Positions 1 to 8,897 of a stretch of 8,897 bases of DNA are shown here, piece by piece. How positions within the stretch are numbered: the stretch's first letter is position 1; every line of letters starts with the position of its first letter. The notes beneath the pieces are model-generated. The model searched no databases. It was not told where the DNA came from and was given only the letters and a program-made list of their open reading frames with translations. The position numbers and the translations under genes are program-made. Source of the DNA: a virus (lineage: Duplodnaviria; Heunggongvirae; Uroviricota; Caudoviricetes). Where the stretch lies: IMG/VR virus record IMGVR_UViG_2671180852_000010; one strand, written 5' to 3'.

Positions 1-46
1 TAAAAAAAGAACAAATGGTAGTGTCCGCTATTGCCAGTACACCTCA
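1..46 (+). mobile_element. Right terminus of an IS3-family insertion sequence whose body lies upstream of the window; bases 1-3 correspond to the orfB stop codon
   Basis: Bases 1-46 are identical to 5138-5183, which directly follow the transposase OrfB stop (TAA 5138-5140) of the internal IS copy. The segment ends in ...CCTCA, matching the 5'-TG...CA-3' ends typical of IS3-family elements. The exact end is uncertain by a few bp. Confidence 0.45.
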
Positions 47-245
47 TCCATCACCGAAAAAAATTGGCTTTTACACCATTGGCGATAAAAGCATTTACCT
101 GTATGACCTACGCCGCATGGATGAAATCATGGAGGCTCTTGATAATCGTTCGTCGATGGATTGGTGTGTTGCTGTTCATGATATGAATGCAGGGTTTGAT
201 GAAAAGATTTTGTTCCCCTCATCAGTTGAAAGCACTGCGGGTTAA
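47..245 (+). pseudogene. 3' fragment of an unidentified gene, apparently interrupted by the IS insertion (about 66 codons ending ...FPSSVESTAG)
   Basis: The frame is open from inside the IS terminus through to TAA at 243-245. The ATG at 15 reported in the ORF track lies inside the presumed IS terminal sequence, so the 76-aa ORF is probably chimeric. No family recognised. Confidence 0.3.
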
Positions 246-255
246 GGAGTAACAC

Positions 256-423
256 ATGACCACTATTACCAAAGAACGTATTGAATTGTTCATTAAAAAC
301 CCGCTTGAAAACGGGCTTACCCGTGGTGAACAAATGGAACTGGCACGGATTGCGCTGGCATCGCTGGAAGCAGAGCCGGTTGTGTTCTGGTTTGAAAAAT
401 ATCAAGAAGGGGCTACGGCATGA
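256..423 (+). CDS. Hypothetical 55-aa protein ([12 protein letters not shown]...), short paralog of the N-terminal half of the next ORF
   Basis: ATG at 256 preceded by AAGGAG (244-249). The stop TGA 421-423 overlaps the next start ATG 420-422 (ATGA). Shares the MTT(I/F)T(K/R)E start, the IAL(A/V)SL(E/A)AEP motif and FEKYQEG versus HEYKPVG with ORF 420-764. It falls below the ORF-track length cutoff. Confidence 0.5.
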
Positions 424-764
424 CGACTTTTACCAGAGAGCAGTTAATAGCTCACGCAGAGGAGACTATTGAAGCACAGAGACTGTGCATACCGGGCACA
501 ATCGACCATGACATCATCCGCACATATAAGATGGATATTGCTGTTCTGGAAATCGCACTGGTATCGCTGGCAGCAGAGCCAGCCGGTAAATTGCATGAAT
601 ACAAACCAGTGGGATATCAGCGTCTGGTCGATGAGTTAACCATGCTGGTAAAGCAGTTAACCTGGCAACTGAGGAAAGCGAAGCCAGACTGCAAATTACC
701 GGATAAGGCGATGAGTTATCTGGAGCGGAACGGACTGATAAGCGTGGAGGATATTTTACGATGA
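420..764 (+). CDS. Hypothetical 114-aa protein ([15 protein letters not shown]...), family not recognised
   Basis: Translationally coupled to both neighbours by ATGA overlaps at 420-423 and 761-764. Paralogous to the preceding 55-aa ORF. An identical copy lies at 5557-5901. Confidence 0.6.
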
Positions 765-844
765 CCTGGCCTGAAGCATTAACAACGGTAGGAATTGCGA
801 TGGCGGTGGCGCTGGTGGTGTATTCGATTTGCCGCTGGGGATAA
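761..844 (+). CDS. 27-aa hydrophobic mini-protein ([27 protein letters not shown]), predicted single transmembrane helix
   Basis: ATG 761 overlaps the upstream stop (ATGA); TAA at 842-844. The hydrophobic core is flanked by W/R residues. It is short enough that the call is tentative. Confidence 0.3.
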
Positions 845-1055
845 AAACGGTTTGCGGGAAAAGGAGAGTTAAGTAGAATTGCAGCGGGTGCTTGAGGCTA
901 TCTGTCTCAGGCATGAACACCAAAAGGCAGATAGAGAAAAGCCCCAGTTAACATTACGCGTCCGGCAAGACGCTTAACATTAATCTGAGGCTCAATCTAT
1001 GAACGGCAAATCTAGGTTAGCCTCTTACGTGCCGAAAGGCAAGGAGAAGCAGGCT

Positions 1056-1211
1056 ATGAAGCAGCAAAAGGCGATGTTAATCGCCCTGATCGTCATCTGT
1101 TTAACCGTCATAGTGACGGCACTGGTAACGAGGAAAGACCTCTGCGAGGTACGAATTCGAACCGGCCAGACGGAGGTCGCTGTCTTCACAGCTTACGAAC
1201 CTGAGGAGTAA
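1056..1211 (+). CDS. hokD: Hok/Gef-family type I toxin, 51 aa (MKQQKAMLIALIVICLTVIVTALVTRKDLCEVRIRTGQTEVAVFTAYEPEE)
   Basis: The translation matches the Hok/Gef family signature (single transmembrane helix, TRKDLCEV motif, C-terminal periplasmic tail) and matches my recollection of E. coli K-12 HokD. AAGGAG at 1041-1046 lies 9 nt before the ATG. The downstream order rem, ydfU, Q fits the Qin prophage context. The ORF track extends this frame upstream to ATG 999 (70 aa). Confidence 0.85.
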   Translation: MKQQKAMLIALIVICLTVIVTALVTRKDLCEVRIRTGQTEVAVFTAYEPEE

Positions 1212-1281
1212 GAGACCAGGCGGGGGAGAAATCCCTCGCCACCTCTGATGGGTCAGGCATCCTCAATGCACCCACACTTAA

Positions 1282-1306
1282 CCCGCTTCGGCGGGTTTTT
1301 GTTTTT
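1282..1306 (+). terminator. Rho-independent terminator-like hairpin downstream of hok
   Basis: Stem CCCGC (1282-1286), loop TTCG, stem GCGGG (1291-1295), followed by TTTTTGTTTTT. Confidence 0.6.
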
Positions 1307-1319
1307 ATTTTCAACGCGT

Positions 1320-1349
1320 TTGAAGTTTTAGATGGTGCCGGAATAGAAT
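1320..1349 (+). promoter_or_regulatory. Candidate sigma70 promoter upstream of the rem-ydfU-rusA-Q gene string
   Basis: TTGAAG (1320-1325), 18-nt spacer, TAGAAT (1344-1349). Both hexamers are retained at 6457-6486 in module 2 even though the surrounding sequence has diverged. Confidence 0.3.
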
Positions 1350-1428
1350 CAAAAATACTTAAGTAGCGCGCAGGGAGAAGAGGGATGGACCCCGAACAGG
1401 GGAGTGCTATTTATCTGGAAGGATTCTG

Positions 1429-1787
1429 TTGATGAAAATCGAAGAATTACGTGAAATTTTTAGTGAAGATGGCCTCTATACTGTGCGCGTTGAGAATGGC
1501 GCTATTGTCAGCCACTGCCTTCCAGACTACACAATTCTGATAATTCAGCCGTCTTTGCCAGCAGGCACGGGCGGCGCTCTCACGCATTTAAATCTGATTG
1601 GTACCAGCATCCCCCATGCACTGAAGAACAGGCCGAATGGCTCATTCAGTGTTACCGCAGGCGCGGATGCGAGGTTAAAAAAGCCCTTAGCCTCGACTAC
1701 CGTCACTGGATAATCTCCGTCAGGCTCCCTTACTCCGAACGGCCAACGCGTCCGTCCCGCACATTCCAGCAACGGATCTGGAGGTAA
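1429..1787 (+). pseudogene. Deletion-disrupted region: rem 5' portion fused out of frame to the start-less 3' portion of the homolog of the module-2 92-aa ORF
   Basis: Module 1 is about 238 bp shorter than module 2 between the rem start and the ydfU start. ORF 1429-1713 has a Rem-like N-terminus (MMKIEELREIF...VENGAIVSH) and then reads the downstream gene in the wrong frame. The correct frame of that gene (ending TAA 1785-1787) has no ATG/GTG/TTG start after the stop at 1491-1493. Confidence 0.5.
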
Positions 1788-1788
1788 T

Positions 1789-2847
1789 GTGCGGGTATTA
1801 CTTCGACCTGTTCTGGTACCGGAACTCGGTCTGGTTATCGTTAAGCCAGGCCGTGAATCAATGTCAGCATTCCATAACGGCAGAATACTGGTGGAGCCGG
1901 AACCAAAAAGCATGCGTAATCTGCCGTCCGGGGTCGTTCCTGCCGCTCGCCAGCCGCTGGTGGAAGACAAAACATTGCTGCCGTTTTTCAGTAACGCACG
2001 GGTGATTCGTGCTGCTGGTGGTGCTGGTGCATTGTCTGACTGGCTGTTGCGCCATATTAAATCCTGCCAGTGGCCACACGGCGATTATCATCACAGCGAA
2101 ACCGTCATTCACCGTTATGGTACCGGCGCAATGGTGTTGTGCTGGCACTGCGACAACCAGCTGCGTGACCAGACATCCGAATCACTCGAGCAACTTGCTC
2201 ATCAAAACCTGTCAGCATGGATGATTGACGTCATCGGTCACGCAATAAGCGGTACGCAGGAGCGTGAATTATCTCTGGCTGAATTATCCTGGTGGGCGGT
2301 CCGCAATCAGGTGGCGGACGCGCTACCGGAAGCGGTATTACGTCGTTCGCTGGGGTTGCGTGCGGAAAAAATTCGCTCTGTGTACAGTGAAAGCGACATC
2401 ATACCGGGAGAGCAGACAGCCACCAGCATACTGAAGCAGCGCACAAAAAATATTGCGTTACTGCCTCACGTCCACCAGCAACAGAACCCACCACAGGAAA
2501 AGACGGTGGTCAGCATTGCCGTTGATCCGGAGTCACCGGCTCAGTATCTCCAGCGCCAGAAATCACAACGGGAAGAGATGCCTGTATACACGCGCTGGGT
2601 AAAAACGCAGAAATGCATGACGTGTGGCAATCAGGCAGATGATCCGCATCACATCATTGGTCATGGACTGGGAGGGATGGGAACAAAGGCTGATGATTTG
2701 TTTGTTATTCCGTTATGCCGTAAATGCCGTAACGAACTACATGCCGGAGTAAAAGATTTTGAAGAGAAACACGGCAGTCAGCTGTTGTTGCTGATTCGTT
2801 TTTTAATGCACGCGAGAAATTCGGGTGTTCTGAAGTGGAAAGCATAA
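1789..2847 (+). CDS. ydfU: YdfU-like DUF968 prophage protein, 352 aa, with a C-terminal HNH-like Cys/His motif
   Basis: GTG start at 1789 with GGAGG 5 nt upstream. C-terminal CMTCGNQADDPHH...LCRKCRNELH. Paralog at 7163-8209. Its position between rem and Q matches Qin ydfU. Confidence 0.8.
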   Translation: MRVLLRPVLVPELGLVIVKPGRESMSAFHNGRILVEPEPKSMRNLPSGVVPAARQPLVEDKTLLPFFSNARVIRAAGGAGALSDWLLRHIKSCQWPHGDYHHSETVIHRYGTGAMVLCWHCDNQLRDQTSESLEQLAHQNLSAWMIDVIGHAISGTQERELSLAELSWWAVRNQVADALPEAVLRRSLGLRAEKIRSVYSESDIIPGEQTATSILKQRTKNIALLPHVHQQQNPPQEKTVVSIAVDPESPAQYLQRQKSQREEMPVYTRWVKTQKCMTCGNQADDPHHIIGHGLGGMGTKADDLFVIPLCRKCRNELHAGVKDFEEKHGSQLLLLIRFLMHARNSGVLKWKA

Positions 2848-3228
2848 ATGACCGAGCGCATAGAATTTGTTTTACCTTACCCGCCGACGGTGAACACTTA
2901 CTGGCGTCGTCGTGGCAGCACATATTTTGTATCAAAAGCCGGGGAGCGTTATCGCCGGGCAGTGGCGCTTATTGTTCGCCAGCAGCGGCTGAAATTAAGC
3001 CTGTCCGGAAGGTTGGCAATAAAAATTATTGCAGAACCACCGGATAAGCGCCGCCGTGACCTGGACAATATTCTGAAAGCGCCGCTGGATGCGCTGACGC
3101 ATGCGGGGTTGCTAATGGACGATGAGCAGTTTGATGAAATCAATATCGTTCGTGCTCAGCCAGTATCTGGTGGACGTCTGGGGGTGAAGATTTATCCCAT
3201 AATGCTTGAAGGGCAGGTCAAAAAATGA
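2848..3228 (+). CDS. rusA: RusA-family Holliday junction resolvase (crossover junction endodeoxyribonuclease), 126 aa
   Basis: PDKRRRDLDNILKAPLDALTHAGLLMDDEQ matches the RusA catalytic-core pattern (K-12 RusA has [30 protein letters not shown]). The stop overlaps the Q start (ATGA at 3225-3228). Confidence 0.85.
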   Translation: MTERIEFVLPYPPTVNTYWRRRGSTYFVSKAGERYRRAVALIVRQQRLKLSLSGRLAIKIIAEPPDKRRRDLDNILKAPLDALTHAGLLMDDEQFDEINIVRAQPVSGGRLGVKIYPIMLEGQVKK

Positions 3229-4286
3229 AACTGGAAGATTTACCGAAATACTACTCCCCAAAATCCCCCGGCCTGACTGATGCATCGGCCTCAACGTCGA
3301 AAGATGCGCTGAGTATCACTGATGTGATGGCCGCGCAGGGCATGACACAGAATCGGGCTGAGATGGGGGTTTCTGCGTTCCTTGGGAAAATGGGCATTAG
3401 TATGAATGACAGAGAGCGGGCAACAGAATTGCTGACAGAATATGCACTCAGTCGGTGTGATCGCGTGGCGGCGTTAAGAAAACTCCCGGCAGAAATAAAA
3501 CCGGCAGTGATGCGTATTATGGCTTCGTATGCGTTTGAAGATTATGCCCGTAGCGCGGCGAGCAAAAAACAGTGCCCCTGCTGTCACGGAAAAAAATTTA
3601 TTGAAAGCGAGGTTTTTACAAACAAGATCCAGTATCCGGATGGTAAGCCGCCGGTATGGGCAAAGTGTACGAAAGGTGTGTATCCGTCTTACTGGGAAGA
3701 ATGGAAAAAAGTCAGGGAGGTGGTAAAAGTTGCCTGTCCGGAGTGTGGCGGAAAGGGTGAGGTTTCCACCGCCTGTAAGGATTGCCGTGGGCGTGGTGTC
3801 GCCATTCATCGTGAAGAGTCGGTAAAACGTGGTATGCCTGTTATCAGAGACTGCCAGCGTTGTGGTGGTCGTGGCTATGAAAGACTACCATCAACGGAGG
3901 CATTTAATGCTATATGCGAGGTGACAAACCAGATAACACGCGCGTCATGGGAAAAAACAGTTAAGAAATTTTATGATGCGCTGGTGACCCGGTTTGATAT
4001 TGAAGAAGCATGGGCTGAGCGGCAGTTAAAAAAGGTAACTAGGTATGAAAATCAACTTTCGATCAGTGAAGGCGCTTCCCGATTATCTCTTCCTGAAGGC
4101 ACTTTAGGACAATGGGTTACCGCCGCAAGAAAAGGGCTCAATACACCAGGCTCCCGCACAGTGGCTGAGCTGGAATCTGAAGTTATGCAACTGCGTAAGG
4201 CTTTAAATGAAGCACGACTTGAGCGAGATATATTAAAAAAAGCAACAGCGTATTTTGCACAGGAGTCGCTGAAAAATACGCGTTAA
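3225..4286 (+). CDS. Chimeric ORF: Q-type late antiterminator (about aa 1-274) joined in frame to the C-terminal part of an IS3-family OrfA (from about aa 275)
   Basis: The N-terminal 270 aa or so are about 95% identical to the partial Q' at 8593-8897 and carry four CxxC pairs. From about nt 4047 the translation (ENQLSISEGASRLSLPEGTLGQWV...ERDILKKATAYFAQESLKNTR) is a typical IS3-family OrfA helix-turn-helix and leucine-zipper C-terminus that lacks its own N-terminus. Confidence 0.7.
   Translation: MKLEDLPKYYSPKSPGLTDASASTSKDALSITDVMAAQGMTQNRAEMGVSAFLGKMGISMNDRERATELLTEYALSRCDRVAALRKLPAEIKPAVMRIMASYAFEDYARSAASKKQCPCCHGKKFIESEVFTNKIQYPDGKPPVWAKCTKGVYPSYWEEWKKVREVVKVACPECGGKGEVSTACKDCRGRGVAIHREESVKRGMPVIRDCQRCGGRGYERLPSTEAFNAICEVTNQITRASWEKTVKKFYDALVTRFDIEEAWAERQLKKVTRYENQLSISEGASRLSLPEGTLGQWVTAARKGLNTPGSRTVAELESEVMQLRKALNEARLERDILKKATAYFAQESLKNTR
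4235..4241 (+). other. Candidate programmed -1 ribosomal frameshift heptamer A AAA AAA (followed by G) for OrfAB fusion synthesis
   Basis: Heptamer in the OrfA zero frame (TTA AAA AAA GCA). The -1 frame is open from here into OrfB (KKSNSVFCTGVAEKYALIEQWRQQFPIEAMCQVFGVSRSGYY...). A 9-bp stem-loop begins 6 nt downstream (4248-4256 pairing with 4273-4281). Confidence 0.5.
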
Positions 4287-4321
4287 TCGAACAATGGCGA
4301 CAACAATTTCCCATTGAAGCG

Positions 4322-5140
4322 ATGTGTCAGGTATTTGGTGTATCCAGGAGCGGTTATTACAACTGGGTACAGCATGAACCCTCAGACAGAAAACAAAGTG
4401 ATGAGCGGCTAAAACTGGAGATTAAGGTGGCACATATCCGCACTCGCGAAACATATGGAACCCGGCGGCTCCAGACGGAGCTGGCAGAGAATGGCATCAT
4501 CGTTGGTCGTGACCGACTGGCACGTCTTCGTAAGGAGCTAAGGCTACGCTGTAAGCAGAAACGCAAGTTCAGAGCGACTACGAACTCGAACCACAATCTG
4601 CCAGTTGCGCCAAATCTGCTGAACCAGACGTTCGCTCCTACAGCACCAAATCAGGTCTGGGTGGCGGACCTGACGTATGTTGCCACACAGGAGGGATGGT
4701 TGTACCTCGCTGGCATCAAAGATGTTTATACGTGCGAAATTGTCGGCTACGCCATGGGAGAGCGCATGACAAAAGAGCTGACAGGTAAAGCCCTGTTTAT
4801 GGCGCTCAGGAGCCAGCGCCCACCTGCCGGGCTAATCCACCACTCTGATCGAGGTTCACAGTACTGCGCATACGATTACCGGGTCATACAGGAGCAGTCT
4901 GGTCTGAAAACATCAATGTCGCGTAAAGGTAACTGTTACGACAACGCTCCGATGGAAAGCTTCTGGGGAACGCTGAAAAATGAGAGCCTGAGCCACTATC
5001 GTTTTAATAACCGGGATGAAGCCATCTCAGTAATACGGGAATACATTGAGATTTTCTACAATCGTCAGCGTCGTCACTCTCGTCTGGGGAATATCTCCCC
5101 GGCAGCCTTCAGGGAAAAATATCATCAGATGGCTGCTTAA
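4322..5140 (+). CDS. IS3-family transposase OrfB (DDE / rve integrase core); the coordinates are the standalone ORF, which in vivo is probably made as an OrfAB frameshift product
   Basis: Conserved IS3-family OrfB features: VWVADLTYV, HSDRGSQY, a KGNCYDNAPMESFWGTLK segment containing the catalytic E, and a C-terminal YNRQRRHSRLGNISP. It is in the -1 frame relative to OrfA. Confidence 0.85.
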   Translation: MCQVFGVSRSGYYNWVQHEPSDRKQSDERLKLEIKVAHIRTRETYGTRRLQTELAENGIIVGRDRLARLRKELRLRCKQKRKFRATTNSNHNLPVAPNLLNQTFAPTAPNQVWVADLTYVATQEGWLYLAGIKDVYTCEIVGYAMGERMTKELTGKALFMALRSQRPPAGLIHHSDRGSQYCAYDYRVIQEQSGLKTSMSRKGNCYDNAPMESFWGTLKNESLSHYRFNNRDEAISVIREYIEIFYNRQRRHSRLGNISPAAFREKYHQMAA

Positions 5141-5183
5141 AAAAAGAACAAATGGTAGTGTCCGCTATTGCCAGTACACCTCA

Positions 5184-5382
5184 TCCATCACCGAAAAAAA
5201 TTGGCTTTTACACCATTGGCGATAAAAGCATTTACCTGTATGACCTACGCCGCATGGATGAAATCATGGAGGCTCTTGATAATCGTTCGTCGATGGATTG
5301 GTGTGTTGCTGTTCATGATATGAATGCAGGGTTTGATGAAAAGATTTTGTTCCCCTCATCAGTTGAAAGCACTGCGGGTTAA
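5184..5382 (+). pseudogene. Second copy of the 3' fragment of the IS-interrupted gene (identical to 47-245)
   Basis: Identical sequence directly downstream of the IS right end. Confidence 0.3.
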
Positions 5383-5392
5383 GGAGTAACAC

Positions 5393-5560
5393 ATGACCAC
5401 TATTACCAAAGAACGTATTGAATTGTTCATTAAAAACCCGCTTGAAAACGGGCTTACCCGTGGTGAACAAATGGAACTGGCACGGATTGCGCTGGCATCG
5501 CTGGAAGCAGAGCCGGTTGTGTTCTGGTTTGAAAAATATCAAGAAGGGGCTACGGCATGA
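5393..5560 (+). CDS. Hypothetical 55-aa protein, identical copy of 256-423
   Basis: Identical sequence, with AAGGAG upstream and an ATGA overlap with the next gene. Confidence 0.5.
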
Positions 5561-5901
5561 CGACTTTTACCAGAGAGCAGTTAATAGCTCACGCAGAGGA
5601 GACTATTGAAGCACAGAGACTGTGCATACCGGGCACAATCGACCATGACATCATCCGCACATATAAGATGGATATTGCTGTTCTGGAAATCGCACTGGTA
5701 TCGCTGGCAGCAGAGCCAGCCGGTAAATTGCATGAATACAAACCAGTGGGATATCAGCGTCTGGTCGATGAGTTAACCATGCTGGTAAAGCAGTTAACCT
5801 GGCAACTGAGGAAAGCGAAGCCAGACTGCAAATTACCGGATAAGGCGATGAGTTATCTGGAGCGGAACGGACTGATAAGCGTGGAGGATATTTTACGATG
5901 A
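5557..5901 (+). CDS. Hypothetical 114-aa protein, identical copy of 420-764
   Basis: Identical translation in the ORF track. Confidence 0.6.
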
Positions 5902-5981
5902 CCTGGCCTGAAGCATTAACAACGGTAGGAATTGCGATGGCGGTGGCGCTGGTGGTGTATTCGATTTGCCGCTGGGGATAA
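5898..5981 (+). CDS. 27-aa hydrophobic mini-protein, identical copy of 761-844
   Basis: Identical sequence, with an ATGA overlap with the upstream gene. Confidence 0.3.
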
Positions 5982-6192
5982 AAACGGTTTGCGGGAAAAG
6001 GAGAGTTAAGTAGAATTGCAGCGGGTGCTTGAGGCTATCTGTCTCAGGCATGAACACCAAAAGGCAGATAGAGAAAAGCCCCAGTTAACATTACGCGTCC
6101 GGCAAGACGCTTAACATTAATCTGAGGCTCAATCTATGAACGGCAAATCTAGGTTAGCCTCTTACGTGCCGAAAGGCAAGGAGAAGCAGGCT

Positions 6193-6348
6193 ATGAAGCA
6201 GCAAAAGGCGATGTTAATCGCCCTGATCGTCATCTGTTTAACCGTCATAGTGACGGCACTGGTAACGAGGAAAGACCTCTGCGAGGTACGAATTCGAACC
6301 GGCCAGACGGAGGTCGCTGTCTTCACAGCTTACGAACCTGAGGAGTAA
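6193..6348 (+). CDS. hokD: Hok/Gef-family type I toxin, identical second copy
   Basis: Identical to 1056-1211. Confidence 0.85.
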   Translation: MKQQKAMLIALIVICLTVIVTALVTRKDLCEVRIRTGQTEVAVFTAYEPEE

Positions 6349-6418
6349 GAGACCCGGCGAGGGAGAAATCCCTCGCCACCTCTGATGTGGCAGGCATTCT
6401 CAACGCACCCGCACTTAA

Positions 6419-6443
6419 CCCGCTTCGGCGGGTTTTTGTTTTT
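6419..6443 (+). terminator. Rho-independent terminator-like hairpin downstream of hok copy 2
   Basis: Same CCCGC-TTCG-GCGGG stem-loop followed by a T-run, in sequence that has otherwise started to diverge between modules. Confidence 0.6.
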
Positions 6444-6456
6444 ATTTTCAACGCAT

Positions 6457-6486
6457 TTGAAGTTCTGGACGGTGCCGGAATAGAAT
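6457..6486 (+). promoter_or_regulatory. Candidate sigma70 promoter, module-2 copy
   Basis: TTGAAG, 18-nt spacer, TAGAAT, conserved with 1320-1349. Confidence 0.3.
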
Positions 6487-6564
6487 CAAAAATACTTAAG
6501 TAGCGCGCAGGGATAAGAGGGATGGTCCCTTAAAGGGGAGAGCTAATTATCCGGAAGGATTCTG

Positions 6565-6816
6565 ATGATGAACATCGAAGAACTGCGTAAAATTTTTTGT
6601 GAAGATGGCCTCTATGCTGTGTGCGTTGAAAATGGAAATATTGTTAGTCATTACCGCATTGTGTGTTTGCAAAAAAATGGGGCTGCGTTAATTAATTTTG
6701 TGGATGCCCGAGTGACGGACGGATTTATCTTGCGCGACGGTGAGTTTGTCACTTCATTACAGGTATTGAAAGAGATCGGAATAAAAGCTGGCTTTTCTGC
6801 TTTTTCAGAAGAATAA
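6565..6816 (+). CDS. rem: Rem-like small prophage protein, 83 aa, intact
   Basis: Its length and its position between hokD and ydfU fit E. coli Qin rem. GGAAGG lies upstream of tandem ATG ATG. Assigned by context and recollection, not by search. Confidence 0.55.
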   Translation: MMNIEELRKIFCEDGLYAVCVENGNIVSHYRIVCLQKNGAALINFVDARVTDGFILRDGEFVTSLQVLKEIGIKAGFSAFSEE

Positions 6817-6882
6817 ACTCATCTACAATCTTGCGCGGGGCTGAACTCCCGCTGAGTAACACCGTGCCACCGGAGAAAACCG

Positions 6883-7161
6883 ATGGCACGCAACGCAAAA
6901 TATTACAAACATGATAATTCGACCGTTCTTGCCCACACGCACGAGCGGTATTCTCACGCATTTAAGTCAGACTGGTACCAGCATCCCCCATGCACTGAAG
7001 AACAGGCCGAATGGCTCATTCAGTGTTACCGCAGGCGCGGATGCGAGGTTAAAAAAGCCCTTAGCCTCGACTACCGTCACTGGATAATCTCCGTCAGGCT
7101 TCCTTACTCTGAACGCCCACCGCGTCCGTCCCGCACATTCCAGCAACGCATCTGGAGGTAA
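6883..7161 (+). CDS. Hypothetical 92-aa protein (MARNAKYYKHDNST...), family not recognised
   Basis: GGAG lies upstream of the ATG. The stop TAA 7159-7161 directly abuts the ydfU' GTG start. Most differences from the module-1 homologous segment are synonymous in this frame (aag/aaa, tca/tct, gac/gat, ctt/ctc, tct/tcc, cgc/cgg), which supports it as a real coding frame. Confidence 0.6.
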   Translation: MARNAKYYKHDNSTVLAHTHERYSHAFKSDWYQHPPCTEEQAEWLIQCYRRRGCEVKKALSLDYRHWIISVRLPYSERPPRPSRTFQQRIWR

Positions 7162-7162
7162 C

Positions 7163-8209
7163 GTGCGGGTATTACTTCGACCTGTTCTGGTACCGGAACT
7201 CGGGCTGGTGATCGTTAAGCCGGGCCGTGAATCCATGCCGGTATTCCACAATACCCGGGTACTGGTGGAGCCGGAACCGAAAAGCATGCGTAATCTGCCG
7301 TCCGGGGTCGTTCCTGCCGTTCGCCAGCCGCTGGCGGAGGATAAATCATTACTGCCATTTTTCAGCGACGAACGAGTGATTCGTGCTGCTGGTGGCGCTG
7401 GCGCATTGTCTGACTGGTTACTGCGCCATGTTAAATCCTGCCAGTGGCCACACGGCGATTATCACCACAGTGAAACCGTCATTCACCGTTATGGTACCGG
7501 CGCAATGGTGTTGTGCTGGCACTGCGACAACCAGCTGCGCGACCAGACCTCCGAATCACTCGGGCAACTTGCTCACCAAAACCTGTCTGCATGGATGATT
7601 GACGTCATACGCCATGCAATGAATGGCTCGCAGGAACGGGAATTATCGCTGGCTGAATTATCCTGGTGGGCGGTCCGCAATCAGGTGGCGGACGCGCTAC
7701 CGGAAGCGGTATTATGTCGTTCGCTGGGGTTGCGTGCGGAAAAAATCCGCTCAATGTACCGTGAAAGCGACATCGTACCGGGAGAGCAGACCGCCACCAG
7801 CATACTGAAGCAGCGCACAAAAAATCTTGCGCCGCTGCCTCACGCCCACCAGCAAAACCCGCCACAGGAAGAGACGGTGGTCAGCATTGCCGTTGATCCT
7901 GAGTCTCCGGAATCTTTCATGAAACGACCTAAACGTCGCCGCTGGGTTAACGAGAAATACACACGCTGGGTGAAGACACAGCCGTGTGCGTGTTGTGGTA
8001 AGCCAGCCGACGATCCCCATCACCTGATTGGTCATGGTCAGGGCGGAATGGGGACAAAATCTCACGATATTTTCACGCTACCGCTGTGTCGGGAGCATCA
8101 CAACGAGCTTCATGCGGATCCTCTGGCGTTCGAAGAAAAGCATGGTTCTCAGGTTGATTTAATTTTTCGTTTTCTTGATCACGCCTTTGCAACTGGCGTG
8201 CTTGGGTAA
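7163..8209 (+). CDS. ydfU: YdfU-like DUF968 protein, 348 aa, diverged paralog of 1789-2847
   Basis: GTG start. The N-terminal two-thirds are about 90% identical to module 1. The C-terminal motif is CACCGKPADDPHH...LCREHHNELH, and the extreme C-terminus is divergent. Confidence 0.8.
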   Translation: MRVLLRPVLVPELGLVIVKPGRESMPVFHNTRVLVEPEPKSMRNLPSGVVPAVRQPLAEDKSLLPFFSDERVIRAAGGAGALSDWLLRHVKSCQWPHGDYHHSETVIHRYGTGAMVLCWHCDNQLRDQTSESLGQLAHQNLSAWMIDVIRHAMNGSQERELSLAELSWWAVRNQVADALPEAVLCRSLGLRAEKIRSMYRESDIVPGEQTATSILKQRTKNLAPLPHAHQQNPPQEETVVSIAVDPESPESFMKRPKRRRWVNEKYTRWVKTQPCACCGKPADDPHHLIGHGQGGMGTKSHDIFTLPLCREHHNELHADPLAFEEKHGSQVDLIFRFLDHAFATGVLG

Positions 8210-8221
8210 AAGAGGTGACTG

Positions 8222-8596
8222 ATGCTCATAGATTTGGTTTTACCTTACCCGCCGACGGTGAACACTTACTGGCGACGCCGTGGCAGCACATATTTTATCT
8301 CGGAGGAGGGAAAGCGTTATCGCCGGGCTGTGGCGCTTATTGTTCGCCAGCAGCGGCTGAAATTAAGCCTGTCCGGAAGGCTGGCGATAAAGGTGATTGC
8401 AGAGCCACCGGATAAGCGTCGTCGCGACCTGGACAATATCCTGAAAGCACCGCTGGATGCGCTGACGCATGCGGGAGTGTTAATGGACGATGAGCAGTTT
8501 GATGAAATCAATATCGTTCGTGGTCAGCCAGTATCTGGTGGACGTATGGGGGTGAAGATTTACCCCATAATGCATGAAGAGCAGGTCAAAAAATGA
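8222..8596 (+). CDS. rusA: RusA-family Holliday junction resolvase, 124 aa, paralog of 2848-3228
   Basis: Same conserved core. AAGAGG lies upstream of the ATG. The stop overlaps the Q' start (ATGA). Confidence 0.85.
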   Translation: MLIDLVLPYPPTVNTYWRRRGSTYFISEEGKRYRRAVALIVRQQRLKLSLSGRLAIKVIAEPPDKRRRDLDNILKAPLDALTHAGVLMDDEQFDEINIVRGQPVSGGRMGVKIYPIMHEEQVKK

Positions 8597-8897
8597 AACT
8601 GGAAGATTTACCGAAATACTACTCCCCAAAATCCCCTTGCCTGACCGATGCATCGGCCTCAACGTCAAAAGATGCGCTGAGTATCACTGATGTGATGGCC
8701 GCGCAGGGCATGACACAGAATCGGGCTGAGATGGGGTTTTCTGCGTTCCTGGGGAAAATGGGCATCAGTATGAATGACAGGGCGCGGGCAACAGAATTAC
8801 TGGCAGATTATGCACTCAGTCGGTGCGATCGTGTGGCGGCGTTGAGAAAACTTCCGGCAGAAATAAAACCGGTAGTGATGCGCATTATGGCTTCGTA
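8593..8897 (+). CDS. Q-type antiterminator, 5' portion only (the ORF runs off the window end)
   Basis: ATG 8593; the translation MKLEDLPKYYSPKSPCLTDASASTSKDALSITDVMAAQG... is about 95% identical to Q at 3225. Absent from the ORF track because there is no stop within the window. Confidence 0.75.
   Translation, partial: MKLEDLPKYYSPKSPCLTDASASTSKDALSITDVMAAQGMTQNRAEMGFSAFLGKMGISMNDRARATELLADYALSRCDRVAALRKLPAEIKPVVMRIMAS

Follow-up and report, generated by a model that had tools for sequence, protein, structure and literature searches.

The window, by which we mean the whole 8,897-nt stretch of DNA analysed, carries two related prophage modules in which the left part of one lambdoid prophage (A) recurs head to tail, with a period of 5137 bp, and is there joined to the right part of another (B). 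This arrangement probably arose through a recent, strain-specific rearrangement of A that combined a partial tandem duplication with a crossover in hok between the second copy and B. We regard it as ordinary recombination of related prophages, or possibly an assembly error, with no new biology, mechanism or gene. The features are as follows.

1–46, + strand: last 46 nt of IS600, with the right inverted-repeat end ...ACACCTCA (alignment to IS600 copies)
47–245, + strand: 3' part of a phrog_1714 gene cut by IS600; A-left segment, copy 1 (PHROG)
256–764, + strand: two small phage genes, 55 aa and 114 aa, both matching PHROGs 3323, 660 and 60
886–1306, + strand: hok/sok type I toxin–antitoxin locus, copy 1, all A-type, with hok at 1056–1211 and a 70-aa mok-frame ORF at 999–1211 (Pfam, Rfam, predicted fold)
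1218–3224, + strand: A-right segment, with rem remnant, DUF968/HNH and RusA (reference identity, Pfam)
1789–2847, + strand: DUF968/HNH (Pfam DUF968)
2848–3228, + strand: RusA (Pfam RusA)
3225–4045, + strand: antiterminator Q gene of A without the final base of its stop codon (Pfam Antiterm, E 2.6e-53)
4045/4046, unstranded: junction J1, Q(A) stop codon to IS600 nt 127 (three-way comparison of window, A downstream and IS600)
4046–5183, + strand: truncated IS600, nt 127–1264 only (alignment to complete copies)
5184–6354, + strand: second copy of A-left and hok/sok, which together with 5138–5183 equals 1–1217
6136–6348: 70-aa mok-frame ORF of the second copy
6295–6354, unstranded: junction J3, the interval of the A-to-B crossover (last site differing from B, 6294; from A, 6355)
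6355–8897, + strand: B-right segment, with rem, 92-aa ORF, DUF968, RusA and the start of Q(B) (Pfam, PHROG, reference identity)
6565–6816, + strand: rem
6883–7161, + strand: 92-aa ORF
7163–8209, + strand: DUF968, 348 aa
8222–8596, + strand: RusA, 124 aa
8593 to window end, + strand: Q(B), start only

Positions 1–1217 and 5138–6354 are the same base for base, and the first mismatch falls at 1218/6355. The first-pass annotation had placed perfect identity at 1–1216 and 5138–6353; we found no mismatch there, and the match runs 1 base past the claimed end. The pairwise alignment it proposed bears out the abrupt drop from 1.00 right after the block. In 200-bp bins of the gapped alignment, identity is 1.00 across 1–1200, 0.925 at 1201–1400, 0.815 at 1401–1600 and 0.97 at 1601–1800, then 0.875, 0.94, 0.905 and 0.88 in the successive bins of 1801–2600, 0.667 at 2601–2800 and 0.86–0.955 over 2801–3529, so that beyond the block the two modules agree at 67–97% per 200 bp. 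At the ~8% divergence of this later part, 1217 identical bases would not be expected by chance (0.92^1217 < 1e-40). Three further differences between the modules that had been read by eye were located: the 1-bp indel lies at 1397; the 238-bp deletion in module 1 is a net value, the inter-module offset passing from 5136 to 5374; and the differing C-termini of YdfU (DUF968) correspond to strong divergence between 2540–2855 and 7911–8222. The block length of 1217 bp is a lower bound, as base 1 of the window already belongs to the right end of IS600. We put the full repeat at probably ~2.2 kb or more, because reference genomes carry before the block a complete IS600 that nearly matches 4218–5137. 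The repeat is head-to-tail, and one novel joint, J1, links the end of the unit to its start, but the second copy is partial: identity covers 1–1217 only, and the remainder of copy 2 is prophage B.

Module 1 (1–4045) is 100% identical to an IS600-disrupted lambdoid prophage remnant of S. sonnei adjoining ompW, which we call A. The match holds with 0 mismatches in seven complete S. sonnei-type genomes, and locus L012 matches over 3–4045; the reference loci include those of S. sonnei 2015C-3566 (L007), UKMCC1015 (L009) and 53G (L024). In all these genomes A is single-copy, with a full IS600 before it and normal Q-downstream DNA after it, and in S. sonnei genomes the site of 1–46 is occupied by a complete 1264-bp IS600. 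The phrog_1714 fragment covers profile positions 21–87 of 87, the gene being intact (88 aa) in E. coli locus L002. An ORF spanning the IS600/phage junction (15–245) was found in 795 collection blocks, and all the matches listed lie in genomes with the size and gene content of S. sonnei. The 55-aa and 114-aa products are weakly paralogous (33% identity over 54 aa, BLASTP E 1e-5). A-right is 100% identical to six S. sonnei loci (L003, L005, L007, L008, L010 and L011); its rem remnant is fused to the next ORF through a 250-bp deletion at 1519/1520, and the undeleted form of this region is present in L004 and L009. Q(A) follows the S. sonnei sequence at 100% up to 4045, where the references go on as ...GGTA/ACAAGG. 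By Pfam and PHROG matches, hok, rem, DUF968 (YdfU), RusA and Q follow one another on one strand, the same order being annotated in E. coli prophages and phage records.

In module 2, 5184–6354 (1171 bp) repeats the IS600 junction of A, its three small genes and hok. From 6295 to 8897 the window shows 2 mismatches to L013 and 1 to L016, both public copies of prophage B, and B-right is 99.7–99.8% identical to many E. coli prophages. Across 5976–6294, 18 sites and additional indels separate native B from the window. The switch from A to B therefore lies within J3, a 60-bp run of perfect A/B identity made up of the final 54 nt of hok and the next 6 nt, a length that amply suffices for RecA; over the wider interval 1040–1217, A and B are identical at 177 of 178 positions. 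A mosaic junction between two lambdoid prophages had been suggested just 3' of hok. The mosaic stands, and its site moves inside the 3' end of the gene (6295–6354). Compared by sequence, A and B are separate prophages and not alleles, with 91–98% identity across alignable homologous stretches. In the public copies shown, homology between native B and A does not extend left of 839/5976, and no native B has an IS600 left of hok. Because the native sequence on the left of B is thus unrelated to that of A, the identical block appears to be a duplicated piece of A that crossed over with B, and not a patch homogenised between long-standing paralogues.

The hok/sok locus itself looks ordinary and would act here as the stretch of homology for the crossover. 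Its toxin matches Pfam HOK_GEF (E 3e-23), as well as the NCBIfam Hok family, and is overlapped by the mok frame. The Rfam sok model (RF01794) scores 112 bits in both copies, at 886–1061 and 6023–6198. Minimum-free-energy folds predict that GGGUGCUUGAGG pairs with a 3' CCUCAAUGCACCC in copy 1 and with UCUCAACGCACCC in the hybrid copy, so a sok match accompanies a predicted 5'–3' fold-back of the mRNA in both. We count the predicted end pairing retained by the hybrid mRNA, together with the two sok matches, in favour of a crossover.

At J1, the Q gene of A abuts IS600 with 0 bp of microhomology, and identity to IS600 begins exactly at 4046; from the three-way comparison, J1 is the new joint to which the tandem arrangement is due. 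The first-pass annotation had missed both this joint and the truncation of the central IS. The first 126 nt of the internal IS600 are gone, and with them the left inverted repeat and codons 1–20 of orfA, so this copy differs from a full-length element of ~1264 bp with terminal inverted repeats (5'-TG...CA-3'). Its right end, ...ACACCTCA, is present at 5176–5183, as it is at 39–46. Since the left repeat is missing, this copy reads as an immobile remnant. Its coding content is nevertheless that of IS600: the orfA part has an HTH_Tnp_1 match, an A7G motif for -1 frameshifting lies at 4235–4242, and orfB (4322–5140), encoding the DDE (rve) transposase, is intact (NCBIfam transpos_IS3, E 1e-99). 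PLSDB records label the element 'IS3-like element IS600 family transposase'. No 3-bp target-site duplication surrounds it, the flanks being GTA on the left at J1 and TCC on the right; the complete copy in reference S. sonnei is flanked by TTT and TCC. We rejected J1 as a transposition product, as the joint lies 126 nt inside the element and lacks a target duplication.

Within the internal IS600, 4218–5137 equals the reference element, bar single strain-private SNPs in 4 of the 11 copies compared. The adjoining stretch (4127–4217) carries a 13-SNP variant patch whose sequence is that of IS600 copies from Shigella virulence plasmids (pINV) and which occurs in none of the eleven S. sonnei chromosomal copies compared, among them the one preceding A in nine genomes. 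Either the upstream copy of the source strain differs or a further conversion event is needed. IS600 copies in Shigella are mosaics.

A partial duplication of A with a crossover into B would account for two features of the window: a recent duplication for the perfect 1217-bp identity, and a crossover between two different phages for the abrupt drop. Simple duplication followed by divergence had been judged unable to give this pattern, and we agree; the left of module 2 is A and its right is a different prophage, B. An illegitimate (RecA-independent) join, for example by template switch or end-joining, would have formed the tandem duplication with the joint Q(4045)/IS600(127). In a RecA-type event, hok of the second copy would have crossed over with hok of a co-resident or incoming B, so that all DNA to the right was replaced. 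Were B located downstream in the same orientation, the hok crossover would be a simple deletion between direct repeats. In 80 other prophage loci, the A-left, hok, rem-region and DUF968–RusA segments reassort freely, so joints at the hok cassette are common in nature. The two steps could have occurred in either order, and the same product would result from a double exchange that ended in IS600 on one side and in hok on the other. Counting against a duplication, a direct repeat this long (~1.2 kb or more) that brackets a 5.1-kb unit is expected to be unstable in RecA+ cells. The uniqueness of the arrangement and the variant IS600 patch likewise point against duplication with crossover.

It is possible, though on balance we doubt it, that the window is an assembly or scaffolding artefact, with separate A and B prophages (or A and an A/B deletion hybrid) strung together through the IS600 and hok repeats by the assembler, by a contig-joining step or by chimeric library molecules. 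The tandem, J1 and the exact hybrid were not found in any collection searched. Collections of genome, viral and metagenome contigs (GTDB representatives, IMG/VR, JGI metagenomes) contain no match to a 47-mer across J1, no E. coli complete-genome record spans J1, the predicted Q–OrfA fusion protein has no counterpart or relative among 5.8 billion protein clusters, and the collections and prophage loci compared hold no A-left/B-right hybrid at at least 99% identity. Moreover, two of the three switches of sequence type fall in runs of perfect identity (41 bp, 4218–4258; 60 bp, 6295–6354) where a graph traversal could hop, J1 is blunt in the manner of two concatenated contigs, and the window begins 46 nt inside a repeat, IS600. 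However, the two sides of J1 share no k-mer, which excludes graph ambiguity and calls for real or chimeric molecules or explicit joining. A second contig would also have to cross 966 bp of canonical IS600 and then 1171 bp that the first contig had taken up, repeats which short-read assemblers do not resolve. Against the references the sequence is flawless (0 mismatches in 4045 bp), and IS600 copies with the same patch are natural, so the switch at 4218–4258 need not be artefactual. In 80 other prophage loci, the A-left, hok, rem-region and DUF968–RusA segments reassort freely, so joints at the hok cassette are common in nature.

It is distinctly unlikely that all the template switches, which lie within 2.3 kb, came from one replicative event. 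Such an event would be break-induced or microhomology-mediated replication in which the template changed serially: a fork broken or stalled at the end of Q would have re-primed, without homology, in IS600 and would next have jumped among diverged repeats. The first switch would lead from the stop codon of Q(A) to IS600 nt 127, a possible second from variant to canonical IS600 at 4218–4258, and the last from A to B at 6295–6354. If true, this would be a natural bacterial example of a mechanism proposed for complex duplications. The duplication might, in addition, persist because of the second hok/sok cassette that it provides.

We think it very unlikely that old tandem modules underwent gene conversion or double exchange, with an IS600-flanked B-type module overwritten on its left by A. 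Homology exists in IS600 on one side and in hok on the other, the mosaic IS600 copies of Shigella make it evident that such elements convert one another, and the end product within the window would be indistinguishable. Of the flanks of such a tract, the right one (hok) is homologous, whereas on the left native B has neither homology to A upstream of 5976 nor, in all public copies shown, an IS600 left of hok; a recipient that IS600 already flanked may still have existed. The A–B tandem precursor is absent from the public genomes searched, the J1 joint would still be required, and the number of events exceeds that of a duplication with one crossover. A conversion limited to the IS-proximal 1.2 kb of tandem paralogues, as the first-pass annotation had it, is hence improbable in simple form, B lacking homology to A upstream of 839/5976. 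That module 2 is a third, naturally mosaic phage (A-left plus B-right) lysogenised beside A, with no recent recombination in the genome, is highly improbable: A-left (99–100%) does occur with B-type DUF968–RusA (97–99.7%) in L030, L032, L033 and L036 and in E. coli L002, but there both hok (96.8%) and the rem region (83–86%) differ, and the modules here share 1217 bp at 100% and the same IS600 insertion junction, a trace of one insertion event in the S. sonnei remnant that an independent phage would not carry.

If duplication with crossover is real, the window offers a clean snapshot of prophage–prophage recombination soon after the event, with both parents identifiable at 99.9–100% and the exchange mapped to 60 bp within the hok/sok cassette. 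It would illustrate short conserved cassettes as joints for lambdoid mosaicism and show IS-rich Shigella genomes continually reshuffling defective prophages. The locus also merits a flag for misassembly, near-identical prophages and IS600 copies being a typical assembler trap.

Lambdoid phages evolve as modular mosaics, and in both E. coli and Shigella co-resident prophages recombine, the nin region and the Stx or O157 prophages being examples. As in such mosaicism, two related prophages with the standard nin-region order appear to have swapped segments at a short conserved stretch. Unlike the usual case, parental A and the A/B recombinant stand side by side, 5.1 kb apart, with a truncated IS between them, and because the recombinant still matches each parent at 99.9–100%, the event would be very recent and not ancient mosaicism. 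Enterobacterial chromosomes also form tandem segmental duplications by illegitimate (RecA-independent) joining. The window resembles these in its head-to-tail repeat, its one homology-free joint (J1) and the identity of the A-derived parts of the copies, and differs in that the second copy is partial, its right part replaced by another prophage; one joint is visible, and the outer ends of the duplication lie beyond the window. Tandem and nested prophages at ompW are the stated subject of one report (10.1101/2020.11.04.367953). By sequence and record annotation the element is IS600 (IS3 family), as in IS-driven rearrangement in Shigella, and the A loci of S. sonnei show IS600- and IS1-associated rearrangements, with differing left neighbours in L005, L008 and L011; unlike in IS-driven rearrangement, J1 is not at an IS end. 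Finally, among chromosomal hok/sok loci of prophages the comparator is hokD of Qin (alias relF), and the cassette here resembles this class of loci in its Hok ORF, overlapping mok frame, sok RNA match and predicted 5'–3' pairing of the mRNA.

Comparison of the two modules in the window shows that 1-1216 and 5138-6353 are identical base for base, as the first-pass annotation had claimed. The abrupt drop in identity that it placed at 1217/6354 is also present, but lies one base further on, with identity extending to 1217/6354 and the first mismatch at 1218/6355. The left limit of the identical block is merely the edge of the window, because base 1 falls within an insertion sequence (IS). In a gapped alignment of the modules past 1200, successive 200-bp segments are identical at fractions of 0.925, 0.815, 0.97, 0.875, 0.94, 0.905, 0.88, 0.667, 0.863, 0.915, 0.955 and 0.915. 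The other differences noted earlier were recovered as well: a 1-bp indel at 1397, a 238-bp deletion in module 1 that shifts the offset from 5136 to 5374, and divergent C-termini of the DUF968 (YdfU) proteins, the 3' part of the gene being poorly conserved between the modules. The C-terminal ~300 nt of this DUF968/HNH gene (2540-2855 versus 7911-8222) is ~67% identical, compared with ~88-94% for the rest of the gene, and constitutes a mosaic patch within a single gene. The gene layout, based on Pfam, NCBIfam, PHROGs, Rfam and annotated E. coli prophages, is as follows.

1-46: right end of an IS3-family element (IS600)
47-245: 3' remnant of an interrupted phage gene
256-423 and 420-764: two small genes, weakly paralogous
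~886-1306: hok/sok locus
between hok/sok and DUF968/HNH: rem remnant
1789-2847: DUF968/HNH
2848-3228: RusA
from 3225: antiterminator Q
downstream of Q: IS3-family orfA'/orfB
from 5184: second series, in the same order as from the IS end
7163-8209: DUF968 protein of 348 aa (module 2)

Module 1 corresponds to an IS600-disrupted, ompW-adjacent lambdoid prophage remnant of S. sonnei, which we call A. The ORF bridging the IS600 end and the interrupted gene (15-245) is on record in 795 collection blocks. We compared locus A in ten genomes, complete or nearly so and 4.8-5.0 Mb in size, and found window 1-4045 to be 100% identical in seven of them, over 3-4045 at locus L012, and likewise at loci L004 and L009, but there with 250 additional bases at 1519/1520. 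Two of these genomes are S. sonnei according to papers (CP060117, strain UKMCC1015, and CP022457, strain 2015C-3566), and the locus was also found in the S. sonnei 53G draft. All ten carry a complete IS600 before the locus and ordinary phage DNA after Q, with ompW a few kb away in most, and none has a second module.

Within locus A, a 250-bp deletion at 1519/1520 cuts rem short and creates ORF 1429-1713, in which the rem remnant is fused to the following ORF. S. sonnei is polymorphic for this deletion, which is absent from L004 (CP032523) and L009 (CP060117, UKMCC1015) and present in the window and the other loci. The extra bases of the undeleted form are L004 11506-11755, and the deletion endpoints share at most 1-2 bp. 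The IS600 upstream of the locus (L003 8766-10035; window 44-49) lacks a 3-bp target duplication, its flanks being TTT and TCC, and on its left the DUF977 gene points in the opposite direction to that of the second prophage described below; together these features point to an older inversion or deletion associated with IS600. Farther upstream, past the genes adjoining this IS600, the DNA varies among S. sonnei genomes: most have ompW and its neighbours there, with tail-fibre genes at L005, Mu-like genes at L008 and methyltransferase (Methyltransf family) genes at L011, which indicates large IS-mediated rearrangements with breakpoints near the locus.

The right part of module 2 has a different source. 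The 348-aa DUF968 protein is present in 53 collection blocks and, among the matches listed, always lies within a complete-looking lambdoid prophage, B, with the gene order dicB, cI/cro, ydaT, dnaT, P, DUF977 and further early genes, a 171-aa gene, hok, rem, a 92-aa ORF, DUF968, RusA and Q. From 6295 to 8897 the window differs from B at two sites in one copy (L013) and at one in another (L016); over 5976-6294, the same copies differ at 18 sites plus indels and at 10 sites, respectively, and upstream of 5976 the window has no homology to B. B-type sequence is 99.7-99.8% identical in many E. coli prophages. We rejected the idea that A and B are alleles of one locus, as they are 91-98% identical over the aligning homologous stretches from hok to the lysis region; they are distinct, related prophages.

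The switch from A to B, J3, falls in hok. Module 2 is of A type as far as 6294 or beyond, and by 6355 it has become B-type. Among the alternatives offered by the first-pass annotation, a mosaic junction of two lambdoid prophages at hok was the right choice. The positions 6294 and 6355 enclose 60 bp of A/B identity, made up of the final 54 nt of hok plus the 6 nt that follow it, a run among the longer ones shared by A and B and part of a stretch identical at 177 of 178 positions (1040-1217, A coordinates). If the donor B had the A base at 6294, the interval would widen to 6021-6354. The hybrid hok locus (6023-6443, versus 886-1306 in copy 1) is A-type in its 5' part and B-type in its 3' part. 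In its mRNA the predicted pairing between the 5' end and the 3' element is kept despite three substitutions in that element (1261, 1267 and 1274, copy-1 coordinates), and both hok/sok copies have an Rfam sok match. An exact 82-mer over the crossover matched no genome or metagenome contig and a single IMG/VR record (L021), a different phage ~91-92% identical overall; we dropped the 82-mer as evidence, since this record shows that the combination of SNPs occurs naturally and is not diagnostic.

The other joint, J1 (4045/4046), connects Q of A to a truncated IS600. After Q the references read ...AACTAGGTA/ACAAGG and IS600 reads ...GGTTCT/TGAAAATC, with the window reading ...AACTAGGTA/TGAAAATC; this three-way comparison places J1 within the stop codon of Q and 126 nt inside IS600, with zero microhomology and no target duplication; a shared k-mer cannot have produced it. 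IS600 is 1264 bp long, its right end lying at window 46 and 5183, and the internal element begins at its nt 127 (window 4046). Transposition as the origin of J1 is ruled out by the position 126 nt inside the element and the lack of a target duplication, likeness to the left inverted repeat being limited to the first three bases, TGA. Inheritance of the truncation from a variant on the virulence plasmid (pINV) is ruled out too, the S. sonnei pINV copy stopping just short of the element's left end. Nor does the 5137-bp period provide an independent test of duplication: by construction it is the same as the distance that separates IS600 nt 127 from Q position 4045 in the reference.

Having lost the last base of its stop codon, Q of A reads in frame into truncated orfA to form an ORF of 353 aa (3225-4286); in principle, frameshifting at the A7G motif (4235-4242) could extend it into orfB. 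The fusion protein has no exact match on record, and a homology search of 5.8 billion protein clusters returned no relative spanning both halves. Its top match, P0001, is a Q with an internal duplication, unrelated to J1; this 337-aa protein, with ~90 residues duplicated, is encoded at L022 704-1717 on a 1.8-kb contig of GCA_029782595.1, where misassembly may account for it. Among 5,426 complete E. coli genomes, queried with the entire window and with the J1 and hybrid regions, no record contains the tandem, J1 or the A/B hybrid. Phage records queried with the whole window gave partial prophage matches only, plasmid records queried with 3900-5300 gave IS600 matches only, and an exact J1 47-mer had no match in GTDB representatives, IMG/VR or JGI metagenomes.

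Within the internal IS600, 4218-5183 matches the S. sonnei chromosomal element, bar single private SNPs in four of the 11 copies compared, and 4127-4217 differs at 13 sites from every one of the 11. This patch occurs without any difference in IS600 copies carried by virulence plasmids of S. flexneri, S. sonnei, S. boydii and S. dysenteriae. Shigella IS600 copies are mosaics that combine two sequence types, and a link between the patch and the rearrangement is not required. The patch does show that the internal element is not a plain copy of the IS600 preceding A in the nine reference genomes with which it was compared. One S. flexneri pINV copy is exact over 4046-4488 and diverges thereafter; because it shows that such mosaics pre-exist, the case for the switch at 4218-4258 as part of the same event is weakened.

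The identical block physically repeats the IS600/A junction, which marks one historical insertion, along with the adjoining 1171 bp. The block consists of A DNA: homologous recombination in hok connects its right side to B, and on the left a non-homologous joint, by way of truncated IS600, connects it to the end of copy 1. The tandem arrangement rests on this joining of IS600 to the Q stop codon, which adds to the first-pass account. The make-up of the individual pieces follows from the comparisons, whereas their history is inferred. In its simplest form, an illegitimate tandem duplication with J1 as its novel joint may have come first, after which the hok genes of copy 2 and B recombined by a RecA-type crossover; had B been located downstream and oriented alike, this second step would have deleted the DNA between direct repeats. 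An identical product would result from a double exchange, one end being in IS600 and the other in hok.

On balance we favour a real rearrangement, with some reserve. That the tandem and hybrid structure is instead an artefact of assembly seems rather doubtful. Several features speak for an artefact: the structure is unique among the collections searched, J1 is blunt, the window begins within a repeat, two of the changes in sequence type fall in perfect repeats that would let an assembler jump from one to another, and a direct repeat of at least 1.2 kb around a 5.1-kb unit is expected to be unstable. Against it, J1 has no shared k-mer, the sequence agrees perfectly with the references, the 966 bp of canonical IS600 is too long for a short-read contig to run through, and the 4127-4217 patch is present in natural IS600 copies. 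Gene conversion, also proposed earlier, is improbable: the native left flank of B is unrelated and lacks IS600, so the block is unlikely to have arisen by homogenisation between a pair of old paralogues.

The class of event in the favoured reading, prophage-prophage recombination plus segmental duplication in an IS-rich Shigella genome, is well known; the particular arrangement is without a second instance in the collections searched. Across 80 IMG/VR prophage loci with B-type DUF968, the segment between the IS600 end and hok (A-left), the hok cassette, the rem region and DUF968-RusA occur in many combinations, and joints around hok are therefore routine in lambdoid mosaicism. L030 and L033, for example, are identical at 99.7-100% in A-left, 96.8% in hok, 83-85% in the rem region and 97.6-99.7% in DUF968-RusA, and the E. 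coli locus L002 has yet another combination; none of the 80 has the window's combination at 99% or more, and none has J1. In contrast to this ordinary lambdoid mosaicism, the event in the window is fresh, with parent and recombinant lying side by side.

Follow-up and report, generated by a model that had tools for sequence, protein, structure and literature searches.

Three short open reading frames (ORFs), chained by start/stop overlaps, lie directly upstream of a hok toxin gene in IMG/VR virus record IMGVR_UViG_2671180852_000010 (Caudoviricetes). The whole stretch analysed here, 8,897 nucleotides in length, is referred to as the window. The ORFs encode proteins of 55, 114 and 27 amino acids. 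The original prediction, made from the sequence alone, saw in them a co-translated cassette of two paralogs and a membrane peptide that could act as a toxin–antitoxin, phage-exclusion or anti-defence module. The locus therefore raises the question of whether the three genes form a system built for one purpose or were brought together in another way. Our analysis supports the earlier interpretation in part.

Results

Genomic context and duplication of the cassette

The window is a Qin/Rac-like lambdoid prophage region. The gene order in the first run is a phrog_1714 gene, the cassette, sok/hok, a phrog_340 gene, DUF968, RusA, the antiterminator Q and IS600. After IS600 there is a second run of the same genes, 86–98% similar to the first. 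Additional deletions are present in module 1. Positions 1–1217 and 5138–6354 are identical base for base, and the entire cassette is thus present twice, as had been claimed (5393–5981, 100% identity).

Positions 1–47 (+ strand) form the right end of an IS600 copy, most of which falls outside the window. They are identical to 5138–5184, the end of the IS600 segment, and homology to intact prophages begins at position 48. The IS600 between the two modules (4046–5184, + strand) is truncated at its 5′ end and has 98–99% identity to annotated IS600. It is joined in frame with the Q antiterminator ORF, and HTH_Tnp_1 is found in the tail of the ORF at 3225–4286. In both copies of the phrog_1714 gene the 5′ part has been replaced by the IS600 end, with the IS600 edge at 47/48 and 5184/5185. 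The truncated gene is left as a 76-aa ORF at 15–245 and 5152–5382 (+ strand; phrog_1714, E=5e-37), and the intact CDS in prophage L001 (8935–9198) encodes 87 aa. Because IS600 lies inside this gene, about 200 bp upstream of both copies, the cassettes are severed from their normal upstream operon. The usual operon expression of both copies has probably been lost in this genome. In intact relatives, the replication genes come first, then a series of ‘ead/Ea22-like’ and hypothetical genes and then the cassette, all on the same strand. Neither a promoter-like nor a terminator-like site was found within the cassette. The sole terminator-like hairpin in positions 1–1500 lies 3′ of hok (1280–1297, + strand).

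Overlapping reading frames

The three ORFs were confirmed on the + strand at 256–423 (55 aa), 420–764 (114 aa) and 761–844 (27 aa). The ATGA start/stop overlaps between them were also found as described, with the junctions GGCATGACG at 420 and ACGATGACC at 761. A Shine–Dalgarno-like sequence within the preceding gene serves each start (AAGGAG for 256, GAAGGGG for 420 and GGAGGA for 761). The ORFs exceed what chance would give. Homologs of the 114-aa protein were found down to E=1.5e-69 and those of the 55-aa protein down to 4.5e-27, and the frame and length of the 27-aa ORF are kept in diverged phages. RusA and Q are likewise joined by ATGA in the window (3225). In a related prophage, four other annotated junctions are of the ATGA type and another is a GTGA overlap. 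Since such overlaps occur throughout the operon, they are not a sign of a dedicated complex.

Composition of the 55-aa ORF

Nucleotides 1–120 of the 55-aa ORF (256–423, second copy 5393–5560, + strand) match the start of P22 eaA at 93% identity and HK620 hkaE, which encodes a DUF551 protein, at about 90–91%. Homology to Stx phage ArgO145 starts at window position 365, within the SLEAEP codons, and continues at 98.5% identity through 845. In ArgO145, gp11 is an intact HNH endonuclease of 121 aa whose C-end is identical to the tail of the 55-aa ORF, and its gene overlaps the 114-aa gene by the same ATGA. Independently of the nucleotide comparison, the C-terminal part of phrog_2118 (HNH) matches residues 31–54 of the 55-aa protein. 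With an eaA-like start and an HNH-identical tail, the ORF is chimeric: an EaA-type helical-hairpin N-module (residues 1 to about 41) is fused to the last 14 codons of an HNH endonuclease gene (residues about 42–55). The protein belongs to phrog_3323 (E=1e-19), and its protein matches carry the names Eaa or DUF551/DUF550. Proteins of the cassette families are annotated ‘EaA protein’ in some phage records.

The gene upstream of the 114-aa gene is variable. In 75 scored IMG/VR loci, anchored on the end of the 114-aa gene and not independent events, it was the 55-aa ORF (51 loci), the 121-aa HNH gene (21) or a 61-aa variant (3). The last 14 codons are all that these three have in common, and the N-module of the 61-aa variant differs from that of the 55-aa ORF. 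The body of the gene upstream is interchangeable; the 14-residue tail and its ribosome-binding region form part of the 114-aa gene's module. Recombination most likely produced the 55-aa product as a by-product, which at most would be a competitor for N-module interactions. The occurrence of the 55-aa form in 51 loci, together with a second N-module variant that has the same tail, may nevertheless indicate maintenance rather than a scar.

Modular structure of the 114-aa protein

The 114-aa protein (420–764, second copy 5557–5901, + strand) consists of an N-module (residues 1–55), a linker and a C-module (residues about 65–114). An AF2 model of the protein (mean pLDDT 78.7, pTM 0.43) has helices at 6–26, 30–51, 65–87, 95–103 and 109–113. 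The N-module is predicted with confidence to be a two-helix hairpin (pLDDT 88–95) followed by a flexible linker, and the C-module is modelled as a long helix with two short helices (pLDDT 66–83).

Database matches to the 114-aa protein span either residues 1–55 or residues about 68–114, in proteins of 50–390 aa, and these part-length matches are often at 80–100% identity. The C-module, about 47 residues with a consensus that opens ELTMLVKQL, lies at the extreme C-terminus in nearly all matches listed, out of 291 clusters at 50% identity. It terminates hundreds of otherwise different proteins; in these it is joined to DUF551 domains, to coiled coils of the Ead_Ea22 type, to an HNH fragment or to no recognisable partner. 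The Pfam family Ead_Ea22 (PF13935) was found on 12 of 135 representative C-module proteins. The C-module is also present in Sodalis, Erwinia, Kluyvera, Phytobacter, Intestinirhabdus and Pantoea. The 114-aa protein belongs to phrog_660 (E=8e-43). Partial matches of the cassette proteins were obtained to phrog_60, 924 and 5117, and the PHROG matches fall on parts of longer profiles. The 114-aa protein is a minimal member of a mosaic family: it combines the N-hairpin with the C-module and has no central domain. The protein is conserved in functional Stx phages.

A shared joint and a mobile unit

The 55-aa and 114-aa proteins share 33% identity over 54 residues (BLASTP, E=1e-5). Both have an MTT(I/F)T(K/R)E start and an IAL(A/V)SL(E/A)AEP motif, and in the motif stretch 25 of 29 bases are equal between the two genes. 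The shared N-terminal region had been taken as evidence that the 55-aa protein is a truncated paralog of the 114-aa protein. The resemblance is real, but the ‘paralogy’ is that of a mobile N-module common to many lambdoid accessory proteins. The stretch that encodes the motif marks a recombination boundary of the N-module, the joint. It lies at 349–377 in the 55-aa ORF (second copy 5486–5514, an exact repeat within the window) and again inside the 114-aa gene at 552–581 (repeat 5689–5718), on the + strand in each case. In related prophage sequence, two copies of this stretch were found within about 700 bp (L001) and three within about 1 kb.

At least seven N-module variants that look unrelated to one another are joined to one C-half at IALASL(E/A)AEP. 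They start with M(T/A)xxT(K/R)E and finish with the joint. The natural recombinant P0031 (101 aa) has the N-module of the 55-aa protein and the C-half of the 114-aa protein, spliced at the motif, as would be expected if the two repeats of the cassette itself recombined. P0001/2, P0011, P0029, P0156 and P0234 are further natural recombinants or fusions. The fusions in databases include 55-aa with 114-aa protein, 114-aa with 27-aa protein, and an N-module with the tail of the mini-ORF.

A mobile mosaic unit lies at 365–844 (second copy 5502–5981, + strand). It starts with the 14-codon tail and its ribosome-binding region and continues through the 114-aa gene to the 27-aa ORF. The ArgO145 homology covers exactly this unit (365–845), and the homology of PhiR49_2 also stops at 844. 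Beyond the stop codon of the unit, the sequence differs in each of three contexts. The three ORFs are thus separately mobile pieces, and the alignments place the transferable unit at 365–844, with the stop codon of the 27-aa ORF as its right edge. In 118 informative loci, the 114-aa gene and this ORF were never separated, and hok follows in 70% of sampled loci. That these pieces are kept together may reflect a functional link between them.

Conservation of the 27-aa membrane peptide ORF

The third ORF encodes a 27-aa single-pass hydrophobic mini-protein (761–844, second copy 5898–5981, + strand) and has its GGAGGA Shine–Dalgarno sequence 9 nt upstream. The prediction of a hydrophobic peptide with one helix was borne out. 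The product (GRAVY 1.13) has a single hydrophobic stretch of membrane-spanning length, residues 6–24, and the best 19-residue Kyte–Doolittle mean is 2.16.

A tblastn search found the ORF in 91 phage records at 55–96% identity, including 933W, VT2-Sakai, VT1-Sakai, BP-4795 and Min27. The amino acid identity is 63–96% in 933W, VT2-Sakai, BP-4795 and others, and the ORF was found in 483 IMG/VR loci. It has equal length and frame behind different genes in 933W, BP-4795, TH18, WGPS2, ArgO145 and PhiR49_2. Seven diverged copies always have 27 codons and retain the hydrophobic core, and M1, W3, P4, A6, V10, G11, R25 and W26 are invariant in them. Pairwise dN/dS was 0.09–0.75. The synonymous excess was clear against TH18, the most distant copy (p about 4e-5 to 2e-4), and otherwise weak. 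Purifying selection is thus significant only in pairs that include TH18, and 27 codons make selection hard to measure.

The ATG of the 27-aa ORF always lies on the stop codon of the gene before it, and this gene varies. It encodes a C-module protein (...EDILR*), a DUF551 protein (...PPQEVNQ*) or an Ea22-like protein (...IEQEVNR*). The last codons of the DUF551 gene provide GGAGGTGAA as the Shine–Dalgarno sequence. The converse idea, that the C-module always precedes the mini-ORF, was rejected; other genes follow the C-module in Kluyvera, Erwinia, Phytobacter, Intestinirhabdus and Sodalis. In loci anchored on the end of the C-module by an exact 19-mer, and hence among close relatives, the ORF was present in all 118 informative cases and intact in about 109 (about 92%). 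Eight copies were frameshifted or stopped, and W3 was changed to R, G or a stop in several.

RefSeq/PGAP does not annotate the mini-ORF. By exact look-up, it proved to be annotated in a few submissions, under the names ‘prophage protein’ and ‘hypothetical protein’. No mention of the peptide was found in literature searches by sequence or RefSeq accession, or in the supplementary data of the Sakai small-gene Ribo-seq study. The 27-aa ORF is a conserved coding sequence.

The hok neighbour

The gene directly 3′ of the cassette is hok, as had been proposed. The sok/hok regulatory region lies outside the mobile unit at 886–1061 (second copy 6023–6198, + strand; Rfam RF01794, 112 bits). The mok/hok frame lies at 999–1211 (second copy 6136–6348, + strand; Pfam HOK_GEF, 3e-23), with hok proper at 1056–1211. 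In related genomes the hok of the window is annotated hokD. The remark that relBE holds this position in K-12 Qin is also correct, since relB-relE lies there directly 5′ of hokD.

A survey of the neighbourhood supported the association with hok in part. hok lies 3′ in 79 of 113 sampled loci, which are close relatives, and it also follows the mini-ORF in 933W, but at least three other right-hand contexts exist. These include DUF4222-xis-int (BP-4795, WGPS2, PhiR49_2) and an inverted toxin/antitoxin pair (ArgO145), among others. The segment that contains hok matches 18,928 places in E. coli genomes, and 242 records hold the whole segment. This difference and the other contexts indicate that the adjacency of hok is a common mosaic arrangement and not an obligatory one. 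The possibility that the mini-ORF is part of the hok locus was rejected, because about 30% of sampled loci have the mini-ORF but no hok and because of the same disparity in matches (18,928 against 242).

Searches for function, defence and fold

The original prediction recognised none of the three products, and no family of known function in Pfam, NCBIfam, PADLOC, PDB or Foldseek claims them. Conserved homologs, on which the proposal of a functional module depended, are numerous. Pfam gave no match at E<=1 for the 55-aa or 114-aa protein, so neither has DUF550 or DUF551. The cassette proteins do not match Ead_Ea22 (PF13935) either, and the link to that family is indirect, through the shared C-module (12/135). 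Nothing was found for the cassette in Pfam, NCBIfam or PADLOC; the weak matches of the 27-aa protein to KdpF (E=0.12) and DUF883_C (E=0.029) are far below the cut-off.

No defence model of PADLOC-DB v2 matched among seven neighbouring ORFs, and Pfam, NCBIfam and PADLOC detected no RelBE-like toxin or antitoxin domain. A type II toxin–antitoxin system consists of a conserved pair, and here, of 75 scored loci, 21 have the HNH gene and 3 the 61-aa variant in place of the 55-aa ORF. The proposed toxin–antitoxin, phage-exclusion or anti-defence module was therefore not upheld: the cassette has no toxin, antitoxin or defence signature, and the 55-aa ORF is not a fixed partner. The 27-aa ORF was also considered as a type I toxin. 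It has no HOK_GEF match and no promoter-like site, and the Rfam match is that of the sok element of the adjoining hok. Sequence searches of the PDB, run with each of the two larger proteins and with a profile of the C-module, returned nothing below E=0.09. Foldseek with the 114-aa AF2 model against PDB and BFVD returned none at E<=0.001 and merely generic helical hairpins. The natural 55+114 fusion P0001 was modelled as a proxy for a complex, and the AF2 model is of low confidence (pLDDT 51, pTM 0.39). Homologs of all three ORFs are absent from K-12 Rac and Qin.

Discussion

We consider it likely that the cassette is not a three-gene system built for a purpose but the distal end of an enterobacterial lambdoid early accessory array, of the type whose genes are named ‘ea’ in P22 and Stx phages, and that recombination among mobile coding modules assembled it. 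The array of an intact phage would have no promoter or terminator of its own and would be read through from the early promoter. Its genes, including those of the cassette, would be translated by stop/start coupling like their neighbours. The 114-aa protein has no catalytic domain and so may act by binding. It could be an oligomerising adaptor in which the hairpin would be the oligomerisation or target-binding element and the C-module a shared interaction element. The 27-aa product would form a single helix in the inner membrane and modulate a membrane function. By analogy with Ea22 and the exo-xis genes, the cassette might make early, dispensable adjustments to host physiology or to the lysis–lysogeny balance, which we suggest tentatively.

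The tight overlaps, the membrane peptide and the uncharacterised products would also suit a dedicated co-translated three-gene module for toxin–antitoxin function, phage exclusion or anti-defence, working with hok or replacing the occupant of the relBE-type slot. The presence of hok in 79 of 113 loci and in 933W, and the relBE slot of K-12 Qin, point the same way. However, an HNH endonuclease replaces the 55-aa ORF in 21 of 75 scored loci. The 114-aa and 27-aa genes are found as a unit without hok, beside xis/int, DUF4222 or the inverted toxin/antitoxin pair, and the mini-ORF also lies behind DUF551 and Ea22-like genes. The database searches gave no match to the cassette, the ATGA overlaps are generic in the operon, and the fusion model, a low-confidence proxy, has no confident joint fold. 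We regard such a module as very improbable. The 27-aa ORF alone might be a membrane-damaging toxin of type I, comparable to Hok, TisB and Ibs, for which the upstream genes only deliver ribosomes. It is very short, has one hydrophobic helix with a high GRAVY and adjoins hok. Recurrent change at one codon (W3 to stop, R or G), together with frameshifts in about 7% of copies, might result from selection against a product that does harm. In that sample, though, the upstream genes show truncation at a comparable rate, and this fits neutral decay; about 92% of the sampled prophage copies of the ORF are intact. The ORF also has no promoter or antisense RNA of its own, no Rfam match beyond the sok element of hok, and neither HOK_GEF nor another toxin match in Pfam. 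Type I toxins are under tight translational repression, which is the opposite of coupling to an upstream gene with a strong Shine–Dalgarno sequence, as found here. A toxin of this kind is therefore improbable.

Another explanation is that the ORFs of the window are functionless, decaying remnants and that the 27-aa ORF is not a gene. IS600 cuts the operon 200 bp upstream of both copies, module 1 has more deletions, the 55-aa ORF is chimeric, databases contain many truncated or fused variants, and RefSeq leaves the mini-ORF unannotated. Yet all three ORFs are intact in both copies, and functional Stx phages conserve the 114-aa protein. In the mini-ORF, frame, length, Shine–Dalgarno sequence and eight invariant residues persist at 63–78% identity, with a synonymous excess, and the mosaic boundaries lie exactly at its stop codon. 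Decay of this kind is an unlikely explanation. A more specific function can be imagined for the 480-bp unit at 365–844. It could be a self-contained, mobile two-gene effector at the inner membrane, made of a soluble adaptor and a coupled 27-aa peptide, with the variable N-hairpin as a swappable specificity determinant diversified in an arms race. Superinfection exclusion or a toxin/modulator pair would be examples of its action. In CDI toxins, a conserved VENN motif permits the exchange of toxin domains, and the MTTxTKE start and the joint that bracket the N-hairpin could be likened to it. We consider this effector improbable as well, and favour the recombination-assembled accessory array.

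Under the accessory-array explanation, the cassette should not be listed as a new toxin–antitoxin or defence system. The apparent pair of paralogs and the tight coupling would be by-products of the way in which lambdoid accessory arrays are built. The short coding joint marks the exchange of N-modules among dozens of accessory proteins and so offers a clean and datable case of intragenic mosaicism. In addition, an overlooked gene for a 27-residue peptide ends the arrays of medically important Stx phages (933W, VT2-Sakai, BP-4795 and Min27). Because RefSeq omits this gene, screens of the accessory genes of Stx phages are likely to have missed it.

Relation to known systems

In the K-12 Qin prophage, relBE occupies the same slot, 5′ of hokD and followed by rem, DUF968 (ydfU) and Q. 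Unlike relBE, the cassette has no similarity to RelB or RelE in sequence, profile or architecture, and here sok/mok is intact. The 27-aa product resembles Hok, TisB, Ibs, KdpF, CydX and AcrZ in its size, its single hydrophobic helix and its very short termini. Of these, Hok, TisB and Ibs are type I toxins, and KdpF, CydX and AcrZ are accessory subunits. The 27-aa ORF differs from all of them in that it has no significant match, antisense RNA or own promoter and is coupled to another gene at the end of a phage array.

The ea22 genes of Stx phages are mosaic, and Ea22 is a helix-rich protein whose C-terminal parts are swapped between phages (PMC10834534). DUF551 is likewise a portable domain (PMC10834534, PMC7093339), and Ea22 has a pro-lysogenic effect (PMC7093339). 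The Ea22/Ead_Ea22 proteins, encoded in the exo-xis region of lambda and Stx phages, resemble the cassette proteins in that they are mosaic, helix-rich and encoded in the same arrays, and PF13935 is carried by 12 of 135 C-module proteins. In contrast, the 55-aa and 114-aa proteins have no PF13935 match.

Another likeness is to EaA of P22, HkaE of HK620 and the ‘Eaa’ proteins of Salmonella and E. coli prophages. These proteins contain DUF550/DUF551, whereas a foreign 14-residue tail closes the 55-aa ORF and the 114-aa protein carries only the C-module. The 55-aa protein has the N-module of the EaA type, and neither cassette protein has the DUF550/DUF551 part. The two proteins belong to phage families that are already known and functionally uncharacterised, PHROGs 660 and 3323. 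Like EaA, HkaE and Eaa, to which no function has been assigned, they are encoded in accessory arrays that are early and non-essential. Over its first 40 codons, the 55-aa ORF is 90–93% identical in DNA to the start of eaA and hkaE and encodes the same MTTITKER N-module.

The window contains a 5′-truncated copy of IS600 (4046-5184), which is fused in frame with the Q antiterminator ORF (3225-4286), and it begins inside the end of a second IS600, of which only the right end is present (1-47). Both right ends adjoin an identical site within the phrog_1714 gene. The IS600/phrog_1714 junction, when looked for in complete E. coli genomes, was found in none, and the sequence may therefore come from Shigella. 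The block at 1-1217, which starts at the IS600 end and stops 6 nt beyond the hok stop codon, is 100% identical to 5138-6354. Past 1217 and 6354, the similarity between modules 1 and 2, the two runs of the same prophage genes that IS600 separates, is only 86-98%. This arrangement suggests that an event linked to IS600, either duplication or gene conversion between two different prophage modules, took place recently. Approximately 260 bp of module 2 is absent from module 1 (1429-1713 compared with 6565-6816 and 6883-7161). Therefore, module 1 has a 94-aa ORF in which the phrog_340 gene runs, after its first ~30 codons, into an out-of-frame piece of a rem-like gene. This loss and gene fusion are a sign of decay of module 1.

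The mini-ORF of the cassette (761-844) encodes a 27-aa hydrophobic peptide. Its codon 3 (TGG, Trp) is invariant across diverged intact copies, and the same codon is altered repeatedly in otherwise well-kept copies, being TAG in two unrelated variants and CGG or GGG elsewhere (L009 1501-1590, POCJ13; L010 1501-1590, phiSTEC1589; IMG/VR loci L105-L224). This recurrent change could reflect chance or selection against the product. In the comparison loci L005-L008 (around 1485-1504), DUF551 proteins end in a conserved ...PPQEVNQ, and the stretch that encodes it, CAGGAGGTGAATCAATGA, also provides the mini-ORF with its Shine-Dalgarno sequence and start. Since CAGGAGGTGAATCAATGA serves both roles, conservation of ...PPQEVNQ may be partly owed to the downstream ribosome-binding site. 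A protein collection clustered at 90% identity grouped the 27-aa peptides with DUF551 proteins of 121-185 aa, and the apparent bridges in these clusters were partial or frameshifted entries, for example GGESMTWPEAF.... Such clustering would conceal the peptide in cluster-based surveys.

In more distant genomes, the stop codon of a C-module, the exchangeable C-terminal part of lambdoid accessory proteins, is overlapped by the ATGA of another gene with the N-terminal hairpin, or N-module (MSTFT..., MTTITREQ...; L100 1271-1310, L101 2635-2670). N-module/C-module genes can therefore form head-to-tail runs within arrays. L094 and L100, labelled MAG: Segatella copri, are two short contigs of one metagenome bin with E. 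coli-type prophage sequence, almost certainly a result of mis-binning; on one of them, the 114-aa gene is 100% identical and the mini-ORF is frameshifted.

Directly 5′ of the 114-aa gene, Stx phages and about a quarter of the sampled loci have a free-standing HNH endonuclease of 121 aa, represented in Stx phage ArgO145 by gp11 (L003 3194-3559). If this endonuclease is of the homing type, it could help to explain the mobility and sharp boundaries of the mosaic unit at 365-844, which comprises a 14-codon tail, the 114-aa gene and the mini-ORF.

What the first reader, a model, noticed from the sequence alone, without database searches (positions are those of the whole stretch)
845..1306. HokD-like type I toxin locus with structured leader and trailer but no recognisable relBE
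The Hok ORF (1056-1211) looks intact and has a strong Shine-Dalgarno sequence. Its frame is open upstream to ATG 999, giving a 70-aa in-frame extension with GAGG 9 nt upstream; whether that ATG is used, and whether a separate mok-like ORF exists, is unresolved. The leader contains a 7-bp inverted repeat (898-904 pairing with 928-934). The trailer has a 9-bp stem with a GAAA tetraloop (1219-1240), perfect in module 2 and carrying one G-U-compatible change in module 1, followed by a terminator hairpin. Hok family mRNAs are regulated by 5'/3' fold-back structures and a cis-encoded Sok antisense RNA. Whether a Sok promoter exists on the minus strand determines whether this toxin is a live killer/exclusion module or a silenced relic.
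Basis: partly seen in the sequence, partly recalled or inferred. Interest (0 to 1): 0.5.

Follow-up and report, generated by a model that had tools for sequence, protein, structure and literature searches.

The report
Complete prophage hok/mok/sok toxin-antitoxin locus
This is an ordinary, already described kind of small "host-killing" toxin gene with its antisense-RNA antidote, carried by lambda-like prophages in most E. coli; all its known regulatory parts are present and intact here.

Summary
Window 845-1306, and its copy at 5982-6443, holds a complete hok/mok/sok type I toxin-antitoxin locus of the hokD/hokW prophage type.

- **Toxin:** the 51-aa protein is identical to E. coli K-12 HokD.
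- **ATG 999:** this is the mok start. Phage 933W annotates the same 70-aa in-frame ORF as mokW.
- **Sok promoter:** one exists on the minus strand (TTGCCT-17-TAACCT, 1042->1014). It is identical to the sokW promoter whose mutation removed antitoxin activity in phage Sp5.
- **Sok RNA:** the predicted 71-nt RNA (1007->937) matches SokW in 61 of 71 nt.
- **Leader and trailer:** both carry the classical elements tac, ucb, SD-mok, dcb, the 3' protective hairpin, fbi and a terminator. MFE folds reproduce the closed (tac-fbi) and open (tac-ucb) forms, and 42 related loci show compensatory changes.
- **relBE:** its absence is normal. The K-12 relBE-hokD arrangement is the derived minority form (1173 of 5426 E. 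coli genomes). The full leader occurs in 4285 of 5426.

The locus is therefore most likely live rather than a relic, although transcription, 3' processing and toxicity were not tested here. It is already known, and interest is low.

The parts
851..879 (+). hok mRNA promoter: weak -35-like TTTGCG/TTGCGG at 851-857 and -10 TAGAAT at 874-879
   Evidence: The -10 aligns with TATGAT of R1 and TATAAT of hokC at a fixed distance from the conserved 5' GGGTGC. It is below the threshold of the consensus scan. Placement is by homology and is inferred.
886..1303 (+). Full-length mok-hok mRNA, about 418 nt. The +1 is inferred at G886 and the 3' end after the terminator T-run.
   Evidence: The Rfam model starts at 886. 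This aligns with R1 +1 GGCGCTTGAGG. MFE is -169 kcal/mol, z = -6.7.
886..897 (+). tac (translational activator element), GGGUGCUUGAGG
   Evidence: It pairs with fbi in the full-length fold and with ucb in the truncated fold. It is conserved in 42 loci.
898..934 (+).
   Evidence: Present in both folds. 91% of cells are paired, and 4 pairs carry double changes.
939..945 (+). ucb (upstream complementary box, the anti-SD of mok), AAGCCCC
   Evidence: It pairs with the SD-mok region 986-992 in the full-length fold and with tac in the truncated fold. The tac-ucb helix is 98% paired but invariant. The neighbouring closed-form pair at columns 62/102 is A-U in 28 loci and G-C in 14, with none unpaired.
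937..1007 (-). Predicted Sok antisense RNA, 71 nt: a 14-nt single-stranded 5' tail, a long hairpin and a U tail
   Evidence: Mapped from the sokW misc_RNA of 933W. It is 61/71 nt identical to SokW, and all differences lie in the first 10 nt. Fold is -29.9 kcal/mol, z = -4.9.
1014..1042 (-). Sok promoter: -35 TTGCCT (1042->1037), 17-nt spacer, -10 TAACCT (1019->1014)
   Evidence: Window 1013-1058 is identical to 933W/Sp5. Takada et al. inactivated sokW by mutating exactly this -10, shown by primer YO-421 against the wild type. It aligns with R1 TTGCGC/TATCCT. It is below the threshold of the consensus scan.
987..990 (+). Shine-Dalgarno of mok (GAGG)
   Evidence: Nearly invariant in 42 loci. It sits at the same mRNA position as R1: 102-105 here, with GAGG starting at 105 in R1.
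999..1211 (+). mok ORF, 70 codons, in frame with hok and sharing its stop codon
   Evidence: ORF list. Same architecture as the annotated mokW of 933W and mokC of K-12. The start is conserved 56-58 nt upstream of hok in 41/42 loci.
1019..1024 (+). dcb (downstream complementary box), AGCCUC, which pairs with SD-mok GAGGCU in the truncated form
   Evidence: Truncated fold. The 5 core pairs are essentially invariant in 42 loci. It overlaps the Sok -10, as reported for R1.
1041..1046 (+). Shine-Dalgarno of hok (AAGGAG)
   Evidence: Direct reading. K-12 hokD homology begins here, at 1042.
1056..1211 (+). hok toxin ORF, 51 aa
   Evidence: Pfam PF01848 E=3e-23. Identical to K-12 HokD and 47/51 identical to HokW. 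PGAP names the homologues hokD.
1219..1240 (+). GC-rich 9-bp hairpin with GAAA loop: the likely 3' protective stem-loop of the processed (truncated) mRNA
   Evidence: It has the same position and GGCGGG...CCCGCC sequence as the last stem-loop of R1 Tr-hok, at mRNA 334-355 here and 343-360 in R1. 97% of cells are paired, and 4 pairs carry double changes. The R1 role is described in PMC9841398.
1261..1273 (+). fbi (fold-back inhibitory element), CCUCAAUGCACCC
   Evidence: It pairs with tac in the full-length fold. The helix is 91.5% paired. Pair 4 is U-A in 27 loci, C-G in 11 and U-G in 2. The differences between module 1 and module 2 are a G-C to G-U change and a change in the bulged base.
1280..1303 (+). 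Intrinsic terminator: 7-bp stem, TTCG loop and T-run
6023..6440 (+). Second copy of the whole locus (module 2). The leader, mok, hok and Sok region are 100% identical to copy 1, with 7 substitutions in the trailer.

Best explanation
The region is a complete hok/mok/sok type I toxin-antitoxin module of the prophage hokD/hokW type. It sits in the nin region (replication genes -> hok -> rem -> DUF968/ydfU -> rusA -> Q) of a lambdoid prophage and is present twice in the window.

Proposed mechanism. Each step below is inferred from the sequence plus the R1 and Sp5 work.

1. A weak promoter (-10 at 874-879) makes a mok-hok mRNA of about 418 nt starting at G886.
2. In the full-length RNA the 5' tac (886-897) pairs with the 3' fbi (1261-1273), and ucb (939-945) sequesters the mok Shine-Dalgarno. 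The RNA is then neither translated nor bound by Sok.
3. Slow 3' exonucleolytic trimming removes the terminator and fbi, back to the GAAA-capped hairpin (1219-1240).
4. tac then pairs with ucb, and SD-mok becomes accessible through its alternative pairing with dcb.
5. Translation of mok from ATG 999 runs through the hok start region and allows Hok (1056-1211) to be made.
6. As long as the 71-nt antisense Sok (1007->937, promoter 1042->1014) is being made, its 5' tail pairs with the mok start region and the duplex is destroyed.
7. When Sok synthesis stops, the stable processed mRNA is translated and Hok damages the inner membrane.

For the closely related hokW-sokW of Sp5, the trigger shown experimentally is prophage induction, and the effect is earlier lysis and about twice as many released phage.

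What is shown here: the presence, integrity, homology and structural covariation of all the elements. What is inferred: transcription start sites, 3' processing, toxicity of this exact locus and its biological role.

I put about 0.95 on 'complete hok/mok/sok locus' and about 0.7 on 'functionally live'. The confidence value given for this explanation refers to the identity of the locus and the family mechanism.
For: - **Toxin:** Pfam HOK_GEF E=3e-23. It is identical to K-12 HokD.
- **Leader:** the Rfam hok-leader model RF01794 matches full length at 112 bits for both copies.
- **Annotation of a 93%-identical locus:** 933W annotates hokW, mokW (in frame, 70 aa) and sokW (71 nt antisense).
- **Sok:** the promoter is identical to the mutationally validated sokW promoter, and the Sok body is identical to SokW.
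- **Alignment:** the locus aligns with R1 hok/sok, hokC/sokC and hokB/sokB. The -10, tac, ucb, SD-mok, mok ATG, dcb and SD-hok all fall in register.
- **Geometry:** positions on the mRNA are nearly the same as in R1. SD-mok is at 102 (R1 105), mok ATG at 114 (R1 116) and hok ATG at 171 (R1 174).
- **Folds:** MFE folds reproduce tac-fbi in the full-length RNA and tac-ucb in the truncated RNA.
- **Covariation in 42 loci from Escherichia, Shigella, Photorhabdus, Pantoea, Erwinia, Kluyvera and Citrobacter:**
  - 82.6% of cells are paired, against 41-45% when partners are slid.
  - 27 pairs carry double changes.
  - None of 500 shuffles reached the observed values.
- **Experiments on relatives:**
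  - hokW-sokW is a working TA system.
  - HokW is made on induction (PMC8621323).
  - HokD CDS overexpression lyses cells (bioRxiv 10.1101/2025.08.07.668861).
Against: - **Nothing about expression was measured here.**
- **Weak promoters:** both promoters are poor matches to the sigma-70 consensus and were missed by the consensus scan.
[quoted passage not shown] A complete sequence therefore does not guarantee activity.
- **Uninformative helices:** the tac-ucb and SD-mok/dcb helices are invariant, so covariation says nothing for or against them.
- **Difference from R1:** fbi is followed by a separate intrinsic terminator hairpin. Trimming through it by 3' exonucleases is assumed.
- **Identical Sok genes:** the two copies would buffer each other, so loss of one copy should not trigger killing.
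Confidence: 0.9

Rival explanations
1. Silenced relic. The locus is sequence-complete but physiologically inert, as reported for other chromosomal hok loci, and persists only by hitch-hiking on the prophage.
For: Chromosomal hokA, hokB and hokC did not give post-segregational killing or rifampicin activation (cited). The hok and Sok promoters are weak by consensus. The surrounding prophage is damaged: the Q gene is interrupted by an IS3-family element.
Against: - There is no inactivating change in any element relative to the functional hokW-sokW.
- The leader is retained at 90% identity or more in thousands of genomes, and some copies are 100% identical.
- Compensatory substitutions maintain the pairings.
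- The differences between the two copies in the window are structure-neutral.
- The known ways in which K-12 hok loci were inactivated (an adjacent IS, or replacement of the leader) are absent here.
Confidence: 0.2
2. A hokD gene of the K-12 type: a leaderless third gene of a relBE(F) operon whose relBE has diverged beyond recognition.
For: The toxin is identical to K-12 HokD, and downstream synteny with Qin (rem, ydfU, Q) is the same.
Against: There is no RelB or RelE similarity in the window. K-12 homology starts only at 1042. Upstream of that point the window carries the full hok leader, where K-12 has the 3' end of relE. The leader form is in 4285 genomes and the relE-hokD junction in 1173.
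Confidence: 0.01
3. Chance ORF and chance hairpins in a phage intergenic region.
For: None beyond the small size of the features.
Against: Rfam E=1e-25 and Pfam E=3e-23. Fold z-scores are -6.7, -5.6 and -4.9. Conservation and covariation extend across genera.
Confidence: 0.01

Closest known systems
hokW-mokW-sokW of Stx2 phages 933W and Sp5 (Plunkett 1999 annotation; Takada et al. 2021, PMC8621323)
   Same: The DNA is about 93% identical over the locus. The 70-aa in-frame mok is the same. tac, ucb, the Sok-target hairpin, SD-mok, dcb, SD-hok and the Sok promoter are identical. The Sok body is identical in 61/71 nt, and Hok is identical in 47/51 residues.
   Different: - The last 7 residues of Hok differ: TAYEPEE here, VDYESEK in HokW.
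- Mok codons 2-5 differ, and therefore so do the first 10 nt of Sok.
- The genomic position differs: the nin region between the replication genes and Q here, next to attR in 933W.
hokD (relF) of the E. coli K-12 Qin prophage
   Same: The toxin protein is identical. SD-hok, the 3' hairpin, fbi and the terminator are the same, and so are the downstream neighbours rem, ydfU and Q.
   Different: K-12 lacks everything upstream of window position 1042: the promoter, tac, ucb, mok and Sok. It has relBE there instead. The window holds the intact form.
hok/mok/sok (parB) of plasmid R1
   Same: The order and spacing of all the regulatory elements are the same. The two alternative mRNA folds are the same. 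The Sok promoter lies opposite dcb and SD-hok in both.
   Different: - Takada et al. report Hok and HokW as 44% identical.
- R1 mok is in the +1 frame (58 nt upstream). Here it is in frame (57 nt).
- In R1, fbi lies at the very 3' end of the RNA. Here a separate terminator hairpin follows it.
- The Sok-target hairpin carries an extra 16-18 nt insertion here.
- R1 is a plasmid-stability locus. This one is prophage-borne.
hokC(gef)/mokC/sokC and hokB/mokB/sokB of the E. coli chromosome
   Same: The leader elements are conserved. In hokC, mok is in frame and shares the hok stop codon. In both loci, Sok overlaps the first codons of mok (9 nt in hokC, 11 nt in hokB).
   Different: These are core-chromosome loci. 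The K-12 hokC copy has an IS186 directly downstream. The sequences are more distant. mokB is not in frame with hokB: it ends 40 nt before the hokB stop codon.

Membership tests
[quoted passage not shown] | Small (about 50 aa) Hok/Gef-family membrane toxin ORF | tested here: met
   PF01848 E=3e-23, 81.6 bits against a cut-off of 22. Identical to HokD.
[quoted passage not shown] | Overlapping upstream mok reading frame with its own SD, translated through the hok initiation region | tested here: met
   ORF 999-1211 with GAGG at 987-990. It aligns with the mok ATG of R1, hokC, hokB and 933W. The start is conserved in 41/42 loci. Translation itself was not tested.
[quoted passage not shown] | cis-encoded antisense Sok RNA (about 60-70 nt) with its own promoter, complementary to the mok translation-initiation region | tested here: met
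   Met at sequence level only. The promoter is identical to the validated sokW promoter. The RNA is 61/71 nt identical to SokW. The fold has a 5' tail, a hairpin and a U tail. Transcription is not testable with these tools.
[quoted passage not shown] | 5'-3' fold-back (tac-fbi) that locks the full-length mRNA | tested here: met
   A 12-bp tac-fbi helix appears in the MFE fold. It is 91.5% paired in 42 loci, with U-A to C-G compensation.
[quoted passage not shown] | Alternative tac-ucb pairing and ucb/SD-mok/dcb exchange in the 3'-truncated mRNA | tested here: met
   The truncated fold shows tac-ucb and SD-mok/dcb. The full-length fold shows ucb/SD-mok. The Rfam consensus structure, which is the open form, is matched. 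The tac-ucb and dcb helices are invariant, so there is no covariation test for them.
[quoted passage not shown] | Slow 3' processing of the hok mRNA to a stable, translatable species ending at a protective stem-loop | not testable with these tools
   A hairpin homologous to the one in R1 is present at 1219-1240. Processing needs northern blotting or 3'-RACE.
[quoted passage not shown] | Toxicity of Hok and neutralisation by Sok | not testable with these tools
   Shown for hokW-sokW and for HokD CDS overexpression, not for this locus.
relBE-hokD (relBEF) operon arrangement of K-12 Qin | hokD lies directly downstream of relE, without its own leader, mok or sok | tested here: not met
   No relB or relE in the window. 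The full leader is present where K-12 has relE.
Rfam RF01794 'sok antitoxin (CssrC)' | Score at or above the gathering threshold of 59 bits | tested here: met
   112.4 bits, model positions 1-157. The match is on the hok-sense strand, so it identifies the hok mRNA leader, not the Sok RNA itself.

The most novel reading that the evidence does not exclude
The locus is placed so that prophage induction itself fires it. hok lies on the same strand as the antiterminated early operon. This is the pR operon in the nin-region loci (this window, PPompW, Tritos, mEp460, Qin). In 933W/Sp5 it is the pL/int operon read across attP after excision.

Read-through early transcription would collide head-on with the weak Sok promoter and shut it off by transcriptional interference. 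It would also deliver hok on long transcripts that lack a defined 5' tac end and 3' fbi end. This would explain the unexplained RecA-dependent loss of sokW RNA and the appearance of HokW before the endolysin, reported by Takada et al.

A second, smaller point concerns the Sok 5' tail, which corresponds to mok codons 2-6. It is a variability hotspot between invariant flanks, as expected if co-resident prophage copies diversify to avoid cross-neutralisation.
Probability: 0.25. Interest if true: 0.45.

Novelty: already known. Interest (0 to 1): 0.12.

Why it matters
It matters little as a discovery. This locus type was annotated in phage 933W in 1999, shown to be a working toxin-antitoxin system in Sp5 in 2021, and is present in about 80% of complete E. 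coli genomes.

Three points have practical value:
- RefSeq annotates only 'hokD' at these loci. The mok and sok genes and the mRNA elements go unannotated.
- The Rfam family named 'sok' matches the hok-sense strand, which invites strand mis-annotation.
- The intact form seen here shows that the textbook K-12 hokD (relF) is a truncated derivative.

The co-orientation of hok with early phage transcription gives a cheap, testable idea for how induction triggers Hok.

Tried and rejected
- **Consensus scan of 780-1420.** It found only the hok terminator and an unrelated + strand promoter-like site at 1320-1349. It missed both the hok and Sok promoters, so they were placed by homology.
- **relBE.** tblastn of K-12 RelB and RelE against the window gave nothing significant. 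The relBEF reading was rejected.
- **Whole-window search against complete E. coli genomes.** No record reproduces the IS-linked two-module arrangement. The best places collapse both modules onto one prophage of about 6 kb at 95.5% identity. The source strain was not identified.
- **Inverted-repeat search for the IS ends.** It was uninformative. The right end was placed by reading the sequence, and the left end appears truncated.
- **Register shift in the covariation count.** In alignment A3 the Photorhabdus clade has no bulge in fbi. Pairs 7-12 of tac-fbi are therefore shifted by one column and counted as 'unpaired' (10-12 cells each). Read by eye they pair continuously. I did not realign, so the 91.5% is an underestimate.
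- **Excluded loci.** Ten loci were left out of A3: five relBE-type ones with no leader, plus truncated, N-containing, IS-disrupted or otherwise divergent ones.
- **Not used.** Structure prediction and the large protein searches were not run, because identity to HokD made them unnecessary.

Full report
**What is there**

The window holds two co-directional copies of a lambdoid-prophage nin-region segment. The order is small phage ORFs, hok, a rem-like ORF, a DUF968/YdfU protein, RusA and antiterminator Q. The copies are separated by an IS3-family element.

Window 1-1217 is 100% identical to 5138-6354. After that the copies are 90-93% identical to about 1400 and then lose register. The finding (845-1306) therefore has an exact twin in its leader and coding part at 5982-6348, with seven substitutions in the trailer.

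**Check of the observation**

All the stated features are present.

- The ORF 1056-1211 encodes 51 aa that match Pfam HOK_GEF (E=3e-23). The protein is identical to E. coli K-12 HokD.
- AAGGAG lies 9 nt before its ATG.
- The frame is open to ATG 999 (70 aa), with GAGG at 987-990.
- The 7-bp inverted repeat 898-904/928-934 is the core of a 10-bp stem that appears in both RNA folds.
- The 9-bp GAAA-capped stem 1219-1240 is real. It carries G-U in copy 1 and A-U in copy 2.
- A terminator follows at 1280-1297.
- No relB or relE is present.

These features are far beyond chance. The Rfam covariance model RF01794 matches full length at 112 bits (E=1e-25) in each copy. The 418-nt RNA folds 6.7 standard deviations better than shuffles.

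**What it is**

The same DNA, at 80-99% identity, occurs in 4933 of 5426 complete E. coli genomes. It is usually present several times per genome and is named hokD by PGAP. It also occurs in 78 phage records, under names such as MokW, HokD toxin, gef and host killer protein.

Phage 933W annotates the three genes explicitly:
- hokW, 51 aa
- mokW, 70 aa, with the same stop codon, so it is in frame
- sokW, a 71-nt antisense RNA that overlaps the first 9 nt of mokW

Transferred to the window, this gives mok = 999-1211 and Sok = 1007->937 on the minus strand. K-12 hokC/mokC/sokC has the same layout.

Across 42 related loci, a start codon lies 56-58 nt upstream of the hok ATG in 41. It is in frame in 29 loci, in the +1 frame (as in R1) in 7, and opens a 19-codon ORF in 6. 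The position is conserved and the frame is not. [quoted passage not shown]

**Sok**

One does.

- On the minus strand, TTGCCT (1042->1037), a 17-nt spacer and TAACCT (1019->1014) precede the predicted start at about 1007.
- Window 1013-1058 is identical to 933W.
- Takada et al. abolished sokW antitoxin activity by mutating exactly this -10. Their primer YO-421 carries CCGGCTCGCC where the wild type has TAGGTTAGCC. Their hokW probe YO-597 matches window 1015-1044 perfectly.
- The elements align with TTGCGC/TATCCT of R1.
- The predicted Sok folds into a 14-nt single-stranded 5' tail, a long hairpin and a U tail (-29.9 kcal/mol, z = -4.9).
- It differs from SokW only within its first 10 nt.

The simple consensus scan misses this promoter, and the hok promoter as well, because both are weak matches.

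**mRNA elements**

An alignment with R1 hok/sok, hokC, hokB and hokW puts these elements in register: the -10 (TAGAAT, 874-879), the conserved 5' end GGGUGCUUGAGG (tac, 886-897), ucb (AAGCCCC, 939-945), SD-mok, the mok ATG, dcb (AGCCUC, 1019-1024) and SD-hok.

Positions on the mRNA are almost the same as in R1. SD-mok is at 102 (R1 105), the mok ATG at 114 (R1 116) and the hok ATG at 171 (R1 174).

The folds match the closed and open forms described for R1.
- **Full-length RNA (886-1303), closed form:** tac pairs with CCUCAAUGCACCC (fbi, 1261-1273), and ucb pairs with the SD-mok region.
- **RNA cut at 1260, open form:** tac pairs with ucb, and SD-mok pairs with dcb.

The GAAA hairpin corresponds in position and sequence to the last stem-loop of R1 Tr-hok. 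That stem-loop protects the processed mRNA from 3' exonucleases.

**Covariation**

I collected 62 related loci from one-genome-per-species contigs and aligned 42 distinct full loci.

- With the closed-form structure, 82.6% of cells pair, against 41-45% when partners are slid by 1-3 columns.
- 27 pairs carry changes on both sides, and no shuffle reaches the observed values.
- In tac-fbi, position 4 is U-A in 27 loci, C-G in 11 and U-G in 2.
- A closed-form-specific pair next to ucb/SD-mok is A-U in 28 loci and G-C in 14, with none unpaired.
- The GAAA hairpin is 97% paired, with four doubly changed pairs.
- The tac-ucb and SD-mok/dcb helices are invariant, so they are untested by covariation.
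- The two copies in the window differ in fbi only by a G-C to G-U change and by the bulged base.

**relBE**

K-12 similarity starts at window 1042, just before SD-hok. Upstream of that point K-12 has the 3' end of relE. The relE-hokD junction is found in 1173 genomes. The full leader is found in 4285, and some copies are 100% identical to the leader in this window. The window therefore shows the intact, common form, and K-12 hokD is the truncated one.

**Function**

- The hokW-sokW pair is a working type I system. HokW is toxic, and sokW expressed from its own promoter neutralises it.
- Both RNAs are present in the lysogen.
- After mitomycin C, sokW RNA disappears and HokW appears in a RecA-dependent way, about 1 h before the endolysin. 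Deleting the locus halves phage release.
- Overexpressing the HokD CDS lyses cells.
- Against this, the chromosomal hokA, hokB and hokC loci did not give post-segregational killing. I therefore keep about 0.2 on 'inert'.

**Comparison and novelty**

The locus meets every sequence-testable defining feature of the hok/sok family. It fails the defining feature of the K-12 relBEF arrangement. It is an already known kind of element. hok enrichment in prophages has also been described.

**A lead not excluded**

In every nin-region example inspected, hok points the same way as cro, the replication genes and Q. In 933W it points the same way as int and the pL operon across attP. Antiterminated early transcription running against the Sok promoter could be the unexplained trigger seen by Takada et al. 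This is inference only.

Noticed in passing
window 886-1061 and 6023-6198, + strand: Rfam RF01794 is named 'sok antitoxin (CssrC)'. Its 157-nt model matches the hok-sense strand, contains the tac-ucb helix and ends at the hok ATG. It therefore describes the hok mRNA leader, not the roughly 70-nt antisense Sok. Taking the name at face value would put 'sok' on the wrong strand.
   Followed up: partly
window 1-1217 and 5138-6354; IS-related sequence about 4035-5178 and 1-41: The two modules are 100% identical for 1217 nt, starting at the stop codon of an IS3-family transposase orfB. That stop codon is TAA at window 1-3 and at 5138-5140, so the window starts inside an IS copy. The Q gene of module 1 (3225-) is fused in frame to the IS orfA HTH domain at about 4035, and no left inverted repeat was found. 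This looks like an IS-mediated rearrangement or gene conversion between two lambdoid prophages. No complete E. coli genome reproduces the arrangement.
   Followed up: partly
window 992-1016 (mok codons 1-6, which are the Sok 5' tail): Among 12 hokD/hokW-type loci this stretch is a local peak of variability between invariant flanks (975-991 and 1017-1025). The predicted Sok differs from SokW only in its first 10 nt. This may be a specificity determinant that limits cross-talk between co-resident copies. The sample is small.
   Followed up: partly
window 1194-1197 (Tyr47 codon UAC followed by G): UACGAA is invariant or nearly so in 42 loci, silent positions included. [quoted passage not shown]
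   Followed up: no
window 1320-1349, + strand: A promoter-like site (TTGAAG, 18 nt, TAGAAT) lies directly after the hok terminator and upstream of the rem-like ORF.
   Followed up: no
window 763-846, + strand: A short hydrophobic ORF ([27 protein letters not shown]) ends just before the hok promoter. A 105-nt hypothetical CDS is annotated at the same place in strain CAU16175 (L001 3861-3965).
   Followed up: no
L013, L019, L046, L057, L065, L072 (genome-contig hits): Near-identical E. coli-type hok loci appear on contigs labelled Veillonella, Xanthomonas, Acinetobacter, Haemophilus, Collinsella and others. Most of these contigs are very short, or are contigs of MAG bins. They are probably contamination or mis-binning rather than real hosts.
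   Followed up: no
RefSeq E. coli hits H1-H25, H76-H80: PGAP annotates only the 51-aa hokD CDS at these loci. The mok ORF and the Sok RNA are not annotated, although 933W and K-12 (hokC, hokB) annotate the equivalents.
   Followed up: no

Follow-up and report, generated by a model that had tools for sequence, protein, structure and literature searches.

The window, a stretch of 8,897 nucleotides, contains the end of the early (nin) region of a lambdoid prophage twice, as tandem modules. Each module carries small ORFs, a hok/gef toxin gene, rem, an ORF of about 90 aa, ydfU, rusA, and the antiterminator gene Q, in that order. In module 1, ydfU copy 1 (1789-2847, plus strand) is followed by rusA (2848-3228, plus strand), which encodes a Holliday-junction resolvase and begins right after the ydfU stop, and then by Q (3225-4286, plus strand). 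In module 2, ydfU copy 2 (7163-8209, plus strand) precedes the second rusA (8222-8596, plus strand). An IS3-family insertion sequence (4046-5183, plus strand) lies between the modules and is 5'-truncated, with its left end absent and its first bases gone. At the junction 4045/4046 this element breaks the stop codon of module 1 Q in the third base. Q itself is complete and reads on into the transposase orfA frame as a Q-OrfA' fusion ORF of 353 aa.

BLASTN aligned positions 1-1499 with 5138-6635 at 98% identity, the first 1,390 nt being identical, 1538-2539 with 6912-7910 at 91%, and 2849-3529 with 8216-8897 at 92%. Within the block pairing 2540-2848 with 7911-8215, the alignable part is a 65-nt core only, at 78% identity. 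The 1,390-nt identical stretch includes the last 46 nt of the IS3-family element, and past it the identity between the modules (1-5137 and 5138-8897) falls to 83-92%. From about position 6528 on, module 2 is a 99% match to L006, the prophage in which copy 2 is normally found. Together, the drop in identity and this match point to a crossover in the hok-rem region. The DNA comes from Shigella sonnei, and positions 1-4045 are 100% identical to S. sonnei CP104423.1. None of the other S. sonnei genomes examined has the two modules in tandem, so the window reflects either a rearrangement specific to this strain or a join made in assembly.

The hok/gef-family type I toxin genes (999-1211 and 6136-6348; Pfam HOK_GEF, E 3e-23) are identical and lie upstream of rem and ydfU in their respective modules. 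Module 1 has 38 nt (1500-1537) where module 2 has 276 nt (6636-6911), a difference that alters the C-terminus of the module 1 rem-like ORF (1429-1713, 94 aa). The ORF of about 90 aa before ydfU in module 1 lacks its 5' end relative to its counterpart at 6883-7161.

YdfU is a 352-aa protein in copy 1 and a 348-aa protein in copy 2. The initial annotation assigned a GTG start to both genes, and the ORFs are present at these positions with their starts supported by several features. A Shine-Dalgarno GGAGG (1780-1784, plus strand) lies 4 nt before the GTG of copy 1, and the upstream ORF ends in a TAA at 1785-1787, 1 nt before that GTG. The GTG of copy 2 is likewise preceded by a GGAGG, at a distance of 4 nt, and by the stop of the upstream ORF, at 1 nt. 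Residues 1-24, which precede the first ATG, are conserved in relatives of just 27-48% identity, and in a close 348-aa allele (L001) RefSeq places the start at the equivalent site, immediately behind the preceding ORF. The TAA stop of copy 1 abuts the ATG of rusA, which makes co-expression of this ydfU and rusA probable. The GTG of copy 1 is overlapped by an out-of-frame ATG (A-T-G-T-G, 1787-1789) that opens a probably spurious 72-aa ORF (1787-2005). Copy 2 has no overlapping ATG (AACGTG) and lacks the ORF.

The two YdfU proteins are 82% identical overall. As the initial annotation had estimated, the N-terminal two-thirds are about 90% identical, with codons 1-250 reaching 90% at both the amino acid and the nucleotide level. 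From codon 251 to the end, identity is 57% (aa) and 55% (nt), and the mismatch densities of the two parts differ with a Fisher P of 1e-32. The dN/dS between the alleles over codons 2-250 is 0.15, which indicates that codons 1-250 of both were shaped by long purifying selection. Copy 1 is the Shigella sonnei allele: at least 1000 contigs that bear the name S. sonnei or Shigella encode exactly its protein, and 54 so named encode exactly that of copy 2. Clustering at 90% identity groups each exact sequence with about 5,000 members, which places YdfU among the most widespread prophage proteins of E. coli and Shigella.

The divergent C-terminal cassette corresponds to 2540-2848 in module 1 and 7911-8215 in module 2. 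It begins after a conserved V-D-P-E-S-P at codon 250 and extends to the rusA start. That annotation quoted the divergent strings correctly but described two separate patches; the divergence is continuous over codons 251 to the end, and the exchanged unit is thus one cassette, namely the whole HNH domain. Its suggestion of modular exchange is borne out by database proteins in which the N-part and the C-cassette assort independently. P0275 joins an N-part 98% like copy 2 to a C-part 98% like copy 1, and P0389 joins an N-part of 64% identity to a C-part 99% like copy 2. A saturated dS and a dN of 0.40 mark the cassette forms as old, distinct alleles. Escherichia and Shigella prophages hold discrete cassette alleles of about 60% mutual identity that are freely joined to different N-parts.

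A second breakpoint occurs in the widespread 330-aa class of E. coli YdfU (P0347-P0406), whose members nearly match the window copies through residue ~125 and diverge sharply thereafter. This breakpoint, at codon ~126, falls at the end of an N-terminal Cys/His module; like the one at codon ~250, it lies at a domain boundary. The family had already been classified, and the ydfU cassette swap is phage mosaicism of the ordinary kind. In four further proteins (P0146, P0174, P0176, P0226), the N-terminal 150-225 residues of YdfU are fused to tail-tip J or tail-fibre domains. A reading of P0146, P0174, and P0176 as signs of domain mobility was rejected; all four are most simply deletion chimeras in decayed prophages.

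The window contains nine Chi octamers (GCTGGTGG), compared with 0.24 expected from shuffles. They lie at 811, 1956, 2014, 5948, and 7388 on the plus strand and at 2420, 2472, 7794, and 7846 on the minus strand. Copy 1 of ydfU contains four of them and copy 2 contains three, numbers above those of synonymous-codon shuffles (P 0.0005 and 0.003), with the plus-strand pair left of the minus-strand pair. The cassette breakpoint follows the last Chi of copy 1 (2472-2479) by 60 bp. The SfIV, ST64B, and mEp390 alleles share several of the sites, and the ST64B early region has 10 Chi in 5.9 kb. A clustering special to ydfU was considered and rejected: the early regions of related phages are Chi-rich throughout, which makes a special relation of Chi to ydfU unlikely. 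This richness resembles the Chi enrichment reported for some temperate phages.

The C-terminal domain of YdfU contains the motifs that the initial annotation had compared with HNH/His-Me finger nucleases, a C-x2-C ... DPHH ... C ... NELH arrangement that is present as quoted. In copy 1 these are C276-x2-C279 (2614-2625), D285-P-H287-H288 (2641-2652), and C310-R-K-C313-R314-N-E-L-H318 (2716-2742); in copy 2 the last motif reads C-R-E-H-H-N-E-L-H. The motifs are not due to chance, as the Pfam DUF968 family (PF06147) matches residues 160-345 with E-values of 2.6e-62 (copy 1) and 5e-76 (copy 2). The corresponding scores, 210.3 and 254.9 bits, exceed the cutoff of 27.8, and the matches cover positions 1-169 and 1-171 of the 171-position profile. 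PHROG 96, 'HNH endonuclease', matches the full length (residues 1-349; E 1e-162 and 6e-176). HNHc_6 (PF16784) gives a weak match that overlaps the DUF968 match, at 28.0 bits for copy 1, above the cutoff of 26.6, and 22.4 bits for copy 2, below it. No NCBIfam model matched YdfU.

A full-length AlphaFold2 model, built on 31 homologues, is of only moderate confidence (mean pLDDT 67, pTM 0.43). Residues 60-190 (pLDDT 80-92) and most of 265-345, except the 293-301 loop, are modelled confidently, whereas residues 1-55 and 190-265 are unmodelled. The core consists of a β strand at 285-288 that ends in H287-H288, a second strand at 306-309, and an α helix at 311-319 that bears C313, residue 314, and H318. 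Profile comparison with hhalign aligned the C-terminal domain to P1 Ref (E 1.4e-5), with PCxxC, HHI.G, and PLCRxHH in common, and to K-12 YbcO (E 5.8e-5). In a plain HMM search of the PDB, the same C-domain profile placed 3g27 (YbcO) at the top and in register, at a marginal E of 0.16; the full-length protein and full-length profile gave no relevant PDB matches. The model and the profiles thus agree on a His-Me finger fold, as the initial annotation had expected, and they support a zinc-stapled β-β-α-metal (HNH/His-Me) nuclease fold for the last ~100 residues of YdfU. Among solved structures, P1 Ref and prophage YbcO are closest to it.

The cassette of copy 1 (residues 251-352; 2540-2847, plus strand) has a putative active site of H287, H288, D303, and H318, and that of copy 2 (7911-8209, plus strand) one of H286, H287, D302, H313, and H317. 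The candidate general-base His at the end of strand 1 lies in the pair H287-H288 of copy 1 and H286-H287 of copy 2. Across 31 relatives that are 27-48% identical, H287 is conserved in 27, H288 in 28, D303 in all 31, H314 in 26, and H318 in 27. The predicted zinc site is Cys4 in copy 1 (C276, C279, C310, C313) and Cys3His in copy 2 (C275, C278, C309, H312). Both forms are common among the retrieved proteins, with 173 C-H-H against 127 H-H-H.

Copy 1 differs from its relatives at codon 314 (CGT, Arg; 2728-2730, plus strand), where the near-invariant His after the second Cys pair is replaced. The initial annotation had missed this Arg. Position 314 is His in 119 of the 120 closest homologues, the remaining one having given no motif match, and CRKCRNELH occurs in copy 1 (P0270) alone among 431 retrieved proteins, about 300 of which carry His there. 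The substitution is a single transition, CAT to CGT. Copy 2 has both candidate metal-ligand His residues on the helix, H313 and H317, whereas copy 1 has R314 and keeps H318. Position 314 is equivalent to H185 of PhiNM1 Gp16, a residue of the nuclease centre whose mutation weakens the phenotype (PMC12817073). Copy 1 is also located in a prophage remnant riddled with insertion sequences, and together with Arg314 this suggests that it is probably catalytically weakened. Copy 2, judged by its residues, is intact and has every predicted catalytic position. The two natural alleles allow a comparison of His314 with Arg314 and of a Cys4 with a Cys3His zinc site.

The N-terminal Cys/His module of copy 1 spans about residues 60-150 (1966-2238, plus strand). 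It contains C93 ... H100-H101 ... C118-W-H-C121-D122, the internal cluster that the initial annotation had read as HCQWPHGDYHH...CWHCD; the cluster is present, but its first His is not, as Ser precedes C93 (KSCQW). The putative zinc ligands are C93 (2065-2067), H101 (2089-2091), C118 (2140-2142), and C121 (2149-2151), followed by D122-N123. All of 31 diverse relatives retain C93 and C118. A Cys or His also occupies position 101 in 30 of them and position 121 in all 31, and D122 is kept in 29. This conservation argues for a structural four-ligand metal site, which in the models sits on a hairpin (105-110, 113-118) with a helix (119-125) behind it.

It is hypothesized that the N-terminal module is a degenerate second HNH-like finger. 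Its general-base His is not conserved, a Pfam search of the module gave no match, and its comparison with the HNH finger was not significant by hhalign (Prob 0.5%) or Foldseek (best E 1.1). A broader proposal built on this hypothesis is, as a whole, doubtful. It holds that an ancient internal duplication may have left a catalytically dead zinc module (C93/H101/C118/C121-D122) that directs an active C-terminal HNH domain of the Ref type to intermediates bound by RecA or a recombinase. YdfU may then serve as a nicking partner of RusA, and its catalytic cassette may be exchanged between prophages as a unit with the help of properly oriented Chi sites 60-120 bp upstream of the breakpoint.

The hok-rem-orf-ydfU-rusA-Q order of both modules is also found in S. 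sonnei genomes, and the order HNH-rusA-Q recurs in an Stx2a phage. In mEp390 the order is rusA-HNH-Q, and in ST64B rusA lies two genes before the YdfU homologue. No rusA adjoins the YdfU homologue in SfIV or in one Klebsiella phage, so this adjacency is common without being obligatory. In the DLP12 prophage of K-12 the order is ybcO-rusA-quuD, with the stand-alone HNH protein gene ybcO occupying the ydfU slot and overlapping rusA. In the loci examined, the YdfU homologue is always just before Q.

Annotation of the family varies among records. The RefSeq phage records of ST64B and mEp390 name the homologues "HNH endonuclease". The ST64B homologue (L015 2489-3443, sb47/sb48) is split into two overlapping CDSs, 'HNH endonuclease' and 'DUF968', a split suggestive of a frameshift or of faulty sequencing behind the reference entry. 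In LR597642.1 (H16) and KF030445.1 (H24), the homologue is labelled 'antitermination protein Q', and 607-aa database proteins (P0384, P0385, P0398) join DUF968 and Antiterm domains. The Q labels and the 607-aa joins are probably mis-annotations or frameshift fusions. The true Q (Pfam Antiterm) lies downstream in every locus examined, so the label 'antitermination protein Q' on ydfU homologues is wrong.

YdfU is likely a zinc-stapled HNH nuclease of the nin region, encoded in part by an exchanged cassette, that acts on recombination or replication intermediates. Its fold, motifs, synteny, and mosaicism are shown by the analyses above, and its catalysis, substrate, and partner are inferred. YdfU would be produced early in lytic growth along with RusA. 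H288, at the end of strand 1, would act as the general base, H287, H314, and H318 would hold the catalytic divalent metal, and the Cys4 site of copy 1 or the Cys3His site of copy 2 would hold a structural zinc. The 250-residue N-part, with its own four-ligand Cys/His site, may supply recognition of DNA or of a partner. In line with a proposal for its nuclease group and with findings on the related nucleases P1 Ref and PhiNM1 Gp16, YdfU would probably nick or cut branched or single-stranded intermediates. A packaging-associated HNH role was also considered and was rejected, as ydfU is not near terminase genes.

The conserved nin/rusA/Q block, a region of recombination and late control, sits poorly with the idea that YdfU is a host-takeover or conflict nuclease that damages or blocks host or rival-phage DNA replication soon after induction, its swapped cassettes reflecting an arms race. 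PADLOC likewise matched no defence-system model to either copy or to the neighbouring ORFs. Such a role would draw on PhiNM1 Gp16, which has the same CxxC...C-R-E-H-H...H motif, inhibits host growth, and raises phage yield (PMC12817073), although YdfU lacks the NinB-like domain of Gp16. The score of copy 1 above the HNHc_6 cutoff and the discrete, deeply diverged cassette alleles with their saturated dS also speak for it. On balance, this role is unlikely.

Family members P0200, P0205, and P0223 have lost the HH pair and kept the zinc cysteines, which shows that a non-catalytic role exists within the YdfU family. It is nevertheless improbable that YdfU itself is a non-catalytic zinc-finger protein for DNA binding or regulation, with the HNH motif as a structural relic. 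Besides the members that retain the Cys4 site, the loss of His314 in copy 1 and the resemblance of the N-terminal module to an HNH finger without a general base are in keeping with such a protein, as are several phage records that annotate the gene 'antitermination protein Q' or 'transcriptional regulator'. However, the gene for true Q is a separate one downstream, and H287, H288, H314, and H318 are retained in about 27 of 31 distant relatives. A free-standing homing endonuclease whose own cleavage and repair spread the cassette is very improbable. In its favour, HNH domains are common in homing endonucleases, the cassette borders are sharp, and Chi sites cluster in ydfU. Against it, the HNH domain makes up only the last third of a protein whose three-part build is conserved and which is under purifying selection (dN/dS 0.15), and its syntenic position is the same from Vibrio phages to Escherichia phages. 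Neither an intron or intein nor an empty-site pattern is present, the codon ~126 breakpoint of the 330-aa class fits general domain-boundary mosaicism, and Chi richness covers the whole early region of related phages.

The family, the HNH nature, the neighbours, and the mosaic character of YdfU are already on record. Curtis et al. (2014) noticed a zinc-finger HNH motif in DUF968 (PMC4118853). Jablonska et al. (2017) placed DUF968 and DUF1364 in group 7 of the His-Me finger nucleases, naming Qin YdfU and YbcO/3G27, noted RusA and Q as neighbours, and proposed a role in recombination or repair like that of NinG and RecA-dependent nucleases (PMC5714182). A literature search found no paper reporting an assay of any YdfU-family protein. 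The present additions are incremental and comprise H314R in the S. sonnei allele, the Cys4 and Cys3His zinc sites, the exact cassette borders, Ref as best structural match, and a possible second finger. They concern a K-12 'y-gene' and have little import beyond annotation.

The window copies share with Qin YdfU of E. coli K-12 the three-part architecture, the RusA/Q neighbourhood, and the full DUF968 profile. They differ from it as allelic variants only, with copy 1 bearing the S. sonnei-specific H314R. YbcO (DUF1364, PDB 3G27) of DLP12 and phage 82 is a 96-aa protein that consists of the HNH domain alone, without the 250-residue N-part, and has Asp at the position of YdfU H318.

The nearest characterised relatives of YdfU are Ref and Gp16, which underlie its reading as an early metal-dependent nickase or nuclease on recombination or replication intermediates. 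[quoted passage not shown] Its HNH core (PDB 3PLW) is found in YdfU, and its PLCRWHH has the same form as the copy 2 motif. The 76-residue basic, disordered N-terminus of Ref is not in YdfU, which instead has 250 residues that are in part confidently folded, and the ref gene occupies a different genomic place from ydfU. Gp16 of Staphylococcus phage PhiNM1, also the product of an early phage gene, shares CxxC ... C-R-E-H-H-x3-H with copy 2; experiments show it to be a nuclease in its own right that interacts with RecA and inhibits replication of the host (PMC12817073). An Orf/NinB-like domain, claimed for Gram-positive 'DUF968' proteins (PMC4118853), forms the N-terminal part of Gp16 and occurs likewise in the HNHc_6 fusion PhiETA Orf20, but none was detectable in YdfU. 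As YdfU has neither the Ref N-terminus nor this domain, RecA dependence is not transferable to it from these relatives. The domain map and the relation to Ref yield a concrete hypothesis for biochemistry, in which YdfU is a nickase that depends on RecA or on branched DNA and is produced along with RusA.

Two further phage proteins frame the comparison. NinG (Rap) of lambda is a His-Me finger nuclease of group 24 (PMC5714182) that acts on branched recombination intermediates and is encoded in the equivalent nin slot before Q. It belongs to a different Pfam family, PF05766, which is not among the Pfam matches of YdfU, and lambda is without rusA. PdcB of phage P1 is a full-length YdfU homologue, with 27% identity over 81-91% of the protein. 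Its gene (3049-3843 in the P1-like phage L013; M95666.1) follows phd-doc-pdcA and precedes lpa and pacA, outside any nin region. P1 thus carries both Ref and a YdfU-family protein.

Follow-up and report, generated by a model that had tools for sequence, protein, structure and literature searches.

The open reading frame that leads from the antiterminator gene Q of a lambdoid prophage into the transposase genes of an insertion sequence is best understood, with a probability that we put at roughly 0.7, as a strain-specific rearrangement on a Shigella (sonnei-type) chromosome, within a lambdoid prophage remnant that is riddled with IS elements. In the 8,897-nt stretch of DNA analysed here (the window), the second base of the stop codon of Q is joined to nucleotide 127 of an IS600 copy, and this join is illegitimate and homology-free. 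The fusion looks like a one-off result of IS-driven genome scrambling and not like a new kind of system, and the type of event that underlies it is ordinary for Shigella. The features on which this reading is based are listed in the table.

Table. Features of the 8,897-nt window in the order of their positions
Feature	Positions	Strand	Remarks
End of the upstream IS600 copy, last 46 nt (nt 1219-1264)	1-46	+	identical to 5138-5183
Module 1, lambdoid prophage remnant	47-3224	+	ORFs, Pfam, Rfam
sok	886-1061		Rfam
DUF968/HNH gene, module 1	1789-2847	+	Pfam
rusA, module 1	2848-3228	+	ORF
Q antiterminator gene (Q1), all 273 sense codons	3225-4043	+	lambda-Q family, PF03589
Junction codon TAT (Tyr)	4044-4046	+	TA from the Q stop TAA, T is IS600 nt 127
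IS600 nt 127-1264, right end intact	4046-5183	+	98.8-99.4% over 1138 nt
orfA' codons 22-100 and stop, Q frame	4047-4286	+	own start absent
Substitution patch, 13 sites vs the chromosomal IS600 allele beside module 1	4127-4217	+	allele comparison
A7 slippery run (TTA AAA AAA G)	4235-4241	+	IS3-type -1 frameshift site, orfA' to orfB
orfB	4322-5140	+	272 aa from ATG; rve DDE integrase core; -1 frame vs Q-orfA'
Perfect 1217-nt direct repeat of 1-1217	5138-6354	+	first difference 1218/6355
IS600 right inverted repeat	5157-5183	+	right end ...CACCTCA at 5183
Homologous switch interval, module-1 type to second prophage type	6295-6354	+	3' end of hok
Rest of module 2	6355-8592	+	Rem-like gene, 92-aa gene, DUF968, rusA
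DUF968, module 2	7163-8209	+
rusA, module 2	8222-8596	+
Second Q gene (Q2), 5' part	8593-8897	+	runs off the window

The junction and the genes on its two sides

The position of Q1 after rusA (nin-type region) is the one known from lambdoid phages, and phages such as mEp460 have Q genes that are nearly identical to it. The gene product scores 178.6 bits against the Pfam family Antiterm (PF03589; cut-off 26.7) and is aligned by phmmer end to end with phage lambda Q (PDB 7UBM; E = 9.8e-41; further structures 4MO1 and 7UBN), residues 1-122 and 182-273 of Q1 corresponding to residues 1-123 and 116-207 of lambda Q; the VTR terminus is shared, and Q1 differs by an insert of 59 residues that adds further CxxCxGxG knuckles. 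Its 273 residues are an exact match to 'antitermination protein [Shigella sonnei]', and this very protein is encoded on at least 1000 contigs. Positions 3225-4045 match Q genes at 98.1% over 821 nt in E. coli and at 100% in Shigella-type loci (E = 0), and position 4045 is the end point of every Q match to the window. Q1 is complete apart from the final base of TAA, its stop codon, and it has been lengthened by 80 residues, neither shortened nor replaced. The earlier note, made from the sequence alone, had stated that Q does not end at a natural stop and that its C-terminus is replaced. The former holds for the stop itself, which is lost, although no residue of Q is missing; the latter has to be abandoned. 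The idea of a C-terminally truncated Q, whose terminus was replaced by the IS and whose function was lost with its own residues, has practically no chance of being correct: all 273 codons are present in the window, intact Q homologues are 273 aa long and end in ...ERQLKKVTR followed by TAA, with no natural C-terminal extension, and the terminus of lambda Q (...AVTR in 7UBM) falls at the aligned position of the Q1 end.

A lambda-type Q gene is expected to have its late promoter, a qut site and a terminator behind it, and after these the late operon. Intact relatives show about 570 nt with terminator-like hairpins between Q and the late genes, while in the window IS600 nt 127 stands directly 3' of Q in place of late-region DNA; the displacement of the region downstream of Q, also proposed earlier, is real. 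A simple promoter scan 3' of Q detected no promoter, even in an intact relative.

The breakpoint 4045|4046 was placed by a three-way alignment and by comparison of the parental sequences, and all BLAST matches end or start there. Microhomology, sought at this point with the parental sequences side by side, amounts to 0 bp. Because the join destroys the stop and happens in frame (the frames of Q and orfA coincide), Q is read through into a 353-aa product (ORF 3225-4286) that consists of the 273-residue Q, the Tyr and OrfA residues 22-100, with the junction peptide ...KVTRYENQLSISEGASR. The Q-OrfA' chimera of the earlier note is confirmed in its full extent, and so is the theoretical possibility of a longer one, as, according to the frame analysis, a -1 slip at the A7 run would yield a 638-aa Q-OrfAB' product. 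That the join falls exactly within the stop codon, and in frame, is an unexplained coincidence.

As to the other side of the junction, all IS600 matches to the window begin at 4046 (E = 0), their identities lie above the 95% asked of an IS600 member, and the matching IS features are annotated as 'IS3-like element IS600 family transposase'. Position 4046 corresponds to nt 127 of the 1264 nt of IS600, which means that 126 nt are gone: orfA has lost codons 1-20 as well as two bases of codon 21, and the 64-nt leader and the left inverted repeat are missing altogether. No left inverted repeat was found anywhere in the window, even when 3 mismatches were tolerated, and the HTH_Tnp_1 match in orfA' begins at profile position 16, its first 15 positions being missing. 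The description of this element as lacking its own start, about 20 codons and the left inverted repeat, and as having a single end, was accurate, and the window holds no complete IS with a left inverted repeat. The A7 site, orfB and the rve domain are all intact, and an intact IS600 copy carries the annotation 'programmed frameshift'; an Rfam scan of the window returned sok only and no frameshift-element family. At its right end the IS has the same junction as the upstream copy (5183|5184 = 46|47), the corresponding empty site being visible in loci L013 and L050, and this right end with its flank is ancestral. A target duplication was sought around the IS and none was found, the left flank (...AGGTA) and the right flank (TCCATC...) being unrelated and belonging to different loci.

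Relatives, alleles and the two prophage modules

Twelve Shigella (sonnei-type) loci (L006, L010, L052-L061) match positions 1-4045 at 99.9-100%, most of them without a single mismatch. The window starts inside the upstream IS600 and is continuous there with the full IS600 of L006 and the 11 other loci; all twelve possess this full copy, an intact 273-aa Q with its stop and normal downstream DNA. Judging from these relatives, a full upstream IS600 together with an intact, stopped Q is the ancestral state. Module 1 comprises a split 87-aa gene remnant, 55-aa and 114-aa genes, hok/sok, DUF968/HNH and rusA, and the early region is absent from the prophage remnant in all relatives.

The perfect 1217-nt repeat is made up of the IS600 end and 1171 nt of its flank, in which the left part of the module with hok/sok lies. 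Within the truncated IS600, positions 4046-4488 are 100% identical to an IS600 allele of S. flexneri pINV and positions 4218-5183 are 100% identical to the chromosomal allele, so that the copy is, by comparison of alleles, a mosaic of the pINV-type and chromosomal sequences. Farther downstream, positions 6295-8637 are 100% identical to another locus, L016, whose full-length counterpart of Q2 shares 254 of 273 residues with Q1. The exact repeat, the allelic mosaic and the switch of module 2 within hok had escaped the earlier note.

Searches for the junction were negative in every collection. It is absent from 5,426 complete E. coli genomes and was not found in species-representative genomes (32-mer and 20-mer searches), in phage records or in plasmid records; JGI metagenomes gave five hits, each of them a bare 20-mer chance match. 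The 353-aa chimera is absent from a collection of 15 billion proteins by exact look-up, and the homology search with it returned no protein that covered it beyond the Q part; the one longer match (P0001) proved to be an internally duplicated Q and not a fusion. The loci that contain the neighbouring genes (both rusA, both DUF968, and the genes of the 114-aa and Rem-like proteins) display standard unfused arrangements only. The uniqueness of the junction in all collections is equally compatible with a rare real variant and with an artefact, and unique junctions of this type call for read-level validation.

Proposed origin of the junction

A simple insertion of the IS, which the earlier note had also rejected, is ruled out by the lack of a left end and of a target duplication and by the right flank, which is the ancestral flank of IS600 and not Q-downstream DNA. 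The deletion or illegitimate recombination proposed instead agrees with the homology-free join; however, the history of the locus exceeds a single deletion because of the 1217-nt exact repeat, the mosaic IS allele and the switch at hok. That an ancestor like L006 was simply duplicated in tandem was rejected as a full explanation as well: 13 clustered sites separate the IS from the upstream IS600 allele of all 12 relatives, and beyond position 6354 the identity of module 2 to module 1 falls to 83-92%.

At least three events would seem to be needed, the numbering of which implies no order: (i) Q would have been linked illegitimately to an IS600 with the pINV-type allele; (ii) recombination between homologous IS600 sequences, within 4218-4488 and with the copy preceding module 1 as partner, would explain the IS-bounded tandem repeat and the perfect 1217-nt repeat; and (iii) at hok (6295-6354), sequence would have been exchanged, again by homology, with a second, approximately 92%-identical prophage. 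In combination these events would bring two 90%-identical prophage modules into tandem. IS600 is one of the five IS that expanded across all Shigella species, creating variation from strain to strain (Hawkey et al., 2020; PMC7373316). Every path switch except the Q-IS join sits within a repeat, and an assembly error would give the same picture.

An assembly artefact, i.e., a single chimeric read or a mis-join between the end of Q and the interior of IS600, with a path that wanders from one prophage to another through the IS600 and hok repeats, is in our opinion unlikely; the cell would then contain no such molecule. It would agree with the lack of the junction in all collections searched, with the 100% identity of each segment to known Shigella sequence, with the location of the other two switches (4218-4488 and 6295-6354) in repeats, and with the plasmid (pINV) allele in the 5' part of the IS. 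However, the Q and IS sides of the join have no homology and no k-mer in common, so that no graph or repeat-collapse error can make the join; a chimeric read in the consensus would be required. As for the switches in repeats, homologous recombination in vivo places them there as well, and Shigella is known for such variation. The transposase might also have made the join by itself, by treating the TGA inside the element at nt 127 as a substitute for its left end, either in a pseudo-end transposition or in an adjacent deletion. The ends of IS3-family elements begin with TG, and the truncated IS starts with TGAAAAT, having TGA in common with the true left end, TGAGGT; past these three bases, however, the internal sequence is unlike the inverted repeat, the IS right end still adjoins its ancestral flank, and among 26 other IS600 copies in the loci compared, not one is cut at nt 127. 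Nor was an excised or circular IS inserted, because neither a target duplication nor DNA from downstream of Q is present on the far side of the IS, and copy-out-paste-in elements of the IS3 family are not known to make adjacent deletions. A role of the transposase is hardly credible on these grounds.

Selection for a functional chimera appears very improbable too. Q-OrfA' or Q-OrfAB' would have to be useful, for example, by damping IS600 transposition via the OrfA coiled coil or by altering Q activity, and it is true that the fusion retains, in frame, the whole of Q and the C-terminal four-fifths of OrfA and that the frameshift site and orfB are intact. However, no other genome with the fusion was found, while the unfused state is present on at least 1000 contigs; the helix-turn-helix of OrfA is cut; and the expression of Q is itself doubtful because the remnant has no early region in all relatives.

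Consequences and comparison with known systems

If the strain-specific rearrangement is accepted, the truncated IS600, devoid of the left end, leader and start codon, would not transpose alone, orfA' would be translatable only as a tail on Q, and Q would have lost the late promoter and terminator that normally lie behind it. The fusion ORF most likely represents a neutral side effect within a dead prophage and not an adapted protein. We attach scarcely any credence to the view that the fusion (and, through frameshifting, Q-OrfAB') is made, that its OrfA coiled coil binds OrfA/OrfAB from the many other IS600 copies and regulates IS600 transposition as a dominant-negative partner or tethers the transposase to Q-modified transcription complexes, and that the precise in-frame junction reflects selection; only if the fusion proved to be expressed and to affect IS600 activity or late transcription would it become interesting. 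Beyond annotation the significance is small: the apparent 'Q-transposase fusion' is a complete Q with a clipped stop followed by a truncated IS600, and the remnant is otherwise standard for Shigella. The locus would nevertheless make a clean case in which a junction without homology goes together with homologous exchange between IS600 copies and between prophages, two diverged modules ending up in tandem.

In comparison with phage lambda Q, the gene described here has its stop destroyed, 80 foreign residues added and the downstream late-promoter region missing. The window copy of the IS shares with IS600 the orfA/orfB pair, the A7 -1 site, the rve DDE domain and the right inverted repeat, but nt 1-126 are missing, its alleles are mosaic and it is not autonomous. 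The defective Stx prophage of Shigella dysenteriae type 1 is likewise decayed, lambdoid and supplied with IS600 copies, and in strain Sd1617 an IS600 with truncated orfA is located upstream of stx (PMC7819885). In contrast to that prophage, the window contains no stx genes, and at its repeat junction there is a truncated IS joined illegitimately to Q instead of two complete flanking IS copies. Typical events in Shigella are insertions or IS-IS homologous recombination, whereas the Q-IS join involves neither an IS end nor homology. The likeness to the IS-driven rearrangements and pseudogenes known in this genus (Hawkey et al., 2020) is seen in the neighbouring upstream IS600, which has several left flanks that vary between genomes.

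Structure of the Q-IS600 junction

The ORF list and self-comparison reveal two lambdoid nin-to-Q gene sets in tandem (modules 1 and 2, with the antiterminator genes Q1 and Q2), separated by an IS3-family element. Pfam assigns Antiterm PF03589 together with a partial HTH_Tnp_1 to the 353-aa ORF Q-orfA', rve to orfB, and DUF968 and Hok to other ORFs of the window, while Rfam finds sok twice.

Features of the two modules and of the element between them
Feature	Position	Remarks
IS3-family element, remnant	window start	final 46 nt; like the element between the modules
Module 1	47-4045	small genes, hok/sok, DUF968/HNH gene, rusA, Q
hok/sok, module 1	886-1211	sok RNA RF01794, 112 bits; 70-aa Hok/Mok ORF
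Q-orfA'	3225-4286	353 aa
IS3-family element	4046-5183	between the modules
A7 run	4235-4241	orfB behind it, in the -1 frame
Module 2	5184-8897	gene order as in module 1; window end falls inside its Q
hok/sok, module 2	6023-6348	identical to the module 1 locus; 112 bits; 70-aa Hok/Mok ORF
Q2	start 8593	runs off the window
76-aa ORF	15-245, 5152-5382	two copies

The fusion of Q to an IS element, described in an earlier note from the sequence alone, is genuine, and its coordinates were correct. When 3225-5183 was used as a query against 5,426 complete E. coli genomes, all Q matches ended at 4045 and all IS matches, on features annotated as IS600-family transposase, started at 4046. The best E. coli homologue of Q (L002, 4001-4822, annotated as antitermination protein, 273 aa) ends with ERQLKKVTR followed by TAA. 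In the window the junction reads AAG GTA ACT AGG TA/T GAA AAT: all 273 sense codons are kept, and the stop codon retains its first two bases. Its third base has given way to nt 127 of IS600, which makes a Tyr codon, after which the ORF goes on in the frame of orfA from codon 22. Contrary to the earlier proposal, the C-terminus of Q was thus not replaced; Q is extended by 80 residues (one Tyr and OrfA 22-100) and neither truncated nor replaced. It can be aligned over its full length with phage lambda Q (PDB 7UBM, E = 9.8e-41), whose terminal AVTR falls at the position matching the C-terminus of the window Q; relative to lambda Q it has a 59-residue insert (residues 123-181, 3591-3767) with extra CxxCxGxG zinc-knuckle motifs (the DnaJ_CXXCXGXG match is below the cut-off). 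The exact 273-residue Q occurs on at least 1000 contigs of the protein collection, named as antitermination protein of Shigella sonnei or as MULTISPECIES Shigella; this form with the insert is common in enterobacterial prophages and is also found in phage mEp460. The search for microhomology at the breakpoint, proposed earlier, found none between the two parental sequences. The exact placement in the stop codon and the in-frame join are striking but make up a post hoc coincidence, for which we found no mechanism.

Comparison with an intact IS600 (1264 nt) from the Shigella-type locus L006 (5936-7199) places the junction at nt 127 of the element. The missing 126 nt comprise the left inverted repeat, the 64-nt leader, orfA codons 1-20 and two bases of codon 21; no copy of the left repeat occurs anywhere in the window, even at up to three mismatches, and the right repeat ends at 5183. 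This bears out the view that the IS was joined at an internal point. The element failed the tests for autonomy: having one end only and having lost the leader and the orfA start, it is not autonomous, as the earlier note had supposed. The truncation cuts into the OrfA helix-turn-helix (Pfam match from profile position 16 of 75) and spares the C-terminal helical part, through which OrfA and OrfAB multimerise in the related IS911. The truncated orfA would be translatable only as a tail on Q. Since orfB follows the A7 run in the -1 frame, a frameshift there would yield a 638-aa product, so the Q-OrfAB fusion predicted earlier is possible. The IS600 match of many E. coli genomes (matches H4-H30), O104:H4 strains and strain 55989 among them, is itself split by an IS30 element into two pieces about 1.2 kb apart.

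The fusion combines members of two familiar families, lambda-type Q and the IS3-family element IS600. As to their junction, none of the 5,426 E. coli genomes covers 80% of the query, and matches in phage and plasmid records likewise break at 4045/4046, none spanning the join. The 353-aa chimera is absent from a collection of 15 billion proteins and the junction sequence from species-representative genomes; the search of JGI metagenomes gave chance 20-mer matches only. This particular junction appears to be new. Shigella prophage remnants offer well-documented cases of this kind of event, i.e., IS-associated rearrangement and the formation of fusions or pseudogenes, and one strain of S. dysenteriae type 1 carries an IS600 with truncated orfA upstream of stx (PMC7819885).

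Ancestral state and origin of the arrangement

Twelve Shigella-type chromosomal loci (L006, L010, L052-L061), retrieved via neighbouring proteins, all match window 1-4045 at 99.9-100%, mostly without mismatch. Each has a complete IS600 upstream and an intact 273-aa Q gene with its stop codon; after Q come about 570 nt with terminator-like hairpins, a methyltransferase gene and then late genes. Even there the prophage is badly decayed: its early region is missing or inverted, and it is interrupted by IS1 and more IS600 copies. The left flanks of the IS600 adjoining module 1 differ between genomes, at least four being seen for this same copy (L056, L057 and L058 versus L006), which indicates repeated IS600-mediated inversions or translocations at the site. 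These observations agree with published work in which IS600 is among the five IS that have expanded in all Shigella species and is a source of strain-to-strain variation (PMC7373316).

The junction of IS600 with its right flank at 5183/5184 is identical to that at 46/47, and empty sites (L013, 5212/5213; L050, 284/285) show an old insertion into an 87-aa phage gene; the right end of IS600 has not moved. Positions 5138-6354 are a perfect copy of 1-1217. Thirteen substitutions, clustered within 4127-4217, set the truncated IS apart from the module-1-adjoining IS600 of all twelve loci; 4046-4488 matches an IS600 allele on S. flexneri pINV and 4218-5183 the chromosomal allele, both at 100% identity. 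The element is thus an allelic mosaic, and the variant patch suggests that IS600 copies recombined or underwent gene conversion. Module 2 matches module 1 exactly as far as 6354, and its part 6295-8637 is identical to a second Shigella prophage type (L016/L021); the overlap of the two identities places a homologous switch at 6295-6354, within the 3' end of the second hok.

The most economical account would include three steps, whose order is not fixed by the window: an illegitimate join, by deletion or duplication, between the stop codon of Q and nt 127 of an IS600 of the pINV type; homologous recombination, inside the IS600 sequence, with the copy that precedes module 1, producing an IS-bounded tandem repeat; and homologous exchange at hok with the second prophage. 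Simple insertion is excluded, in agreement with the earlier note, by the lack of a left end and of a target duplication and by the wrong flank. A single tandem duplication of an L006-like ancestor would explain the join and the perfect repeat, but neither the IS allele patch nor the diverged rest of module 2. A transposase-driven event at a pseudo-end at nt 127 is unlikely, as nothing beyond TGA resembles the true IS600 end, the right end stayed in place, and a cut at this point is seen in none of 26 other IS600 copies of the retrieved loci. As for an assembly artefact, in which one chimeric read was followed and the path then wandered through repeats, we consider it rather improbable. In its favour, every segment is identical to known Shigella sequence, both homologous switches fall in repeats and the junction is unique in public data; against it, the Q-IS join has no shared sequence, so that no repeat collapse or graph error can make it, and repeat-located switches are equally predicted by in vivo recombination.

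Consequences for Q and differences between the modules

Apart from its extension, Q1 is intact, but its own late-promoter region no longer lies downstream, so the displacement suspected earlier did take place. Q2 is located 4.5 kb beyond Q1, is 93% identical to it (254/273) in the matching prophage type, and presumably has its own late region beyond the window. Transcription of Q1 is doubtful, because the prophage remnant has no intact early region in related genomes. In the simplest view, Q-orfA' would be a fusion ORF of neutral effect within decaying DNA; expression of the chimera with an influence on IS600 transposition or on the activity of Q seems to us very improbable.

About 238 nt of module 2 are missing from module 1 (1429-1713 versus 6565-6911); through this deletion a Rem-like gene (in relatives 83 aa, PF27490) has lost its 3' portion, and a fused 94-aa ORF remains. 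The DUF968/HNH protein in its C-terminal portion and the next spacer are only about 60% identical between the modules (2540-2850 versus 7910-8215), while the flanking DNA is 85-98% identical, and this stretch looks to be a mosaic boundary of the type common in lambdoid phages. The 76-aa ORF has its ATG within the right inverted repeat of IS600, continues in frame into the last two-thirds (3' side) of the 87-aa phage gene split by IS600, and is called as a gene in Shigella genomes (e.g., L006, 7168-7398). The prophage of L050 (CP026832.1, 285-5333) is collinear with window 5184-8897 at about 99.3% identity and has no IS600 at the 5183 site; its 114-aa gene holds an IS2-like element (121-aa and 301-aa ORFs) instead.

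Follow-up and report, generated by a model that had tools for sequence, protein, structure and literature searches.

A frameshift cassette in a truncated IS600 element joined to a phage antiterminator Q gene

Towards the end of a long reading frame in a Caudoviricetes sequence, seven consecutive A's stand a few bases ahead of a short inverted repeat and a stop codon. Is this arrangement a programmed signal that sends ribosomes into the -1 frame and, if so, what can it mean in an element that has lost one of its ends? The site lies in an 8,897-nucleotide stretch of viral DNA (IMG/VR record IMGVR_UViG_2671180852_000010), which we call the window; positions are counted from its first letter, and all features described here are on the plus strand. 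The analysis leads us to conclude that the cassette is almost certainly the signal for -1 programmed ribosomal frameshifting in the insertion sequence IS600.

Anatomy of the cassette

The 0-frame ORF (3225-4286) is read at the site as ATA TTA AAA AAA GCA. This phasing places a slippery heptamer, A_AAA_AAA, at 4235-4241, with two Lys codons, AAA 4236-4238 and AAA 4239-4241, in the positions that correspond to the ribosomal P and A sites. A preliminary description of this DNA had written the heptamer as A AAA AAA G; the slippery run is indeed at 4235-4241 and in the OrfA frame, but the motif is A_AAA_AAA, and the G that follows the seven A's (G4242) falls outside it. A 6-nt spacer, GCAACA (4242-4247), leads to the 5' arm of a stem, GCGTATTTT (GCGUAUUUU), at 4248-4256, and the 3' arm, AAAATACGC (AAAAUACGC), occupies 4273-4281. 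The two arms are exact reverse complements and fold into a perfect 9-bp hairpin stem, closed by the pair G4248-C4281. Between them is a 16-nt loop, GCACAGGAGUCGCUGA (4257-4272), with AGGAG at 4261-4265, and the stop codon of OrfA, TAA (4284-4286), follows 2 nt 3' of the stem. The layout of spacer, stem, loop and stop given in the preliminary description is therefore present base for base.

The same description held that reading straight on in the -1 frame leads into OrfB, and this is so: the frame is open from 4223 to a stop codon at 5138-5140. Because the 0 and -1 ORFs overlap over just 64 nt (4223-4286), the frameshift must fall in that interval, and inspection by eye revealed no other 0-frame slippery heptamer within it. 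After a slip, OrfB would run uninterrupted through 299 codons and a stop (4241-5140), and in this translation Pfam recognizes HTH_21 and the rve DDE integrase core.

How well does this site fit what is known of bacterial frameshift signals? Sharma et al. (2014) looked for motifs of the form X_XXZ_ZZN in the 0 frame within an ORF overlap, followed 4-10 nt later by a hairpin, 17-140 nt in size, which opens with a G-C pair and then at least three further pairs and takes at least 7.6 kcal/mol to unfold. The heptamer has this form, frame and position. The hairpin lies inside every one of these limits, being 34 nt long and 6 nt past the motif, with a G-C closing pair, 9 bp and a folding energy of -11.1 kcal/mol. 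Rich in A-U pairs, the stem is moderately stable.

RNA folding, suggested earlier as a check on the cassette, bears it out. Folded alone, the 34-nt hairpin has a z-score of -2.86, and only 1 of 200 dinucleotide shuffles folds as well; a wider fold of 76 nt does not reach significance (z = -1.07). What stands out is the hairpin proper, not a general structure of the region. Perfect 9-bp hairpins occur at three sites in the window, against 0.82 expected in shuffled sequence. The combination of a heptamer XXXYYYN with a perfect stem of at least 9 bp located 4-10 nt downstream is rarer still, with 0.01 expected per shuffled window, and the site described here is its only occurrence.

IS600 identity and the published signal

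The element that carries the cassette is a copy of IS600 (IS3 family, IS3 group). A megablast search of complete E. coli genomes with positions 4000-5220 recovered thousands of copies, the best of them 98.3-99.4% identical and annotated in RefSeq as "IS3-like element IS600 family transposase". We took a nucleotide identity of at least about 95% to define the same element, and the identity over 4046-5183 is above this value. The organization is that of the IS3 family: the two ORFs overlap, orfB is in the -1 frame, OrfA carries a helix-turn-helix domain (HTH_Tnp_1 in the 0 frame) and OrfB a DDE core (HTH_21, rve, rve_2 and rve_3 in the -1 frame). In RefSeq, the CDS of full copies is entered as two joined pieces with the note "programmed frameshift". 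When OrfAB was rebuilt from a full copy by a slip at the heptamer, the resulting 86 + 299 codons gave a protein of 385 aa that exactly matches NCBI proteins named IS3-like element IS600 family transposase.

Alignment with two full copies shows where this one is broken. Homology begins only at 4046 and continues to 5183 (...ACACCTCA), so that about 130 bp are missing from the left: the left inverted repeat (IRL), the ribosome binding site, the start codon and roughly the first 22 codons of orfA. The native promoter is gone too. The right inverted repeat (IRR), GTGTCC...ACACCTCA, is intact at 5158-5183, and its reverse complement matches the IRL of the full copies, TGAGGTAGCC...GGACAC. Of the two termini (5'-TG...CA-3') expected of a whole element, then, the IRR is present and the IRL absent. 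Because the IRL and the first ~130 bp are lacking, this is, as had been proposed, a truncated copy and not a complete element, and without an IRL it cannot transpose by itself. The cassette was also said to have stayed intact, and it is identical in the window and in the two aligned full copies, as well as in most of 22 other copies. The only recurrent in-stem change among IS600 copies replaces C4249 by U and leaves a G-U pair in place; such variation is too little for a population-level test.

A signal with these properties has been published. Sharma et al. 2014 (NAR 42:7210, PMC4066793) grouped genes of E. coli and Shigella that carry conserved heptamers, and their cluster A_AAA_AAA_1 (Tables S4, S6 and S8), labelled "Fam IS3/grpIS3/IS600 [true]; transposase A", comprises 517 genes, with SD = N and a structure present. 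A hairpin is listed for 85% of the cluster, 34 nt long, with a 6-nt spacer and a first stem of 9 bp (Table S8), and the motif is placed at codon 86, with products of 385 and 100 aa (Table S6). They call the IS600 frameshift proven and stem-loop-stimulated on the basis of unpublished data, and report no reduced synonymous variability around the motif. A search of the literature for IS600 frameshift experiments returned nothing beyond this paper. The copy in the window agrees with the cluster in motif, spacer, hairpin and stem, and in having no upstream Shine-Dalgarno (SD) sequence. It differs in its products, which would be 353 and 638 aa and would be entered from the phage gene Q, whereas those of the cluster are 100 aa (OrfA) and 385 aa (OrfAB). 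Shifting at the IS600 site and its stimulation by the stem-loop are taken from the literature; the anatomy, the identity, the conservation and one covarying pair come from the present analysis. The earlier assignment to the IS3-family frameshift arrangement is thus borne out by the identity of the element, the RefSeq annotation and the matching published dimensions. It follows that the signal is already known: it is a textbook IS3-family recoding site, its dimensions are tabulated, and the NCBI pipeline annotates it routinely.

Comparison with other frameshift signals was also proposed earlier. IS3 belongs to the same IS3 subgroup as IS600; the 6-nt spacer is common to IS911, IS3 and IS150, and IS3 is equal in stem and loop length as well. 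In IS3 of E. coli K-12 the order is A_AAG, a 6-nt spacer, ACAUACUUC, a 16-nt loop and GAAGUAUGU; like that of IS600, the stem has 9 bp, or 10 if G2064-C2099 is counted. Both stems are built from homologous A-(T/A)-Y-F codons, and in both elements the OrfA stop is at or just past the 3' arm. IS3 differs in that the tetramer A_AAG slips and in that its loop pairs downstream in a proven pseudoknot, whereas the equivalent second stem in IS600 is not above chance. IS911 shares an A-rich heptamer, the 6-nt spacer, a downstream structure and an OrfAB fusion transposase. Its motif, however, is A_AAA_AAG, it has an upstream SD-like stimulator, GGAG, and its structure is a branched three-way-junction stem-loop of 57 nt with a first stem of 7 bp; IS600 has a simple 34-nt hairpin and no upstream SD. 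IS150 and dnaX resemble IS600 in using a simple hairpin 6 nt past the heptamer (48 nt with a 10-bp first stem in IS150), but both have the G-ending motif A_AAA_AAG, and dnaX adds an upstream SD.

Hairpin conservation and the pseudoknot question

If the hairpin matters, it should be visible in distant homologues. A scan of one genome per species yielded 46 usable relatives with OrfB 56-68% identical, from Massilia, Duganella, Aeromonas, Geobacter, Nitrospira, Dehalococcoidia and other hosts. Their frameshift windows are colinear with ours and align to it free of gaps, giving 47 sequences in all. Of these, 37 have the heptamer A_AAA_AAA and 10 have A_AAA_AAG, and the spacer is 6 nt in every one. 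For the basal seven pairs of the stem, at least 94% of cells show standard pairing. Most relatives have 7 bp, the two innermost pairs that bring the stem to 9 bp being peculiar to IS600 and a few others. The OrfA stop falls at the equivalent of 4281-4289 in 42 of the 47 and inside the loop in the remaining 5.

One pair covaries. The pair 4253-4276 is C-G in 41 sequences, U-A in 5 (IS600 included) and U-G in 1, with no broken cell among the 47. Because the change at 4253 is synonymous in OrfA and that at 4276 is non-synonymous, codon-level coupling does not explain their co-occurrence. Conservation and covariation in homologues thus lend the stem modest support at the sequence level, modest because the stretch is dual-coding and highly conserved and there is essentially one covarying pair.

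The AGGAG of the loop raised the possibility of a Shine-Dalgarno element, in either of two roles. As a stimulator of the IS911 or dnaX type it is in the wrong place, 20 nt 3' of the slip site, since SD stimulators of -1 shifting act from upstream. In signals of this type an SD-like GGAG is expected about 10-14 nt ahead of the heptamer; in the 30 nt ahead of it here (4205-4234) both GGAG and AGGA are absent, and the sole AGGAG is that of the loop. As a ribosome binding site for OrfB it has no ATG, GTG or TTG 5-12 nt downstream, and the first ATG of the OrfB frame is at 4322. GGAG is conserved in at least 90% of the relatives. Because it lies downstream of the slip site, is followed by no start codon and belongs to a cluster without an upstream SD, it is not a Shine-Dalgarno element and is best read as coding sequence, possibly also as a strand of a second stem.

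That second stem is the substance of an alternative in which the stimulator is an H-type pseudoknot of the IS3 kind. The hairpin would then be stem 1 only, and stem 2 would join the loop sequence GGAGUCGC, with its GGAG, to a segment about 14 nt past stem 1 (4296-4301). For IS3 a stimulatory pseudoknot has been proven (Sekine et al. 1994, as cited in PMC4066793 and PMC6815119), and stem 1 of IS3 equals that of IS600 in spacer, stem and loop lengths. By our own reading of the IS3 sequence, GCCUGA in the loop finds its complement, UCAGGC, 14-15 nt downstream. The relatives offer a comparable match, their loop GGAGUCGC being complementary to GCGACUCC 15 nt past stem 1; this pairing is longer than the one available in the window and amounts to a full 8 bp in a relative such as L025. 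In the window itself the candidate is weak: the 3' strand GGCGAC (4296-4301) faces GUCGCU in the loop (4265-4270) with a duplex energy of -10.5 kcal/mol, yet only 5 bp and one G-U form, a result that does not stand out from shuffles (p = 0.27) or from synonymous recoding (p = 0.67). Sharma et al. (PMC4066793), moreover, describe the IS600 stimulator as a stem-loop.

Across the 46 relatives the picture is more favourable to stem 2. Pairing of loop columns 35-41 with columns 69-75 holds in 80% of cells, compared with 28-50% when the partner is slid, an excess that is partly circular because the helix was taken from the consensus. A downstream Arg codon, CGA or CGG, that pairs with a loop U is found in 40 of the 47 sequences (U-A in 30, U-G in 10). 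Three relatives (L058, L061 and L073) have a different loop, GGCGCAGC, and by our reading synonymous downstream changes, GCUGCGUC, bring back a helix of 8 bp with the register moved by 3 nt. Against a synonymous-recoding null, p is below 0.05 in 8 of the 47 and below 0.2 in 24. The related sequences are not independent of one another. In-register compensatory changes are nearly absent, amounting to a single cell. We therefore regard a pseudoknot as plausible for the IS600 clade, judged from its sequences, and as unsupported for IS600 itself, in agreement with the stem-loop description in PMC4066793. As an account of the stimulator at this site, the pseudoknot is unlikely.

No Rfam family reaches its threshold at the site. 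The only hit is a sub-threshold match at 4247-4349 to RF01497, the ALIL pseudoknot, known as a frameshift stimulator from other members of the IS3 family; it scores 14.3 bits (E = 0.09-0.11), where the gathering cut-off is 50. The match starts exactly at the stem. It is driven mostly by the homologous coding stretch GCGUAUUUUGC, and the helices that define ALIL are not satisfied here.

The difference between IS600 and its relatives can be put into a tentative evolutionary scheme, which we consider a possibility and not the likelier course of events. In relatives from Massilia, Geobacter, Nitrospira and Dehalococcoidia, the loop GGAGUCGC would be the 5' strand of an IS3-like stem 2 with GCGACUCC. 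IS600 would have lost most of this stem (GCGACUCC to GCGACAAC) and compensated by extending stem 1 from 7 to 9 bp, through a change of the 3' arm from CCCGG to AAAAA. If true, this would be a natural case of a stimulator switching from pseudoknot to hairpin.

Probable ribosomal slippage and the fusion to phage Q

How would the simple hairpin work? A ribosome in the OrfA frame would arrive at the two Lys codons with AAA 4236-4238 in the P site and AAA 4239-4241 in the A site, while the 9-bp hairpin, 6 nt downstream, would sit at the mRNA entry channel and resist unwinding. Both tRNA-Lys molecules would then probably slip back by one base and pair with 4235-4237 and 4238-4240. Translation would restart at AGC (4241-4243) and bypass the OrfA stop, yielding the OrfAB transposase with a predicted junction ...ERDILKK-SNSVFCTGVAEK... 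(...ILKK-SNSVF...). Ribosomes that do not slip would end at the TAA at 4284, 2 nt past the stem.

Could RNA polymerase, rather than the ribosome, be the main agent, slipping on the seven A's and leaving an extra A in the mRNA? Transcriptional slippage usually takes runs of at least 9, but in the IS3-family element IS1447 at least 7 suffice (PMC6211511), and the run here is A7. E. coli genes also strongly avoid the sequence AAAAAAA, whichever of the three frames it falls in, possibly owing to slippage, and without a stimulator A_AAA_AAA gives 0.4%, among the highest basal values (PMC4066793). The relatives tell against this explanation. Nine of the ten with A_AAA_AAG have only six consecutive A's and still keep the ribosomal X_XXZ_ZZN rule and its frame, and the heptamer strictly keeps its phase. 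With a conserved hairpin placed 6 nt downstream, the site has the geometry of ribosomal frameshifting, whereas hairpins that promote slippage lie upstream (PMC6211511). IS600 is also classed as a true case of -1 programmed ribosomal frameshifting (PMC4066793). Polymerase slippage as the main agent is, in our view, very improbable, and ribosomal frameshifting remains the preferred reading.

The published values for A_AAA_AAA bracket the efficiency that ribosomal shifting at IS600 might reach. From 0.4% without stimulator, shifting rises to 0.8% with the stimulators of IS911 and to 25% with the pseudoknot of IS3 (PMC4066793). Within this range of 0.4-25%, the efficiency of IS600 may be low, because its stem is only moderately stable and because A_AAA_AAA gave 0.8% with the moderate IS911 stimulators.

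We turn now to the surroundings of this particular copy. The 0-frame ORF that ends at the cassette (3225-4286) is not orfA itself: it consists of a phage antiterminator Q gene of 273 codons fused in frame to the remnant of orfA, from about codon 23 to its stop. The ORF list, Pfam (Antiterm, DnaJ_CXXCXGXG and HTH_Tnp_1 in the one translation) and alignment of the junction all support this. Phage sequence ends at 4045 and IS600 begins at 4046. An intact Q homologue in E. coli 6817, an antitermination protein Q CDS of 822 nt, ends GGT AAC TAG GTA A..., with its stop codon, TAA, at the equivalent of 4044-4046; the window reads TAT there, the third base coming from IS600. Because the IS600 junction destroyed the stop of Q, a complete Q ORF is fused in frame to orfA. 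The predicted products of this copy are a Q-'OrfA protein of 353 aa in the 0 frame and, through the frameshift, a Q-'OrfAB protein of 638 aa.

The fusion bears on whether the cassette is of any use where it now stands. Judged from its sequence, the signal in this copy is real and probably mechanically competent. It is nonetheless likely that the cassette here is an inert relic, in a truncated element that does not transpose and makes no frameshift product of consequence; this concerns its use and not its nature, and is compatible with the cassette being the IS600 signal. The IRL, the promoter region, the ribosome binding site and the start codon are absent. The remnant is 98-99% identical to full copies, most of which have the identical cassette, implying that it has had no time to decay. 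The Q::IS600 junction, moreover, is absent from the 5,426 complete E. coli genomes searched, where matches start at 4046, and from viral contigs, phage records and the Shigella and E. coli loci that we fetched. On the other side stands the fusion itself. With the remnant of orfA in frame with a complete Q and the stop destroyed, ribosomes translating Q during prophage induction would reach the signal. They are the only ribosomes that could do so in this copy, and if the signal continues to work they would produce the 638-aa Q-'OrfAB. The cassette is intact simply because the remnant, at 98-99% identity, has hardly diverged from active copies; its state reflects recent truncation and is no evidence of retained function.

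For annotation, the value of the finding is that 4046-5183 is a 5'-truncated IS600 and that the ORF at 3225-4286 is a phage Q::'orfA fusion, not a long novel gene. For the family, the comparative addition is a small one: the base of the hairpin and one covarying pair are kept across very distant bacterial phyla.

The junction between Q and the IS600 remnant

The left end of the 5'-truncated IS600 remnant falls within a phage gene (junction at window 4040-4050). The remnant starts at 4046, where the stop codon that ends the phage antiterminator gene Q has its third base; the codon reads TAT, compared with TAA in intact homologues. With this stop codon lost, all 273 codons of the Q ORF run on in frame into the orfA remnant, and the resulting fusion ORF is 353 aa long, or 638 aa with the frameshift.

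Tandem phage segments and their duplicated features

The window opens (1-46) with the OrfB stop codon and right end of a second IS600 copy. This right end abuts the same phage sequence as that of the truncated copy (CTCA/TCCATCACCG). Window positions 1-1250 and 5138-6387 are 100% identical; beyond this repeat, identity between the two segments, both from the phage nin/Q region, is only 84-92%, and two blocks are divergent. The window thus holds two related lambdoid segments in tandem, with an IS600 right end ahead of each.

Strong Rfam matches to the sok antitoxin RNA occur at 886-1061 and 6023-6198 (112 bits; gathering score, 59), and they overlap Hok-like ORFs at 999-1211 and 6136-6348, respectively, which contain ...MKQQKAMLIALIVICLTVIVTALVTRKDLCEVRIRTGQTEVAVFTAYEPEE. 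Each pair of sok match and Hok-like ORF is predicted to be a hok/sok-type toxin-antitoxin locus, duplicated along with the phage segment.

Besides the frameshift stem, perfect 9-bp hairpins are found at two further sites in the window. One has a 10-bp stem (1756-1765 with 1786-1795) enclosing a loop of 20 nt and is directly upstream of a DUF968-like ORF at 1789. The other, a G+C-rich 9-bp stem with a 4-nt loop (6356-6364 with 6369-6377), lies directly 3' of the second Hok-like ORF and looks like a terminator; it has no perfect counterpart in the first copy of the repeat.

Variation and loop pairing among IS600 and its relatives

Three IS600 copies (L008, L011 and L022), carried by Shigella flexneri SFBU1023 and E. 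coli ECMA0423, have a C-to-U change at the second stem position (window 4249 equivalent). The change converts C4249-G4280 to a U-G wobble pair, so that the stem stays paired, and replaces Ala with Val in OrfA. Two more copies (L018 and L019) are left-truncated at approximately the window 4281 equivalent, where the frameshift hairpin ends on its 3' side, and unrelated sequence replaces their left side. These two copies show that IS600 remnants lacking the 5' part are common in these genomes.

In the more distant relatives (L023-L082; for example, L025 1189-1285), there is complementarity between the hairpin loop GGAGUCGC and the segment GCGACUCC, 15 nt 3' of the stem; the window equivalents of the two strands are 4262-4269 and 4297-4304. 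In a subgroup of these relatives (L058, L061 and L073), both strands are altered, to GGCGCAGC and GCUGCGUC. This complementarity, together with the change of both strands, suggests that this clade of IS600 relatives may form an IS3-like pseudoknot, mostly lost in IS600 itself.
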